Shown here in pieces: positions 1 through 64,000 of a stretch of DNA of 64,000 nt. A model generated the notes under the pieces. The model had not been told where the DNA came from, ran no database searches, and saw nothing but the letters and a program-made list of their open reading frames with translations. Source of the DNA: Gammaproteobacteria bacterium (GTDB lineage: Bacteria > Pseudomonadota > Gammaproteobacteria > Eutrophobiales > Eutrophobiaceae); NCBI GenBank assembly GCA_963422205.2, contig CAXMWX010000007.1, positions 128,001-192,000 of the forward strand, in the 5' to 3' direction. The translations under genes and the position numbers were made by a program. Each line of letters begins with the position of its first letter. The first letter of the stretch is position 1.

Positions 1-2
1 AT

Positions 3-638
3 CTCTCGGCCATCGCCTATAAAATCACCAATGAAAAAATCCCGCCGATCTCGGAGTTTCGCAGCAACCTGCCGGATAATTTTGACTACATCCTCAACCG
101 TATGCTGAAAAAGAAAAGCAGCAAACGTTACACCATGGGGCTTGATCTGGCGGCAGATTTGGCCATCATTTTCGATGACCTGGACAAGATCGAATCCGAA
201 GACAGCCTGCGGGAGAAATTTGACCAGCTCTGCCAACTGGGCTTCTTTAAGGGATTTACCGATGTCGATTTGTGGGAGTTGGTGCGGGCTGGTAACTGGA
301 GCCAACATCCGACCGGTGACACCATCATTAAAGAAGGCGAAGTGGATCATGCGTTTTATATTATCCTCTCCGGCGTGGTCTCGATTGAAAAAAAACAGCA
401 ACAGTTGGACACGCTGAATGAAGGGGATTGTTTCGGCGAGATGGGCTTTCTCTCCAGCACCGAGCGCACGGCCACGGCCACGGCCAAAACCGATGTCTCC
501 CTTATCAGAATCAACCAGTCTACCCTTGATCGGGCCGATGAGGGTACGCAACTGCGCTTCCTGAAGGTCTTTGTTGCCACGGTGGTCGAACGCCTGAAAC
601 AAACCACATCTGTACTGACCCAGTTAAAACAAATCTAA
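3..638 (+). CDS. Ser/Thr protein kinase C-terminus fused to a cyclic-nucleotide-binding domain (5' partial)
   Basis: Frame is open from the window edge (kinase C-lobe-like LNRMLKK..KRY), followed by cNMP-binding motifs IIKEGE..FYIILSG..V and GDCFGEMG..RTATA. Confidence 0.75.
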   Translation, partial: LSAIAYKITNEKIPPISEFRSNLPDNFDYILNRMLKKKSSKRYTMGLDLAADLAIIFDDLDKIESEDSLREKFDQLCQLGFFKGFTDVDLWELVRAGNWSQHPTGDTIIKEGEVDHAFYIILSGVVSIEKKQQQLDTLNEGDCFGEMGFLSSTERTATATAKTDVSLIRINQSTLDRADEGTQLRFLKVFVATVVERLKQTTSVLTQLKQI

Positions 639-686
639 TATGCCGGCGCCTCGGCACCCCGCTGAATCTCCTTACCTGATGCCAGC

Positions 687-1211
687 TTGCCAGGAAAATT
701 ACCCGGGCTGGTACGGATGAGGCGACTGCACTGGCTGCTGATCACCATCTGGCTGTCAACCACCAGCCCGGGCTGTACACAGAGCGCTGATCCCCTGACC
801 GCCTTCGCCAATGGCGAGTACCGGCAAGCCGTTACGCTATGGTCTCCCCGAGCGGTGCAGGGCGATACCCAGGCACAGGCGTATCTGGGAATCCATTATT
901 ACCTTGGCCTGGGTGTTGAGCAAAATTACCGACAGGCGTTAAAATGGCTGACAGCAGCGGCTGAGGCTGGCCATGATTCAGCGCAGCGCAGCTTGGGAAT
1001 CATGTATGCCAACGGCCATGGCGTGGAGCAAAACTTTGTCACGGCCTACCAGTGGTATTACGCCGCTTACCGGCAAGGGAACAAGCACGCAAAGAAATTT
1101 CTGGATGCTCTGGCAAGCGAATGGAAACTCAGCCCAAACCAGATGCGCCTTGCACGCACCCAGGCCGAACAGTATGTTGTTACCTCGGTTAATCCGAAGT
1201 TTGATTCTTAG
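687..1211 (+). CDS. Sel1-like repeat (TPR) protein
   Basis: Repeats AQAYLGIHYYLGLGVEQNYRQALKW and AQRSLGIMYANGHGVEQNFVTAYQWY; N-terminal signal-like segment. Confidence 0.85.
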   Translation: MPGKLPGLVRMRRLHWLLITIWLSTTSPGCTQSADPLTAFANGEYRQAVTLWSPRAVQGDTQAQAYLGIHYYLGLGVEQNYRQALKWLTAAAEAGHDSAQRSLGIMYANGHGVEQNFVTAYQWYYAAYRQGNKHAKKFLDALASEWKLSPNQMRLARTQAEQYVVTSVNPKFDS

Positions 1212-1259
1212 AAGACAAATTTACGATAAACTTTAAAGTGGATTTTGGTGATAATGCTA

Positions 1260-3723
1260 TCAATCATCTAAAGCATTTATAATTTCTTTATTCGTATCTA
1301 AATAAAGTAATACATCACTGTAGTTTTCAAAAATTTTAGCGAGTAACTCCTCACTGTCTTGATCATTTTTAGAATATTTATTTTTCTTATTTTCCCTATT
1401 TTTCAATTTTTCCAATATGGCATACAGGAACAAACCATGTAAATACATTTTGCTGATATATTGATTTTTTAAGAAATCAATATCTTTTTCGCCTTTAGCG
1501 CCATTTTTGGATATATATTTTTGCAATGAATAACTGTCCATATTAATAGCGATGGCACTGACTATGTTTTTGTCTTCTTCACTCTCCGGCACAACACGGA
1601 TGACACTTTTCTCATCCCAGTCCTCTTCTGTCCACAATGCTCCATTGTCCTGTATCCATCGCTCTTTATTATCTTTATTGATTTTTATCAGTTTAGGCAA
1701 GTCAGGCTTTTCCAATTCCTTATTCGTTTTATTTTTATTCTGTTTTTCAGGGTCAATTATTTTAACATAAAAGATGACTTCCTTATCGCCATCTGGCGAA
1801 GTTAGCCTCGCTTTCAGTTTTAACTCATCCCCTACGGCTAAATCCTGTTGAGGTCTCAAAGTAAGTTTAATTGAACCATCGGCAGGACCTGATTGATTAA
1901 CTTCAAAAGCATCTTCCACTTTATTGGGCTTTCCAGGTCCTGTCCCTCCCTCTTTATCCGTCTTGTTTTGTTTGCCCAGTACCTTCAGATGAAAATCGCC
2001 TTTTTCCCATGGGCGATAAAAATAATCCTCATCCACGTCGGTCTCAAATTTAATTATCCCCTTACCATTTAACGGAATAGATTTACATTTTTTCCCACCG
2101 GATTCTTGAAGTTTGACCTTAAAGATAGAGGGAAATCTCCTTGTCTCCTGTGGCCGCTTTTTCTCTTTGCCGCTTTTTGATGCTTGGTTTTTTCGGGAAT
2201 TTAAATTAATCATATCCATCCCTTTCTTCAGCAGTTTTTCCAGAGACTCATCAAGCGGAACTTGAGATAATAAATTTTCGATAAGCTCCCTTTCTTTTTC
2301 TCCGTCCCCTCCCCGGAGCATGGCATTTTTTCTATCCGTGTTTAATTTTCTTAATTGTTCATTACTTTTCAATATGTCTATCACCTTATCGCGTAACTTT
2401 TCTAATTTATCACTCTCTCTAAGATTAGAGCGATTCGCCATAAACAGGTCTTGACGATACTGTGTTTTTATATTTGTGCAGTCAATCACAACCAGCATTG
2501 ATTGTTTCAAAAAATTGTACCCTAAATCCTGCGTGATAAAAGATCGCCCTTCATGCCCCTGCACTTGACCATTTAAAATATAGATCAGATTTTTATTACC
2601 TATGTACTCCCTTCCCTCTACTTCTTTCTTAAAAACGACAACTTGAATACTGACCTGCCCCATATTTTTATCGGTAAATTTTTCATATATCGGAGGAATC
2701 TCCAGGTTTTGTTTCGTATCCAGATTAATCCTCACATGATTTCCATTTACATAAATATCTCTTCGCCCCGTAAAAACTTCTCTTGATTCGTACAGGTAGA
2801 TTGGTAAAGATGGCTTATACAACATCTGATTTAAAAACTCTAAACAAACCGTCTCGTATTGTTGTTTTTGCACCATGAGGTAATTCATAAGAAAATAATT
2901 TGATGAAGGAACCAGTTTTAAATGTAATATTGTCACACAAGCCTATATCCAACACTTCAATTTCAAATTGCGGTATGGTCGTCCCTTCAATCGCAAAATA
3001 CTCATACCAGCTACTGCCATATTTTTTATTCTCCTCTTCCGACAAGATATGTCTTCTAACCAGCGTCCAGCCAAATAAATTCTTTGTGTGTCTGTTATCT
3101 TGATGAAAGATTTTCTCATCCTTTTTAGAAGCGATTAACTGATAACGATATTCCCCCGAGAACACGACAGCACCAGTGGAACCCATATTGTACTTCCCTT
3201 GTACAAAGGCAATATCTGTCTTATTATTGTTGGCGATAGATAAGAAGGTATCCTTGAAATCATCGGGGTGCTGACCCTCCCCATTATCCCAAATCATCAG
3301 GTCTGGTTTTGTCTTACTATCTCCCGTTGCGATAATTTGAATATTATCCTTGGCAAGTTGTATTCTTTTGGGAGTTGATAACTCCCCTATCTCCCCCTTG
3401 GGAATGTGAAAAAATTTATCAGTTGCCTGTTCCATTGTTTCAGGTGCATCTTGTGATTTTGGATCAATGCCATTTTGTTTGCATTTTTTCAGTAGTAACG
3501 CATCAATAGAATTCGTTATCTTCTCAACCAGAGCAGCCCCGGAATTATTTTGTTGATTTTCAAATGTGCCGAAATTTGATCTGTCATCTTTTGATTTTCC
3601 GCCATACGGATACCAGTTATCAGAGTTTTTAAGTAATTCATTGGAAATAACAATTTTATGTACATCATTCTCGCCTCTACAACCAAATATTTGCCAGAAA
3701 AGTTGTTCAAATTGTTTTTTCAT
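1260..3723 (-). pseudogene. AT-rich GHKL (HATPase/MORC-like) ATPase domain protein, split by a frameshift near 2820-2880
   Basis: Bergerat-fold motifs EKITNSIDA, DNGEG and GKYNMGSTG in ORF 2815-3723; overlapping ORF 1260-2936 continues it; much lower GC than the flanks. Confidence 0.65.
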
Positions 3724-3763
3724 AATGTTCTCTCTTACCGATAATCGTTCTTATCCTGACACA

Positions 3764-3853
3764 TGGCGGAGAGGGTGGGATTCGAACCCACGAAGGGCTT
3801 GCACCCTTGCCGGTTTTCAAGACCGGTGCATTCAACCGCTCTGCCACCTCTCC
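3764..3853 (-). tRNA. tRNA-Ser (anticodon TGA)
   Basis: Reverse complement GGAGAGGTGGCAGAGCGGTTGAATGCACCGGTCTTGAAAACCGG...GGTTCGAATCCCACCCTCTCCGCCA; long variable arm, encoded CCA. Confidence 0.97.
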
Positions 3854-4039
3854 CGATGGGAAACTGTACCCTGCCCTCATCATTAACCCCCCCCGCCATT
3901 AGACCATAAGCTGCTGCTCTTAAAGTTCTCATGCCAGGCCGGAGGATGACCAGCAGGTCGCCCCGCACATTTTAACCAACTTGAGGTGATTCTTACACCG
4001 TATTCCGTTACTATCATCCTGGTTTACTCATCTGGAATC

Positions 4040-4783
4040 ATGCTGCTCAAAAAACTCCTGTTGCACCTGCCTGTCTGGCTGGTTTATGTGTGTATGGCAA
4101 ACTGGCTCATCATGGCAGTCGCCATTGGCGGCCGGTTTCTGTTCCCCTGGCAGCCCATGACGGTGTTTCGGGTGTATCAGTACGGGGCCGGCATTTGCCT
4201 GCTATGTGCGCTCATCGCCCTGGTGTTCTTGCTTGGCAGCGTGTTTTTCAGCCAGGTCTCCGGCAGGCCGATGCTGCTTGCTGTGCTGTTATCAGGCGTC
4301 CTGCCGATCCTGGCGGCGATCATGGTGGTGAAGCCCGGCGGTTTTGCCGCCCCCATGATCCACGACATCACCACCGATACAGAAGATCCGCCAAGGTTTG
4401 TGGCGACCCGTGCCATGCGACAGGCGGGTGAGAACAGCCCCGACTATGGCGGGGTGGCTGTTGCTGAGAAGCAGAAAAAATCTTTTCCGGATATCCAGCC
4501 GGTCTTAACGGACATGCCGCCTGCCGAGGCCCTGCAAAAAGCACTGCAAACCGCACAGGAGATGGGCTGGACTTTGATCACCGTCGATCAAGCGAAACTG
4601 CACCTGGAAGCACATGACACCACGGCCCTGTTTGGTTTTGTCGATGATGTCAGCATTCGCATTCGCCCCGAAGGGGCGGGCAGCCGGGTGGATATACGCT
4701 CTGCTTCTCGCACTGGTCTGGGTGATCTGGGCGCCAATGCCCGGCGTATTCGGGATTTTATCAAGAAATTCAACATGCTATGA
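4040..4783 (+). CDS. DUF1499 domain membrane protein
   Basis: N-terminal TM helices, PMIHDITTD motif, FGFVDDVSIRI..SRVDIRSASRTGLGDLGANARRI. Confidence 0.85.
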   Translation: MLLKKLLLHLPVWLVYVCMANWLIMAVAIGGRFLFPWQPMTVFRVYQYGAGICLLCALIALVFLLGSVFFSQVSGRPMLLAVLLSGVLPILAAIMVVKPGGFAAPMIHDITTDTEDPPRFVATRAMRQAGENSPDYGGVAVAEKQKKSFPDIQPVLTDMPPAEALQKALQTAQEMGWTLITVDQAKLHLEAHDTTALFGFVDDVSIRIRPEGAGSRVDIRSASRTGLGDLGANARRIRDFIKKFNML

Positions 4784-4934
4784 GACAGTGCCTCATGATG
4801 ACGGCTGATAACCGGGCGATTTGTTGAGAAAACCGGCGTGAAAATTTCGCTCATGTTCCGTGCGATAATGCTTGAAATTTTGCCGGATAAACCACACTAT
4901 TATTTACAATCATTTTTAATAAACGGAGATAGCG

Positions 4935-5606
4935 ATGAAGCCCGATGAACTACTGATAGCACAGCCGCATGCAGCCATCCTGTCCACCAACAAGGTGCTG
5001 AGAAATACCTACATGCTGTTGTCCATGACCTTGTTGTTCAGTGCCGCCATGGCAGCCGTGGCAATGGCGTTAAACATCCCTGCCCTGCATCCCCTTTTGG
5101 TGTTTGGCGGTGCCATCGGTCTGTTGCTGCTGACCAATGCCTGCCGCAACAGTACGGCTGGTCTGGGGTGTGTTTTTCTGTTCACCGGTTTCATGGGATT
5201 TACCCTCGGCCCGATGCTGAATCTGTACCTGTATTACTTCGCCAATGGTACCCAGTTGATCCTGACTGCGCTTGGCGGTACGGGCGTGATATTCCTTGCC
5301 CTGTCTGGCTATGTGCTGACCTCGCGCAAGGATTTCACCTTCATGGGTGGCTTCCTGTTCGTTGGCGTGCTCGTCCTGATCCTGGCCAGCCTGGCCGCCC
5401 TCTTCCTGCCGATACCGGGCCTGCAACTGGCATTGTCCTGCATGGCCATCCTGATCTTCTCCGGCCTGATACTCTACGACACCAGCCGCATCATCCACGG
5501 TGGTGAGACGAATTACATCATGGCAACCGTCGCCCTGTACCTGGATATCTACAATATCTTTGTCAATCTGCTGCACCTGTTCGGTGCGTTTGCTGGTGAT
5601 GACTGA
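4935..5606 (+). CDS. yccA: Bax inhibitor-1/YccA family membrane protein
   Basis: NKVLRNTYMLLSMTL and LYDTSRIIHGGETNYIMATVALY motifs; seven TM segments; near tRNA-Ser. Confidence 0.93.
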   Translation: MKPDELLIAQPHAAILSTNKVLRNTYMLLSMTLLFSAAMAAVAMALNIPALHPLLVFGGAIGLLLLTNACRNSTAGLGCVFLFTGFMGFTLGPMLNLYLYYFANGTQLILTALGGTGVIFLALSGYVLTSRKDFTFMGGFLFVGVLVLILASLAALFLPIPGLQLALSCMAILIFSGLILYDTSRIIHGGETNYIMATVALYLDIYNIFVNLLHLFGAFAGDD

Positions 5607-5628
5607 GCATTGACTCCCCCATCAATCG

Positions 5629-5656
5629 AAACCCGGCATATCGCCGGGTTTTTTTT
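5629..5656 (+). terminator. Rho-independent terminator of yccA
   Basis: AAACCCGGC-ATATC-GCCGGGTTTTTTTT. Confidence 0.85.
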
Positions 5657-5762
5657 GTGCATGGATGCACTTATGCCGCGAAGTGCATGGATGTACGAGA
5701 GCGGCGCATATATGGATGCACTTATGCCGCGAAGTACATGGATGTACGAGAGCGGCGTATAA
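5657..5762. repeat. Two tandem copies (51-bp period) of a palindromic mini-element
   Basis: ATGGATGCACTTATGCCGCGAAGTRCATGGATGTACGAGAGCGGCG at 5661 and 5712. Confidence 0.85.
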
Positions 5763-5899
5763 GGCGATAGCACGCGTTTTAACATTTAAGCGAGAACATG
5801 CTAGGATTTGTACTGCCATCTACCCTCCAGATCAACCCGGTTGAGCATTTACGGTAATTTAAGTCAGTCATCATCATTCCAACACGTGGAGAACATTGC

Positions 5900-7456
5900 A
5901 TGAAAATTGGTGTACCCAGTGAGGTTTACGAAGGGGAAAAACGAGTCGCCACCACGCCTGCTGTGGTCAAACAACTGGTAAAACTCGGTTTCGACATTGC
6001 GGTCGAGTCCGGTGCCGGGGCCGGGGCCGCATTCACCGATGACAGCTATCGCCAGGCGGGCGCGGAAGTCATCGCCGATACCCGGGCACTGTGGCAGGCG
6101 GCCGATATCATTCTCAAAGTGCGCGCACCCCAGGCACATCCCGACCTGGCTTGTCATGAAGCTGACTTGTTGACCGCCGATAAAACCCTGATCAGTTTCA
6201 TCTGGCCGGCGCAGAACCCGGAGTTACTGACACGGCTGGCGAAGACCTCCGCCACCGTGCTCGCCGTGGACAGCGTACCGAGGATCTCCCGTGCACAGAA
6301 GATGGATGCTTTAAGCTCCATGGCCAACATCGCCGGCTACCGTGCCGTGGTGGAAGCGGCGCAGCATTTCGGTCGGTTTTTCACCGGCCAGATCACCGCC
6401 GCCGGGAAAATTCCGCCCGCCAAGGTGTTGGTGATCGGGGCTGGCGTGGCGGGGCTGGCGGCGATTGGCACGGCGAACAGCATGGGCGCCATCGTCCGGG
6501 CATTTGATACCCGCCCTGAAGTGAAAGAGCAGGTGATGAGCATGGATGCCGAATTTCTCATGCTGGATTTTGCCGAAGATGGGGCCGGCCAGGGCGGTTA
6601 CGCCAAAGTCATGAGTGAAGAATTTATCAAAGCCGAAATGGCCTTGTTTGCCGAACAAGCCAAAGAGGTCGATATCATCATCACCACCGCCCTCATCCCG
6701 GGGAAACCGGCCCCTGAATTGATCACAGAAGCGATGGTCAAAGACATGCAGCACGGCAGCGTGATCGTAGATCTGGCGGCTGAGCAAGGCGGTAACTGCA
6801 AGCTGACGGTCGCCGATACCATCGTACACAAACACGGCGTCACCATTATCGGTTATACCGATCTGCCCAGCCGGTTGGCAACACAGGCCAGCCAGCTCTA
6901 TGCCAGCAACCTGCGCCACCTGCTCAGTGATATGTGCCCGGATAAAAATGGCAGGATCACGGTTGACATGGAAGATGAGGCCATACGCGGTGCGACCGTG
7001 ATCAACCAAGGCGAAGTGACCTGGCCGCCGCCAGCGGCGACCTTGTCGGTTGCACCAAAACCGCAGAGCAAGTCGGCGACCACGGCGGCCAGCACGACAC
7101 CAGCGGGTAAACCGGGCCGGCTGGCTTACCTCATCCCGTTCCTGCTCGGCGGGCTGGGCCTGTTCGGTCTGGGTCTGGTTGCCCCGCCGGATTTCATGGC
7201 GCACTTTACCGTTTTCGTGCTGGCCTGTTTTATCGGCTATATGGTGATTTGGAATGTCACGCCCTCACTGCATACCCCCTTGATGAGCGTCACCAATGCG
7301 ATCAGCAGTATCATCATCATCGGCGCCTTGATTCAGCTATCGACCGATAATGTCATGATTCAGTCTATCGCCGGCTTCGCCATCCTGATTACCAGCATCA
7401 ATATTATCGGTGGGTTTGCGGTCACGCAGCGCATGTTGCAGATGTTCAGGAAATAA
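5900..7456 (+). CDS. pntA: NAD(P) transhydrogenase subunit alpha
   Basis: [50 protein letters not shown]. Confidence 0.97.
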
Positions 7457-7466
7457 GGAGAGCCGC

Positions 7467-8873
7467 ATGTTACCCACAGGCATTATCACGGTTGCCTACC
7501 TCGGCGCGATCATCCTGTTTATTCTGGCCTTGGGCGGTTTAAGCCATCAGGAAACCGCCCGCCGGGGCAACTTCTACGGCATGACCGGCATGGCCATCGC
7601 CGTGCTCGCCACCATCTTCGGGCTGGTCACAGATAACTACGGCCTGCTCATCGGCGGTATGGTCATCGGCGCTGTTATCGGCTATATCCTGGCGCGGCGG
7701 GTTGGCATGACGCAGATGCCGGAACTGGTCGCCATACTGCATAGTCTGGTCGGCCTGGCGGCTGTGCTGGTCGGTTTTGCCAATTTTATGCAGCACGACC
7801 CGGCGCTGGTGGGCGTGGACAAGACCATACACGACATCGAAACCTATCTGGGGATCCTGATCGGTGCCGTGACATTTTCCGGCTCGGTGATCGCCTTTGG
7901 CAAACTGAGCGGCAGGATTGGCGGTAAACCGCTGCTCCTGCCAGCACGACACTGGCTGAACCTGGGGCTGCTGATTGCGGTTATCTTTGTGGGCAAGCTG
8001 TTTCTTAGCTATTCGGCAGGCCATGATGAGCAGGCCATGTTGATGTTACTCATCATGACCGGCATCGCCCTGTTGTTCGGCATTCACATGGTCATGGCCA
8101 TCGGCGGGGCGGACATGCCGGTGGTCGTCTCCATGCTGAACAGCTACTCCGGCTGGGCTGCCTCGGCCACCGGTTTTATGCTGGGAAACGATTTGCTCAT
8201 TGTCACGGGGGCGCTGGTGGGCAGCAGCGGCGCTATCTTGAGCTACATCATGTGCCGTGCCATGAATCGGAAATTTCTCGCCGTCATCGCCGGTGGTTTT
8301 GGTACCAGTGGCGGCACCAGCCCGGCGGCAGGTGCTGAGGTGGCCGGTGAAGTCACCTCGGTGGATGCCGAAGAGGTCGCCACCCTGCTGACCCATGCCA
8401 GGGAAGTGATGATCATCCCCGGCTATGGCATGGCCGTGGCGCAGGCACAACACATCGTCAATGAGATCACCCGGCATCTGCGTTCGGCCGGGGTCAACGT
8501 GCGGTTTGGTATCCATCCGGTCGCTGGCCGCATGCCCGGCCACATGAACGTCTTGCTGGCAGAGGCCAAAGTGCCTTATGACATCGTCTTTGAAATGGAC
8601 GAGATCAATGACGACTTTCCCGATGTTGATGTATCAATCGTGATCGGTGCCAATGATATCGTCAACCCCTCAGCCCAGGAGACGCCCGACAGCCCGATTG
8701 CTGGTATGCCGGTGCTGGAGTGCTGGAGAGGAAAAACAACCATCGTCCTAAAACGCAGCATGGCTTCGGGCTATGCCGGTGTAGACAACCCGCTGTTTTA
8801 TAAAGAGAACACCGACATGCTGTTCGGCGATGCGAAGGAGAGCCTGGAGTCGGTATTGAAAGCGCTGGCCTGA
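7467..8873 (+). CDS. pntB: NAD(P) transhydrogenase subunit beta
   Basis: [48 protein letters not shown]. Confidence 0.97.
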
Positions 8874-8881
8874 CGGTGTGG

Positions 8882-10183
<1,302 letters not shown>

Positions 10184-10558
10184 CTAGAATGCTCTGCCAA
10201 CCGCCAGCCCCGCCCAGCAGGCCAGCAGGCACAAGGCCACATTCGTCAGCACGTTCAGCAACGCCGTGAGGTGTTCACCGGCTTCCACCAGGACGAGGGT
10301 CTCAATGGAAAATGCCGAGAAGGTAGTGAACGCCCCCAGCAGCCCCACCAGCAAGCCCAGACGCCAGTAAACCGGCAGCGCCCATTTGACCGTCAACAAC
10401 ACGAACAAGACGCCGATGAGAAACGAGCCGATGACATTGACCAGCAAGGTGCCATAGGGAAAGCCACGACTGAGCAAGAGACCAGCCCACGTAGACAAAT
10501 AAAAACGCAGCAAGGCACCGATCGCACCACCAAGGGCTATGCAGAGTATATTTAACAT
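10184..10558 (-). CDS. crcB: Fluoride efflux channel CrcB/FluC
   Basis: GGAIGALLR, FPYGTLLVNVIG, GLLGAFTTFSAFS. Confidence 0.95.
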   Translation of the reverse strand: MLNILCIALGGAIGALLRFYLSTWAGLLLSRGFPYGTLLVNVIGSFLIGVLFVLLTVKWALPVYWRLGLLVGLLGAFTTFSAFSIETLVLVEAGEHLTALLNVLTNVALCLLACWAGLAVGRAF

Positions 10559-10560
10559 TA

Positions 10561-11871
10561 TCAGGTGGCTTTTTTATCCAACTCCCTCAGCCGGGCCAGT
10601 TTTTCAGCGATCTGTATCTCCAGACCGCGATTGACCGGGTAATAATACTGCCTGCCCGCCAGTTTATCGGGAAAATAATTCTCACCAGCCGCATAGCCTT
10701 CCTCCTCATCATGGGCGTAACGGTAGTCTTTACCGTAATCCAGTGCGGCCATCAGCCCGGTGGGGGCATTACGCAGGTGCAGGGGCACGGCAAGCGAGCC
10801 AGCATCTTTAGCATCCCTGGCAGCGGCATGATACGCCTTGTATACCGCATTGCTCTTCGGCGCACAGGCCAGAAACACGATCGCCTGGGCGATGGCCAGC
10901 TCCCCTTCCGGCGAGCCTAAACGCTCCTGCGCTTCCCAGCCATCCAGCGCCAGCCGCAGGCCACGCGGATCAGCATTGCCGATATCCTCCGAGGCCATCC
11001 TGACCACGCGGCGGGCGATGTACAAGGGATCACAGCCGCCATCGAGCATACGTGCAAACCAGTACAGAGCGGCATCGGGTGATGAGCCTCTGACGGCCTT
11101 ATGCAAGGCAGATATGTGATCATAAAATGCCTCGCCGCCTTTATCAAAACACCGCAGCGAAGCACCGGATAAAATGTCATTGATGAGCGCTGCATCCATC
11201 TCCTGCTCTCCGCTTAAATCAACGGCAATCTCTAACAGGTTTAATGCGCGGCGTGCATCCCCATCGGCCACCTCCGCCAGATGGCGACGGGCGGTTGCCG
11301 ACATATTCACCGCCGCATGACCCACCCCTCGGTCAGCATCCGCCAGCGCCCGGCTTACGATCTGCTCAATCGCCCCCCCATCCAGCGCTTTCAACACATA
11401 GACACGCACACGGGAAAGCAAGGCATTGTTCAGCTCAAAAGACGGGTTTTCTGTGGTTGCACCGATAAACGTGACCGTCCCATCTTCCACAAACGGCAGA
11501 AAGGCATCCTGCTGTGATTTATTAAAGCGATGCGCCTCATCGACAAACAACACTGTGTCCTTCTGGTAGACCTCCCGGTATTGCCGGGCCTTGTCTATGG
11601 CCGCCCGGATATCCTTCACCCCGCTCAACACCGCCGATAGCGGCAGAAACTGGGCATCACACGATGCCGCAATAATATGCGCCAGGGTGGTTTTACCCGT
11701 TCCCGGCGGCCCCCAGAATACCATGGAGTGCAACTGTCCGGATTCAATGGCGTTACGCAGCGGCTTGCCCGGGCCGAGCAGATGCTCCTGGCCGCTGTAA
11801 TCATCCAGGCTGGCAGGGCGCATACGATCGGCCAGCGGTCGGTAGTGACGCCCCTCGCTCGCCTCGCTCAC
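10561..11871 (-). CDS. rarA: Replication-associated recombination protein A (AAA+)
   Basis: PLADRMRP, GPPGTGKTT, GATTENPSFE, ISALHKAVRGS. Confidence 0.96.
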   Translation of the reverse strand: MSEASEGRHYRPLADRMRPASLDDYSGQEHLLGPGKPLRNAIESGQLHSMVFWGPPGTGKTTLAHIIAASCDAQFLPLSAVLSGVKDIRAAIDKARQYREVYQKDTVLFVDEAHRFNKSQQDAFLPFVEDGTVTFIGATTENPSFELNNALLSRVRVYVLKALDGGAIEQIVSRALADADRGVGHAAVNMSATARRHLAEVADGDARRALNLLEIAVDLSGEQEMDAALINDILSGASLRCFDKGGEAFYDHISALHKAVRGSSPDAALYWFARMLDGGCDPLYIARRVVRMASEDIGNADPRGLRLALDGWEAQERLGSPEGELAIAQAIVFLACAPKSNAVYKAYHAAARDAKDAGSLAVPLHLRNAPTGLMAALDYGKDYRYAHDEEEGYAAGENYFPDKLAGRQYYYPVNRGLEIQIAEKLARLRELDKKAT

Positions 11872-12545
11872 GGCGGCGGCCCGGCGGCGTTTTCAGGATC
11901 CGTGTCAAGCGCACGATGATCGATCACATCAATACCATCCGGTACGCTGAAATTGAACAACGCCGCATCCAGGACCGGGTTACGGGCGGTATGGCTAAAT
12001 TCAATGTTGGTGGTATACCCCAGCGCATCCTGCAAGGTCATGGACAGCAGCGTTGTCCCATCCAGGGTAAAACGAATCAGCGAATAGGGCGAGTCGGTAT
12101 CGTGCGGGCGCAGTTCAATGATGTCAATGCCCGCGGTAAGCGGCAGCACCGTCAGATCATAATATTCGCTCACATCAAGCTGGCTGCTGAGAATACGTAA
12201 CGGGGTGTTGGCGATGGCGGTGTTGAGGCGGCTGACAGTCACCTGCTGCAAGTCCTCATCATACACCCACAGCAGATCACCATCGCTGATAATTTTTTGT
12301 GAATAAGGGGTCGTGTAATGCCAGTAAAACCGGCCATCCCGGATCAACTTCACCTGGCCGCTCGACATCTCCAGTGGCTCGTTATGTTCATTCAGCAACA
12401 CCTGGTCAAAATCGGCCGAGAAGCTCTCCATCCCCTGTAAAAACCGGGTCAGTTTATCCTGCTCGCTGTGCTGTGCTGATGAGAATGAGATGGCGCACAG
12501 ACAGCAAAAAGACAGATAACAACAACGCCATCTGAGCGACTTCAT
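11868..12545 (-). CDS. lolA: Outer membrane lipoprotein chaperone LolA
   Basis: SADFDQ, FYWHYTTPYSQKIISDGDLLWVYDEDLQQVTV; ftsK-lolA-rarA synteny. Confidence 0.92.
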   Translation of the reverse strand: MKSLRWRCCYLSFCCLCAISFSSAQHSEQDKLTRFLQGMESFSADFDQVLLNEHNEPLEMSSGQVKLIRDGRFYWHYTTPYSQKIISDGDLLWVYDEDLQQVTVSRLNTAIANTPLRILSSQLDVSEYYDLTVLPLTAGIDIIELRPHDTDSPYSLIRFTLDGTTLLSMTLQDALGYTTNIEFSHTARNPVLDAALFNFSVPDGIDVIDHRALDTDPENAAGPPP

Positions 12546-12561
12546 GGCAACCCGCCCGGCA

Positions 12562-14886
12562 TTAATCAACAGGTGGCGGTGGTGCGGCCAGAATCTCCCG
12601 GCTGCCATTGGCTTCCAGCGGGCCGACCAGGCCGCTGGCCTCCATCTGCTCGATGATCCTGGCGGCACGGTTGTAGCCTATCTTCAGCCGTCGCTGCACA
12701 TAGGAGATCGATGCCTTGCGGGATTCCGTGACAATGCGAACCGCCTCATCGTAGCGCGCATCCGCCTCATCAGCGGCAGTTTCTATGCCGGCCACTGGCT
12801 CAGCCCCCCCCTCACCGGGGCCGCTTAATATCTCGGCCAGATAATCGGGCGCCCCTCGGCTCTTGATATTCTCCACCACCTTGTGCACCTCATGATCATC
12901 CACGAAAGCCCCGTGTATGCGCTCCGGTATGCTGGTGCCGCCAGGCAGAAACAGCATATCCCCATGCCCTAACAGATGTTCCGCCCCCATCTGATCCAGG
13001 ATGGTACGGGAGTCGACCTTGGATGAGACTTGAAAGGCAATCCGGCCCGGGATATTGGCCTTGATTAAGCCCGTGATCACATCCACCGATGGGCGTTGCG
13101 TTGCCAGGATCAGGTGAATGCCAGCCGCCCGGGCCTTCTGTGCCAGCCTGGCAATCAGCTCTTCCACCTTTTTACCGACAGTCATCATCATATCGGCCAG
13201 CTCGTCAATGATGATGACGATGAAGGGCAACTCATCGAGCAGCGGCGCCTCATCCTCGGTGCTGACTGGCTGGTGGTTCGGATCACGCACCGGCTGCTGG
13301 TTGCTCCGGCCTGCCTTGATCTTTTTGTTATACCCGGCAATGTTCCTGACGCCCAGCGCCGCCATCAACTGATACCGGCGCTCCATCTCCGCCACACACC
13401 AGCGCAGGGCATTGGCCGCCTCTTTCATATCGGTGACCACCGGTGCGAGCAAATGCGGGATCCCTTCGTAGACTGACAATTCGAGCATCTTCGGATCGAT
13501 CAGGATCAGCCGTATCTCGCGCGCCGTGGCTTTATATAACAAGCTGATGAGCATGGCGTTGATCGCCACGGATTTGCCCGCCCCCGTGGTACCGGCCACC
13601 AGCAGATGCGGCATCTTGCTCAAGTCGGTTACCATCGGCTGACCGCTGATATCCTTGCCGAGTGCCAGCACCATGCTGGAGTTCATGCGCTCGTATTCTT
13701 TTGCATTTAAGATATCGCTTAATGCCACCAACTCCCTTGACTCATTGGGGATCTCCAGCCCGATGACCGACTTGCCGGGAATAACATCCACGACCCTGAC
13801 ACTGATAACCGACAGAGAACGTGCCAGGTCTTTGGACAGATTGCTGATCTGGCTGCCTTTCACGCCAGCGGCCGGCTGCAATTCGAAACGCGTGATCACC
13901 GGCCCGGGGTTGACCGCCACCACCTCAACCTCAATGCCAAAGTCTTTCAGTTTTAATTCGACCAGGCGCGACATCGCCTCCAGCGCCTCTTTTGAATACT
14001 GGCCGGCCTTCGCCGCCGGCTCATCCAGCAGATCAAGCGGTGGCAAGGCCACCTCCGGGGGCGGGACAAACAGTTGTTCCTGCTTCTCAAGCGCTTTTCT
14101 GTCGCTGGTTTCAAACGCCTTGATCACCGGCTCTATCACGGGCGGCGGGCGGTTTTCCACTTTTTCTTTCTCTCGCTTGACCGTGATCTCGCGTGCTTTT
14201 TTCCGCCGTCGACCGACAGCCTGCTCGCGCAACTTCGCTGTCTGCAAGGCCACCCAATGAGCGAAAACCAGCGCCAGATGACCGGTACTCTCCAGCAGCC
14301 AAACCCAGGATAAGCCGGTATACAGCGTGATACCGATGAGAAACATGGCCAGCAGGATCAAGGTGCTGCCGTACCAGCCAAAATTCTCTGCCACCACCGA
14401 GCCGAAACTGTCGCCCAGAATACCGCCCGCCCCGCGCATCTCATGCGGCAACTCGGCGCCATGCCCGATATGCATCCAGGCCAATGCACAGGCACTTAAC
14501 AGGGCCAGCAGCAGGCCGACAACCCGCAGGCTCAAATCCCAGTGATGATCGGTCATCACCTCGGCACGTGAGTGAAAGATCCGCCAGCCATCAAAGCTCA
14601 AGATAACGGGCAGCAGGTAGCCCAAATAGCCGAAGATATACAGCAGAATATTGGCCAGATAAGCGCCCACCCGCCCAGCATGGTTGTGGATGGCATCGGT
14701 TGAGACGGCCTGTGACCAGCCGGGATCCGCCGGATGATAACTGAACAAGGCGATCAGCAGAAAGACCGCCATGACAGCGAAGACTATCACACTGATTTCT
14801 TTCGTGTTTTTAACAATATGCCCGGCGATGGGATGCACCAGCGGTGCTTTCTTTGAGGCCTGTGCCACAGTTAAACCTGTTTCCAT
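12562..14886 (-). CDS. ftsK: DNA translocase FtsK
   Basis: N-terminal TM domain, [27 protein letters not shown], gamma domain [13 protein letters not shown]. Confidence 0.97.
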
Positions 14887-15009
14887 AAAAATGCCTCTAT
14901 AGTAATGTTTATTAAGAAAGATTTCTATTATAAACTAAATGATAGCAGAATTGACACAGCAAGTTATCCGAGAAAGCTGCCTGGGCTGGCTGTGAAACAC
15001 ACCACAAAC

Positions 15010-15885
15010 ATGCACACCGGCAGGCAAGACCCACCATCCCGGCATATACTGGTACGCCTTGGCCTGTCGCTGCTCCTGATTATGGCCCTTAGCTGGTTGT
15101 TAATTGTCGCTTTTTTCTATTGCTTTCAGGAAAAACTGGTGTTTTACCCGGCATGCCATCTCGCACACACACCGGCAGATATTGGCCTGGCCTATCGTGA
15201 TGTGTATTTTCCCGGCCAGGATGGCGTGAGGCTGCACGGCTGGTATGTCGCCGCCCGACAGCCACAGGCACAGGCACAGGCACAGGTTCTGTTCCTGCAC
15301 GGCAATGCGGGTAATATCTCGCATCGGCTGGACACCCTGAAATTGCTCCATGATCTGCAATTAAGCAGCTTCATTATTGATTACCGCGGCTATGGCCTGA
15401 GTGAGGGGAGGCCGAGTGAGGCCGGCACCTATGCGGATGCACTGGCGGCCTGGGCGTACCTGCAAGCCCAGGGGATAGCCGCCGATGAGATCATCCTCAT
15501 GGGGCGCTCGCTCGGCGGTGCGATTGCTGCCTGGCTGGCTGCCGAGATCAGCGCCGAAGGCCCGGCGGCCTTGATACTGGACTCGACATTTACCCGCCTG
15601 GCCGATGTCGCCAGCCATCACTATGGTTTTCTGCCCAGCCGCTGGATAACACGGATGGAGTATAACACCGAGCAGCATCTGGCGGCCTTGCAGGCGCCGT
15701 TGCTGCTGCTGCACAGCTCGGATGATGAGCTCATCCCGTATGCGCTGGGCCGGCGCCTGTACGCTGCTGCCAACACAGACAAGGCCCTGATCACGCTGAG
15801 CGGCAGACATAACGAGAGTTTTATCAACAACCGCGCGCAATACGCACGGGCAATTTCGGATTTTCTGCATACCCATCTGCAATAG
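15010..15885 (+). CDS. Alpha/beta hydrolase (ABHD13/BEM46-like)
   Basis: HGNAGN, DYRGYG, GRSLGG nucleophile elbow, C-terminal His. Confidence 0.88.
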   Translation: MHTGRQDPPSRHILVRLGLSLLLIMALSWLLIVAFFYCFQEKLVFYPACHLAHTPADIGLAYRDVYFPGQDGVRLHGWYVAARQPQAQAQAQVLFLHGNAGNISHRLDTLKLLHDLQLSSFIIDYRGYGLSEGRPSEAGTYADALAAWAYLQAQGIAADEIILMGRSLGGAIAAWLAAEISAEGPAALILDSTFTRLADVASHHYGFLPSRWITRMEYNTEQHLAALQAPLLLLHSSDDELIPYALGRRLYAAANTDKALITLSGRHNESFINNRAQYARAISDFLHTHLQ

Positions 15886-15957
15886 CGGCGGGACTGTGCT
15901 GCGCCCAGGCGTCAAACTTATGCTAAAATTCAAGAATCTCTACAGGCACGCTAACCT

Positions 15958-16293
15958 ATGTCGAAAAAACCCTTATATGAAATCATGTTTCATAACCAGG
16001 GCAAGATGTATGAAATCTATGCCCGCAGTGTGCATCAGGGGGCGATGTTTGGTTTTATCGAGATTGAAAAGATCATCTTCGGCGAAACATCCTCTCTGGT
16101 GGTCGATCCATCCGAGGAGGGACTCAAATCCGAATTTGCCCACGTCACCCGCACCTACATCCCCATGCACGCCATCATCCGCATTGACGAAGTGGACAAA
16201 CAGGGAACGGCAAAAGTCACCGAGTTCGACAGTGGCGATGGGAATGTCATGCCGTTTCCAGTCTACACCCGGAACACCGAGGAGACGCATTAA
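15958..16293 (+). CDS. DUF1820 family protein
   Basis: FHNQGKMYEIYAR..FGFIEIE..VVDPSEEGLKSEF..IPMHAIIRIDEV. Confidence 0.88.
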   Translation: MSKKPLYEIMFHNQGKMYEIYARSVHQGAMFGFIEIEKIIFGETSSLVVDPSEEGLKSEFAHVTRTYIPMHAIIRIDEVDKQGTAKVTEFDSGDGNVMPFPVYTRNTEETH

Positions 16294-16308
16294 GCCGTCT
16301 TTCGCCAT

Positions 16309-17298
16309 TCAGTCGGCCAGCAGGCCGGATACATGGGCATGGACGGCGTTTGCCAGACCCGCCGGGGTATAACCACCTTCCAGAACAGAGACAATCCTGG
16401 ACTCGCTGTACTGTGCAGCCAATGCCATCACCAGCCGGGTTAATTGACGAAATCCCGCATCCGTCACCGCAAAACAGCCCAGCCGGTCTCCCGCCCGGCT
16501 GTCAAAACCGGCGGAAATCAGGATAAGCTGGGGGGCAAACCGCTCTGCCGCCGGAATCAGGTGGTGCTGAAAGGCCGCCATGATCGCCGCATCAGTGCTA
16601 CCACACCCCAGATGTACATTGATATTATACCCCCTGCCCTTGCCGCTGCCGGTGCGCTCTGGATGGCCGGTGCCAGGATACGCATACCGGTTATGGGTGG
16701 AGAAAAATAACACCCCGGGCTCCTCATAGAAGGCCAACTCGGTGCCGTTGCCATGATGATAATCCCAATCGATGATCAGAATTCTCTCCACCTGATGCAC
16801 GGCCTGGGCATAACGTGCTGCCACGGCAACCGCATTAAAATAACAAAACCCCTCTTCCCGGCCCGTGTTTAAGGCATGGTGGCCTGGCGGTCTGCTGGCA
16901 CAAAAGGCGTTACGCAACTGCCCGGCGCAGACCTTATCGGTGGCGGCAACAGCGGCGGAGACCACCCGGCTGGCCACCTGGCCGGTACGCTTGTGGTGGT
17001 GCATGATGGCATCAATATGTGATGGCGTATGCACTTTAAGGATATGCGGATAGATGGGCTGGTCAGGTTGAAAATGGTGAAGTTCATGCCAGAGTCGGTC
17101 AGCCTGCATACGCTGCGTGATCGCCAGCAGCCGTTGATATGACTCAGGATGCTGCTCATGCGTGCGGTGCATAAGAAAATCATCGGTATAAAACCAGCCC
17201 GTGCCGGGCGTAATCCGGCGGCTGGTATAGGCATTGATCAGCGGATAGCTCGCCGTCATGCCAGCCACACCACTGAGAAATTGCCGCCGATTGATCAA
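16309..17298 (-). CDS. Histone deacetylase family amidohydrolase with a putative Tat signal
   Basis: HPES, RPPGHHA, GFCYFN, DWDYHHGNGT, SAGFD, LEGGY; N-terminal NRRQFL. Confidence 0.92.
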   Translation of the reverse strand: MINRRQFLSGVAGMTASYPLINAYTSRRITPGTGWFYTDDFLMHRTHEQHPESYQRLLAITQRMQADRLWHELHHFQPDQPIYPHILKVHTPSHIDAIMHHHKRTGQVASRVVSAAVAATDKVCAGQLRNAFCASRPPGHHALNTGREEGFCYFNAVAVAARYAQAVHQVERILIIDWDYHHGNGTELAFYEEPGVLFFSTHNRYAYPGTGHPERTGSGKGRGYNINVHLGCGSTDAAIMAAFQHHLIPAAERFAPQLILISAGFDSRAGDRLGCFAVTDAGFRQLTRLVMALAAQYSESRIVSVLEGGYTPAGLANAVHAHVSGLLAD

Positions 17299-17343
17299 TT
17301 TATCGCTTTATATTTCATACAATCCCATTATATTACACCCATC

Positions 17344-17871
17344 ATGAGAGAAGCGCTGAAATCCGGCGGTGGTATCGTACTGTTGTGTTGCAGTCTCTCC
17401 AGCATGGCCGACTGGACAGTGACAGAGGGCCCCGGCGGCGGGCAGCAGATTCTGATCGCCACCACCCAGGCTGACGGCTATACGCTGGAGATCTACAAGG
17501 ATTCCGTGGCGGCCATCCGCAGCCGCTTTACGCTGCCTGCCGGGCTGTTGTCTTTTCCCCGGCGCTCCTGCCCAACATTTCAGATTGATCAAGGGGCAGC
17601 ACACAATCTTTCCGTGGATAATGCGTCCTGCCTTGCTGGCGAACAATGGGCTGAATATATTCTGGGTTATGTGAGCGATAACCGAATCGAATCATCCACC
17701 CTGCCAGGCTTGCTGTATGGTGCGGAGATCCGCTATCGGTTTCGGCTGACAAATGGCGACTACCGCGAGATCGGTTTTTCGCTGCAAGGCTCAAAACGCG
17801 CCCTGCATCAGGTCATTGGTGAACAGGTCGTGATCGCCCAACAGTCCGGTGATGCGGTTGCACAGCAGTAA
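17344..17871 (+). CDS. Hypothetical exported protein
   Basis: Signal-peptide-like N-terminus; stop codon overlaps the next start. Confidence 0.55.
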   Translation: MREALKSGGGIVLLCCSLSSMADWTVTEGPGGGQQILIATTQADGYTLEIYKDSVAAIRSRFTLPAGLLSFPRRSCPTFQIDQGAAHNLSVDNASCLAGEQWAEYILGYVSDNRIESSTLPGLLYGAEIRYRFRLTNGDYREIGFSLQGSKRALHQVIGEQVVIAQQSGDAVAQQ

Positions 17872-19022
17872 TGGCAATACGCGTTGAACAGGTCGATAAA
17901 CTCAGCCGGATCGATCGTCAACAGTGGCAACAACTGAACACCGCCAATAACCCGTTCCTGCATTACGACTTTCTGCGGGGTCTGGAAGAGCATCACTGTC
18001 TGGATGAACATGGCTGGCAGCCCTGCCATCTCACGTTTAAATCGGCCGACACATTGCTGGCCGTATTGCCCTTGTATTATCGCCATGACTCCTACGGTGA
18101 GTTCGTCTTTGATTGGTCCTGGGCAGATGCTTATGAGCGGGCGGGCGGCAGGTATTATCCGAAGCTGGTCTCCGCCATTCCATTCACGCCGGTATGCGGG
18201 CCACGCCTGTTGCTGGCTGATCACTGCCAGAGAAAGCAGGCGGTCCGCAACACCATGCTGGCGGCCATTCGGCAGATCCTGCAAGCAGGCGATCTCTCAT
18301 CCTGGCATTGCCTGTTTACAGCACCCGCTGATCAGGCCAGCTTCCGACAGCAGAATGTACCGCTACGCAAAACCATCCAGTTTCACTGGCATAACCGCAG
18401 CTTTACCAGCTTTGATGATTTTCTGAACAGCCTGACAGCCAAAAGGCGCAAACAGATAAGACGTGAACGGCGCCGGATCGACGAGCAGAATATTCACATA
18501 GAACGCTTGATGGGTGCAGATATCAGCGAGCGACAATGGGCGATCTTTTATGAATTTTATTGCGCCACGTTCTACAGGCGCTGGGGCCGGCCCCGGTTGA
18601 CCCTGGATTTTTTCAAGAGCTTGAGCGACAACCTGCCCGAACACACCCTGCTGATTCTGGCCAAGCAGCAAACCGCCTATATCGCCGGTGCGTTTTCCAT
18701 GCTGGATGATGACACGCTCTACGGCAGACACTGGGGCTGTAATCGGCAGGTGGATAATCTGCATTTCGAATTATGCTATTATCAGACCATTGAGTATTGT
18801 ATTGAGCAGGGGTTATCCCGGATGGATGCAGGTATTCAGGGAGAGCACAAGATCAAACGCGGTTTTCAACCGGTCGCCACGGTTTCCGGACACCTGATCA
18901 TGCACCCGACATTTGATCGTGCGATCAGAAATTTCCTGCGAGAAGAAGAACAGGATATCGATCGTTATCTGGCCGCCATGCAGGCGCACTCACCTTATAA
19001 AACCCAGGCTGATCAGCCATGA
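17871..19022 (+). CDS. GNAT/FemAB-like protein (DUF482)
   Basis: SYGEFVFDWSWADA, YYPKLVSAIPFTP, LYGRHWG, LHFELCYYQ, QGEHK. Confidence 0.92.
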   Translation: MAIRVEQVDKLSRIDRQQWQQLNTANNPFLHYDFLRGLEEHHCLDEHGWQPCHLTFKSADTLLAVLPLYYRHDSYGEFVFDWSWADAYERAGGRYYPKLVSAIPFTPVCGPRLLLADHCQRKQAVRNTMLAAIRQILQAGDLSSWHCLFTAPADQASFRQQNVPLRKTIQFHWHNRSFTSFDDFLNSLTAKRRKQIRRERRRIDEQNIHIERLMGADISERQWAIFYEFYCATFYRRWGRPRLTLDFFKSLSDNLPEHTLLILAKQQTAYIAGAFSMLDDDTLYGRHWGCNRQVDNLHFELCYYQTIEYCIEQGLSRMDAGIQGEHKIKRGFQPVATVSGHLIMHPTFDRAIRNFLREEEQDIDRYLAAMQAHSPYKTQADQP

Positions 19023-19738
19023 CAGCGGCGGGACAAAATTACGGCACCGATAAACAACTGTACTGGGTGAGGGAGAATATTATCGCCCACGACTTCCCCG
19101 CGGTGAGTTCGGCGCTTGATGAGCCGGATGGCCTGCTCGCTATCGGCGGCAACCTTGACAGTACACGGCTGCTTGATGCCTACAGGCGTGGCATTTTCCC
19201 CTGGTACAGCGAAGGACAGCCGGTGTTATGGTGGTCGCCCAATCCGCGCTGTGTGCTTGAACCTGATGATTTGCACATCAGCCGCAGCCTGGCCAGAACA
19301 CTCCGCAAAGGCAGATACCATACCACCTGTAATCGCGCCTTTGCTGCGGTCATCCGGGCCTGTGCTGCTCCCAGAGAAGGGAGCGCAGATACCTGGCTCA
19401 CCGAGGAGATGATCAGCGCTTATACCAAACTGCACGCATCAGGCCAGGCCGTGTCGATGGAATGCTGGCATGAGGATGCGCTGGTGGGCGGTCTGTACGG
19501 GCTTGTCATCGGTCGGGTATTCTTTGGCGAGTCCATGTTCAGCCGCATGAATGATGCCTCCAAGGTCGCCTTGGTCAGGCTGGTAGAGAAGCTGAAACAG
19601 CGCGATTTCACACTCATTGATTGTCAGGTGCATTCACAACACTTACAACGTCTGGGCGCAAAACTGCTGGCACGCAACGAATTCGTGAACCGGCTAAGGC
19701 ACGACTGTGCCATCGAGATGACTTACGATTGGCATTGA
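19019..19738 (+). CDS. aat: Leucyl/phenylalanyl-tRNA--protein transferase
   Basis: PDGLLAIGG, AYRRGIFPW, WWSPNPR, FFGESMFS, DASKVAL. Confidence 0.96.
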   Translation: MTAAGQNYGTDKQLYWVRENIIAHDFPAVSSALDEPDGLLAIGGNLDSTRLLDAYRRGIFPWYSEGQPVLWWSPNPRCVLEPDDLHISRSLARTLRKGRYHTTCNRAFAAVIRACAAPREGSADTWLTEEMISAYTKLHASGQAVSMECWHEDALVGGLYGLVIGRVFFGESMFSRMNDASKVALVRLVEKLKQRDFTLIDCQVHSQHLQRLGAKLLARNEFVNRLRHDCAIEMTYDWH

Positions 19739-19739
19739 G

Positions 19740-20477
19740 ATGAGCAACGCACAGCAACTCGGTTTTTATGCCACCCCGGCACATGAATGCAGCTACCTGC
19801 CCGACCGGGAGGCCATCACCCTGTTCGCCGACCCGCATTTTCCGAAAAACGCCCGCCTGTACTCCGCCCTGGCGGATTGCGGTTTTCGCCGCAGCGGCGA
19901 ACACCTGTACATGCCAAATTGCAGAGGCTGCCACAGTTGTATCTCGGTCAGGGTACCGGTTGATGCGTTTCGCCCATCACGTAACCAGCAGCGCACCTGG
20001 AACAGGAATCGTGATGTCACTGTCACCCCACTGCCGCCACATTACCAGCAAGCGCATTTTCTGTTATATAAAAAATACTTGGAATCTCGGCATCGTGATG
20101 GTGGCATGGATGAGACCGGGCCGGATGATTATATGAATTTTTTAACCTGCCAATGGGCCGAGACGGTTTTTTTTGAAATGCGGCTGGCAGATGAGTTGCT
20201 TGGCATTGCGGTGGCCGACATCATGGACAATGCCATGTCGGCTGTCTACACCTTCTTTGATCCCGCCTGTGAGAGGCGAAGCCCCGGACGCTTTGCCGTA
20301 TTGCATCAACTCAAGCAGGCAAAGGCAATGGGTTTAAAATGGTTATACTTGGGTTACTGGATAGCTGAATGTAAAAAAATGCGGTACAAAAACGAATACC
20401 AGCCGATGGAATATTATATCGGCGATGCTTGGCGGCGGGATGAGGACAGGCAGGGCAAGACATATAGCCCGCCGTAA
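19740..20477 (+). CDS. bpt: Arginyl/Asp-Glu leucyltransferase (Bpt/ATE family)
   Basis: HECSYLP, GFRRSG, SAVYTFFDP, YLGYWI..KMRYK. Confidence 0.9.
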   Translation: MSNAQQLGFYATPAHECSYLPDREAITLFADPHFPKNARLYSALADCGFRRSGEHLYMPNCRGCHSCISVRVPVDAFRPSRNQQRTWNRNRDVTVTPLPPHYQQAHFLLYKKYLESRHRDGGMDETGPDDYMNFLTCQWAETVFFEMRLADELLGIAVADIMDNAMSAVYTFFDPACERRSPGRFAVLHQLKQAKAMGLKWLYLGYWIAECKKMRYKNEYQPMEYYIGDAWRRDEDRQGKTYSPP

Positions 20478-20546
20478 ATTGCCCGTTTAACTGGCATCAG
20501 CGCTACTTTGGTGGCAAGATTGACCTTTTTACCCTGTGGGAGCCGG

Positions 20547-20765
20547 ATGGCAAAAGAAGATCAAATTGAGATGGAAGGGACGATTGTTGAAACCCTGCCC
20601 AATACCATGTTCAGAGTTGAACTGGACAACGGACATATCATCACCGCCCATATCTCCGGCAAGATGCGAAAAAACTATATCCGTATCTTAACGGGCGATC
20701 GCGTCACTGTCGAGATGACACCTTATGATCTGACCAAGGGTCGCATCACCTATCGCAACCGATGA
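20547..20765 (+). CDS. infA: Translation initiation factor IF-1
   Basis: [37 protein letters not shown]. Confidence 0.98.
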
Positions 20766-21555
20766 CAGCGCCCGGGCCGTCCTCGGCCACCATCTGCTGG
20801 TGGCGAATCGGGCGGCCTGCCTGCATCATGCCATCATAGAGCTTGCGCGCACGTGCCAGGTCCGCTTCCGTATCAATCCCTATCGCTGCCCCGGCAGAGG
20901 CCGGGCTGACATGTATGCGATATCCGTAACTCATTGCCCGCAATTGCTCCAGCCCTTCCTGCACCTCCAGTTCGCTGGCAGCTAACCGGCAAAACCTTTG
21001 CACAAACCCAACCCGATAACCATACACACCGATATGCCGCCACGCCGTGCCATCTCCCCTCATATACGGAATAGCGGCACGGCTGAAATACAAGGCCATG
21101 CCCGCCTGATCGAAGACCACCTTGACGATATCCGGGCAGGCCCTCTCCTCTGCCACGGTGATTGCTTCACATAAGGTGGTCATAGCCGCCTCAGGGTGTG
21201 CCTGTAAATCCGCCGCCACCTGCCCTGTCAAGCTGGCTGGCAGCATAAACTCATCGCCCTGTACGTTGACGATCACCTGATTCTCACGCAAACCAAGCAG
21301 GGTGCAGGCTTCGGCTATGCGATCCGTCCCTGAACGATGGACAGCGGCTGTCATCAGCACCTCAGCATCCAGCCCCTTGGCAAGCTGTGCTATCTCAACG
21401 CTGTCAGTGGCAATCACCACCCGGGCGGCATCGCTCTGGCAGGCATGTTCATAGACATGTTGCAACAGCGGCTTGTCGCCTATCCTCAGCAAAGGCTTGC
21501 CGGGCAAACGGGTGGAGTCAAGACGAACCGGAATGATGATAATAAAATCATTCAC
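20746..21555 (-). CDS. kdsB: 3-deoxy-manno-octulosonate cytidylyltransferase
   Basis: [33 protein letters not shown]. Confidence 0.95.
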
Positions 21556-21743
21556 GGCGGGTAGTTTTCCACCTCCTCATCGTTGAGGCTGCGCGCTTCG
21601 GACTCCAGCATCACCGGAATCCCGTCACGCACCGGATAGGCCAGCCTGGCCGCCAGGGAGATAAGCTCCTGTCTGTCCTTATCGTAGATCAGCGGCGCTT
21701 TGGTGGCCGGGCAGACAAGAATATCAAGCAGTTTTTTATCCAC
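21552..21743 (-). CDS. Trm112 family protein (YcaR)
   Basis: [26 protein letters not shown]; lies between lpxK and kdsB. Confidence 0.92.
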
Positions 21744-22728
21744 AAACCCTCTCCTCAAGCAAAAGTGTCAAGCGGCTGGCAAATGAAGCGGGCAGTTGTG
21801 CCTCGATTGGCACATACCAGGCATCATCCAGCACCAGCCGACGGCATTTTACGGCATCTTTTTCGGTCATGACCACCGCCTCACCCGGCTTCACAAAATC
21901 AAAATCCGCTTGTTGATAGGCGTGATGATCAGGAAACAGATGTTTTTTGACGGTCAGGCCAGCCTGCTGCAAGCTGTCGATGAACCGGTGCGGGTTGGCA
22001 ATGCCGGCAACCGCATGCACCGTCCGGCCCTGCAGGGCGGCCGGGCTGTGCGCCCGATCATCGGCCAATGACACCAGTGCCAGCGCCTTGTAACACATGC
22101 GCTTCTCATGCGCCAGCGCCCGCTCTTTGGCAACAATCATATCGCAGGTCGACAGGCGCTTGACAGATTCGCGCAGCGGCCCGGCCGGCAGGGGAAAGCC
22201 ATTGCCAAACCGTCGATCCCCATCAATCACCACAATTTCAATATCGCGGTGCAAGGCATGATGTTGCAGCCCATCATCACACAGGATGATATCGCATTGC
22301 TGATGTGTGATTAACTCCCTGGCCGCGGCGGCTCTTGCCGATGCCACCGCCACCGGGCAGGCCGTCCGCAGCACCAGCAGAACCGCCTCATCACCGACCA
22401 TGGCGGGATCACTGTCCGCTGTCACCTGCACAGGCCGGGCGGGCAGCCGCCCGCCATAGCCCCGGCAGACGATGCCCGGATGATAGCCCTGCTCACGCAG
22501 ATAACGGCTTAACCAGATAACCAGCGGGGTCTTCCCCGCCCCCCCGACGGTCAGGTTGCCAACGATGATAACCGGCACCGGCAGCCGGCTGACAGCGAGG
22601 ATACCGGTCATATACAAGGCCCGATGCAATCGTGCGATGATCTGAAAAAGCCAGCTTAACGGCAGCAACAGGCAGGCAGGCCAACGCCCCTTATACCAGA
22701 GTGAGACGAAAGCATGGTGAGTCCACAT
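21736..22728 (-). CDS. lpxK: Tetraacyldisaccharide 4'-kinase
   Basis: [38 protein letters not shown]. Confidence 0.96.
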
Positions 22729-22758
22729 GCGCCTGCTCAGATCATAAATGGACAGCGA

Positions 22759-23184
22759 TCAGGACTCATCCTCATCCAAAATCCGGGTGGCAAAGGTGAT
22801 CTTCACCAGGTCCAGCTGCCGGGCGGCATCCATGACCCGGATGACGGCCTGATGGGTTGCCCCGGCATCGGCATTGATGATTACCGGGATATCCTCTCTA
22901 TCGTGCAGAGAATCCCGCAGGGCTTCCTTGATCGTCTGTAGCTGGGCATTGAGCAGGGGACGATCATTGATAAAGATGCGCTCATCGGCATCAATGGCGA
23001 TTCTGATCACGTCCGGCTTGCTGTCAACATACTCCCTGGAGGCCTCCGGCAGGGTAATATTGATCTCCGATTCATGCTCAAATGTGGTCGAGACCATGAA
23101 AAAAATCAGCAGCAGAAACACCACATCAATCAGCGGAGTGATATTCACATCCACCTCTTCTTTTTTCCCGATCTTGAAATTCAC
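22759..23184 (-). CDS. exbD: Biopolymer transport protein ExbD/TolR
   Basis: NITPLIDVVFLLLIFFMVSTTF. Confidence 0.9.
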   Translation of the reverse strand: MNFKIGKKEEVDVNITPLIDVVFLLLIFFMVSTTFEHESEINITLPEASREYVDSKPDVIRIAIDADERIFINDRPLLNAQLQTIKEALRDSLHDREDIPVIINADAGATHQAVIRVMDAARQLDLVKITFATRILDEDES

Positions 23185-23825
23185 CGTGCCGCCGCCCTGC
23201 CCTTCGTGCTGCTGGCCTGCTGTTTGTCACCGTGCATGACCTCCACCATCTTCAGCGCCTCCTGTTCCATCGCCACGACCAGCTCATCCACCCGACCACG
23301 GAAAAAACGATAAAACATCAATGAGGGAATGGCGATCGTCAGCCCGGCGGCGGTGGTGATCAGTGCCTCGGAAATCCCCTCGGCCAGAATCCCCGGATCG
23401 CCCACCCCTTCGGTGGTGATCACCGCAAACACCTTGATCATGCCGATCACCGTGCCGAGCAGACCAAGCAGCGGTGTGATAGAGGCTATCGTGCCCAAGG
23501 TGTTTAAAAATCGCTCAAGCTCATGTGCCACATGCCGACCGGCCTCCTCAATGCTTTCTTTCATGAACTCACGGGGGTGATTACGGTTCACCAGGCCAAC
23601 CGCAAGCACCCGGCCGAGAGCCGAAGTCCTTCTCAGCATCTGCATATTCTCAGCATCCAGGCCCCCGCTGTTATTCCATTTCCACACCGTGGCCACCAGA
23701 TCTTTGGGCGCAATCCGGCTGGTTCGCAATGACCAGAACCGCTCGGCAATAATTGCCAGAGAAATGACTGAACACAGTAACAAGGGCCACATCAAAAAAC
23801 CGCCCGCCTTCATTAATTCAAGCAC
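23181..23825 (-). CDS. exbB: MotA/TolQ/ExbB proton channel protein
   Basis: LGTIASITPLLGLLGTVIGMI, GISEALITTAAGL. Confidence 0.9.
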   Translation of the reverse strand: MLELMKAGGFLMWPLLLCSVISLAIIAERFWSLRTSRIAPKDLVATVWKWNNSGGLDAENMQMLRRTSALGRVLAVGLVNRNHPREFMKESIEEAGRHVAHELERFLNTLGTIASITPLLGLLGTVIGMIKVFAVITTEGVGDPGILAEGISEALITTAAGLTIAIPSLMFYRFFRGRVDELVVAMEQEALKMVEVMHGDKQQASSTKGRAAAR

Positions 23826-23869
23826 ATCGACCTCCGGTAATGATGATTGGGTTGTATCGCCGTATAAAT

Positions 23870-26170
23870 TCAAGGCTCTCTGCCCTCGGCCAGGGCGTCA
23901 GTATGCCAGAATCGACGGTGAATTTGCCGATGTTCCGACCATACAATCGTCGGGCCGGCGATGGTGAACGTCAACGCACCACTGACATAGCTATACAGCA
24001 ATGTCGCCCCGGCCTCCCGATAGCGCTGGATTATAGCCTGTTTTGGCAAATGAAAGCGGTTCCTGTAGCCCACGGGAAACACCGCAAACACAGGGCGGGT
24101 GGCACGAATGAAGGCCGGGCTGGATGAGGTCGCACTGCCGTGGTGCGGCACCAGCAAAATATCCGCATCCAGCTGATCGTCGCCTGCTGCCAGCAGCGCC
24201 CGTTCAGCCGCTTTTTCTATATCGCCCGGCAGCAGAATGCGAATCTCGGAATTCGATATCGCCAGCACACACGAGGCATTATTGCCGGTGAATCTGTCAG
24301 CCTGCCCGGGGTGCAGCAGCGACAGGGTTATCCCGTGCCATTGCCACTGCTGCCCGGCCTGACAATAAGCGGCATCAGCAGCCGGTATCGCCGCCGGTAC
24401 GCTGGCATAAATCCTGCCCACCGAGACAGCAGCCAGGATATCCTGCAAGCCACCGCTGTGATCCAGATCAGCATGGCTTTGAATGATGACATCCAGATGC
24501 CTGATCCCATGGTGGTGCAGATAAGGCAACACCACCGCCTGGCCGGTATTAAAACCGCTGGAAAACGCCGGGCCGGTATCATAGAGCAAGGTATGTGATC
24601 GGGTCTGAAGCAACACCGACAAGCCCTGCCCGACATCGAACACCGTCAACACCATGGCATCACTGGCAAGTCTTACTGGCCGGTATAAGGCCAGCGGCAG
24701 CAGGAGAAACACACACAAAAAGCCAGGAAACAGCCCCCTGGGAGCCAGCAGCACGACCACCGCCATGAGCGTGCAGAGTTTTATGTATAGTGGCAGATAA
24801 GGGAGTTGCAACTGGGCAAACGGCAACCCGCCGAGCCAGCGCATCACCAGCCAGAACGCCGTGATGCTGGCCTCACACAGGGTAAAAAAATATTCGGCTA
24901 TGGGTAAGTCCAGCAGGCTGAACACAGTCGCCAGGAAAGCCGAGGGTACGGTGATAAAACTCACCCAGGGAATCGCCAGCAGATTGGCCGGTATGCTTAA
25001 AGTCGGGACCTGCCCGAACAACACCAGCAACACCGGCAACAAGCCCAGGCCAATACAATATTGCAGCTTGAGCCAGGTCTGCATATAGCCGGGACGGTTG
25101 GCCCGCTGCACGGTGATCAGCAAGATGATCAACACAGCAGCGAACGATAACCAGAAGCTGTAAGACAAGGGCGCAAACGGATCATGCAGCAATACAGCCA
25201 GCAGGGCGAGGCCATAGACCGCCATGCTGCTGATACGCCGCCGGCCTAACAAAGCCAGCAAAACCGCCGCTATCATCAGCAAGGCACGCTGTGTCGGCAG
25301 GCTGAAGCCGGCCAGGGCGGCATAGACAGTTGCCATCAGCAAGGCAGACAGCGCACCGACATACTGCGCCGGCAGCCCGACCACAGGCAACAGGGTCACC
25401 GACCAGAGCCAGCGCCCCAGAAAAAACCCAAAGGCTGCCATCAAGCCGATGTGCAAACCGGAGATGGCCAGCAAATGCCCGGTGCCGGTCTTTTGCACGA
25501 TCTGCCAGTCCGCCGCCTGCATCTGGCTTCTGTCGCCCAGCACCAGCGCCAGAATGAGGGGTGAGGCCGCCTGCCCTAGCAGGTGCTGGCGGATGTATTC
25601 CCGAAGCCCATGGTAATTGTAAACCGACGTATCCGACTGCACGGTGACCGGCTGCCTGGCCACCACATAACCCAGCGCCCGGATATCACGCTGATACAAC
25701 CAGCGTTCATAATCAAAGCCACCCGGATTCATAAAGCCGTAAGGCCGCTTGAGCCGGGCCGACAGGCAGAGGTGCTGGCCGGCCAGTAGCTGGCGGGTCG
25801 GGTTATACCAGTTTAACCTGACCGTTTGCGGAAATGCCGTGAGATGGCGATCATGCAGGCGGGCTGATTTGACAGTAAAATCAAACCGGCTGCGGTGTGC
25901 CTGTCGTGCCGGCAGGCTGCTGACTGTGCCACACAGCGACAGGGTCTTCCCCTCAAGTGCCGGGTCAAGCCGGTCCCTCTCGGCCTGGTGGGCTGAGAAA
26001 ACCGTCCACAGAAAGCCCGACAACACCATGGCGAATAACCGTAAATAACAGCCACGTGTGAGCAGCCAGAGAACGGCAGGCAGCAGGACAAAAATCAGCG
26101 GCGGGGGCAGGTCGGGAAGTTGCAGGCACAGCAAAATGCCAAGCAAAAAACTAACCGAGATGGCGAACAT
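23870..26170 (-). CDS. comEC: DNA internalization competence protein ComEC/Rec2
   Basis: NPGGFDYE, HLLAISGLHIG, DVGQG, SHADLDHSGG, PHHGS. Confidence 0.95.
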   Translation of the reverse strand: MFAISVSFLLGILLCLQLPDLPPPLIFVLLPAVLWLLTRGCYLRLFAMVLSGFLWTVFSAHQAERDRLDPALEGKTLSLCGTVSSLPARQAHRSRFDFTVKSARLHDRHLTAFPQTVRLNWYNPTRQLLAGQHLCLSARLKRPYGFMNPGGFDYERWLYQRDIRALGYVVARQPVTVQSDTSVYNYHGLREYIRQHLLGQAASPLILALVLGDRSQMQAADWQIVQKTGTGHLLAISGLHIGLMAAFGFFLGRWLWSVTLLPVVGLPAQYVGALSALLMATVYAALAGFSLPTQRALLMIAAVLLALLGRRRISSMAVYGLALLAVLLHDPFAPLSYSFWLSFAAVLIILLITVQRANRPGYMQTWLKLQYCIGLGLLPVLLVLFGQVPTLSIPANLLAIPWVSFITVPSAFLATVFSLLDLPIAEYFFTLCEASITAFWLVMRWLGGLPFAQLQLPYLPLYIKLCTLMAVVVLLAPRGLFPGFLCVFLLLPLALYRPVRLASDAMVLTVFDVGQGLSVLLQTRSHTLLYDTGPAFSSGFNTGQAVVLPYLHHHGIRHLDVIIQSHADLDHSGGLQDILAAVSVGRIYASVPAAIPAADAAYCQAGQQWQWHGITLSLLHPGQADRFTGNNASCVLAISNSEIRILLPGDIEKAAERALLAAGDDQLDADILLVPHHGSATSSSPAFIRATRPVFAVFPVGYRNRFHLPKQAIIQRYREAGATLLYSYVSGALTFTIAGPTIVWSEHRQIHRRFWHTDALAEGREP

Positions 26171-26344
26171 GCAGCACTCCCTAGCCTGATACGAGGTCAT
26201 TTCCTAACCCTCATATCCTAGCCTGATAGCGGTTTGGCGTCCAGCATCTGGCATGGTCAAGCCGAAGACATGTTGGCTATAATGCTGTGTTTTTTCAGAC
26301 AACTTGATATCCATCATGGGGATATCCATCATGGGGCATCTATC

Positions 26345-26878
26345 ATGGGATTAAAGCGATTTTTCCAACGCATCCTGCCGCACAAGGAGCATTTTACCCA
26401 ACACAAACACCTCGCCTGGTTAGGCAACATTCTGCATGATCCGGATATTTTTCATATCACCCGGCGCTCCATGTCGGGCGGTGTGGCCGTGGGTTTGTCT
26501 CTGGCCTTTATCCCCATCCCCGGGCAAACGATCCTCGCCGCCCTGGCAGCGATCTATTTTCGTGTCAACCTGGCCCTGGCCATCACGCTGGTCTGGATCA
26601 CCAATCCATTGACACTGCCGGCCATCTTTTATCTTGCCTATAAAACCGGGGCGCTGTTATTGAATGAGCCGCTGATGCCGGTCAGCTTTGAATTTTCCTA
26701 CAGCTGGCTGAACGATAAGATAAGTACACTGTGGGATGTGGTGCTGGTCGGCTGCCTTGCCCTGTCCACAACGGCAGGTGTGCTGGGTTATCTCATCACC
26801 GATTATGCCTGGCGGCTGGCCGTTGTGCGAAAAATGCAGGCGAGAAAACAGCGGAAATCGTCAGATCGGATCACCTGA
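26345..26878 (+). CDS. DUF2062 family membrane protein
   Basis: RRSMSGGVAVG..IPIPGQ..WITNPLT; typical position between lolD and comEC. Confidence 0.85.
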   Translation: MGLKRFFQRILPHKEHFTQHKHLAWLGNILHDPDIFHITRRSMSGGVAVGLSLAFIPIPGQTILAALAAIYFRVNLALAITLVWITNPLTLPAIFYLAYKTGALLLNEPLMPVSFEFSYSWLNDKISTLWDVVLVGCLALSTTAGVLGYLITDYAWRLAVVRKMQARKQRKSSDRIT

Positions 26879-26895
26879 AAAACCCCGAACACACC

Positions 26896-27585
26896 TCAGC
26901 CGGCATAGCTGCAAAGCTGCCCGTTGGTCAGCTCATACACCGCATCAAAATTATTCAGCAAGGAAAGATTATGCGTCACCATCACCATGCTGACAGCGTG
27001 GGTTTTATTTAACGCCAGCAGCAATTCAAAGACATGCTGTGCTGTCTTCTCATCCAGATTACCGGTCGGCTCATCGGCCAACAGACAGGCCGGCCGGCTG
27101 ATCAAGGCCCGGGCGATCGCCACCCGCTGCCGTTCCCCGCCGGACATCTCTGCCGGTTTATGCCGCCGCCGGTCTGCCAGCCCCACATCCGCCAGCATCT
27201 GGCCGGCCTGCTGCTTCACCGTTGCTGTATCCTCACCACGCACCAGCAGCGGCATGGCCACGTTCTCCAGTGCTGTGAACTCCGGCAGCAGATGATGGAA
27301 CTGATACACAAACGCCAGCGTCCGATTCCTTACCTGGCTAAGTGCCGGCTCCCCCAGGTGCTGCAATGTCCTGCCCTTGACAGTGACCGTGCCGGCAGAG
27401 GGCGTATCAAGGCCGCCCAAAAGGTGCAGCAAGGTACTTTTGCCAGAGCCTGATGCGCCGACAATGCCGATACACTGGCCTTGCAAGACCGCCAGATCAA
27501 CCCCCCGCAATACCTCCACGGACAGCACCCCCTCATGGAATGATTTTTTCAGCCCCTGACAGCCAAGCACCAGTGCCTCATTCAT
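26896..27585 (-). CDS. lolD: Lipoprotein-releasing ABC transporter ATPase
   Basis: GASGSGKST, FVYQFHHLLPEFTALENV, SGGERQRVAIARAL. Confidence 0.95.
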   Translation of the reverse strand: MNEALVLGCQGLKKSFHEGVLSVEVLRGVDLAVLQGQCIGIVGASGSGKSTLLHLLGGLDTPSAGTVTVKGRTLQHLGEPALSQVRNRTLAFVYQFHHLLPEFTALENVAMPLLVRGEDTATVKQQAGQMLADVGLADRRRHKPAEMSGGERQRVAIARALISRPACLLADEPTGNLDEKTAQHVFELLLALNKTHAVSMVMVTHNLSLLNNFDAVYELTNGQLCSYAG

Positions 27586-28822
27586 AGCGCAGGGCCTCGG
27601 CCGGGTTGATACGTGATGCCCGAAAGGCCGGGTAGAGCGTGGCGGTTAAGCTGAAGATAAAGGCAACGCTGTTGATAATGATGACATCACGCCAGCGCAG
27701 GTCCGAAGGCAACTCGCTGATGTAATAAATACTGGCATCGAGAAAATCGGTATTCAACCAGCGCTCGATGGCCGGCACGATGGTCTCGACATGGCTCGCC
27801 AGGGCGATCCCCGCCACATTGCCCAGCAGAATCCCCACCACGCCAATCACCATGCCCTGGATCATAAAAATACCCATGATGCGCCCGGGCGTGACACCCA
27901 GCGTCCTCAAGACGGCAATATCGGCTTGCTTGTCCGAGACCACCATCACCAGCGTGGAAATGATGTTGAAGGCAGCCACGGCAACAATCAGCGCCAGGAT
28001 AAAGGCCATCACTGTCTTCTCCGTCTTCAGTGCCTTGAAGAAATTGCGGTGCCGCTGTGTCCAGTCAATCACACCATAGCGTCCTGGTATGGCCTGCATG
28101 ATGTCCCGGCTCACAGCAGGCGCCCGCAGCATATCGGCCGTCTTCAGCCGCAAACCGGCCGGTGCGTCCCGGCGAAAAAGTGTCAGCGCATCAGCAAGAT
28201 GAATAAGCGCAAGGCCACTGTCAAATTCCCCCATCCCCACTTCAAACGTGCCTATGACAGTGAAGCGCTTCAGCCTTGGCAACAGACCCGCCGGCGTGAT
28301 GCCGGCCTCTGGTACGATCAGGGTGATCTTGTCGCCTGTCAGCACGCCCAGGGTACGTGCCGCCTCAGCCCCCAGAATAATGCCGAAACCGCCCGCTTGA
28401 AGATCAGCAAAACGCCCGCTCGCCATCCGCCCGGCGATGACAGATACCCGGGCCTCCTCTGCCGGCAGAATGCCGCGAATCACACTGCCCTGCACACGTT
28501 TATCAAACACCAGCATCCCCTCGGCACGAAAATAGGGCGCCACGGCGATGATCTCCGGGTGCCGCTGTATCTGCTGTGCCAGCGTGCGCCAGTCCTGCAA
28601 GTCGCCACTGTAATCTATGATCGTTGCATGTGCCGCCATGCCCAGGATGCGCTCCTTTAATTCTTTTTCAAACCCGTTCATGACAGATAACACCGTGATC
28701 AAGGCCATCACCCCCAGGCCAATGCCCAGCATGGAGATCAGAGAAATGAAAGAGATAAAATGATTGCGGCGCTTTGCCCGTACATACCGCAGGCCGATGA
28801 ATGCCTCGAATGGTTTATACAT
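27578..28822 (-). CDS. lolC: Lipoprotein-releasing ABC transporter permease LolC/E
   Basis: IGLRYVRAKRRNHFISFIS, VLSVMNGFE, VAAFNIISTLVMVV. Confidence 0.93.
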   Translation of the reverse strand: MYKPFEAFIGLRYVRAKRRNHFISFISLISMLGIGLGVMALITVLSVMNGFEKELKERILGMAAHATIIDYSGDLQDWRTLAQQIQRHPEIIAVAPYFRAEGMLVFDKRVQGSVIRGILPAEEARVSVIAGRMASGRFADLQAGGFGIILGAEAARTLGVLTGDKITLIVPEAGITPAGLLPRLKRFTVIGTFEVGMGEFDSGLALIHLADALTLFRRDAPAGLRLKTADMLRAPAVSRDIMQAIPGRYGVIDWTQRHRNFFKALKTEKTVMAFILALIVAVAAFNIISTLVMVVSDKQADIAVLRTLGVTPGRIMGIFMIQGMVIGVVGILLGNVAGIALASHVETIVPAIERWLNTDFLDASIYYISELPSDLRWRDVIIINSVAFIFSLTATLYPAFRASRINPAEALRYE

Positions 28823-28898
28823 GCGCTGGATTATAAATGACGCCAGGGTTACTATCACGCAAAACCTGTCCGGTCAGGTAAGTCTGTCATTTGCCGTT

Positions 28899-29576
28899 AT
28901 GAAAATCCTTGCCCTTGATACGTCAACTGAAGCCTGTTCAGCCGCCCTGCTGGTTGAGGATCAGATCAGCACATGCCGCCGCATCGCACCGCGCAAACAT
29001 GCCGCCCTGATCCTGCCGATGATCGATTCCTTATTGCAGGCCGCCACGCTGCCATTAGCCGCACTTGATGCGATTGCATTCGGTCGTGGTCCGGGCGCAT
29101 TCACCGGTGTACGCATAGCGGCGGGGGTGACACAGGGGCTGGCCTATGGCAGCGATCTGCCCGTGATCCCTATCTCCTCATTAGCCGCACTGGCACAGGC
29201 GGCCATCGACAAGGCAGAGACCATCATCGCCGCCATCGATGCCCGCATGGGAGAGATTTATTATGGTCAGTTCAGCACGGTCAGCGGGCGGGCAATACCG
29301 TTATGCGAAGAGCGAATCGGCAAGCCAGATCAAATAAAAACAGCGCAGATGATGCAGCATGCGACTGGAAGCCTCTATGGTATGGGCAGCGGCTGGGGGA
29401 CATACGAAGCCGTGCTGCTGGCACACTGCCAGAACCGGCTGCGGGGATATGATGCCGAGGCCCTGCCGTTGGCCGAGCATATTCTCCCGCTGGCGATTGC
29501 GGCAGTTGAAGATAAGCAGGCACAACCCGCCAGCCAGGCCCTGCCGGTGTATCTGCGTAACCAAATCACAGATTAA
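28899..29576 (+). CDS. tsaB: tRNA threonylcarbamoyladenosine biosynthesis protein TsaB
   Basis: MKILALDTSTEACSAAL, GRGPGAFTGVRI, IDARMGEIY. Confidence 0.96.
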   Translation: MKILALDTSTEACSAALLVEDQISTCRRIAPRKHAALILPMIDSLLQAATLPLAALDAIAFGRGPGAFTGVRIAAGVTQGLAYGSDLPVIPISSLAALAQAAIDKAETIIAAIDARMGEIYYGQFSTVSGRAIPLCEERIGKPDQIKTAQMMQHATGSLYGMGSGWGTYEAVLLAHCQNRLRGYDAEALPLAEHILPLAIAAVEDKQAQPASQALPVYLRNQITD

Positions 29577-29747
29577 AATACAAAAACAGAGACAGCACTT
29601 ACCATCCATGTGGACGTGTATGCTATAGTATCTGCCATGAATATTGCTGCCTTTGCCCAGGCGCTGGATCATCAGGCGGCTGCGAAAGCGGGTATGCAGC
29701 ATCTTGTCGACATCGACCATCACATTGAGCAATAAGAGACCACAAAC

Positions 29748-30035
29748 ATGAACATGGCAACCCTGATGATGACGACTATTGGCATAGGCATTTCCCTGGC
29801 CGGCCTGATGATTGGCCTGGTGGCCTGGCTGCGAGCCGATACCCGCCGCATGGAAGATCGCTTGCGTGAAGATACGCGCCGCATGGAAGAGCGCTTGCAG
29901 GCGGAGATCACGGCAATCCACAAGGACATCAACGCCCATCGTAAAGAGACTGCCCAGTTGCGTGAGCGCATGGCGCACCTGGAAGGGTTGCTTGATGGGC
30001 TGCGTGAGGCCATTGTTGCACGTGCCGCCGCCTGA
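29748..30035 (+). CDS. Small membrane-anchored coiled-coil protein with an internal 33-bp repeat
   Basis: N-terminal TM; DTRRMEDRLRE/DTRRMEERLQA repeat; LRERMAHLEGLL. Confidence 0.7.
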   Translation: MNMATLMMTTIGIGISLAGLMIGLVAWLRADTRRMEDRLREDTRRMEERLQAEITAIHKDINAHRKETAQLRERMAHLEGLLDGLREAIVARAAA

Positions 30036-30142
30036 GTGATCTGCTTGCTAATCGACCCCCATACATAACCCAGCCAACACCAGAAGGACAACTATGACAA
30101 ATTCCCGCACCAACACCACTGCAACAATGAGACTATGACCCC

Positions 30143-30502
30143 ATGAGCCAGGTCGCCTTTGACACCCTGAAATTTACCCGTCGGCTGAAAGAGGTCGGTG
30201 TCCCTGAACGGCAGGCTGAGGCCGAAGCCGAGGCCATTAACGATGCTTTTAGTGAAGCCCTGAATACCCGGGTAGCGACCAAAGAGGATATTCAGAAGCT
30301 GAAGGATGACATACAGGCATTCAAGGATGAGGTGAAAAAAGATACGCAAGGCTTGAAGGATGAAGTAACCAAGCTGGGCGCCAGGATGGATAACCTGGAT
30401 ACCGAGCTAACGGCCAGGATTAATCTGGTTCACTGGATGATCGGCTTTAACCTCATTATGACAACGGGCATACTTTGGAAGTTGTTCATCCCGGCAGCTT
30501 GA
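30143..30502 (+). CDS. DUF1640/CCDC90-family coiled-coil protein, copy 1
   Basis: [22 protein letters not shown] head, ATKEDI neck, C-terminal TM. Confidence 0.85.
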   Translation: MSQVAFDTLKFTRRLKEVGVPERQAEAEAEAINDAFSEALNTRVATKEDIQKLKDDIQAFKDEVKKDTQGLKDEVTKLGARMDNLDTELTARINLVHWMIGFNLIMTTGILWKLFIPAA

Positions 30503-30582
30503 CCACACCCATAACAAAACCATTAACACAACCATGACAAGCCCCCACATCAAAACCATCACAGCACTGAGATAATAAACCC

Positions 30583-31011
30583 ATGAGCCAAGTCGCCTTT
30601 GATACCTTGAAGTTTACCCGTCGGCTGAAAGAGGTCGGCGTCCCTGAACAGCAGGCTGAGGCCGAAGCGGAAGCCATTAACGATGCTTTTAGTGAAGCCC
30701 TGAATACCCGGGTAGCGACCAAAGAGGATATTCAGAAGCTGAAGGACGACATGCAGGCATTCAAGGATGAGGTGAAAAAAGATGCACAAGGTTTGAAGGA
30801 TGACATGCAGGCATTCAAGGATGAGGTGAAAGCAGATACGCAAGGCTTGAAGGATGACATGCAGGCATTCAAGGATGAGGTGAAAGCAGATACGCAAGGC
30901 TTGAAGGATGAGGTGCAGGACATAAAGGCAGAGCAACGTCTGTTTAAGTGGATGATCGGCTTTAACCTCATTATGACAACGGGTATACTCTGGAAGTTGT
31001 TCAGCCAGTGA
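30583..31011 (+). CDS. DUF1640/CCDC90-family coiled-coil protein, copy 2, with expanded 54-bp tandem repeats
   Basis: Near-identical head and TM to copy 1; three LKDDMQAFKDEVKxDxQG units. Confidence 0.85.
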   Translation: MSQVAFDTLKFTRRLKEVGVPEQQAEAEAEAINDAFSEALNTRVATKEDIQKLKDDMQAFKDEVKKDAQGLKDDMQAFKDEVKADTQGLKDDMQAFKDEVKADTQGLKDEVQDIKAEQRLFKWMIGFNLIMTTGILWKLFSQ

Positions 31012-31873
31012 CCTGACAGGAAACGCCCGACACGCACCTATGACTATGACAAATACCCCAAATTCAACAAACGACAGAAGCATAGCCATGATAAATCACA
31101 CCAGCAGCGAACACCTTTACACCATCGCCATGCCAGACAATCAACGGTTGAGCAGCCGCTTTTCTACTGCCTGCGGTTTATCAATCTACCCCACACCCAC
31201 AAGAAATCACTAATAAAAACAAGATCTTACCTAACTTATCTAAAAAATATCACAACCGGCGGACGTGCCGCCAGCCACCGCAGCGCCCTGTCACCGGGGG
31301 GCGGTGTAGTATGGTCGGGATCAGCGCCGGTTCGGGGGGAGGATTTCCACGGGGCGGCAAGACAACCCTTATCACCAACAACCGCGCCAAATCTGCTCTA
31401 ACCACGCGCCCGAGCGGCCTGCTCACCGGCGCAGGAAGGTCGGTAGTCCGCATGAAAACGGCTGGCAGAGCAGGCCGCACCAAAGTCGACATAAGCAAAG
31501 GCGGGATCATAACCCGCAGGATAACGGGGGTCAGGGCCGACATCAGCCCGCCCGATAATCATGTGCTACGACATAACCCAAAGCCGTTCGCATTGGGCAT
31601 TGGCATGAAAGCCACCGGCACAATCAGGGGCGACAGAGCCGAACTCACCCAATCCACTGCCTTGCCGGCGCTGATGTCGCCGGTTTGGTCACCCGAACCC
31701 ACGCCGTTTGGCATAAACAGATAAAACCGATGGAGATAATCGCCATGAATCACCAACGCCCCCTGACCCGCAGCCTGTTGACGGCGGGTTTTGCCATTCA
31801 CAAAGCCACAGCTTCTTCGTTGCCGCTCAGAATCACAGGTGACTGTCCTCTTCTGAGCCGTCTATGCCTCCTC

Positions 31874-31954
31874 GTCATCCTGAGCAGTCGCAGACTGCGA
31901 AGAATCTGCCACCATCATCGGGGCGCAGCCTCCTCGCTGCCGTTCAGAATGACA
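31874..31954. repeat. REP/CIR-like palindromic element
   Basis: GTCATCCTGAGC...GCGAAGAATCT...GTTCAGAATGAC; same family as the copies at 54.6-54.9 kb. Confidence 0.7.
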
Positions 31955-32131
31955 AAGAGAGGCAGAATGTCGAAAGGTGTCGCCGTTGCTGGTCGGGGCG
32001 CTGCCACGACCCGAAGCTCGGTAGCCAAATCCGCCCTGACGATGCATCTGAAGACAGACAACCCAATGCCCCTTATAAAAGTGACCGATATGAAAATGAT
32101 CACCATGAAAACGATCCCGGAAACAACCAAC

Positions 32132-34529
32132 ATGAAAACAGCACACCGTACCACCCGAATCACCCCTCTAGCCTGGCTTCTGCTCACCTGCCTCTTAGGC
32201 ACCACACCGCCCTGGCCGCGTCTTTTAACGTCACCACCGATACGGTGAGAACCACGGAATACACCTTGGATGCGAACGGCGAGACCGGCACCATCGCCGC
32301 CGGGGTGACCCTAAGCGGTGCGGCCAGTGGTAATTTCCTGGAATTGGTGGTTCTTAATAGTGGCACTGACCTCAGCCTGGATATCAGTGGCACCCTGCGG
32401 CTGACGGGCAGCACTTCTGGTCGCAGTGCGCTCTGGGCGCAAGCTGATGGTACGAGCACCAATCCGAACACCGTCCGCATTCGCAGCACTGGCCTGTTGG
32501 ATTTGCAAAGCACCGGCGACGATTCCGCAGCGGTGTTTATAGAGGGCGCTCATACCAGGCTGAACCTGGATATGGGCGGGCGCATCCGCAGCACCCATAA
32601 CAATGCCGTGCTAACTGACACTGACACCACCATCAATGTGGCGGGCACCATCACCACCGAGGGCCGCGGGGGTCATCCAACGGCAACAGCGCTATCTCGA
32701 CTTTTAGCGATGTCAATAATGTCACTATCCACCTTATGGCCCGCGGCCTGCTGGAAACCAACACCTGTCTGCGGGTGGACACCACCGCCTGCCCCGCCGG
32801 GGCCAACCCCTCCAACGGCCACGGTATAAACGTTTCCGGGGAAAACACCAATATCACCCTAGGCACGGCGGGGACTGGCGTCAGCTTTGATACCACGACC
32901 GCCAGCAACAACGCCCGCATTATCACCCAGGGCCCTGACTCCCACGGCATCCGCCTTTTTGCCGACGGGAACGCGGCGACAACCAATATCGGCCGCATCA
33001 CCACCTACGCCGACAGCCTGATCAGTACCACCGGCGCTGGCGCCCACGGCATCTTGATTGACAATACCATTGGTGCCACCAATACCGCCCCAGTGGCGCT
33101 GGATTTAGGCGGGCGTATCGAGGTCACCGGTGCCAATGCGGTGGGCCTGCAACTTAGTGACGCCAACCTCGCCCTGGCCGATGTGGATGGCGATACAACC
33201 AACGGCGGCGAAATCCGCATTACCGGCGGGATCAGCACCGACGGTATCGCCGCCGCCATTCGCGATAGCAGTAACACCAGCATTCGGCTGCTGCTCAATG
33301 GCGCTGCTATCACCGGCGATATTGATCTCGGCGCCGGGGCGGATAGGCTGGAGATGACCGGCAGCACCACCCTGAGGGGCGATATCGCTGCCGGTGCAGG
33401 CAATGATACGCTGACACTGACCGGCACCACCTTCATCGGCCTTTTCGTCCCGGTCTTAGGCGGTGCCATCACCGAGGACATCAACATGGGCGCGGGCAAT
33501 GATGAGATCACCTTCAACAGCACCGCCACCAGTTACATCGGCGACATTGACCTCGATGCGGGGGATGACACGCTCACCCTGAATGCCAACGTGGATATCG
33601 ATTTCACCACTGGCGGCATTGATCTGGGCACCGGCGGTGATACCCTGAACCTGAACAGCTTTGTCCTGCCTGCCGGGGCCTTGCCCAGCTTCGGCGATGA
33701 CGATGATACGCTGGTGCTGAACGGCAGCGCCAGCCTCGGCAGCAGCGTCCCGCAAACCAGCGGATCGGCGGTCATCACCCGCCAGACCATCAACATGGGC
33801 GATGGCGATGACAGGGTCGAATTTAACAGCACGGAAATCAGCTACATCGAGGACATCATTCTGGGCGATGGTGACGATAGCCTCAGACTGGGTGTGGGCC
33901 TGAATCTGCCCACTGGCAGGGTGCTGGACGGCGGCAGCCGTCCCGATGAACTGAGAGGGTATGATGTCAATGCCACCTGGGCAGTGACCGGGGCGGCGAC
34001 GGGCAACACCTATAACCCGGCGGGACCCGGCCAGACCATCGCCTTCACCAGTTTTGGGTTGCTGACCGGCGGGGCGATGGCGGATACCTTTAATGTCAGC
34101 GCCGACCACACGGGGAGTCTCTTCGGCAACGGTGGGGCGGATATCTTCAACCTCACCGGCGGCACACTCTCAGGCGGCTTGGTCGGTCGCCTGGGTAATG
34201 ATACCTTCACCCTCAGCGGCAGCGGCAGCGCCATCCTCCAGGGCAATATCAACGGCGGGGCGGGCGATGATGAGCTTGAACTGACGGGCGCCGCCGCCAT
34301 CGGCACGGCCAACACCAGTGGCAGCATCGACATGGGCACGGGCAATGATGCCGTCACCCTTAACAGCAGCGCCACCAGTTACCTGTTCAACTTTGATCTC
34401 GGTGCGGGGGATGATTCCCTCGTCTTAAATGCGAACCTGAATCTGACCGCCGGTGCCACCTCACCGGCGGGGCGGACACGGATACCCTCAACGGCTATGC
34501 GGCCGATGCCACCTGGACGCTGGCCGCCG
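32132..34529 (+). pseudogene. Large beta-helical/RTX-like adhesin or autotransporter passenger, frameshifted and truncated at the prophage left end
   Basis: Signal-like MKTAHRTTRITPLAWLLLTCLLG; Gly/Thr/Asn-rich repeats IDLGAGADRL, INMGAGNDEI, INGGAGDDEL; at least three frame changes; no C-terminal beta-barrel. Confidence 0.7.
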
Positions 34530-34584
34530 CAGACTAGAATCTTGCGAAAGATGGAGTGCTATTGATGCGAAAGATGGTTGTGTA
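34530..34584 (+). repeat. Left terminal inverted repeat of the prophage
   Basis: CAGACTAGAATCTTGCGAAAGATGGAGTGCTATTGATGCGAAAGATGGTTGTGTA matches the reverse complement of 54513-54566; contains TGCGAAAGATGG twice. Confidence 0.8.
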
Positions 34585-34699
34585 TTTTTTTCTGGGATTT
34601 TCAAAATCCAATGCATGTTGACGGAATCAAACGGGATTTTGCGGAATCTGGTGGAATTTTTTGCTTGGTTTTTGCGGGTGTCTCGGCTATGATTTAACC

Positions 34700-34850
34700 A
34701 TTGCCAAGGCAAAATCTGCGTGCGAGTGCTGCGGGGGTAGCCCACCCCTTAAAAGTTCTAAACCGAGCCAGTTCGCTGGTGAGGGTAAATCGGAGGTGTA
34801 TACCGCAGCCCTCCGCTTGGCATGCGAGAGGCTTCGGGCGGCCCTCTCAC
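34700..34850 (-). ncRNA. Candidate structured (pseudoknotted) RNA immediately downstream of the MuF-nuclease gene
   Basis: Complementary segments 34702-08/34816-22, 34791-96/34810-15, 34728-34/34803-09, and hairpin 34768-79; G-U pairs favour the minus strand. Confidence 0.5.
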
Positions 34851-36025
34851 TTATCCCAATTTCTTAGTAGCTTACCCTTTGCCAACTCACTATTCAGTTG
34901 TTTTATAGATTTGCGGTGAAACGTGGTCAAGTAGTTCTCTTGCCTGTCCTCTGTTCGTTTAACCACCACCTTATACAAGCGGCCATGAACGGCATAAAAA
35001 TACAGGTTCTGTTCGCCTGCCTGTATCACCTTACCCTTAGCAATAACCTCGGGTATCAACTGATACTCATCCAGCTTTAATTCGGGATGGTTCCGCTTCT
35101 GCTTTACCAATGTCGCCTCACTGAGCAGCACCGCTTTTTGCTTCGCCTTTAGCCGTCCCTTCAAGTTCTCATCCAGGGCGGCAATGACAAAGCGGCTATC
35201 GGGTGTTGGTTGCTTGAACCAGTCGGTGAACACCTGGCTCTTGAGCAGCGATGAGACCGTACCTAATGCCAAATCACTCTGGCTGGCGTTGATCTTGTTG
35301 CGGATGAGACTGTAAGACTGCTGTAACCGGTGTTTGCCGATGTGGTAGTTGAAAGCCGGATGTACGCCCTGGGTCACGCTTTCCACCTCGCCCGTGCGCT
35401 GGTTGACCCATTCCCTGGTCTGCTCTGGCGGTGCATCGGTCATATACTTGCTGGTACCTTTCAGTCGGTCATATTCGGCCTGGCTGACCGGTCTGACCCG
35501 GCACTTGCAGCCCCAGCCATTAGGTGGGTAGCGGGTCTCCCAGAACGGATGGTCAACGGGCAGGATGACCCCCGCCCAAGCCACATGTTCATCGCGGTGC
35601 GTCCGGCTTGGCCCCAGCTCATAGAGCAGATACGCATAGCTTGGCTTATTCCGCTCAATCCGTCCCCATTGCCCTGCTGCCCGGGCGGTACGCAGATTGG
35701 TCTGGTAGATGACCTTCAAGCGCCGGGGGCTGCCGAGTTGTACGTCTTTTATCTCCCCGGTCAGCGGGTCATGCATCTGTTGTCGCCCCCACCAGCCTTT
35801 CTTTTGTAACAGTGGGGTCAGTTCTTTTGCAAACTGGCGCAGAGTCTTGCCCTCGGCCTCTGCCACCACCACTGCCTGATAGATGTTCTCCAGCACGTCA
35901 AGGCGCATGGCTTTGGCCACAGTGAAATGGATATGATGCTCTTCCTGCCAAACATCACGGTAATCAAAGCCGGGCTTGAGCTTCTTACGCTTAAGAAAGT
36001 CTAGCGCCGAGGTGGCCGGGGTCAC
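34847..36025 (-). CDS. Phage head morphogenesis protein MuF (gp30) with C-terminal PBECR2-like nuclease domain
   Basis: FTVAKAMRLDVL, GSPRRLKVIYQTNLRTARAAGQW, HPFWETRYPPNGWGCKCRV; C-terminal KQKRNHPELKLDEY...YKVVVK..ENYLTTFHR. Confidence 0.88.
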   Translation of the reverse strand: MTPATSALDFLKRKKLKPGFDYRDVWQEEHHIHFTVAKAMRLDVLENIYQAVVVAEAEGKTLRQFAKELTPLLQKKGWWGRQQMHDPLTGEIKDVQLGSPRRLKVIYQTNLRTARAAGQWGRIERNKPSYAYLLYELGPSRTHRDEHVAWAGVILPVDHPFWETRYPPNGWGCKCRVRPVSQAEYDRLKGTSKYMTDAPPEQTREWVNQRTGEVESVTQGVHPAFNYHIGKHRLQQSYSLIRNKINASQSDLALGTVSSLLKSQVFTDWFKQPTPDSRFVIAALDENLKGRLKAKQKAVLLSEATLVKQKRNHPELKLDEYQLIPEVIAKGKVIQAGEQNLYFYAVHGRLYKVVVKRTEDRQENYLTTFHRKSIKQLNSELAKGKLLRNWDK

Positions 36026-37584
36026 CGGGTATCTCCTGACACATCCCCCAGGGCCCGGGCGATGAAGGCCGCCTCGGTCAGGCCATCGACCAGGGCTGTA
36101 TCATCCTCTGTGCTGAGGTCAATCAGTGCTGCCTTGACCTCATCCAGGCGGCTCCCGTCTGCTATCATTTTCTGAAGCACCTGCTGCACCTCGGATATGG
36201 GCTTCATCTGTGACTGCCAGTCATCGTCCGTCAACGCATCGGTCAGGTCATCCAGGGTATCGGGGACATCGGGCGCTTGCCGGTTCAAGGCCAGTGGCTG
36301 TATAGGGTTAGCTGCTGTAGTGCCACCGGCCGGCGCACTGAGCAATGCCTCCCCGTCTTTCGGATCAGGCAGGCCAGACTTGTCGCGGATAACCGAGGCC
36401 GAGACCTTCAAGCCCAGTGGCACCAGCTTCTCCAGAGAGTCCGCCAGCAGCTTCAGGTCTTCGGCCTCCTCCACATGCAGCACCAGGCGCGGGTAGCTCG
36501 CCTGCGGCCCGAAGTTCAAATCGACAAAGGGTTTCATCAGATCGCGGTTCAGCGTCACCTCAAGTTGCCTTGCATCGGACTTTAGAATGTCCAGACGCAC
36601 TTCGTTATGGATATTGGCCTGGGATTGGGAGCTGCCATCATCGGTGGTCATGGTCTGACCGAGTACGGCCTTGCTGGTTTGCCTGTCCAGCCACTCGGCC
36701 AGGGTTCTAAAGAGCTCGGCGGCGCCTGAGACATTACCCACCTGCTCAAACTCAATCCGCAGGGTATCGGGCAGCACCGCCGCGGCATCGCTGCCGAGGT
36801 TGGCGACTGCCGCTTTCAGCAACTGGATATGCTCTTCTTTTGCCCCTTGGCTGTAACGTCCCAAGCGCAGCGGCATCCCGAACACCTCACAAAAAGCCAG
36901 CCAGTCTTTCACTGTATAGGCTTTGCACATGTACGTTGTAGCGACCAGACGGGCGAGACCCCCACGCAAGGGGATGCCGCTTTTTAATCGTGGTCGGTGA
37001 ATGATGAACTTGTACGGCGGCAGGGGCTTACCATTGACCACATCAGACTCATCATAAAGCCGCAACTCATAGGGGTTATCCGGGGGATAGATAAAGTAGC
37101 GCGGGTCGCGCCAGTGGTAGGCTGTGGGTTGCCATTGCTTGGCGGAGGTCTCCCAGTCAATCTCAATGGCCGCATAGCCCTTGCCGAGGGCATCTAAGGC
37201 ATCATCCTGCAAGTCACCGAACGCGGGGGCGGCGATCAATGCCCGGCAGGCCTCAGCCAGCTTGACATCCTGCCTGTCATCCGAGGCCGCCTCAATGGTG
37301 GGAGCCAGTCCAGAGACGGCGCGCTTGCGGGTGGCCAGTACACTGGCATAGTGCGGCTCACGCTCCTCCATCTCCTCGGCCAGGGTCAGGTAATCATGGG
37401 CTTGCCCCTCAGCCGCGGCCTGCATCAGTCTAGCGAGGCGCAGCGGGTTGATGCTGCCAGCCACATGCGCCACCAGCCAGGGCTGGCGAATGCTGGTTAA
37501 GGACGTGGTGACGACCTCATCGGTGAGTGCCTCCTTGACGATAGGCTGACCATCGGGGCCGAGCAGGCGGGGTGTTATCGCCAT
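36022..37584 (-). CDS. Mu-like portal protein (gp29, DUF935)
   Basis: AEEMEERE.HY..VL.TRKRAV, DALGKGYA, WLAFCEVFGMPLRLGRY, SKAVLGQTMTTD. Confidence 0.92.
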   Translation of the reverse strand: MAITPRLLGPDGQPIVKEALTDEVVTTSLTSIRQPWLVAHVAGSINPLRLARLMQAAAEGQAHDYLTLAEEMEEREPHYASVLATRKRAVSGLAPTIEAASDDRQDVKLAEACRALIAAPAFGDLQDDALDALGKGYAAIEIDWETSAKQWQPTAYHWRDPRYFIYPPDNPYELRLYDESDVVNGKPLPPYKFIIHRPRLKSGIPLRGGLARLVATTYMCKAYTVKDWLAFCEVFGMPLRLGRYSQGAKEEHIQLLKAAVANLGSDAAAVLPDTLRIEFEQVGNVSGAAELFRTLAEWLDRQTSKAVLGQTMTTDDGSSQSQANIHNEVRLDILKSDARQLEVTLNRDLMKPFVDLNFGPQASYPRLVLHVEEAEDLKLLADSLEKLVPLGLKVSASVIRDKSGLPDPKDGEALLSAPAGGTTAANPIQPLALNRQAPDVPDTLDDLTDALTDDDWQSQMKPISEVQQVLQKMIADGSRLDEVKAALIDLSTEDDTALVDGLTEAAFIARALGDVSGDTR

Positions 37585-37604
37585 CAGTACACGTCCTCAC
37601 TATA

Positions 37605-37676
37605 CAGAAGACAGAAGTCAGAAGACAGAGGACAGAATGTATGCTCTGTCTTCCGTTCTCCATCTTCCGTCCTCTG
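37605..37676. repeat. Heptamer-periodic inverted repeat 1 (terminase/portal junction)
   Basis: (CAGARGA)n arm, short loop, (TCYTCYG)n arm. Confidence 0.85.
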
Positions 37677-37678
37677 CT

Positions 37679-39089
37679 TCACAGCAGCCCCCGTTGTGCC
37701 TTGATGGCATAACGATTGCCGTAAAAATCATCCTCATCGTCCGCATCGTAATAGGGCGAGACCGCCTCATAAGCAAAATGCTCGGCCGGCACCTGGGCTG
37801 CTGCTGTCGCCAAGGCCAGCGCCCAGAACCTATCCGCATGACCATCAGTGCCGGAACGCTCGGCCACCAGACGCGGGGTGCCGGTGATGCTGGTCTCAGC
37901 CTTGATGCTGTGCAGATCATGACGCAGCGCCTCATCGACCGGGATACGCAAGCGCCCATCTTCCAACACCTCACGCAGCGCGGTGGCCACATCCAGACGC
38001 CTGGGCGCACTTAAGATAATCCCCTCCACCCGGTACTTACCATGCGCCTCCTGTAATTGCTCCACCACCGCCTCACCCATGCCGGTTTGATCTACCGCGA
38101 TGCGGCTTGGCCGGTAGTCCTCCACCAGCCGTGCCACAATGCTGTGCTGCTCGGCAAAGGGAATGCCCTGACGGGCAATAAGTTCACGTACCCACAGCAC
38201 ATCCCCCACCCGTTCCAGCACCAGCGCCACCCACAAGTCCTGCCGGCGGGCGACATCAATGCCGATGTAGGTCAGGCCACCGGCGAAGTGCTCCGGCACC
38301 CCGGCCTGTTGGTGCTCGGCGGCGCGTAGCCATTGCCAGGCTAACCAGGCGCCACCGGTTTGTTTAGGTGTGCAGAACAACTCCTCTTCGGCCATCTCCC
38401 GAGTGGGGTATTTATTGATCTCACGGGCGCGCCACTCCTCGGCATAGTTATCATGCCAAGGGGCTTGTTTGACACTGGCAATGCGCCGGGCCAAGCCTTC
38501 GGCAATAGCATCATCTAAGGTAATGCGATGCAGTGCGTACGCGTGCTTGCCTTCACGCACATCACAGACCAGGCGGTTAAAGGCACTGTCCTCGCCTTTG
38601 TGCGTTGAGATGATGCGTACCTTGCCACCCCCATTGCGTTACCGCAATGGCCGCTTGTAGCAGATCATCCAGCTCATCACAAAACGCCGCCTCATCGATA
38701 ATGACAATATCGCCGGGTTTCCCTTTGGAGCGCAACACCCGGGGGTTCGATGGCAGGGCCTGAATGAACTTGCCCGAGTCAAAACGGATGCGAAAGCGCA
38801 ATACCTGGCTTGCCTCATCGCTGATTAGGGTTTCCTCGACCTGTGATGCGGCCAGATTAAAGCGTATCGCCCACTCAGCACAATCACGGATATAGGTCTC
38901 GGTCATGTCCTTGTTATAGGACATATAAAAGATATTGCCTTTACCCTCGGCGGCATAGACCACCCGCTCGGCGGCATCACCCCAGGATAAACCAACGCGC
39001 CGCGACTTCTCACAGATGGCAATCTCGGCTTGCTCTTTATTCCAGCGCAACTGATAGGCCAGCAACAGGGGATAACCATCCTTATACAT
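37679..39089 (-). pseudogene. Mu-like terminase large subunit (gp28), frameshift near 38630
   Basis: EKSRRVGLSW Walker A, VIIDEAAF Walker B, GIDVARRQD, VDQTGMG, GHADRFWALALA; one extra base in a G run. Confidence 0.88.
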
Positions 39090-39190
39090 GGGCGCTTTCC
39101 AGAGCGGCGCGAATGGCCGCTGCGGTATCCTGACTGACACCGGCCTTCTTAACTTGTGTCTCGGCCTTCTCGGCCATTGCCACTGCCTTG
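39082..39190 (-). pseudogene. 3' remnant of Mu gp27 (DUF3486)-like gene
   Basis: AEKAETQVKKAGVSQDTAAAIRAAL; stop overlaps the terminase start. Confidence 0.6.
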
Positions 39191-39694
39191 GGGCTGAACA
39201 CCGAGGCAACTGAGACGCAGATTATTGAGCGTATCAACGCACTCAAAGCAGAGAAACAAACCGCACTCAATTCCGCACAGAGTCCCGACCCAGCCAGGTT
39301 TGTACCGATAGAGACGCACCAGTTGGCCTTGAACCGGGCGGAGAGTGCCGAGGCCACGCTTACTAAGAACAAGGAGGCGGCCTTAACCGCCGAAGGTCAG
39401 GCGCTGGTGGAGCAGTCGATTACCGATGGCAAGATGGCGCCTGCCAATAAAGATCATTACCTGGCTCTGTGTCGGGACGAGGCCGGGCTTGAGACCGTCA
39501 AGCAACTGATGGCCGCCGCCCCCGAAGATACTGACGGAGGACAACGGGTACGGGTGGCGCGCCTGGCAAACCTGAGACGGCGCTCAATACCGAGGAGTCT
39601 CAGGTGGCCCGCCTTGCTGGGTCTGTCGGATAAAGCCATGACCGAGGCCAAGGCCGCGCACACCGCACATACAACCACAGGAGCTAACCGATGA
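39171..39694 (+). pseudogene. 3' half of Mu gpI protease/scaffold gene (5' end missing, frameshifts near the end)
   Basis: AIATALGL..ATETQI..INALK, PDPARFVP, ALVEQSITDGKMAPA; directly upstream of gpT. Confidence 0.75.
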
Positions 39695-40592
39695 TTATCA
39701 CACCGCAGGCAATCACGGCCCTTTATCACAGGCTTTAACAAAATCTTTCAGGATGCGCTCGGCAGTGCCGAGACCCAATGGCAGCAGGTGGCCACGCAGG
39801 TGCCATCCAGCACCAAGTCCAACACCTACGGCTGGCTGGGCAAGTGGCCAGGCTTTCGGGAATGGGTCGGCGAGCGGGTGTTCAAGAACTTGAAAGCCCA
39901 CAGCTATCAGGTCACGAATAAAAAATACGAGTCCTCGGTGGAGGTCGGGCGTGATGAGATTGAGGATGATCAGATCGGCATCTATAGCCCGATGGTGATG
40001 GAGATGGGTCAGGAGGCGGCCAGGTTTCCCGATGAGTTGGTCTTTGGTTTGCTGGGCGGCGGGTTTCACGACCGCTTGCTATGACGGGCAGAACTTCTTT
40101 GATGCCGAGCATCCGGTGTATCCGAATGCCGATGGCACCGGTACGGCGGTGCTCATCTCCAACATGCAGGCGGGCAGCGAGACGCCCTGGTTTCTGCTGG
40201 ACACGTCCCGTGCCTTGAAGCCGCTGATCTATCAACTCCGCCGGGCGCCGGCGTTCAAGGCCATGACGGACACGGCGGATGAGGGCGTGTTCCTGCGCGA
40301 TGCCTATCGTTACGGGGCGGATTTGCGCTGTAATGCGGGCTTTGGCTTCTGGCAGATGGCTTATGGTTCAAAAGCGGATTTAACCCTGGAGAACTATGTG
40401 GCGGCCCGTACCGCGATGATGGGCTTTACTGGTGATGGCGATAAGAAACTCAAAGTTAGTCCTAAGTTACTGGTCGTACCGCCCTCGTTGGAAGAGAAGG
40501 CATTGAAGATACTGAAAGCCGAGCTCATCGACGGTGGCAACAGCAACGTCTACCGCAACACCGCCGAGGTCTTGTGTTGCCCGTATCTGTGA
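39691..40592 (+). pseudogene. Mu-like major capsid protein gpT, two frameshifts (~39722, ~40065)
   Basis: MIITPQAI.., VPSSTKSNTYGWLGKWPGFREWVGER, CYDGQNFFDAEHPV, WFLLDTSRALKPLIYQ, GFGFWQMAYGS. Confidence 0.9.
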
Positions 40593-40594
40593 TT

Positions 40595-40690
40595 CAGAGG
40601 ACAGATGACTGAGGACAGAAGACAGTGGTTGTATGGCGCAGAGCGCCATTCTCTAAAATCTGTCCTCCGTCTTCCGACTTCCGTTCTCTG
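40595..40690. repeat. Heptamer-periodic inverted repeat 2 (gpT/gp36 junction)
   Basis: CAGAGGA-CAGATGA-CTGAGGA-CAGAAGA arm, ATGGCGCAGAGCGCCAT inner hairpin, pyrimidine arm. Confidence 0.85.
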
Positions 40691-40692
40691 AC

Positions 40693-41106
40693 ATGTATAT
40701 CACACCAGCCGACATTGAGGCGCGCTTAGGTGCGGAGGACTATGCCGTACTGGTGGGCAGTGGTGAAGATGCCCGTGAGCGGGTAACCCAAGCCATAGCC
40801 GATGCCAGTGGCGAGATCGATGGTTATGTGGGTCAGCGCTATGCGCTGCCGCTTGAGCCGATACCGACAGCTATTCAGCGAGTAGCGGTGGATATCAGTA
40901 TCTATCGCTTATCCGGTGATAGCCGGGTAACCGAAGATAAGCGCAAGCGCTATGAGGACGCGATTGCATTTTTGAGGGGTGTGGTACGAGGCGAAGTCAG
41001 CTTAGGCGCGCCCGAACAGGCCAATGATGTCGATGATGCACATCAGGACACGATGGCGGTGACATCCAGGGCGCGGCAGTTCCATCGGGATAACCGAACG
41101 TTTTGA
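40693..41106 (+). CDS. Mu gp36-like head-tail connector (DUF1320)
   Basis: MYIT..D, AIADASGEIDGYVGQRYALPL, RYEDAIAFL..V..GEVSLG. Confidence 0.88.
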   Translation: MYITPADIEARLGAEDYAVLVGSGEDARERVTQAIADASGEIDGYVGQRYALPLEPIPTAIQRVAVDISIYRLSGDSRVTEDKRKRYEDAIAFLRGVVRGEVSLGAPEQANDVDDAHQDTMAVTSRARQFHRDNRTF

Positions 41107-41139
41107 TTATTCACCTGTAACTTAACTAGAGGCATCATC

Positions 41140-41511
41140 ATGGCACTAAGACGTAAAAAGACCACGACAAGAGACGGCGCCACCGAGACCGGTGCAACCG
41201 CAGAAGAGACAACCCAGCCCAACGGCACGGACGAGCAGGGCGCCAGGGACGGCGCGATGGGTAAAGACAGCACGCTCAAGACCCGGGTGAAAGACCTGCC
41301 TGACGGGGTCACGCAGTATTGGCGTGGCGGGGTGGCACACACCAGGGACTGGCAGGCATGGCCGGTCGATGCCTTTACTCCTGAGCAACTGGAGAAGATC
41401 AAGGCCGACCCGCGCATTCAGATGACAGAAACCGAAATACAGAAGACAGATTCAGATGACAGGGGTCGGAAGACGGAGGACAGAGGTCGGAAGACGAAGG
41501 ACGGAGAGTAA
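41140..41511 (+). CDS. Mu-like prophage protein (gp35/HI1506-like), C-terminus extended by heptamer repeats
   Basis: YWRGGVAHTR..FTPEQLEKIKADPRI; repeat-derived tail RGRKTEDRGRKT. Confidence 0.6.
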   Translation: MALRRKKTTTRDGATETGATAEETTQPNGTDEQGARDGAMGKDSTLKTRVKDLPDGVTQYWRGGVAHTRDWQAWPVDAFTPEQLEKIKADPRIQMTETEIQKTDSDDRGRKTEDRGRKTKDGE

Positions 41512-41552
41512 AGTTGGTCATCTGTCGTCTGTCTTCTGACTTCAGTCTTCTG
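41439..41552. repeat. Heptamer-periodic inverted repeat 3 (spans the end of the preceding ORF and the start of gpG)
   Basis: CGGAAGA-CGGAGGA-CAGAGGT-CGGAAGA arm followed by TCTGTCGTCTGTCTTCTGACTTCAGTCTTCTG. Confidence 0.8.
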
Positions 41553-41948
41553 AACGCCGAGTTAGCCAGGCTATCTGCGCTTGACCTGAATGACTTGTTA
41601 GCAACCCTGGCCTTTGCTGGCGAAGTCCAGACCCGGTGGCGCTTGGCGACAGAAAAGGCAAGCCCTGCGGGGGAGGCCTGGCCTACTTGGTCAGAAGTCT
41701 ATGCCGCCAGGCGTCACGGTGGCCATGCCCTGCTGGAGAATGAGGGCGCTCTGATTGACAGCATCGAGTCCGGCACAGACGGCGATACCGCCTTCTGGGG
41801 CAGTGATCTGATCTATGCCGCCACCCATCAGTATGGAGACGATGACAGGAACATTCCGCAGCGGCAATACTTGGGCGTGAGCAGCAATAACAAGCGCGAG
41901 ATGACAGACTTAATCAATGCCTTTTTGAGTGGGGCGGCGCCAGCATGA
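41514..41948 (+). CDS. Phage virion morphogenesis protein (Mu gpG / tail completion S-like)
   Basis: SPAGEAW, LIDSI, GSDLIYAATHQYG, IPQRQYLGVS. Confidence 0.85.
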   Translation: MVICRLSSDFSLLNAELARLSALDLNDLLATLAFAGEVQTRWRLATEKASPAGEAWPTWSEVYAARRHGGHALLENEGALIDSIESGTDGDTAFWGSDLIYAATHQYGDDDRNIPQRQYLGVSSNNKREMTDLINAFLSGAAPA

Positions 41949-42592
41949 TCAATGCCTTGCTCGACCACATCATCCATACCCTGGCGCCGTTGTTCCCGGA
42001 GTCGGTGAGCATTGCTCGCTATAACGGTCGGTTTACCGAGCGGGACTTAGACCGCTTCGCTGGTCGGGCGCCCGCCCTGCTCATCTCCGCCCAGCGTCTG
42101 GAGGTGACCGGCTGCAATGTGATACCGGTACAGACTCTGCACCCAGGCGACAGTGAAGAAGTGCTGCGCAAACGTATTGAAGGCAGGCTGCATTGCGCCA
42201 TTGCCATTTTGACCAAGGACAGGCCGGGTCAATCCCGCGATGCGGTGGCCCTTGAGTTGGTCAACACACTCATCATCACCCTGCCGCAGCAGACCTTTGA
42301 TGCGCCCTTGAGCCGGGGTGTAACAGCAGATTCTATCCGGGCGCAGAACCTGCACACGGTATCCCTGGATAACAAGGCGGTGACCTTATGGGGCGTCACC
42401 TTTATCCAGCCTGTCCGCATGGACGTCGGTCAGCCGCCCGTGTTTGACACACCGGCCCGGGTGATGCTGGGCATTGAGCCGGAGATTGGCCCTGACCATG
42501 TGGACGATTACACTGACATTCAGAGGACAGACTTGCCTGCGCGCAGCGCGCAAGCAGGGGACGGAGAACAGAGGACAGACGGGTATGAATAA
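41945..42592 (+). CDS. Mu gp37-like tail terminator protein
   Basis: Position after gpG; GRF...DL..F...APALLI and AQNL....LD...V.LWGV pattern. Confidence 0.55.
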   Translation: MINALLDHIIHTLAPLFPESVSIARYNGRFTERDLDRFAGRAPALLISAQRLEVTGCNVIPVQTLHPGDSEEVLRKRIEGRLHCAIAILTKDRPGQSRDAVALELVNTLIITLPQQTFDAPLSRGVTADSIRAQNLHTVSLDNKAVTLWGVTFIQPVRMDVGQPPVFDTPARVMLGIEPEIGPDHVDDYTDIQRTDLPARSAQAGDGEQRTDGYE

Positions 42593-42670
42593 AATTATCC
42601 TTTATCTGACTTCTGTCGTCCGTATTCTGATTTCTGAATCTGTCTTCCGTATTCAGTCCTCCGGCATCTG
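42521..42670. repeat. Heptamer-periodic inverted repeat 4 (gp37/gpV junction) with nested 27-nt element
   Basis: CAGAGGA arms; insert CTTGCCTGCGCGCAGCGCGCAAGCAGG at 42532-42558. Confidence 0.85.
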
Positions 42671-42673
42671 AAC

Positions 42674-43267
42674 ATGAGCGATGATCTCATCATGGACTTG
42701 GCTTTGCGGGTGGCCAAGTTGGAGCGGCAGGTGAATGATACCCTCATCACAGGTGTGGTGAGTGAAGTGCAGCATCGGCCCTATCGGGTGCGGGTGGATT
42801 ATGGCACGGCAGATGTGCCACAGACGACCGCCCTGCTGCCAGTTATCGTACCCCGTGCGGCCAGTGCCATTGCTTGGTGGCCACTGGAGGTGGGCGAAGC
42901 GGTGCTGGTTATCTCACCGGGTGGCAACACCCGCCAGGGCCGGGTACTGCCGGCGAACTATACCGAGACGCACCCGCAACCTGACGATGAGCCGGAGCAA
43001 CTCATGATGGCGTTCGGCCAGGGTAACCAACTGACATTAAATCGCACCACGGGCACGCTGCATCTCACCTTGAGCGGTGAGCTGGAGATTGATGCACCAC
43101 AAAAAGTGCGGGTCAACAGCGCTACCCTGGAATGCTCGGGCGATATTCTCGATCAATTTGACAACAACAATCACCACATGCGGGCGATGCGAGATACCTA
43201 TGATGGTCACACGCATACCGGTGATAATGGCGGCACCACCTCGGCGCCCCAGCAGGCGATGGGTTAG
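42674..43267 (+). CDS. Baseplate assembly protein V (spike)
   Basis: WWPLEVGEAVLVISPGG, C-terminal HTHTGDNGGTTSAP metal-binding tip. Confidence 0.88.
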   Translation: MSDDLIMDLALRVAKLERQVNDTLITGVVSEVQHRPYRVRVDYGTADVPQTTALLPVIVPRAASAIAWWPLEVGEAVLVISPGGNTRQGRVLPANYTETHPQPDDEPEQLMMAFGQGNQLTLNRTTGTLHLTLSGELEIDAPQKVRVNSATLECSGDILDQFDNNNHHMRAMRDTYDGHTHTGDNGGTTSAPQQAMG

Positions 43268-43271
43268 AACG

Positions 43272-43634
43272 ATGCGCACGATTAGCCCGTCAGCCATGCA
43301 CAAAGAGACCGGTCAAGCAATCGGTGGCCTTGACTTTCTGCGCCAGCGCTTTCTTGACGCGGTCAATACCGAGCGTGGCAGCTTAGTGGGGGCGCGCGAC
43401 TAAGGCATGCGCCTGGATGACTTGATTGACCGCAACATGGATAACGACTTTGCCATGCGGGTCTTTGCTCGTCTGGCGATGGGAATCCTGCACGAGCCCA
43501 ATGGATTGTTTGACTTAGAGATCACGCAATTTGCCTTGACGCCGGATAAGAGCCACACCGCGACAGTAACTGTTCATGCCCTCTGGCAAGGGCAGGACAT
43601 CCGCCTGCACACACCCGTGAGGACGGCAGCATGA
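43272..43634 (+). pseudogene. Baseplate wedge gpW/GP25-like, in-frame TAA at 43401
   Basis: MHKETGQAI.GLDFLRQ..D...T.RGSLVGARD*G.RL.DLID; the family normally has RDYG here. Confidence 0.75.
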
Positions 43635-43656
43635 GCGCTTTTACCGCCGCCATTGA

Positions 43657-43714
43657 CCTTATGTACAGGAAGTACGGTAGGCCGCGGGTGCAGGGACGCA
43701 CAGGAGCGGCAAGG
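43657..43714. repeat. Palindromic mini-element upstream of gpJ
   Basis: CCTT-ATGTACAGGAAGTAC-GGTAG-GCCGC-GGGTGCAGGGACGCAC-AGGA-GCGGC-AAGG. Confidence 0.7.
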
Positions 43715-43722
43715 AGTTCAGC

Positions 43723-44586
43723 ATGAACAGTGTGCTGACTACGGCTATTGATTTAGCACAGTTACCAGAAGTTGAATACGTGCCGCAGCTCACTCATGAT
43801 CAGATCACTGTCGAGACCATCCAGTGGTTACGGGATGAGTATGATATGGAACTGGCCGGCCCGGAGGCGCCAGACTACCGCATCATCCGTGCCTGCAACT
43901 ACCGCGAGATGCTGCTGCGCCAGCAGTACAACCGTGCCTGTCTGAACCTGACCTTGAAACATGCAACAGGTGAGTATCTCGATCATATCGGTATGACGTA
44001 CCACCGCACTGTCAGATTACCGGATGAGGGCGATGCGGCCTATCGCCAGCGCATTGCCTTAAGCCCGGAAGCGGTCAGTGTGGCCGGCCCCGATGGGGCT
44101 TATGTCTGGCATGTACTCAACGTTGACCCCTCGATACGCGGGGCCAAGGCGCATGAGTTGGCCGAGGGTCAGGTCGGGATTTATGTGCTGACCAACAGCG
44201 GTGAGTTAAGCGATGACTTGCAGGCACGGATTGAATCCGTGTTCAACGATCAATCCATTGGCCAGCCGCAGGCCGTGCGCCCGATTGCCATCCGGGTGTC
44301 CGTGCTGCCCTGCCAGATGCTGGACTATGCGATCAATGCCAGGCTTATCCTTGCGGGTGGGGTGGCCGCAGATGAGGTCAAGGCACACGCCTTGGCCGCC
44401 ATCCAAGCCTATACCAATCAGCAGATGCAGATAGGTGGTCGGGTGGTGCGCTCTTTCCTTGACCATCATCTGCATGTTCCCGGTGTCATACAAGTCACCT
44501 TGACCGGCTGGCACAACATTGAAGCCACCTTGACCCAGGCGCCCCGTTGTACCGCCATACATATCACCACCGAGGTGGGTGCATGA
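43723..44586 (+). CDS. Baseplate J protein
   Basis: IDLAQLP, YREMLLRQ, ATGEYLDHIG, SVAGPDGAY, VRPIA. Confidence 0.9.
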   Translation: MNSVLTTAIDLAQLPEVEYVPQLTHDQITVETIQWLRDEYDMELAGPEAPDYRIIRACNYREMLLRQQYNRACLNLTLKHATGEYLDHIGMTYHRTVRLPDEGDAAYRQRIALSPEAVSVAGPDGAYVWHVLNVDPSIRGAKAHELAEGQVGIYVLTNSGELSDDLQARIESVFNDQSIGQPQAVRPIAIRVSVLPCQMLDYAINARLILAGGVAADEVKAHALAAIQAYTNQQMQIGGRVVRSFLDHHLHVPGVIQVTLTGWHNIEATLTQAPRCTAIHITTEVGA

Positions 44587-45206
44587 GCAGTTTATTGCCC
44601 AGTCAGTATGCCCTGCGAGAACGCGCCTTGGAAGCGGCCGCTGGTGAGCGGCTGAATGCGCTTGTCTCACCTGCCTTAACCCTGTGGGATGCCGATAACT
44701 GCCCGGCTGACCACCTGCCACAATTAGCCGCCGCCTTAAGTGTGGACTTCTGGTATGTACAGGACGTACGGTATGCCGGTTTTGCAGGAGCAAAAACCGG
44801 TGATGACTGGCCGGAGGCAGTAAAGCGTCAGATGGTCAAGCAAGCACCGGAGTTGCATCGCTTGAAAGGCACCCCGGCAGGGCTGATCAAAGCACTGGCT
44901 ATCCTGGGTTATGGTCACAGTTACTTGCGCGAGTTTGTGGCCTGGAAACACGATGGCACGTTTACCCGCAACGGCGCAATTGCCTACGGCCAGACCCTTA
45001 CCTGGTATCAGTTTGATGTCTATCTGCAAGCCGGTGCTATCCCCGATGCCAATACACTGAACACGCTGCGCCGTTACATTCAGGCATTTAAGCCCACCCA
45101 TGCGCGCTTAAGGCGCATCTACTATGCCTCTTGTAAACACAACGGGCAGCACCAGCGCGATGGTCAGATTAACTACGATGGAGGCTTAAGCTATGGCGGA
45201 CATTAA
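44583..45206 (+). CDS. Phage tail protein I (P2 gpI-like) with in-frame 16-aa insertion
   Basis: SLLP, LWDADNCP..LP.LA..LSVDFW, HRLKGT; insert YVQDVRYAGFAGAKTG. Confidence 0.88.
   Translation: MSSLLPSQYALRERALEAAAGERLNALVSPALTLWDADNCPADHLPQLAAALSVDFWYVQDVRYAGFAGAKTGDDWPEAVKRQMVKQAPELHRLKGTPAGLIKALAILGYGHSYLREFVAWKHDGTFTRNGAIAYGQTLTWYQFDVYLQAGAIPDANTLNTLRRYIQAFKPTHARLRRIYYASCKHNGQHQRDGQINYDGGLSYGGH
44754..44801. repeat. 48-nt palindromic mini-element inserted in frame
   Basis: TATGTACAGGACGTACGGTATGCCGGTTTTGCAGGAGCAAAAACCGGT; near-identical inverted copy at 53677-53725. Confidence 0.85.
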
Positions 45207-46263
45207 CGAGCAATCACAGTGGGAGGATACTGTCTACCAACTGGAGACCACCGACCCGGTCGTCGGCGGCCCGGACGGCATCAGTAACACCCAGGCCAAG
45301 CAACTCGCCAACCGCACGGCCTGGCTGAAATCCCAGGTGGAGCAACTGCTATCTGAACTGAATGCTATCGGTATTGATGATGTTTCTGGTTTGCCAGCGG
45401 CCTTGAATGGCAAGGCGGCCAGCGCTCATAACCACAATGCCAGTGAGATTACCCGTGGCACCTTGAGTCTGTCCCGGCTCTCTACCGCCAGCCGCTATAC
45501 CGATGCCAGCCCCAGTAAGCTGGCCCTGGCCAGCGCTGTGCGCTCGCTCTATGACTGGGTGGTCAGCCAGCTCACCACCAAGGCCGAGGCCGATGCGCTG
45601 ACCCGGCATCTGGGTAATGCCCATGCCCACGGGGAGTATGCGCCGCTTAGCACCTATAACCGCAGCCAGCAGGCGCAGGATGGGCGCCTGACCACCCTGG
45701 AGGGTACGACCGAGAAACGCCATGTGCAGACCATCACCATCGCCGGCTCGACCAATTACCTGTATCCGGTGTTCTGGCAGTTTCCCGATAATCGCTTCGG
45801 CGTAGGCAAACTGGAGATCAGCCGCCATTACGGCTGGAACCAGGGCGTGCTTCCCAACGACTACGACCAGCCCTATCGGGTGGCGTCCCTGCTTTTGCAA
45901 CTAGAGGGCAATGATGCGCCCTGGGGCGGTGATGCTGAGTATATGAAGGTCTTGAAATACTTCCGTCAATACCACAAAACCGCCTCGCACCTGCGCTATA
46001 TGGGCTATGCCAGGCGAGAGAAAATCAATGCCACCGGGGTAGCGCTGTACGGCGCTGCCAATACCAACTACACCCACAGCGGGATTTATCTGCGGGGTGG
46101 CGGGCTGCGCTACCGCTTCTCATCGAACTGGCCGCTGAACCTGATACGCCTGGCCGATGAGAACAGTGCCACCGCCAGAGCGGTACTGACTGAGCAATAC
46201 AACACCCGCTGGTATGTGCAGCGCATACCGTTCACCGCCCTGGAAGAGCCGACCGAGGATTAG
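45193..46263 (+). CDS. Tail fibre protein
   Basis: N-terminal WEDTVYQLETTDPVVGGPDGISN.QAKQLANRT.WLK baseplate-attachment motif; HNH repeat. Confidence 0.85.
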   Translation: MADINEQSQWEDTVYQLETTDPVVGGPDGISNTQAKQLANRTAWLKSQVEQLLSELNAIGIDDVSGLPAALNGKAASAHNHNASEITRGTLSLSRLSTASRYTDASPSKLALASAVRSLYDWVVSQLTTKAEADALTRHLGNAHAHGEYAPLSTYNRSQQAQDGRLTTLEGTTEKRHVQTITIAGSTNYLYPVFWQFPDNRFGVGKLEISRHYGWNQGVLPNDYDQPYRVASLLLQLEGNDAPWGGDAEYMKVLKYFRQYHKTASHLRYMGYARREKINATGVALYGAANTNYTHSGIYLRGGGLRYRFSSNWPLNLIRLADENSATARAVLTEQYNTRWYVQRIPFTALEEPTED

Positions 46264-46266
46264 ACC

Positions 46267-46686
46267 ATGACTGAGGAGATCACACTGACCCACGATGAGG
46301 CGGTGGCCCTGGCCGAAGCCGAGGTCGCCCACATCCATAAAAAACGCCTGCGGGCAGACATCAAAGCTGAAGCCGGCGATCCCTTGTCCTTGCTCGGCAC
46401 CACGGCCGATGCCACACAGCTACTGCTGTATCACGTTGCGATGTTGGTCAGCCACCTGCACACTGCCACCACGCTGGCCGAAGTCAGGGAGGCCGCCGCC
46501 CCCTTTGCTACCCTCGCCAGTCCCTTTCTCGCCAGGGTTGAATCCGGCGAGGTCAGACTGCCCTATCAGACCAAAGGACTGGAAGTGGTGATGGGCGATA
46601 TTGAACGCAGGGCGAGCGCCGTGGCCGAGGCACTCGCCAACCACACACCCACAACCCCATCTGATACCACAGGAGAGTCATTATGA
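46267..46686 (+). CDS. Hypothetical phage protein following the tail fibre (possible chaperone)
   Basis: GDPLSLLGTTADATQLLL; coupled to both fibre and sheath genes. Confidence 0.6.
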   Translation: MTEEITLTHDEAVALAEAEVAHIHKKRLRADIKAEAGDPLSLLGTTADATQLLLYHVAMLVSHLHTATTLAEVREAAAPFATLASPFLARVESGEVRLPYQTKGLEVVMGDIERRASAVAEALANHTPTTPSDTTGESL

Positions 46687-47861
46687 CGATGCGAAACAAA
46701 CTCCACGGTGTTGAGCACCGCTACTTACCCCTGGACAAACCCATTGAGGTGGTGGCCGCTTCCACCATTGCCTTGACCGCCACGGCGGACGATGCCGATG
46801 CTGACCACTTCCCCTTAAACACACCCGTCTTGGTCAGTCAGCCCGATGACATCGCCCAGGCCGGCACCCGTGGCACCTTGGCGAATGCCCTTAACGACAT
46901 CTATGCCCAGCAGCCCACCTTAGTCATCGTGGTGCGGGTAGCCGAGGCCGATACCGAGACTGGTACCACCGCCGAGCAGCAGGGCGCACAGGTGGCTCAT
47001 CTCATCGGCACGGTGGATAACGAGACCAACACCTTCACCGGCATGCAGGCGATTCTGAACGCTGAGGCTACCCTCGGCATGATTCCTCGGCTGTTTATCT
47101 GTCCGGGCTTCAGTCAGATAGAAGCGGTGGGGACAGCATTGGAAGCCCTTGCCAAAAAGCTCCGGGGGATGGCCATCATTGATGGGCAATCCGATGGCTT
47201 ATCCGCCGCTATACAGGATAAGAACCGCTACGATGAGGTGCTGTTTGTCGATAACGGGATTCGGCTGTTTGATACTGATAGCCAGGCTTATATCACCCGT
47301 GAGGCCTCCGCCTCGGTGGCCGGGCATATCGTGCGGATTGATTATGCGCATGGCTACTGGCACAGCCCCTCCAACCATCGGCTCTACGGCATCACCGGGC
47401 CGGGTGTTTCGGTGGACTACACCCGCGGCTCCAAGACCTGTCTGGCCAATGTCTTGTCTGCCAATGACATCGGTACCGTGATAAATAAGGAAGGCGGGCC
47501 GGTGTTCTGGGGCAATCGGCTGGCGAACGGGATGCTCATCCCGCACCAGCGACTGCGCTATCTGGTGGGGGATTCCATCATGGCGGCCCATGAGGAGTAC
47601 GTGGACAGAAACTTAACCACCAGCTACTACGAGTTTATGATTGACCGGGTCAACCGCTTTATCCGCCGGCTAACACTCGCTGGCAAGATTGCTGGCGGGG
47701 AATGCTGGCTGAATGCGGAGCTGAACAAAGCCGCCGCTGAGGCCAACACGGCCTACTTTGATTATAAGCTGGGCTTCTTTAATGTCGCTGAGACGCTTGT
47801 TTTCAGGCAGCACGTCACCGCCGAGTACAACAACCAGATTATTGACCGCATTGCAACCTGA
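46683..47861 (+). CDS. Contractile tail sheath protein
   Basis: HGVE, FPLNTPVL, GTRGTL, PRLFICPGFS, GYWHSPSN, FWGNR. Confidence 0.92.
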   Translation: MTMRNKLHGVEHRYLPLDKPIEVVAASTIALTATADDADADHFPLNTPVLVSQPDDIAQAGTRGTLANALNDIYAQQPTLVIVVRVAEADTETGTTAEQQGAQVAHLIGTVDNETNTFTGMQAILNAEATLGMIPRLFICPGFSQIEAVGTALEALAKKLRGMAIIDGQSDGLSAAIQDKNRYDEVLFVDNGIRLFDTDSQAYITREASASVAGHIVRIDYAHGYWHSPSNHRLYGITGPGVSVDYTRGSKTCLANVLSANDIGTVINKEGGPVFWGNRLANGMLIPHQRLRYLVGDSIMAAHEEYVDRNLTTSYYEFMIDRVNRFIRRLTLAGKIAGGECWLNAELNKAAAEANTAYFDYKLGFFNVAETLVFRQHVTAEYNNQIIDRIAT

Positions 47862-47952
47862 GGACAGATGGCGGGGGACAGAAGACAGATTGTAAGGAGC
47901 GGCTTCGCCGCACTTTATTGTCCGTCCTCCGTCTCCTGTCCTCAGTCCTCCG
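47858..47952. repeat. Heptamer-periodic inverted repeat 5 (sheath/tube junction)
   Basis: GAGGACAGA..GACAGAAGACAGA, GCGGCTTCGCCGC inner hairpin, TGTCCGTCCTCCGTCTCCTGTCCTCAG. Confidence 0.8.
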
Positions 47953-47968
47953 AATCAGGAGCACGACT

Positions 47969-48484
47969 ATGAGTATAAAAATCTTACAAGGCATGAACTG
48001 CTTTATTGACGGGCAGGAGTTTATCGGCGTGGCCACCAAGGCCGCTATCATCTACCCGCAACCGAAGATGAAGGATGTCGCCAGCCCAGGGCTGGCCGGG
48101 ATGCGCAAGCTACAGACCGGCAAATGGGAGCTGGAGGACTTGAAAGTGACCTTGCAGGACTACCCGCCCGAGGTGATTGGCCTGGTGGGTCATCCTGAGA
48201 GCTCAGAGAAACCCGTGCAGTTGATTGGTGTGATGGGGCCGGAGGATCCCCGCACCGTGACCGTGACCATCACCGGCCCCTGGAACACCCTGGAAGGCGA
48301 TGAGTGGGCGGATGACAGTGACAGTTCTTTAAGTTTCGGCATCTTCCCGGAAGTCTACACGCTGACCATCAATGGCAAAGAGGTCGTGTTCTACGACTGC
48401 CAGGCCAATGAAGTCAGGCTAAATGGCAAATCCATGACGGCCGATCTCAACAAGCGCCTAAAGCGCACCACCGGATTGGTGTAA
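47969..48484 (+). CDS. Major tail tube protein (P2 FII-like)
   Basis: NCFIDG..FIG, YTLTINGKEV..D; directly after the sheath gene. Confidence 0.8.
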   Translation: MSIKILQGMNCFIDGQEFIGVATKAAIIYPQPKMKDVASPGLAGMRKLQTGKWELEDLKVTLQDYPPEVIGLVGHPESSEKPVQLIGVMGPEDPRTVTVTITGPWNTLEGDEWADDSDSSLSFGIFPEVYTLTINGKEVVFYDCQANEVRLNGKSMTADLNKRLKRTTGLV

Positions 48485-48502
48485 CCCAGAGGAGAGAACA
48501 CA

Positions 48503-48739
48503 ATGGAGAAAATCACACTCGCCTATCCGATTGAGGATGAAGGCAAACAGATAAGCACACTTGAGTTGCGCCGGGCAAGGGTCGCCGATCTGGAAGTCAT
48601 GGAGCGAGAGAGCGGTAACATGGCCAAGAGCATTGTCCTGCTCTCGCAACTGAGCGGTCTGTCCACTGATGCCATTCGCCAACTGGATGCGGCCGACTTT
48701 GATGCAGCCAGTGAGCAGGTGGCGGGTTTTTTAGCCTAA
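48503..48739 (+). CDS. Tail assembly chaperone (gpE/gp41)
   Basis: ITLAYPI..G..I..LELRR..V.DL, LDAADF; ends in the slippery sequence GGGTTTTTT. Confidence 0.85.
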   Translation: MEKITLAYPIEDEGKQISTLELRRARVADLEVMERESGNMAKSIVLLSQLSGLSTDAIRQLDAADFDAASEQVAGFLA

Positions 48740-48882
48740 GGGCGGAGAAGATGCGCCCCATGCTGGCCAATCTGGCGGTGGTGTTTCACTGGTCTCTTGA
48801 AGACATGAAGCAGATGCCACTGGAGGAGTTAATGGCCTACCACACGCTGGCGCTGGAGCGGGCGGTGCTTAGTCGAAAATAG
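48724..48882 (+). CDS. GpE' extension reached by -1 ribosomal frameshift
   Basis: -1 frame encodes ANLAVVFHWSLEDMKQMPLEELMAY (P2 GpE family). Confidence 0.75.
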   Translation, partial: GFFSLRAEKMRPMLANLAVVFHWSLEDMKQMPLEELMAYHTLALERAVLSRK

Positions 48883-49126
48883 AACGAACTGTCTCAATCA
48901 TTTCCATCATCATGCCAATGACCCAAACAAAGCACAGCATCGCCAGGCCCGCTACCAGACCGCCCGCTAAGGCTGCACCCAGAAACGTGCCAACACTGGT
49001 GCCGTATACCGAGCACATAAACCAGCCACTTAAGATGGCTATGGCTATCACCGGGCTCAAGATGATGCAACAGAAACGCCACACTCCTCTGCGGTATGCT
49101 TGGCTAAGATCAGAGTCATTATCCAT
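48869..49126 (-). CDS. Small two-TM membrane protein (moron-like, antisense to tail operon)
   Basis: 85 aa, two hydrophobic helices, fills the gap before the tape measure gene. Confidence 0.5.
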   Translation of the reverse strand: MDNDSDLSQAYRRGVWRFCCIILSPVIAIAILSGWFMCSVYGTSVGTFLGAALAGGLVAGLAMLCFVWVIGMMMEMIETVRSIFD

Positions 49127-49140
49127 AGGCCAAGTATAGC

Positions 49141-51540
49141 ATGACCCAGCTCAATGTCTCAGCCGAAGTCAATCTGGTGGATAAATTCAGTGCCTCGGCT
49201 GCGAAGATTGCCGGGGTGTCTGAAAAACTGGCTGGACGTCTGCACGAGGGACAGAAAAAGCTGCGCGCCCTGGGGCGTAAAGGCCAAGCGATAGCGCACC
49301 TGAAAGCCCTCTCGGCACGCCTGGGTAAAACGGCTGCTGAGATGGATAGAGCGAAACAGCGCACAGCCCAGCTAGGCCGGGAGTTGGCCGCCACCACCAA
49401 GCCGACTAAACAACTGCAACGGCAGTTTGAGGCGGCCAGGAAACATGCTGACAACCTCAAACGTCAGCACCAGCAGCAACGCGATGAGCTGAAACGCCTG
49501 CGCGGTGAGTTGCGTGGTGCAGGCATAGATACCCGTAACTTAGGTGAGGCCCAGCGTAAGATTGCCAGTAATATGGCCGCCGCTACCCGCAAGATGGAAG
49601 GCATGGCCAAACAAGCCGATAAGGTGGCCGCTGCCCGGGCCAACTACGACCGCACCCTGCAACAAGCCGCCAACATCTCCCTGGTGGCCGGTGGCGTGCA
49701 TCGCCTCGGCCAAGGGGCTTTGAGTATGGTAGCAGAGCCCATTGCCCAGATGCGTACCGTTGCGCGTTCCCGCGGCGAGCTGGCCTCGCTGGGCATGGAT
49801 AAAAGCGGGGTGGATCAGATCGCCGCCCGTGGTCGGGAGCTGTCCACCCAACTGGCCGGGGTGACCACCGCCGCCTTTGTCTCAGCAGCGTATGACATCA
49901 AGAGCGGCATTGCCAGCTTAGATGATGCCGGGGTCGCCGATATGACGGCGATGGCGGCGCTGACCGCCAAGGCCACCAAGGCCGAGGTGGGGCAGATGAC
50001 CAGTTTTTTTGCCACCAGTTATGGGTCGTTCAAGGACAGTCTGTATGAGACCATCAGTAACCGGGACTTCGGCAACATCCTCTCGGCCTCGCTGGCCAAG
50101 TCGGTGCAGCAGTTCAAGACCGATGGGGCGAAGATGCAGCAGGCCATTCAGTCGATGGGCTCAGGATTGGCTGAATCCGGCATCTCACTGGCCGAGCAGT
50201 TCACCGCCCTGGGTATGTTGCAGCAAAAGATGGAAGCCGGTGTGGCTGGCACCACCATGAAGGCGCTGGAGCGCTCGGCTGCCCAGGCACAAGCCCGCTT
50301 TGAGAAGATGGGCATGTCGATTGAAACCCTGGATGAGAACGGCAACCTGCGCAGCCTGCCGGCGTTGATAGCAGAGATGCAGGCTGCTTTTGGTAAGGAC
50401 TACACATCCGAGACGGGTGCCATCATTCAGGAGGCCTTCGGCACGGCTGAGGCGGTGGAGTTTTTCAAGGCCTTGTGGGGGCAGCAGGATGCCTTCCGGG
50501 AGAACACCCAGGCACTGGCAGAGGCACAGCAACAGGGCACGGCCTTTACCCAGACGATGGCATCGGCAATGGATGCCAATATGGATGCCCGGTTGCATAT
50601 CCTTGAGCAGCGCTTTGCCGTCATCAAAGAACGGCTGGGCAGCGCACTCATCCCCGCCCTGGAGAGACTGATGCCGTGGCTTGAGAAAGCTGCCGGATGG
50701 ATCAGCCGCCTGGTCGATAACAACAGCCGCTTGACCAGGTTTTTCATGGCGGCGGTGGCGGGTGTGGGTTTGATTGCCACGGTCATCGCCCCGGTGATTA
50801 CCGCCGTTGCCGCCTTGACCACAACGCTGGCTTATCTCGGCTATGCCGCCAGAAAATCCGCTGCCGAGACTGCCCTGGCCTCGGCTGTGATGGGTGGTGG
50901 CAAGGGCAGGGGCTTACGCGGCATGGCGGGCAAGGCTGGCGGGATGCTCAAAGGCAAACTGGGGCTGGTGGGCGCAGGCATCGGTACCCTGGCCATTGGC
51001 ACGACCTTGATGGATGATACATTGAGCGGCGGGGAGAAAGCCGCCCAGATCAGCCGCGAGGCGGGCGGCATCGGCGGGGCGCTGGCCGGGGCAGCAGCGG
51101 GTGCGGCCTTAGGCTCCATTGTACCGGTGGTGGGTACTGCTATTGGTGGCATTGCGGGCGGCATCATCGGTGGTATGTCCGGCAACGCGCTGGCCGATGG
51201 CCTGGTCGGGTTATTCTCCTCGGATGATGGGGCAAAACGCACACCGGACACATCTGCTACCACACTCGCCTCTGCTGCCCTGATGGGCACAGCACTGGCT
51301 GCGGCCCCCGTAGCTGCCCAGTCGGACGAGGCAGCACTACCCGCATCCCTGCCTGTTATCACCGCAGCACAAGCACCGCCCAGCACACAACACACCGATA
51401 ACAGCACCCACAGCTACCACATCACCGTCACCCCCAGCCCCGGCATGGATGAGCAGCGTCTGACTGAGCTGGTGGTCGAGAAACTCAAGGCAGCCAACCA
51501 GGCCACCGCCCGCCGTGCCCGTGCCCGCCAGCATGACTGA
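49141..51540 (+). CDS. Tail tape measure protein
   Basis: Ala-rich helical 799 aa; AAYDIKSGI, SVQQFKTDG, C-terminal Gly-rich TM segments. Confidence 0.9.
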   Translation: MTQLNVSAEVNLVDKFSASAAKIAGVSEKLAGRLHEGQKKLRALGRKGQAIAHLKALSARLGKTAAEMDRAKQRTAQLGRELAATTKPTKQLQRQFEAARKHADNLKRQHQQQRDELKRLRGELRGAGIDTRNLGEAQRKIASNMAAATRKMEGMAKQADKVAAARANYDRTLQQAANISLVAGGVHRLGQGALSMVAEPIAQMRTVARSRGELASLGMDKSGVDQIAARGRELSTQLAGVTTAAFVSAAYDIKSGIASLDDAGVADMTAMAALTAKATKAEVGQMTSFFATSYGSFKDSLYETISNRDFGNILSASLAKSVQQFKTDGAKMQQAIQSMGSGLAESGISLAEQFTALGMLQQKMEAGVAGTTMKALERSAAQAQARFEKMGMSIETLDENGNLRSLPALIAEMQAAFGKDYTSETGAIIQEAFGTAEAVEFFKALWGQQDAFRENTQALAEAQQQGTAFTQTMASAMDANMDARLHILEQRFAVIKERLGSALIPALERLMPWLEKAAGWISRLVDNNSRLTRFFMAAVAGVGLIATVIAPVITAVAALTTTLAYLGYAARKSAAETALASAVMGGGKGRGLRGMAGKAGGMLKGKLGLVGAGIGTLAIGTTLMDDTLSGGEKAAQISREAGGIGGALAGAAAGAALGSIVPVVGTAIGGIAGGIIGGMSGNALADGLVGLFSSDDGAKRTPDTSATTLASAALMGTALAAAPVAAQSDEAALPASLPVITAAQAPPSTQHTDNSTHSYHITVTPSPGMDEQRLTELVVEKLKAANQATARRARARQHD

Positions 51541-51541
51541 T

Positions 51542-51641
51542 CGGAGGACAGATGACGGAGAATGGAGGACAGAAAATAAAGTATGCCGCAGAGCGGCATC
51601 CTCTACAGTCTGTCCTCGGTCTTCTGTCGTCTGATTTCTGA
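51542..51641. repeat. Heptamer-periodic inverted repeat 6 (tape measure/gpU junction)
   Basis: CGGAGGA-CAGATGA-CGGAGAA-TGGAGGA-CAGA arm, ATGCCGCAGAGCGGCAT inner hairpin, pyrimidine arm. Confidence 0.85.
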
Positions 51642-52043
51642 ATGCCGACCCAACTGATGCTCGGCGAGTTCCCCTTCAGCCTCGCTACCACGGAGTATGA
51701 CCGGCTGAACCGAACACTTAGCTGGCGCTGGCCATCCCAGACACGCCTGAACCGAAAGCCCGCCCTGCAATACCAGGGGCCTGAGATCATCACCTTGCAG
51801 TTAAACGGCACGATACACGTCAAAGCAGCCAGGGACTTAACGTTACCTGAGGCCATGCAGCGTGAGGCCGACAAGGGTGAACCGCTGGCGCTGCTGGTGG
51901 GTAATGGCGAACTGGCTGCCCGCTACGGCGGGCGCTGGGTGATGACCGAGCTAGCGTTCAATGACAGCGATCTGCTCGGTGATGGCACCCTGCTCACCAT
52001 TGCCTTCAGCATGACCTTGAAACAATGGGGCGAAGACAGATGA
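51642..52043 (+). CDS. Phage tail protein (P2 gpU-like)
   Basis: LMLGEFPFSLAT..Y..L.R...WRW..Q.RL..KPALQY.GP. Confidence 0.88.
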   Translation: MPTQLMLGEFPFSLATTEYDRLNRTLSWRWPSQTRLNRKPALQYQGPEIITLQLNGTIHVKAARDLTLPEAMQREADKGEPLALLVGNGELAARYGGRWVMTELAFNDSDLLGDGTLLTIAFSMTLKQWGEDR

Positions 52044-52172
52044 CAGACGGCAGAATACAGAGGACAGAACATAAAGATGGCGCAAAGCGCCATGCCGCCA
52101 GTCTGTCTTCAGTTCTCCGTCCCCTGCTTGCGCGCTGCGCGCAGGCAAGTCTGTCCTCCGTCATCCGTACTC
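52033..52172. repeat. Heptamer-periodic inverted repeat 7 occupying the 5' end of gpX, with nested 27-nt element
   Basis: CAGAGGA arms, ATGGCGCAAAGCGCCAT inner hairpin, CCTGCTTGCGCGCTGCGCGCAGGCAAG at 52123-52149. Confidence 0.85.
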
Positions 52173-52366
52173 AGAATGGCGATATGCTCGATGCGCTATG
52201 TCACCAGCACTATCCCGACATCAAACCATCAGAGGCCATGCCCGTTGTCCTGGCGGCTAACCCCGGCCTGGAACAGCAACCAGCGGTGTTGCCCGAGGGC
52301 ATGACGATAACCCTGCCCGACATCCCAAGGCCAGCGCCCGAAGCGGCTATTGAGTTGTGGAGTTAG
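52040..52366 (+). CDS. Tail protein X (P2 gpX-like) with repeat-derived N-terminal extension
   Basis: RTQNGDMLDALCHQHY..VLAANPGL..VLPEGMTITLP. Confidence 0.85.
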   Translation: MTDGRIQRTEHKDGAKRHAASLSSVLRPLLARCAQASLSSVIRTQNGDMLDALCHQHYPDIKPSEAMPVVLAANPGLEQQPAVLPEGMTITLPDIPRPAPEAAIELWS

Positions 52367-52367
52367 T

Positions 52368-53333
52368 ATGTTGCCAGTGACTTTGCAGATACACATTAAC
52401 GGGGATGATAAAACCGCCCGCATCGCTGACCGATTGGTATCCTTAACTGTCACCGACAATGCCGGTATCGATTCCGACACCTTGGCACTGACCCTGGACG
52501 ACCGCCACCCGCACATCATCCTGCCACCCATCGAGGCCAGCCTGAAACTCTGGCTGAACGGTGTCTATATGGGCTATTACCATGTCAGTGAGCTGGAAAC
52601 AGACGATAAAGCCGGCACCCTGACCATCGCCGCCACCGGCGCCCGCTTCACCGGCCCTATCAAAGCCCCCAGAGATGCCAGCTACGATGACATCACCTTA
52701 GGTGCGCTGGCCGGGATGATCGCCGAGCGCCACGGCCATCGGCTGGCGATACACGCTGAACTCAACGCCACTCCCTTAGGCCATGTGGATCAGCGCGGGG
52801 AGTCCGATTTGGCCTTACTCACCCGTCTGACCCAACCCCTGGATGCCATCACCAAGCTGGCTGATAACCAACTGATTATCGTACCCAAAGATGCGGCCAG
52901 GTCGGTCAGCGGTCACACCCTGCCTGCCCTTCACGTAAATGCCCAGGCACGAGGCGTCTTTATCCGTGGGACGATCAAGGGACGGGCCAAGGTGAGCCAG
53001 GTCAAGGCCCACTGGCAGAGCGCCGAGATGCCGCAGAAGCAGGCGGTCACGGCTGGTGAGAGCGGGCAGAGCTACACACTCAAGGAAACCTACACCACCC
53101 AGGCCGAGGCCGAAGCTGCCGCCAGGGCGAAACTGGCCGAACTCGGGCGTGCCGAGGTAGACATCGCCATCACCCTGCCCGGTGACCCGAACACCAAGGC
53201 CGAGCGCTTATTGGCCTTAACCAACCACCGCCATGCGGGGCAGTACATCATCCAGACGGCTACCCACAGCATTAGCCCAGGGCAGGTCTATACCACCGCC
53301 ATGACTGCCACTACGAAAAGGAGACGACCATGA
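52368..53333 (+). CDS. Phage late control / baseplate hub protein D
   Basis: RLVSLTVTDNAGIDSDTL.LTLDD, HVDQRGESDLALLTRL. Confidence 0.88.
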   Translation: MLPVTLQIHINGDDKTARIADRLVSLTVTDNAGIDSDTLALTLDDRHPHIILPPIEASLKLWLNGVYMGYYHVSELETDDKAGTLTIAATGARFTGPIKAPRDASYDDITLGALAGMIAERHGHRLAIHAELNATPLGHVDQRGESDLALLTRLTQPLDAITKLADNQLIIVPKDAARSVSGHTLPALHVNAQARGVFIRGTIKGRAKVSQVKAHWQSAEMPQKQAVTAGESGQSYTLKETYTTQAEAEAAARAKLAELGRAEVDIAITLPGDPNTKAERLLALTNHRHAGQYIIQTATHSISPGQVYTTAMTATTKRRRP

Positions 53334-53499
53334 ACACATAGCAACATAAGAGACAGATAAAGAGGAGCGACCGGCAAGGTGTTAGCCCACCCCACCGGCC
53401 AGCGAATCACTGATAAGACCAGTGAGCCACCTAAAGCCCCCCTGCCACGTACGCGGCGAGGGGGAGCGTAACAGAAAGTAGACAAGAGGATAAGCTCAC

Positions 53500-54388
53500 A
53501 TGAACACAACCGCCGAAGCCGTCAAACCCGTTGCCCCCTATGTGGGCGGCAAAATACTACTGGCCAAGACCATCATCAGTCGCATTGAGGCCATCCCCCA
53601 CACCTGCTCGGCTCTGGCTTCCTGCTTCGCTCTACCGATGACATCCCTGTCATCGTATGCTGAACCCTTTATCGGCACCGGTTTTTGCTGCTGCAAAATC
53701 GGCATACCGTACATCCCTGTACATAATGGGCGGGATATTCTTAAGACGACCTGAGCGAGCAAAAAGTGAAGTCATCAACGACTACAACCGGGAGGTATCG
53801 AACTTCTTTCGTATCCTGCAACGCCATTATGTCGCCTTTATGGAGATGATGCGCTTCCAGATCACCACAAGAGCCGAGTTCGAACGCTTAACCCGAACAG
53901 CCCCTGAGACCCTGACCGACCTGGAACGTGCTGCTCGCTTCCTGTACTTACAGCGCACCGCCTTCAGTGGTAAACCCTCCGGACAGAATTTTGCTACAGA
54001 TAAAGTCCACCCCGCCCGCTTTGACATCACCAAGCTGGCGCCCATGCTCGAAGATCTCCATAGCCGCTTAACCCGTGTCGTGATTGAATGCCTGCCCTAC
54101 CAGGACTTCATAAGACGCTATGATGGCGATGAGACCCTGTTCTACCTTGACCCACCGTATTACCGCTGTGAACACTACTATGGCAAAGACCTGTTCCACC
54201 GGGACGACTTCGTCACCTTGAGTGAACTGCTGGGCGAGATAAAAGGCCGGTTCATCCTCTCACTGAACGATGTGCCGGAGATAAGAGAGCTGTTCAAGAG
54301 CTTCCACATCGAGGCCATCAAGACCCACTACTCAGTGAATAAAGGCAAACGGAAAGAAGCAGGCGAAGTGCTGATCAGCAATGCCTAG
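53500..54388 (+). pseudogene. D12/Dam-class DNA adenine methylase disrupted by two mini-element insertions
   Basis: PYVGGK, YAEPFIG|MGG, EVINDYN, FYLDPPYY; 48-nt in-frame insert at 53608-53655 and 49-nt frameshifting insert at 53677-53725. Confidence 0.88.
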
Positions 54389-54512
54389 AGCAATGATCAG
54401 GGGTGAGTGAGCGGACGGGTCAGCAGGCAGGTGGACAGATCGGAAGTGTAAGCCCCTTGCCCTAACAGTCCAGCAGCGAAAATCCAACGAAAGTTGACAT
54501 AGTCAACACCAC

Positions 54513-54566
54513 TGCACAGCCATCTTTCGCATCAATGGCGAATTTTTTTCGCAAGCCTTTAGTCTG
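54513..54566 (-). repeat. Right terminal inverted repeat of the prophage
   Basis: Reverse complement CAGACTAAAGGCTTGCGAAAAAAATTCGCCATTGATGCGAAAGATGGCTGTGCA. Confidence 0.8.
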
Positions 54567-54611
54567 TCAGGTTGGAGTATGCCTATTAGGTGGGGTGGGA
54601 TGACGCAGGGG

Positions 54612-54885
54612 CGACTGCTCAGGATGGCAGTAACCCGTCATTCTGAGCGTAGCGAAGAATCTATGGTTCTGTGTGATAGATCCTTCGTCACTTTGTTCCT
54701 CAGGATGACGAGAGGGAGGGCAACTGCTCAGGATGTGACAAGCAGCACGTCATTCTGAGCGAACGACTACAGGGATGTAGGAGGTAGAGAATGTCAGGAA
54801 CACATTATCGAGGTAGAAAACGTCGGGAACAGGTTTTCGAGCGAAGAATCTATGTGCTACTGCAATAGAGCCTTACGGTCGCTCG
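54612..54885. repeat. Cluster of REP/CIR-like GTCATTCTGAGC...GCGAAGAATCT palindromes, one with a nested mini-element (~54764-54840)
   Basis: GTCATTCTGAGCG at ~54637 and ~54749; CTCAGGATG partners; insert CGACTACAGGGATGTAG... Confidence 0.75.
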
Positions 54886-55053
54886 AAAATAGGCCAGGGA
54901 TGGTTGGGGATACGTGATGCTTATAGCGGGGGGTGCTGATCAGAGGGTTCTTGTTTGTATGTGCCTTGGCTGCCGGGTCATTGCAGTGACTGCGGCTGCA
55001 CGCCATGCGGTATGTATGCTAGTATCAGCGTCCCGACCAGGTGAGGCAGAGCG

Positions 55054-55176
55054 ATGAGCGCCGTGATGTTTGATACGCTGAAATTTACCCGTCGACTGAA
55101 AGATGTCGGTGTGTCGGTGTTGAGTGGGGCGATAGCAGTCCATCGCAAGAGGCAATGGGTGGCGGCAGGCGTGTAG
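55054..55176 (+). pseudogene. 5' remnant of a third DUF1640 gene
   Basis: [20 protein letters not shown], then homology is lost. Confidence 0.65.
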
Positions 55177-55198
55177 GCAAAAGATGGCACCTGCCCGG

Positions 55199-55425
55199 TC
55201 AGTCGTTGGCGTAGACAGTCGGGTCGGTGATGCTGGCCGCTGTGAAAGCCCTGACGCCGAAACCGACAGGCATCACAACGGCCACATGCCTGGCCTGCTT
55301 CGTCTGCCTGATAGCAGGAGATAGTGAGATCATAATCCACACCAAGGCGGCTTCCCGTTCGAATGATCTGTGCCTTGTTCATGCCGATCAGGGGCGTATG
55401 GATGGCAAAAGACTGACCGACAAGC
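55199..55425 (-). pseudogene. queC: 3' fragment of 7-cyano-7-deazaguanine synthase
   Basis: [46 protein letters not shown]; no N-terminal half; frameshift near the end. Confidence 0.8.
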
Positions 55426-55559
55426 GGGTAGAGATGATGGGCGGGGATAGCGGTCAGGGATGGGGGGATGGGATAACCGGGGAGGCGACCTGGTCTGGTG
55501 GCGGCTGAGAGGATGGTGATGACTTTTCTGGCTGATGCGGGCTGTTGTGGGGGTAGTGG

Positions 55560-58469
55560 TCAGGCGTATTCCTCTACCGGTACGCAACTGCAAAACAGAT
55601 GCTTATCGCCCTGGACGTTATCAATGCGTCCGACCGGCGGCCAGTATTTATCATCCTGAATATAGCGCATGGGATAAAACGCCTGCTGCTTCGTGTACGG
55701 TTTATCCCAGTCTTCCTGGAGCAACAGATTATGCGTGTGTGGGGCATTCTTTAACAGGTTGTTGTGTTGGTCGGCAATCCCCTGCTCTACGGCCTGTATC
55801 TCCTGCCGGATGGCAATCATGGCATCACAAAACCGATCCAACTCGCGCTTGTTTTCGCTCTCGGTCGGCTCAATCATCAAGGTATCGGCCACCGGAAACG
55901 ACATGGTCGGGGCATGAAATCCATAATCAATCAGGCGTTTCGCCACATCATCCACCGTGATCCCGGTGGCCGCCCTGATCCCCTTCAGATCAATGATGCA
56001 CTCATGCGCCACCATGTTGTTTTTACCCGTATAGAGCACCGGATAATGATCCCGCAGCCGATGCGCCGTGTAATTGGCCGCCAGTATCGCCACCATCGTT
56101 GCCCGCCTCAGCCCATGTGCCCCCATCATGGCGATATAGGCCCAGGAGACCGTCAGGATGCTGGCCGACCCCCAGGGGGCTGCCGAGACAGTGCCGATCG
56201 TGCCTTGCTCATTGGCTGCCGGGTTCACCCCATCGACCACCGGATGATCGGGCAGGAACGGCGCCAGATGGCCGGCAACGCCCACCGGCCCCATGCCTGG
56301 CCCGCCACCGCCGTGCGGAATAGCAAAGGTCTTGTGCAGATTAATGTGCATCACATCCGCCCCGATGGTGGTCGGCTTGGCAATTCCGACCAGCGCATTC
56401 ATGTTCGCCCCATCCAGATACACCTGCCCGCCGTGGGCATGAATGATCTTGCAGATATCAACAATCGCCGCTTCGAATACGCCATGGGTGGAGGGGTAGG
56501 TGATCATGAGGGCAGCCAGCCGTTCGCTGTGCTGGCCTGCCTTGGCCTGCAAATCGGCAACGTCCACATTGCCCTGCTCATCACAGGCCACCACTACCAC
56601 ACGCAGCCCGGCCATGACCGCACTGGCCGGATTGGTGCCGTGGGCAGATGCCGGGATCAGGCAGATGTCTCTGTGCATCTCGCCCCGGCTTGCATGGTAT
56701 TGGCGGATCACCAGCAAGCCGGTGTACTCCCCTTGAGAGCCAGCATTGGGTTGCAGGGTAAAGGCGGCAAACCCGCTCAGATCACATAACATCTCCTCCA
56801 GCTCATCAAACAGCTGCAAATACCCCTGTGCCTGATCCAGCGGCGCAAACGGGTGCATGGCGCTGAACTCACGATAGGACAGCGCTTGTAATTCAGTCGC
56901 TGCATTCAGCTTCATGGTGCAGGAGCCCAGCGGGATCATCGCCCGATCAAGGGCAATGTCCCGGCGTGCCAGTGAGCGCATGTAGCGCATCATCTCGGTC
57001 TCGCAGTGATAACGCTCAAATACCGGATGGGTCAGCAAGGGGCGGTCTCGGCGCAGTGCTTCGGGCAGGCATTCTGCCAATGTGCTGTCAAGCGCATCAC
57101 TGTCCAGCGCTGCGGCCTCACGGCCGATAAATACCTGCCACAGGACGCTCAACTCGGTGCGGGTGGTGGTCTCATCAAAGGCGATGCTCAAGTGATCCGC
57201 ATCAATCACGCGCAGATTGATACGTGCTTCCCGCGCCCGTGCGGCAATGCGTCTGGCCTTGCCGGGCAGCCTGAAGGTCACGGTATCGAAGAATACCGGC
57301 GTGCTGATTTCAATGCCGTGCTGTGCGAGACCAGCGACAAAGAGCTGCATCAGCCGGTGTACCCGGCTGGCAATCAGGCGCAGGCCCTTGGGGCCGTGGT
57401 AGACGGTATAAAAGCCAGCAATCACTGCCAGCAACACCTGGGAGGTGCAGATGTTGCTGGTGGCCTTTTCTCGACGGATGTGTTGTTCTCTGGTCTGCAA
57501 AACCATACGCAGGGCTGGCTGTCCGTGCTGATCTGCCGATACGCCGATAACACGCCCCGGCATGGCGCGAACAAACGCCTTGCGGGTGGCGAAGAAGGCC
57601 GCATGCGGCCCGCCGTAGCCCATGGGGACACCGAACCGCTGCGAATTGCCTATCACGATATCCGCGCCCATCTCCCCGGGCGGCTTCAACTCGACCAGTG
57701 CCAGTAAATCCGAGGCCACGATGACCAGTGCCTTGCAGTCGTGGGCCTGTGCAATGACGGCTTGCAGATCATTCACCTGGCCGCTGGAACCGGGATAACT
57801 CAGCAGCACGGCGAAGGGCTGTGTCTGGCTTATGCCCCGGCTCATGTCCTGTTGCGGGTCGCCGATGATGACCTCATAACCCATGTATCTCGCCCGGGTT
57901 TGCAGCACGGCCAGGGTTTGCGGGTGGGTGTCCTGATCGACAAAAAATTCCGTGCCGGGGTGTTTACCGACACGCTTGCACATGGTCATGGCCTCAGCCG
58001 CCGCCGTGGCCTCATCCAGCATGGAGGCATTGGCGATCTCCATCGCCGTCAAGTCGGTCACCATTTGCTGAAAATTCAACAGGGCTTCCAGCCGCCCCTG
58101 GCTGATCTCCGCCTGATAAGGCGTATAAGCCGTGTACCAGGCCGGATTCTCCAGCACGTTGCGCTTGATGACAGCCGGCATGATGGTGCCGTAATAGCCC
58201 ATGCCGATCATGGAGATAAACACGCGGTTACGTTCGCGCATCTTTCTTAGATGGGTGATCACGGCGCGCTCGCTGATCGTCTCGGTCAGCGCCAGTGCGT
58301 CCTGGTTAAGAATGGCCTCGGGCACGGCCTGAGGAATGATGTCTTCCAGCGTATCCAGCTTCAAGGCCGCCAGCATATCGGCGATTTGCTGGCTGTTAGG
58401 GCCGATGTGGCGGCGGATGAAGTCGCCCCGCATCTCCAGCTCTGCCAGCGTCTTTCGGTGTGTTGTCAT
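55560..58469 (-). CDS. gcvP: Glycine dehydrogenase (decarboxylating), P protein
   Basis: FIRRHIGP, YTPYQAEISQGRLE, MIPLGSCTMKLN, NLHKTFAIPHGGGGPG. Confidence 0.98.
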   Translation of the reverse strand: MTTHRKTLAELEMRGDFIRRHIGPNSQQIADMLAALKLDTLEDIIPQAVPEAILNQDALALTETISERAVITHLRKMRERNRVFISMIGMGYYGTIMPAVIKRNVLENPAWYTAYTPYQAEISQGRLEALLNFQQMVTDLTAMEIANASMLDEATAAAEAMTMCKRVGKHPGTEFFVDQDTHPQTLAVLQTRARYMGYEVIIGDPQQDMSRGISQTQPFAVLLSYPGSSGQVNDLQAVIAQAHDCKALVIVASDLLALVELKPPGEMGADIVIGNSQRFGVPMGYGGPHAAFFATRKAFVRAMPGRVIGVSADQHGQPALRMVLQTREQHIRREKATSNICTSQVLLAVIAGFYTVYHGPKGLRLIASRVHRLMQLFVAGLAQHGIEISTPVFFDTVTFRLPGKARRIAARAREARINLRVIDADHLSIAFDETTTRTELSVLWQVFIGREAAALDSDALDSTLAECLPEALRRDRPLLTHPVFERYHCETEMMRYMRSLARRDIALDRAMIPLGSCTMKLNAATELQALSYREFSAMHPFAPLDQAQGYLQLFDELEEMLCDLSGFAAFTLQPNAGSQGEYTGLLVIRQYHASRGEMHRDICLIPASAHGTNPASAVMAGLRVVVVACDEQGNVDVADLQAKAGQHSERLAALMITYPSTHGVFEAAIVDICKIIHAHGGQVYLDGANMNALVGIAKPTTIGADVMHINLHKTFAIPHGGGGPGMGPVGVAGHLAPFLPDHPVVDGVNPAANEQGTIGTVSAAPWGSASILTVSWAYIAMMGAHGLRRATMVAILAANYTAHRLRDHYPVLYTGKNNMVAHECIIDLKGIRAATGITVDDVAKRLIDYGFHAPTMSFPVADTLMIEPTESENKRELDRFCDAMIAIRQEIQAVEQGIADQHNNLLKNAPHTHNLLLQEDWDKPYTKQQAFYPMRYIQDDKYWPPVGRIDNVQGDKHLFCSCVPVEEYA

Positions 58470-58552
58470 GGTTATCTGCTCCAATGCCCGGTGTTGCCTG
58501 ACCGCCCTGCCCTAACAATCGCCCGGCGCTCACCTGGCAGGGACGGGCGGGA

Positions 58553-58942
58553 TTAGCTGGCGTTAATCAACTGCTGATAGGCCGCCTCATCCATATACTC
58601 ATCCAGTGCAGCGATGTCCTGCGCCGTCATGGCAAAGAACCAGCCCTCGCCCTCTGGGTCGGCGTTGGCCAGCTCCGGTGCATCGTGCAGTTTGTCATTG
58701 ACCGCGGTCACTTCCCCGGACAGCGGTGCCTTGATATCACTGGCTGCCTTGACCGACTCCACCACGGCAACCTCGCTACCAACGGCAATGGAAGCACCGA
58801 TGGCCGGCAACTCAACAAACACCACGTCACCTAATTGCTCCTGTGCATAGTGCGTGATGCCAATCACGACCTCTCCGGCGGCATTGACACGCAGCCATTC
58901 ATGCTCTTCGGTGTATTTGGTCTCGCTCATCTGTATCCTCAA
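58553..58942 (-). CDS. gcvH: Glycine cleavage system H protein
   Basis: HEW, GITHYAQEQLGDVVFVELP, VESVKAAS lipoyl lysine. Confidence 0.97.
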   Translation of the reverse strand: MRIQMSETKYTEEHEWLRVNAAGEVVIGITHYAQEQLGDVVFVELPAIGASIAVGSEVAVVESVKAASDIKAPLSGEVTAVNDKLHDAPELANADPEGEGWFFAMTAQDIAALDEYMDEAAYQQLINAS

Positions 58943-60054
58943 TGTGTATGGTATCGATGTTCAACGAATGGCAACGGCACCACGGTCAGTGCCAGCCGCT
59001 GGTGGCGCACCTCAGCATACAAGGCCGTACCCGGCCGGGCGCATGACGGCGGCACGTAGGCCATCGCTATAGGGGCGGCGACCGTTGGCCCGTAACCACC
59101 GCTGCTGATCCTGCCAACGGCAGCCCCGTCAGCAGCGGTTACTGTAGCACCTGCCCTGACGGGAATTCTACCAGATACCCGCAGGCCGACACGCACTTTT
59201 TCCACGCCCTCGGCAAGCTGTCGCAATAGCAACTCTGCCCCGGGGAAGCAGGGGCTTGCCCCCTCATCGGCCCGATATTTTTTCGCTATCAGCCAGCCCA
59301 GCCCGGCCTCCACCGGGGTAATATCGGGGGTAAGATCCTGCCCGTACAGACACAAGCCGGCCTCCAGACGCAAAGAGTCCCTTGCGCCAAGGCCAGCAAG
59401 CCTGACTGCCTCGGCACAGAGTAGCTGCTCGACAAACGGCTGGGTATGACTGTTTGGCAGGCTGATTTCAAAGCCATCTTCGCCGGTATACCCCGAACGG
59501 GTAATAAACAATTCCACGCCGTTGACGTGGTATTGTCCGGCCTGCATGAAGCGCAACGCATCCACGGCCGGGATGATGTCACGCAGAGCCCCGGCAGCGG
59601 CCGGGCCCTGCAATGCCAGCAGATCATGATCATCCAGCAGGCTGATCGCCGCATCAGTACCGAAATGCTGGCGCAGACAGGCCACGTCCTGCTGCTTGCA
59701 GGCGGCATTGACGATCAGCCTCACGCCATCCGTGCGCGGCGTGATGATCAAATCATCCAGCACACCGCCAGCGGCATTGGTCAATACGCTGTAGCGGCTG
59801 TGATCAGTTGGCAGTGTGTCCAGATCAGACGGCACCAGGTGCTGCAAACCGGCCAGCACATCCGCACCGCTGATCTGAATCTGCCCCATGTGCGAGACAT
59901 CAAACAAGGAGGCGTGCTGGCGGGTGTGCAGGTGTTCGTGCTTGATCCCGTGTTGATACTGTATGGGCAGGTGGTAGCCGGCAAACGCCACCAGGCGTGC
60001 GCCATGCTGTTGATGCAGCGCATGCAGAGTCGTGGTTTTGATCGTGTGAGTCAT
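58939..60054 (-). CDS. gcvT: Aminomethyltransferase, T protein
   Basis: LFDVSHMGQ, RSGYTGEDGFEI, GLGARDSLRLEAGLCLYG. Confidence 0.97.
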   Translation of the reverse strand: MTHTIKTTTLHALHQQHGARLVAFAGYHLPIQYQHGIKHEHLHTRQHASLFDVSHMGQIQISGADVLAGLQHLVPSDLDTLPTDHSRYSVLTNAAGGVLDDLIITPRTDGVRLIVNAACKQQDVACLRQHFGTDAAISLLDDHDLLALQGPAAAGALRDIIPAVDALRFMQAGQYHVNGVELFITRSGYTGEDGFEISLPNSHTQPFVEQLLCAEAVRLAGLGARDSLRLEAGLCLYGQDLTPDITPVEAGLGWLIAKKYRADEGASPCFPGAELLLRQLAEGVEKVRVGLRVSGRIPVRAGATVTAADGAAVGRISSGGYGPTVAAPIAMAYVPPSCARPGTALYAEVRHQRLALTVVPLPFVEHRYHTH

Positions 60055-60117
60055 GCTGCTGTCCTTTAATTTCGGCAACGCGGCAGTCTCCCACATTATA
60101 CCAGCAATGCAAGCCGG

Positions 60118-60903
60118 CTAAACCCCGGCCAGCCGGTTGACCGTGGTCGTGATGCGGCCGTCTGCATGCAGGTTCAGCACGCGGTAGCCGGGCATGAGTG
60201 CATCACGTTCATGCCGCCGGGTGTACGGTTTGAATTGGGCGCAGGTTGACGGGCTGCCGAGATACAGGCAGCGGCCATCATCATATGCAAACTCCTGATG
60301 AATATGCCCCCAGATTAGGGCTTTTACCGCCGGATAATCGGCCAACAGAGCGAGCAGTGCATCGGCATCCTCCAGCATCATGGCATCCATCCAGGCACTG
60401 CCACAGGGCAAGGGGTGATGATGCAGGGCAAGCAGCATGTGATCATGCCGATTATGCTCAAGGTTGCCCTGCAAGAACTGCCACTCCGCCCGACTCAAGC
60501 GCCCGGACGGGCGGCCCGGCTGCCAGGTGTTTAGCAGCAGCACAGACCAGTTATTTGCGCTAAGCGATTTATTGAGATAAATATTCGCTGCCCGCAGGTG
60601 CGCTCGCATCATCGCCGGGTCGTCATGGTTGCCAGCCAGGCAGAAGATGGGCAGGCTGACGGCATGCAACAAGCGGCTTAGTCTCTCATAGGCCGCCACT
60701 GCCGGGTCACAGGCCAAATCCCCGGTGAGTAGCAGCAGATCAGCGTCTTGTTCCTGCTCGGCAATCAAGGCCAGTACCGCCGCCAGGCTCTGCTGGGTAT
60801 CAGTGCCGTCAAAATGCGTGTTCCGATCCGCAGCGATATGCGTATCACTTATCTGTATAATGCGGCAGAGGGTGGTTTTTTGGGTGACAACTCTCATCAT
60901 CAT
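60118..60903 (-). CDS. cpdA: 3',5'-cyclic-AMP phosphodiesterase (metallophosphoesterase)
   Basis: QISDTH, TGDL, GNHD, LHHHP, WGHIHQ, PSTC.QF. Confidence 0.88.
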   Translation of the reverse strand: MMMRVVTQKTTLCRIIQISDTHIAADRNTHFDGTDTQQSLAAVLALIAEQEQDADLLLLTGDLACDPAVAAYERLSRLLHAVSLPIFCLAGNHDDPAMMRAHLRAANIYLNKSLSANNWSVLLLNTWQPGRPSGRLSRAEWQFLQGNLEHNRHDHMLLALHHHPLPCGSAWMDAMMLEDADALLALLADYPAVKALIWGHIHQEFAYDDGRCLYLGSPSTCAQFKPYTRRHERDALMPGYRVLNLHADGRITTTVNRLAGV

Positions 60904-60923
60904 TCATGGGAATGTAAGCAAAC

Positions 60924-61583
60924 ATGTCCAGGCAAACACTGAACCTGACCGAGGCCGTGTATCACTATCTTTTGAGCGTCACACTACAGGAAGATGAAGT
61001 GTTGCAACAGTGCCGTGCAGAGACGGCAAGCCATGCCCACGCCGGGATGCAGATAGCACCGGAACAGGGGCAGTTTCTTGCCCTGCTGATCAAGCTCATC
61101 GGCGCAACAAACGTGCTTGAATTAGGCACGTTTACCGGCTACAGCAGCCTGTGCATGGCGCGCGCCCTGCCCGCCGGCGGGAAGATCCTCTGCTGTGATG
61201 TCAACGAAGAATACACCCGTATCGCAAAACGCTACTGGGCGGCAGCGGCTGTGACCGGGAAGATAGAATTACGGCTCGCCCCGGCCCTGGACACCCTGCA
61301 ATCCTTAATGCAGCAGGGCAGGCAAAACAGCTTTGACTTTATTTTTATCGATGCGGTCAAGCAAGAGTATCTGGCGTACTACCGCATCGCTTATGAATTG
61401 TTGCGCCCCGGCGGGCTGGTGGCGGTGGACAATGCGCTGTGGGATGGGCGTGTTGCTGCTGAGGATCAAACAGAAGAGACCGTTGCCATCCGTGAGTTAA
61501 ATACATTTATCCATCAAGATGTGCGTGTTGATAGCTGCCTGCTGCCGGTCGGTGATGGGCTGCATCTGGCCCGCAAAACATGA
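60924..61583 (+). CDS. SAM-dependent O-methyltransferase (caffeoyl-CoA OMT-like)
   Basis: MQIAPEQGQFL, LELGTFTGYS, FDFIFIDA.K, DNALWDG. Confidence 0.92.
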   Translation: MSRQTLNLTEAVYHYLLSVTLQEDEVLQQCRAETASHAHAGMQIAPEQGQFLALLIKLIGATNVLELGTFTGYSSLCMARALPAGGKILCCDVNEEYTRIAKRYWAAAAVTGKIELRLAPALDTLQSLMQQGRQNSFDFIFIDAVKQEYLAYYRIAYELLRPGGLVAVDNALWDGRVAAEDQTEETVAIRELNTFIHQDVRVDSCLLPVGDGLHLARKT

Positions 61584-62965
61584 CGATACCCTGTTCGGTG
61601 AGTACATTGCGGCAAGCCGAGGCCGCCAGAGAAGCGGTGTCGGTCGCCGGCTGGGTGAGAACCAAACGGGATGCAAAGAATTTCTCTTTCCTTGAACTCA
61701 ATGACGGCTCCTGCCTGGGCAACCTGCAAATCATCGTTGATTCGACTCTGGATGATTTTGATCAGGTGCGCCAACTCAACACCGGCGCCGCCCTCCGGGT
61801 CAGCGGCGCGCTGGTGGCCTCGCCGGGCAAAGGCCAGGCATGGGAGCTGAAGGCGCAGTCGGTGATCATCCTTGGGACAGCACCGGCCGATTATCCGCTA
61901 CAGAAAAAACGGCATTCCGATGAATTTCTGCGGACGATAGCGCACCTGCGGCCACGAACAAACAAATACGGTGCGCTGTTCAGGATCCGTTCACGCCTGG
62001 CACATGCCATACACGGCTTCTTTCAGGAGCGCGGTTTTCACTGGATACATACGCCGATCATTACCGCTGCGGATTGCGAAGGGGCGGGCGAGATGTTTCA
62101 GGTGACAACCATGAATCTGGCAGACATTCCCATTACCGATGGAAAGATCGATTATGATCAGGATTTCTTTGCCCGGCAGGCCAGCCTGACGGTCTCCGGG
62201 CAACTGGCGGTAGAGCCTTACTGTTTGAGTTTAGGTAAGGTGTATACCTTCGGCCCGACCTTTCGCGCCGAGAATTCCAACACCGCCAGACATATCGCCG
62301 AGTTCTGGATGATCGAACCTGAAATCGCCTTTGCCGATCTCACGGATGCCATGCAGCTTGGCGAGGGGCTGGTGCGTTACCTGGCCGGTTTTATGCTGCA
62401 TGAATGTGCTGATGATTTGGCCTTGTTCAGCCAGTTTGTCGATAAAACATTGCTCGCCCGTTTGCAAACGATCAGCGAGCGTGAATTCATCCGCCTGCCC
62501 TATACCGAGGCGCTGGATATCCTCAAACAATCAGGCCAGCGGTTTGAGTATGCGATTGACTGGGGCAGGGATCTGCAAGCCGAGCATGAACGTTTTTTAA
62601 CCGAGCAACACTTCAAGCAGCCGGTGATCGTGTATGACTACCCGAAAGAGATCAAGGCGTTTTATATGCGTGCAAACGATGATGGCAGGACGGTGGCATC
62701 AATGGATATTCTGTTGCCAGTCATCGGCGAGTTGATCGGCGGCAGCCAGCGTGAAGAACGTTACACTGTCTTGCAGCAACGCTTGGCCGAATCCGGTCTC
62801 GCTGAAAAGGACTACGGCTGGTATCTGGATACGCGCCGATATGGCACGGCGCCCCATGCCGGCTTTGGCCTGGGGTTTGAGCGTCTGTTGATGCTATTCA
62901 CCGGGATCAGCAATATCCGCGATGTGATTCCGTATCCGCGCACACCACGTCATCTGGAATTTTAA
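61580..62965 (+). CDS. asnS: Asparagine--tRNA ligase
   Basis: GWVRTKR, HLRPRTN, LTVSGQL, FRAENSNT.RH.AEFWMIEPE, PHAGFGLGFER. Confidence 0.97.
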   Translation: MTIPCSVSTLRQAEAAREAVSVAGWVRTKRDAKNFSFLELNDGSCLGNLQIIVDSTLDDFDQVRQLNTGAALRVSGALVASPGKGQAWELKAQSVIILGTAPADYPLQKKRHSDEFLRTIAHLRPRTNKYGALFRIRSRLAHAIHGFFQERGFHWIHTPIITAADCEGAGEMFQVTTMNLADIPITDGKIDYDQDFFARQASLTVSGQLAVEPYCLSLGKVYTFGPTFRAENSNTARHIAEFWMIEPEIAFADLTDAMQLGEGLVRYLAGFMLHECADDLALFSQFVDKTLLARLQTISEREFIRLPYTEALDILKQSGQRFEYAIDWGRDLQAEHERFLTEQHFKQPVIVYDYPKEIKAFYMRANDDGRTVASMDILLPVIGELIGGSQREERYTVLQQRLAESGLAEKDYGWYLDTRRYGTAPHAGFGLGFERLLMLFTGISNIRDVIPYPRTPRHLEF

Positions 62966-62990
62966 TCGATGAGAATCAGCGCTGCTGGCA

Positions 62991-64000
62991 TCACGCCTGC
63001 CCGGCTTCATGGCGTCTGAAAAACTGTGCAACGTCCTGCAAGTCACGGCAGCGGGGAACGGGCGGCAGGCTGCGTAGAAAAACCTCGCCGTAGGATTTGG
63101 CGCTCAGGCGCGGATCACAGATCATCAACACGCCGTAGTCCCGCTGATCACGCAACAGCCGCCCGATCCCCTGCTTCAAACTGATCACCGCCTCGGGCAG
63201 CTGGTAGGCCATGAACGGGTTAATCCCCTGCTGTTCCAGGTGCTGCATTCTGGCACGCAACACCGGATCACCCGGGGCGGCAAACGGCAGCTTGTCGATA
63301 ATCACGCAGGACAGTGCCTGGCCCTTCACATCCACGCCTTCCCAAAAACTGCTGGTACCCAGCAGCACGCTGTGCCGGCTGGTGCGAAACTGCGCCAGCA
63401 GCTCTGTCCTGGGCGCATCGCCCTGCACCAGCAGGGGATAATCCATCTGCCCGGCCAGCAACTCAGCCGCCAGTCGCAAGGCACGATGACTGGTAAACAA
63501 AAAAAACGCCCGCCCCCGGGTCAGGGTTAATACCGGCAGGGCGGCTTCGACGACCTGCTGCGTATAGTTTTGCTGATGTGGGTCGGCCAGGCCAGTCGGC
63601 AGGTACAACAGGGCCTGATTGGCAAAATCGAACGGGCTCTCCCAGGCCCTGGCCCGGGTGTTTGACAAGCCAAGCTGATTGGCAAAATGATCAAACCGGG
63701 TATTGACCGTCAACGTGGCCGAGGTATAGATCATCAGGCAATCATAATCGGCCAGGCGTTGTTGAAACGTGCTGGCGATATCGAGCGGCGTCTGGTGCAG
63801 CAAAAAGCCCTTGCGGCGTAACTCCAGCCACTGGATCAGCGGGGCGGTATTGCTGCTGCACTCATTAAAATCATCCAGCATCGTCAGCACGGCCTCTATG
63901 CGTTTGTAGCAGTGATCCAGCGCCTTGCCACGGTTGGCAAATGCCTGCAACAGTTGCTGCACGGCAAAGGTTTTATCCATTAATCCTTGCAAGGCTTGCT
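62991..64000 (-). CDS. ATP-dependent DNA helicase DinG/YoaA family (5' partial)
   Basis: TSATL, SPFDF, LFTS, SFWEGVDV.G, IIDKLPF, KQGIGRL.R. Confidence 0.92.
   Translation of the reverse strand, partial: QALQGLMDKTFAVQQLLQAFANRGKALDHCYKRIEAVLTMLDDFNECSSNTAPLIQWLELRRKGFLLHQTPLDIASTFQQRLADYDCLMIYTSATLTVNTRFDHFANQLGLSNTRARAWESPFDFANQALLYLPTGLADPHQQNYTQQVVEAALPVLTLTRGRAFFLFTSHRALRLAAELLAGQMDYPLLVQGDAPRTELLAQFRTSRHSVLLGTSSFWEGVDVKGQALSCVIIDKLPFAAPGDPVLRARMQHLEQQGINPFMAYQLPEAVISLKQGIGRLLRDQRDYGVLMICDPRLSAKSYGEVFLRSLPPVPRCRDLQDVAQFFRRHEAGQA

What the first reader, a model, noticed from the sequence alone, without database searches (positions are those of the whole stretch)
34700..35250. MuF-PBECR nuclease followed by a compact pseudoknotted RNA instead of an immunity gene: candidate toxin/RNA module
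Established: MuF proteins with C-terminal toxin domains (here resembling PBECR2, a Barnase/EndoU/ColicinE5-D/RelE-like RNase fold) are usually followed by a small immunity ORF. Seen: no such ORF follows. The ~150 nt after the stop codon (minus strand) are instead densely self-complementary. There is a hairpin over the stop (GUGAGAGG/CCUCUCGC); a closing stem UGCCAAG/CUUGGCA (34816-22 with 34702-08); and a stem CGGAGG/CCUCCG whose loop GCUGCGG pairs perfectly with CCGCAGC 75 nt downstream, forming a pseudoknot (34803-09 with 34728-34). A further stem UUUACCCU/GGGGUGGG encloses CCAG-CGAA-CUGG. The G-U pairs work only on the gene's own strand. Inference: this is a cis-encoded structured RNA that could act as antitoxin, substrate or cofactor of the nuclease (type III toxin-antitoxin-like logic on a virion protein).
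Basis: partly seen in the sequence, partly recalled or inferred. Interest (0 to 1): 0.82.

Follow-up and report, generated by a model that had tools for sequence, protein, structure and literature searches.

The report
Conserved structured RNA beside phage MuF gene
Right after a Mu-type phage head gene lies a conserved, folded non-coding RNA-like element, a local variant of a widespread unnamed phage RNA motif, but nothing yet shows that it is an antidote to the gene's nuclease-like domain.

Summary
As a single sequence the fold is no better than shuffles (z -0.41). Comparison rescues it. The stretch from the MuF stop to the prophage end (34852-34532, minus strand) recurs in 4 copies in 3 of 126 family genomes, at 71-77% identity. 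Compensatory changes occur in the stop hairpin, the closing stem, CGRAGG/CCUYCG and a small hairpin.

The gene is an ordinary Mu gp30-type F protein with a MuF-C/PBECR-family C-domain, so an immunity gene was never expected. In relatives the next gene is gpG or gpI.

Distant MuF-C genes carry a different, strongly covarying pseudoknotted motif ("type A") at the same spot. It has 35 distinct copies, 94.8% of cells paired against 75.4% shuffled, and no Rfam match. The window element ("type B") shares its position and topology but does not match its model.

Wobble counts, folding energies, a conserved TANNNT box and the pseudoknot mildly favour the strand opposite MuF. This suggests a small convergent RNA gene.

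No evidence for an antitoxin role was found; 12 of 35 type A copies have no detectable MuF-C gene upstream. The prophage itself is defective.

The parts
34847..36025 (-). Mu gp30-type F (MuF) gene, 392 aa, GTG start, TGA stop at 34849-34847
   Evidence: ORF, translation. Pfam Phage_Mu_F scores 54.2 bits (cut-off 29.6) over residues 47-177. phrog_220 'minor head protein and DNA pilot' gives E 3.5e-86 over residues 4-360.
34850..35245 (-). C-terminal MuF-C / PBECR-family domain (last 132 aa)
   Evidence: The window protein gives sub-threshold PBECR1, PBECR3 and LPD13 hits. Of 14 aligned homologues, 5 hit PBECR3 (best 2e-5) and 2 hit MuF_C (4.5e-4). The His in ..KRNHPEL.. and the Thr in K.T are invariant, and S/T precedes the aromatic residue in 14 of 14. 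The AF2 model has pLDDT 96.3. Foldseek top hits are weak: a CDI toxin, BrnT, HigB2 and RelE (E 0.03-0.2).
34824..34850 (.). H1: 8-bp hairpin straddling the MuF stop codon (GUGAGAGG / CCUCUCGC on the gene strand)
   Evidence: All 4 copies have a hairpin here with different stem letters: GAGAGG/CCUCUC, GAGGGGG/CCCCCUC, GGGGGAG/CUCCCCC and GGGUUG/CAGCCC. No copy has a U-run after it on the gene strand. On the opposite strand a U-run follows in 2 of 4 copies, G007 and G029b.
34702..34822 (.). Type B core. Closing stem H2 (34816-34822 with 34702-34708) encloses H3 (34810-34815 with 34791-34796), the conserved blocks CGAUUUACCC / GGUUUAGAAC / AGGGGUGG, a variable hairpin (34768-34779), the GGGG..CCCC hairpin and H7 (34709-34719).
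   Evidence: H2 has 3 pairs changed on both sides, H3 has 1 and H7 has 1. The core is conserved in 4 copies.
34728..34809 (.). Pseudoknot partners: 34803-34809 (loop of H3) with 34728-34734
   Evidence: It is perfect in the window. On the opposite strand it pairs 7/7 in G000, G029a and G029b through G-U pairs. It is not formed in G007. No change on both sides was seen.
34665..34693 (+). Promoter-like TTGGTT-17 nt-TATGAT on the strand opposite MuF; the -10-like box ends 8 nt before H2
   Evidence: Read. A TANNNT box stands at this place in 4 of 4 type B copies: TATGAT, TATAGT, TATAAT, TATCAT. It scores 8 of 12, below the threshold of the consensus scan, which reported no site. This is inference, not shown.
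34532..34700 (.). A+T-rich distal part of the conserved end region. It carries short repeats and the terminal inverted repeat, with CCATCTTTCGCA at 34543-34554 and 34566-34577.
   Evidence: Homology of the flanking repeat-protein gene to its paralogues stops at about 34525.
54520..54566 (+). The other terminal inverted repeat of the defective prophage
   Evidence: blastn gives 79.6% over 54 nt in inverted orientation. The sequence is, and the exact CCATCTTTCGCA is. The flanks differ (CGGCG against TCAGG), so there is no 5-bp target duplication.
36022..39209 (-). Portal (Portal_Mu, 36022-37584) and large terminase in two ORFs (37679-38560 and 38577-39209), upstream of MuF on the same strand

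Best explanation
Window 34852-34532 is the conserved terminal non-coding region of a defective Mu-like prophage. Its inner ~150 nt (34702-34850) encode a structured RNA, 'type B'. A 7-bp closing stem is stacked on a hairpin whose loop can pair with a distant single strand (a pseudoknot). There are also a variable hairpin, two small hairpins, and an outer hairpin over the MuF stop codon.

Type B is the lineage-specific counterpart of a much commoner, strongly covarying pseudoknotted motif, 'type A'. Type A has no Rfam family. It occupies the same position, within -40 to +120 nt of the end of the MuF-C coding region, in other Mu-like phages, and it has the same topology.

Most likely mechanism (inferred, not shown): the element is a small RNA gene of its own, about 150-165 nt. 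It would be transcribed convergently to MuF from a weak sigma-70-like promoter (TTGGTT-17-TATGAT, 34665-34693, plus strand). It would start at the closing stem and end at the stop-codon hairpin. Its fold, not antisense pairing, would be the working part, acting as a protein-binding or catalytic RNA.

Whether its partner is the MuF-C RNase-fold domain is open. In this window the prophage is broken, so the copy may be a relic.
For: Conservation: there are 4 copies in 3 of 126 genomes of the family, at 71-77% identity, all starting at or near the end of a MuF-C coding remnant.

Covariation in type B: 5 of 31 pairs change on both sides against 1.7 in shuffles (1 of 500 reach this). 94.2% of cells are paired, against 45-51% when partners are slid.

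Type A: 17 copies, then 35 distinct copies. 94.8% of cells are paired against 75.4% shuffled. 16 of 26 pairs change on both sides, in 158 cells, and 0 of 500 shuffles reach this. The pseudoknot is 100% paired with one compensatory change (A6 was fitted to the model, which leans towards the structure).

Position: the MuF-C domain ends just upstream in 22 of 35 distinct type A loci. The next genes are gpG or gpI.

Strand:
- Type A has 34 A.C cells against 12 G.U cells on the gene strand.
- The opposite strand is more stable in 21 of 33 copies and the gene strand in 11.
- A TANNNT box ends 4-14 nt upstream of the closing stem on the opposite strand in 21 of 32 loci, against 6 of 32 in the reversed control, and in 4 of 4 type B copies.
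- The type B pseudoknot is 7/7 in 3 of 4 copies only on the opposite strand.
- Type B MFE, gene strand/opposite strand: -54.0/-61.1, -58.7/-59.0 and -38.3/-51.6 kcal/mol.
- Solo copies in G029 have no MuF gene to transcribe them, yet keep every helix.

No Rfam family matches either type.
Against: Type B rests on only four copies from three related genomes, and at least three of them lie in degraded contexts.

The single-sequence fold is not better than shuffles.

Strand signals conflict:
- UUUACCCU/GGGGUGGG pairs 8/8 only on the gene strand.
- The closing stem of G007 pairs 7/7 on the gene strand and 5/7 on the opposite strand.
- The window's promoter-like site scores 8 of 12, and the scan reported no promoter or terminator.
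- The U-tract after H1 is present in only 2 of 4 copies.
- No consistent U-tract follows type A on either strand.

The wobble and energy tests ignore the relatedness of the sequences. The type A model does not score the window element (best 5.6 bits, E 0.23, with filters off). Kinship of the two types therefore rests on position and topology alone. There are no expression data.
Confidence: 0.5

Rival explanations
1. The element is made on the MuF strand as the 3' UTR of the F mRNA, and it is the antidote, substrate or cofactor of the MuF-C RNase-fold domain. This would be a toxin/RNA pair on a virion protein.
For: The element begins at the stop codon in all contexts where MuF-C is present. MuF-C keeps the His and S/T that define active PBECR domains (PMC5512222 section 19). 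That paper predicts RNA binding or RNase activity for MuF-C. UUUACCCU/GGGGUGGG pairs only on this strand. 22 of 35 type A copies follow a MuF-C gene.
Against: 12 of 35 type A copies have no detectable MuF-C upstream; 10 ORFs flanking five of them gave terminase small subunit and exonuclease matches or none. Solo type B copies exist. Wobble and energy asymmetry favour the other strand. There is no tandem repeat array as in type III systems. No binding, cleavage or toxicity data exist.
Confidence: 0.2
2. It is a self-cleaving ribozyme or another RNA-processing element of the late operon, on either strand. It would be comparable to the hammerhead, twister, pistol and hatchet ribozymes that cluster near genes of Mu-like phages.
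For: A passage in PMC10085705 says that the strongest gene associations of bacterial hammerhead and twister ribozymes are with genes of Mu-like phages, and that mining such intergenic regions gave pistol, hatchet and twister-sister. Type A is compact, pseudoknotted and has long invariant single strands. It occurs in varied phage contexts.
Against: No known ribozyme family matches. No cleavage site can be inferred from the sequence. The primary papers (Roth 2014, Weinberg 2015) were not held, so I could not check whether this motif was seen and discarded there.
Confidence: 0.12
3. It works as DNA. It would be part of the transposable prophage's end, serving as a transposase or host-factor binding site or a packaging site. 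The RNA-like pairing would then be incidental.
For: In all type B copies the element lies within about 320 nt of a terminal inverted repeat or of its remnant. The distal half is A+T-rich with short direct repeats.
Against: Compensatory changes in four helices are not expected of protein-binding DNA. Type A sits mid-genome between F and G or I, not at an end.
Confidence: 0.08
4. It is a decaying relic with no present function in this genome, whatever it once did.
For: The prophage is defective. The terminase lies in two ORFs. The major head gene keeps only profile positions 115-289 of 289. gpG, gpI and the start of the head gene are missing between MuF and the rest. There is no target duplication. 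The only Mu-type transposase match in the genome is on another contig.
Against: The MuF ORF is intact, and every helix is fully paired in the window copy: 7/7, 6/6, 8/8, 3/3 and 7/7.
Confidence: 0.05

Closest known systems
Phage Mu gp30 (F) with its C-terminal MuF-C / PBECR domain (Iyer et al. 2017, PMC5512222; section 19 read)
   Same: It has the N-terminal Phage_Mu_F domain plus a C-terminal BECR-fold domain. It follows terminase and portal. It has a conserved His in the N-terminal helix region and a conserved S/T in a late strand.
   Different: The window protein does not reach the Pfam cut-offs for any PBECR model. According to that paper, Mu's own domain is predicted to be inactive; here the putative catalytic residues are kept. 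No cultured phage in the 50,697-record collection is a close relative; there were 4 weak tblastn hits.
MuF polymorphic toxin-immunity modules of temperate phages (recalled; no paper read here)
   Same: A MuF N-domain is fused to a nuclease-like C-domain.
   Different: No downstream immunity ORF exists here or in relatives. The C-domain is the ancestral MuF-C, not a swapped-in toxin cassette. The next genes are gpG or gpI.
Type III toxin-antitoxin systems such as ToxIN (recalled)
   Same: The idea of an RNase-fold protein paired with a structured RNA encoded beside it.
   Different: In those systems the RNA is a tandem repeat array upstream of the toxin, on the same strand. Here there is a single-copy multi-helix fold downstream, probably on the other strand.
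Self-cleaving ribozymes enriched near genes of Mu-like phages (PMC10085705, passage in the introduction)
   Same: Small conserved pseudoknotted RNAs in intergenic regions of Mu-like prophages, also found in other phage contexts, with unknown biological role.
   Different: No sequence or structure match to any Rfam ribozyme family. Cleavage is untested.
'Type A' motif defined here (model R1, alignments A4 and A6)
   Same: It stands at the same place relative to the MuF-C stop codon. The closing stem abuts a hairpin whose loop forms a pseudoknot with a distant single strand. A variable hairpin lies between. A TANNNT box stands just outside the closing stem on the opposite strand.
   Different: R1 does not detect the window element. 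Type B has extra helices and a separate hairpin over the stop. It lies next to the prophage end instead of next to gpG or gpI.

Membership tests
Pfam Phage_Mu_F (PF04233) | Profile match above the curated cut-off | tested here: met
   54.2 bits against 29.6, residues 47-177.
PBECR / MuF-C clade (PF18809-PF18814, PF18819) | Profile match above the curated cut-off | tested here: not met
   For the window protein: PBECR1 14.2-14.6 bits (cut-off 27.6), PBECR3 13.6-14 bits (cut-off 30), and no PBECR2 or MuF_C hit. Among the 14 aligned C-domains (the window's and 13 relatives), PBECR3 hits 5 (best E 2e-5), MuF_C hits 2 and PBECR2 hits 1.
PBECR / MuF-C clade | [quoted passage not shown] | tested here: inconclusive
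   The AF2 model has pLDDT 96.3. The best Foldseek hits are RNase toxins: CDI 7m5f_C at E 0.029, BrnT 3u97 at E 0.033 (TM 0.68 on the target), HigB2 and RelE. None reaches E 0.001.
PBECR / MuF-C clade | [quoted passage not shown] | tested here: met
   His is invariant in 14 of 14, Thr of K.T is invariant, and S/T precedes the aromatic residue in 14 of 14. Assignment to the named secondary-structure elements is my reading of the model.
MuF toxin-immunity module | A small immunity gene directly downstream | tested here: not met
   There is no conserved ORF. In 9 of 10 relatives the next gene is gpG or gpI.
Type III toxin-antitoxin | A tandem array of short RNA repeats upstream of the toxin gene on the same strand | tested here: not met
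   No tandem family in 34400-34900. The element lies downstream of the gene.
Any Rfam 15 family | Covariance-model match | tested here: not met
   Window at gathering score: only a tRNA at 3767-3853. Window 34300-35100 at E up to 10: no match. Type A loci at E up to 1: only an unrelated cobalamin riboswitch.
   Best score 5.6 bits, E 0.23, with filters off. That match covers only the stop hairpin. There is no hit in the G000, G007 or G029 genomes.
Intrinsic terminator | G+C-rich hairpin followed by a U-run | tested here: not met
   The scan found 0 sites on either strand. By eye, a U-run follows H1 on the opposite strand in 2 of 4 copies.
Mu-type transposable prophage end | Terminal inverted repeats with repeated transposase-site-like words | tested here: met
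   34530-34582 against 54515-54566, inverted, 79.6%. CCATCTTTCGCA occurs 3 times in the window against 0.44 expected.
Mu-type transposable prophage end | 5-bp target duplication and a transposase gene in the element | tested here: not met
   The flanks differ. The only DDE_2 match in the genome lies on contig C14, not in the window's contig.

The most novel reading that the evidence does not exclude
Mu-like phages carry a dedicated structured RNA whose partner is the virion-borne MuF-C RNase-fold domain. Type A is the widespread form; type B occurs here. The RNA could hold the RNase in check in the producing cell, be cut by it, or be packaged with it. That would be a toxin/RNA pair built into a head protein, and it would explain the long-unexplained MuF-C domain. 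An equally novel alternative is that type A is a new class of self-cleaving ribozyme.
Probability: 0.17. Interest if true: 0.85.

Novelty: new variant of a known kind. Interest (0 to 1): 0.6.

Why it matters
The C-terminal domain of Mu F-type head proteins has been predicted to bind or cut RNA (PMC5512222). No RNA partner is named in the passages I read, nor in the four papers that hold the term PBECR.

A covarying pseudoknotted RNA is parked at the stop codon of such genes in dozens of uncultured Mu-like phages. This gives a concrete candidate partner to test.

Independently of that, type A is a well-supported RNA motif without an Rfam family. It lies in a neighbourhood already known to collect self-cleaving ribozymes of unknown role.

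For this window itself the stakes are lower. The copy sits in a broken prophage, and only four relatives are known.

Tried and rejected
- **RNA evidence:** no RNA holder was listed for window 34300-36100. There are two DNA or unknown-type runs from one study.
- **tRNA/tmRNA:** none in the region.
- **Element against 50,697 phage records:** blastn gave no match. The type A motif also gave no match.
- **Core pattern GGTTTAGAACN5AGGGGTGG:** 0 hits in viral contigs. There were 6 hits in metagenome contigs, all without extended similarity, so they are chance. With up to 2 mismatches in the family, only the 4 known copies match exactly.
- **Other type B patterns in viral contigs:** AGGGGTGGN4CCCCGCARCA gave 1 hit inside coding sequence. 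ACCTYCGATTTACCCY gave 15 hits, none with the element.
- **Terminal-repeat word CATCTTTCGCAAGATTCT:** 8 viral contigs share only 19-21 nt. I did not follow them up.
- **Second type A scan:** 31 of 67 loci searched had no model match at E 1e-5. Those I read look like chance or coding hits, except L125, which is cut by the contig end.
- **Read-through or frameshift idea:** 15 of 32 type A loci have all three frames open across the motif because of G+C content, so the test is uninformative.
- **Alternative helix GGCAGG/CC.GUGUC in type A:** it never covaries and is broken where it varies.
- **One row (G029b)** was truncated by my own regular expression and is ignored.
- **Papers not held:** Weinberg 2015 and Roth 2014. 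PMC11662646 and PMC13502914 turned out to be irrelevant.
- **Supplements** were not consulted. The supplementary motif lists of PMC5737381 could bear on whether type A was seen before.
Full report
**What is there**

The minus strand carries, in order, a large terminase in two ORFs, a Mu-type portal and a 392-aa MuF gene (34847-36025). The MuF stop codon is followed by 281 nt without a conserved ORF. Beyond that lies the 3' end of a convergent 609-aa repeat-protein ORF (32736-34565, plus strand), which has no Pfam match.

As a single sequence, however, the region folds no better than dinucleotide shuffles. The gene strand gives z -0.41 and the other strand z -1.11. No tRNA, tmRNA or Rfam family matches, even at E up to 10.

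**The gene**

The N-terminal half is Phage_Mu_F (54.2 bits). phrog_220 covers residues 4-360, so the C-terminal domain is a usual part of such proteins.

Alone, the last 132-147 aa give only sub-threshold PBECR1, PBECR3 and LPD13 hits. I aligned the window's C-domain with 13 homologous C-domains, 14 in all. Among these 14:
- PBECR3 hits 5 (best 2e-5), MuF_C hits 2 and PBECR2 hits 1.
- One His and one Thr are invariant, and an S/T is present in 14 of 14.
- The AlphaFold model is confident (pLDDT 96.3).
- Its best PDB neighbours are RNase toxins (a CDI toxin, BrnT, HigB2, RelE), but only weakly so (E 0.03-0.2).

Iyer et al. 2017 (PMC5512222; passages and section 19 read) state that Mu gp30 itself ends in a PBECR domain, which they call MuF-C. 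They predict it to be inactive and RNA-binding in Mu, and an active RNase in orthologues. This gene is therefore an ordinary gp30-type F protein, not a MuF carrying a swapped-in toxin. An immunity gene was never to be expected.

In ten relatives tested, the next gene is Phage_tail_S (gpG) in 6, Mu-like_Pro (gpI) in 3, and unknown in 1.

**Context in the window**

The prophage is broken:
- The major head gene (40032-40592, plus strand) keeps only profile positions 115-289 of 289.
- gp36, baseplate, sheath, tube and tape-measure genes follow it on the plus strand.
- The terminase-portal-MuF block points the other way.
- gpG, gpI and the start of the head gene are missing.

Window 34530-34582 and 54515-54566 are inverted repeats (79.6% over 54 nt). 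They hold three exact copies of CCATCTTTCGCA, against 0.44 expected. Similarity of the repeat-protein gene to its paralogues stops at about 34525. I read 34532 and 54566 as the ends of a transposable prophage. The flanks give no 5-bp duplication. The only Mu-type DDE_2 transposase match in the genome lies on another contig.

**The element is conserved**

The stretch from the stop codon to the end (34852-34566, plus 34553-34523) recurs as follows:
- at 77% identity in G029 (copy a);
- at 71% identity in G029 (copy b);
- at 74% identity in G007.

That makes 4 copies in 3 of 126 genomes of the family, which here equals the order.

Copy a is preceded by a remnant ORF that ends like the window's MuF. 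It lies between two host genes. Copy b lies about 600 nt from a CRISPR-like repeat array. No prophage protein of the window matches within 10 kb of either G029 copy. In G007 a MuF-C fragment precedes the element in the same orientation. Beyond the terminus, another phage end with different repeats abuts it.

**Covariation in the four copies ('type B')**

| Helix | Versions seen |
|---|---|
| Closing stem | CCAAG/CUUGG, CCGGG/CCCGG, CCGAG/CCCGG (one mismatch), CUGAG/UUUAG |
| CGRAGG/CCUYCG | changes on both sides between G000 and G029 |
| Small hairpin GCA..UGC | becomes AUA..UGU in G007 |
| Stop hairpin | four different stems |

Counted formally, 5 of 31 pairs change on both sides against 1.7 in shuffles (1 of 500 reach this). 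94.2% of cells are paired, against 45-51% when partners are slid by one to three columns. With four related sequences this is suggestive, not proof.

**A second, much better supported motif at the same place ('type A')**

I searched 400 genomes of the class with the C-domain. Besides G000 itself, five had a match; the best three, G222, G054 and G348, were read. A SAR324 MAG carries a stand-alone C-domain ORF. Behind all four stop codons stands the same motif of about 110 nt.

Two pattern scans of IMG/VR and a covariance model (R1) gave 36 matches, 35 of them distinct. The structure has these parts:
- a closing stem;
- a hairpin GGYGGGG..CCCCRC, whose loop CUGCC pairs with a downstream GGCAG;
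- a variable hairpin framed by GCGCUCC..GUGCUAC;
- long invariant single strands.

On the first 17 copies, 94.5% of cells pair against 77.6% in shuffles, and 14 pairs change on both sides (0 of 500 shuffles reach this). On all 35, 94.8% pair against 75.4%, with 16 pairs and 158 cells changed on both sides (0 of 500). That second alignment was fitted to the model. The pseudoknot pairs in 100% of cells, with one compensatory change.

No Rfam family matches. No record of the cultured-phage collection matches. R1 does not detect the window element (best 5.6 bits with filters off), and it finds nothing in G000, G007 or G029.

Type B therefore shares with type A its place and its topology: a closing stem abutting a hairpin whose loop forms a pseudoknot with a distant single strand. 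Detectable sequence kinship is lacking.

**Is the motif tied to MuF-C?**

A C-domain ends between -40 and +120 nt upstream in 22 of 35 distinct type A loci. One more has it 369 nt upstream. Twelve have no hit, and some of those have little upstream sequence. Ten ORFs flanking five of these loci gave small-terminase and exonuclease matches or none. The link is strong but not obligatory.

**Which strand?**

Evidence for the strand opposite MuF:
- Type A helices hold 34 A.C cells against 12 G.U cells on the MuF strand. This includes a double change, seen in four sequences, that pairs only on the other strand.
- The opposite strand is more stable in 21 of 33 copies and the MuF strand in 11 (Wilcoxon p 0.002-0.005, relatedness ignored).
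- A TANNNT box ends 4-14 nt before the closing stem on the opposite strand in 21 of 32 loci, against 6 of 32 in the reversed control.
- In type B this box is TATGAT, TATAGT, TATAAT and TATCAT, in 4 of 4 copies.
- The type B pseudoknot is kept 7/7 in three copies only on the opposite strand.
- The opposite strand folds as well or better in the three usable type B copies.
- H1 is followed by a U-run on the opposite strand in two copies.

Evidence against:
- One 8-bp helix with G-U pairs exists only on the MuF strand.
- G007's closing stem prefers the MuF strand.
- The window's promoter-like site scores 8 of 12, and the consensus scan found nothing.

I put the opposite strand at roughly 55-60%.

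**Mechanism**

*Shown:* a conserved, covarying, pseudoknotted non-coding element at the 3' end of MuF-C genes.

*Inferred:* it is a small RNA gene, convergent with MuF, whose fold is the working part.

*Open:* its partner. Candidates are the MuF-C domain, self-cleavage, or a host factor. On MuF-C, RNA binding or cleavage is predicted in PMC5512222. On self-cleavage, Mu-like phage genes are the strongest known neighbours of bacterial hammerhead and twister ribozymes, according to a passage in PMC10085705. Nothing supports neutralisation of a toxin.

**Novelty**

No Rfam family matches either type. My literature searches found no description: PBECR; MuF + structured RNA + phage; Mu-like prophage + sRNA; Mu-like + RNA motif + covariation; self-cleaving ribozyme + Mu-like + hatchet. 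The two primary ribozyme papers and all supplements could not be read, so prior sighting of type A is not excluded.

Noticed in passing
window 34532-54566: A defective, rearranged Mu-like prophage of about 20 kb. The terminase lies in two ORFs. The major head gene lacks its first about 114 profile positions. The head block is inverted relative to the tail block. Terminal inverted repeats are present but there is no target duplication. No Mu-type transposase lies in the window; the only DDE_2 match in the genome is on contig C14.
   Followed up: partly
window 32736-34565 (+): A 609-aa Gly/Asp/Thr-rich repeat protein without any Pfam or PHROG match. Its 3' part is repeated many times in the genome (contigs C3, C8, C9, C11). 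The gene appears to be cut at about 34525 by the prophage end.
   Followed up: partly
L007 2340-3044 (G029): Translated frames show a short unit repeating in all three frames, like a CRISPR array. It lies about 600 nt from the second G029 copy of the element. The array type was judged by eye only.
   Followed up: no
L023 17960-18170 (G007): A second kind of phage-end-like sequence, with three to four TCATTTTGCGACA repeats, abuts the terminus of the type B copy tail to tail. An inverted duplicate MuF-C fragment lies at 18571-18841.
   Followed up: no
window 54570-54900: Repeated units just outside the right prophage end (ctgctcaggatg ... gtcattctgagcg ... gaagaatctatg), looking like REP-type intergenic repeats.
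   Followed up: no
L103 57-7745: A 2563-aa open frame, possibly a polyvalent protein, ends about 700 nt upstream of a type A motif that has no detectable MuF-C gene beside it.
   Followed up: no
L048 7171-7583: An IMG/VR Mu-like phage with a more distant MuF-C (26% identity over the aligned C-domain). It has about 400 nt without an obvious gene before gpI, including a perfect 9-bp stem GACGGCGUG/CACGCCGUC. It matches neither type A nor type B.
   Followed up: no
G222 contig C78 84919-85026 (L165): A second type A copy in one genome (82.8 bits). Its context was not examined.
   Followed up: no
L070 297-513 (-): A cobalamin riboswitch (115 bits) near the G348 prophage. It is unrelated to the finding.
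   Followed up: no
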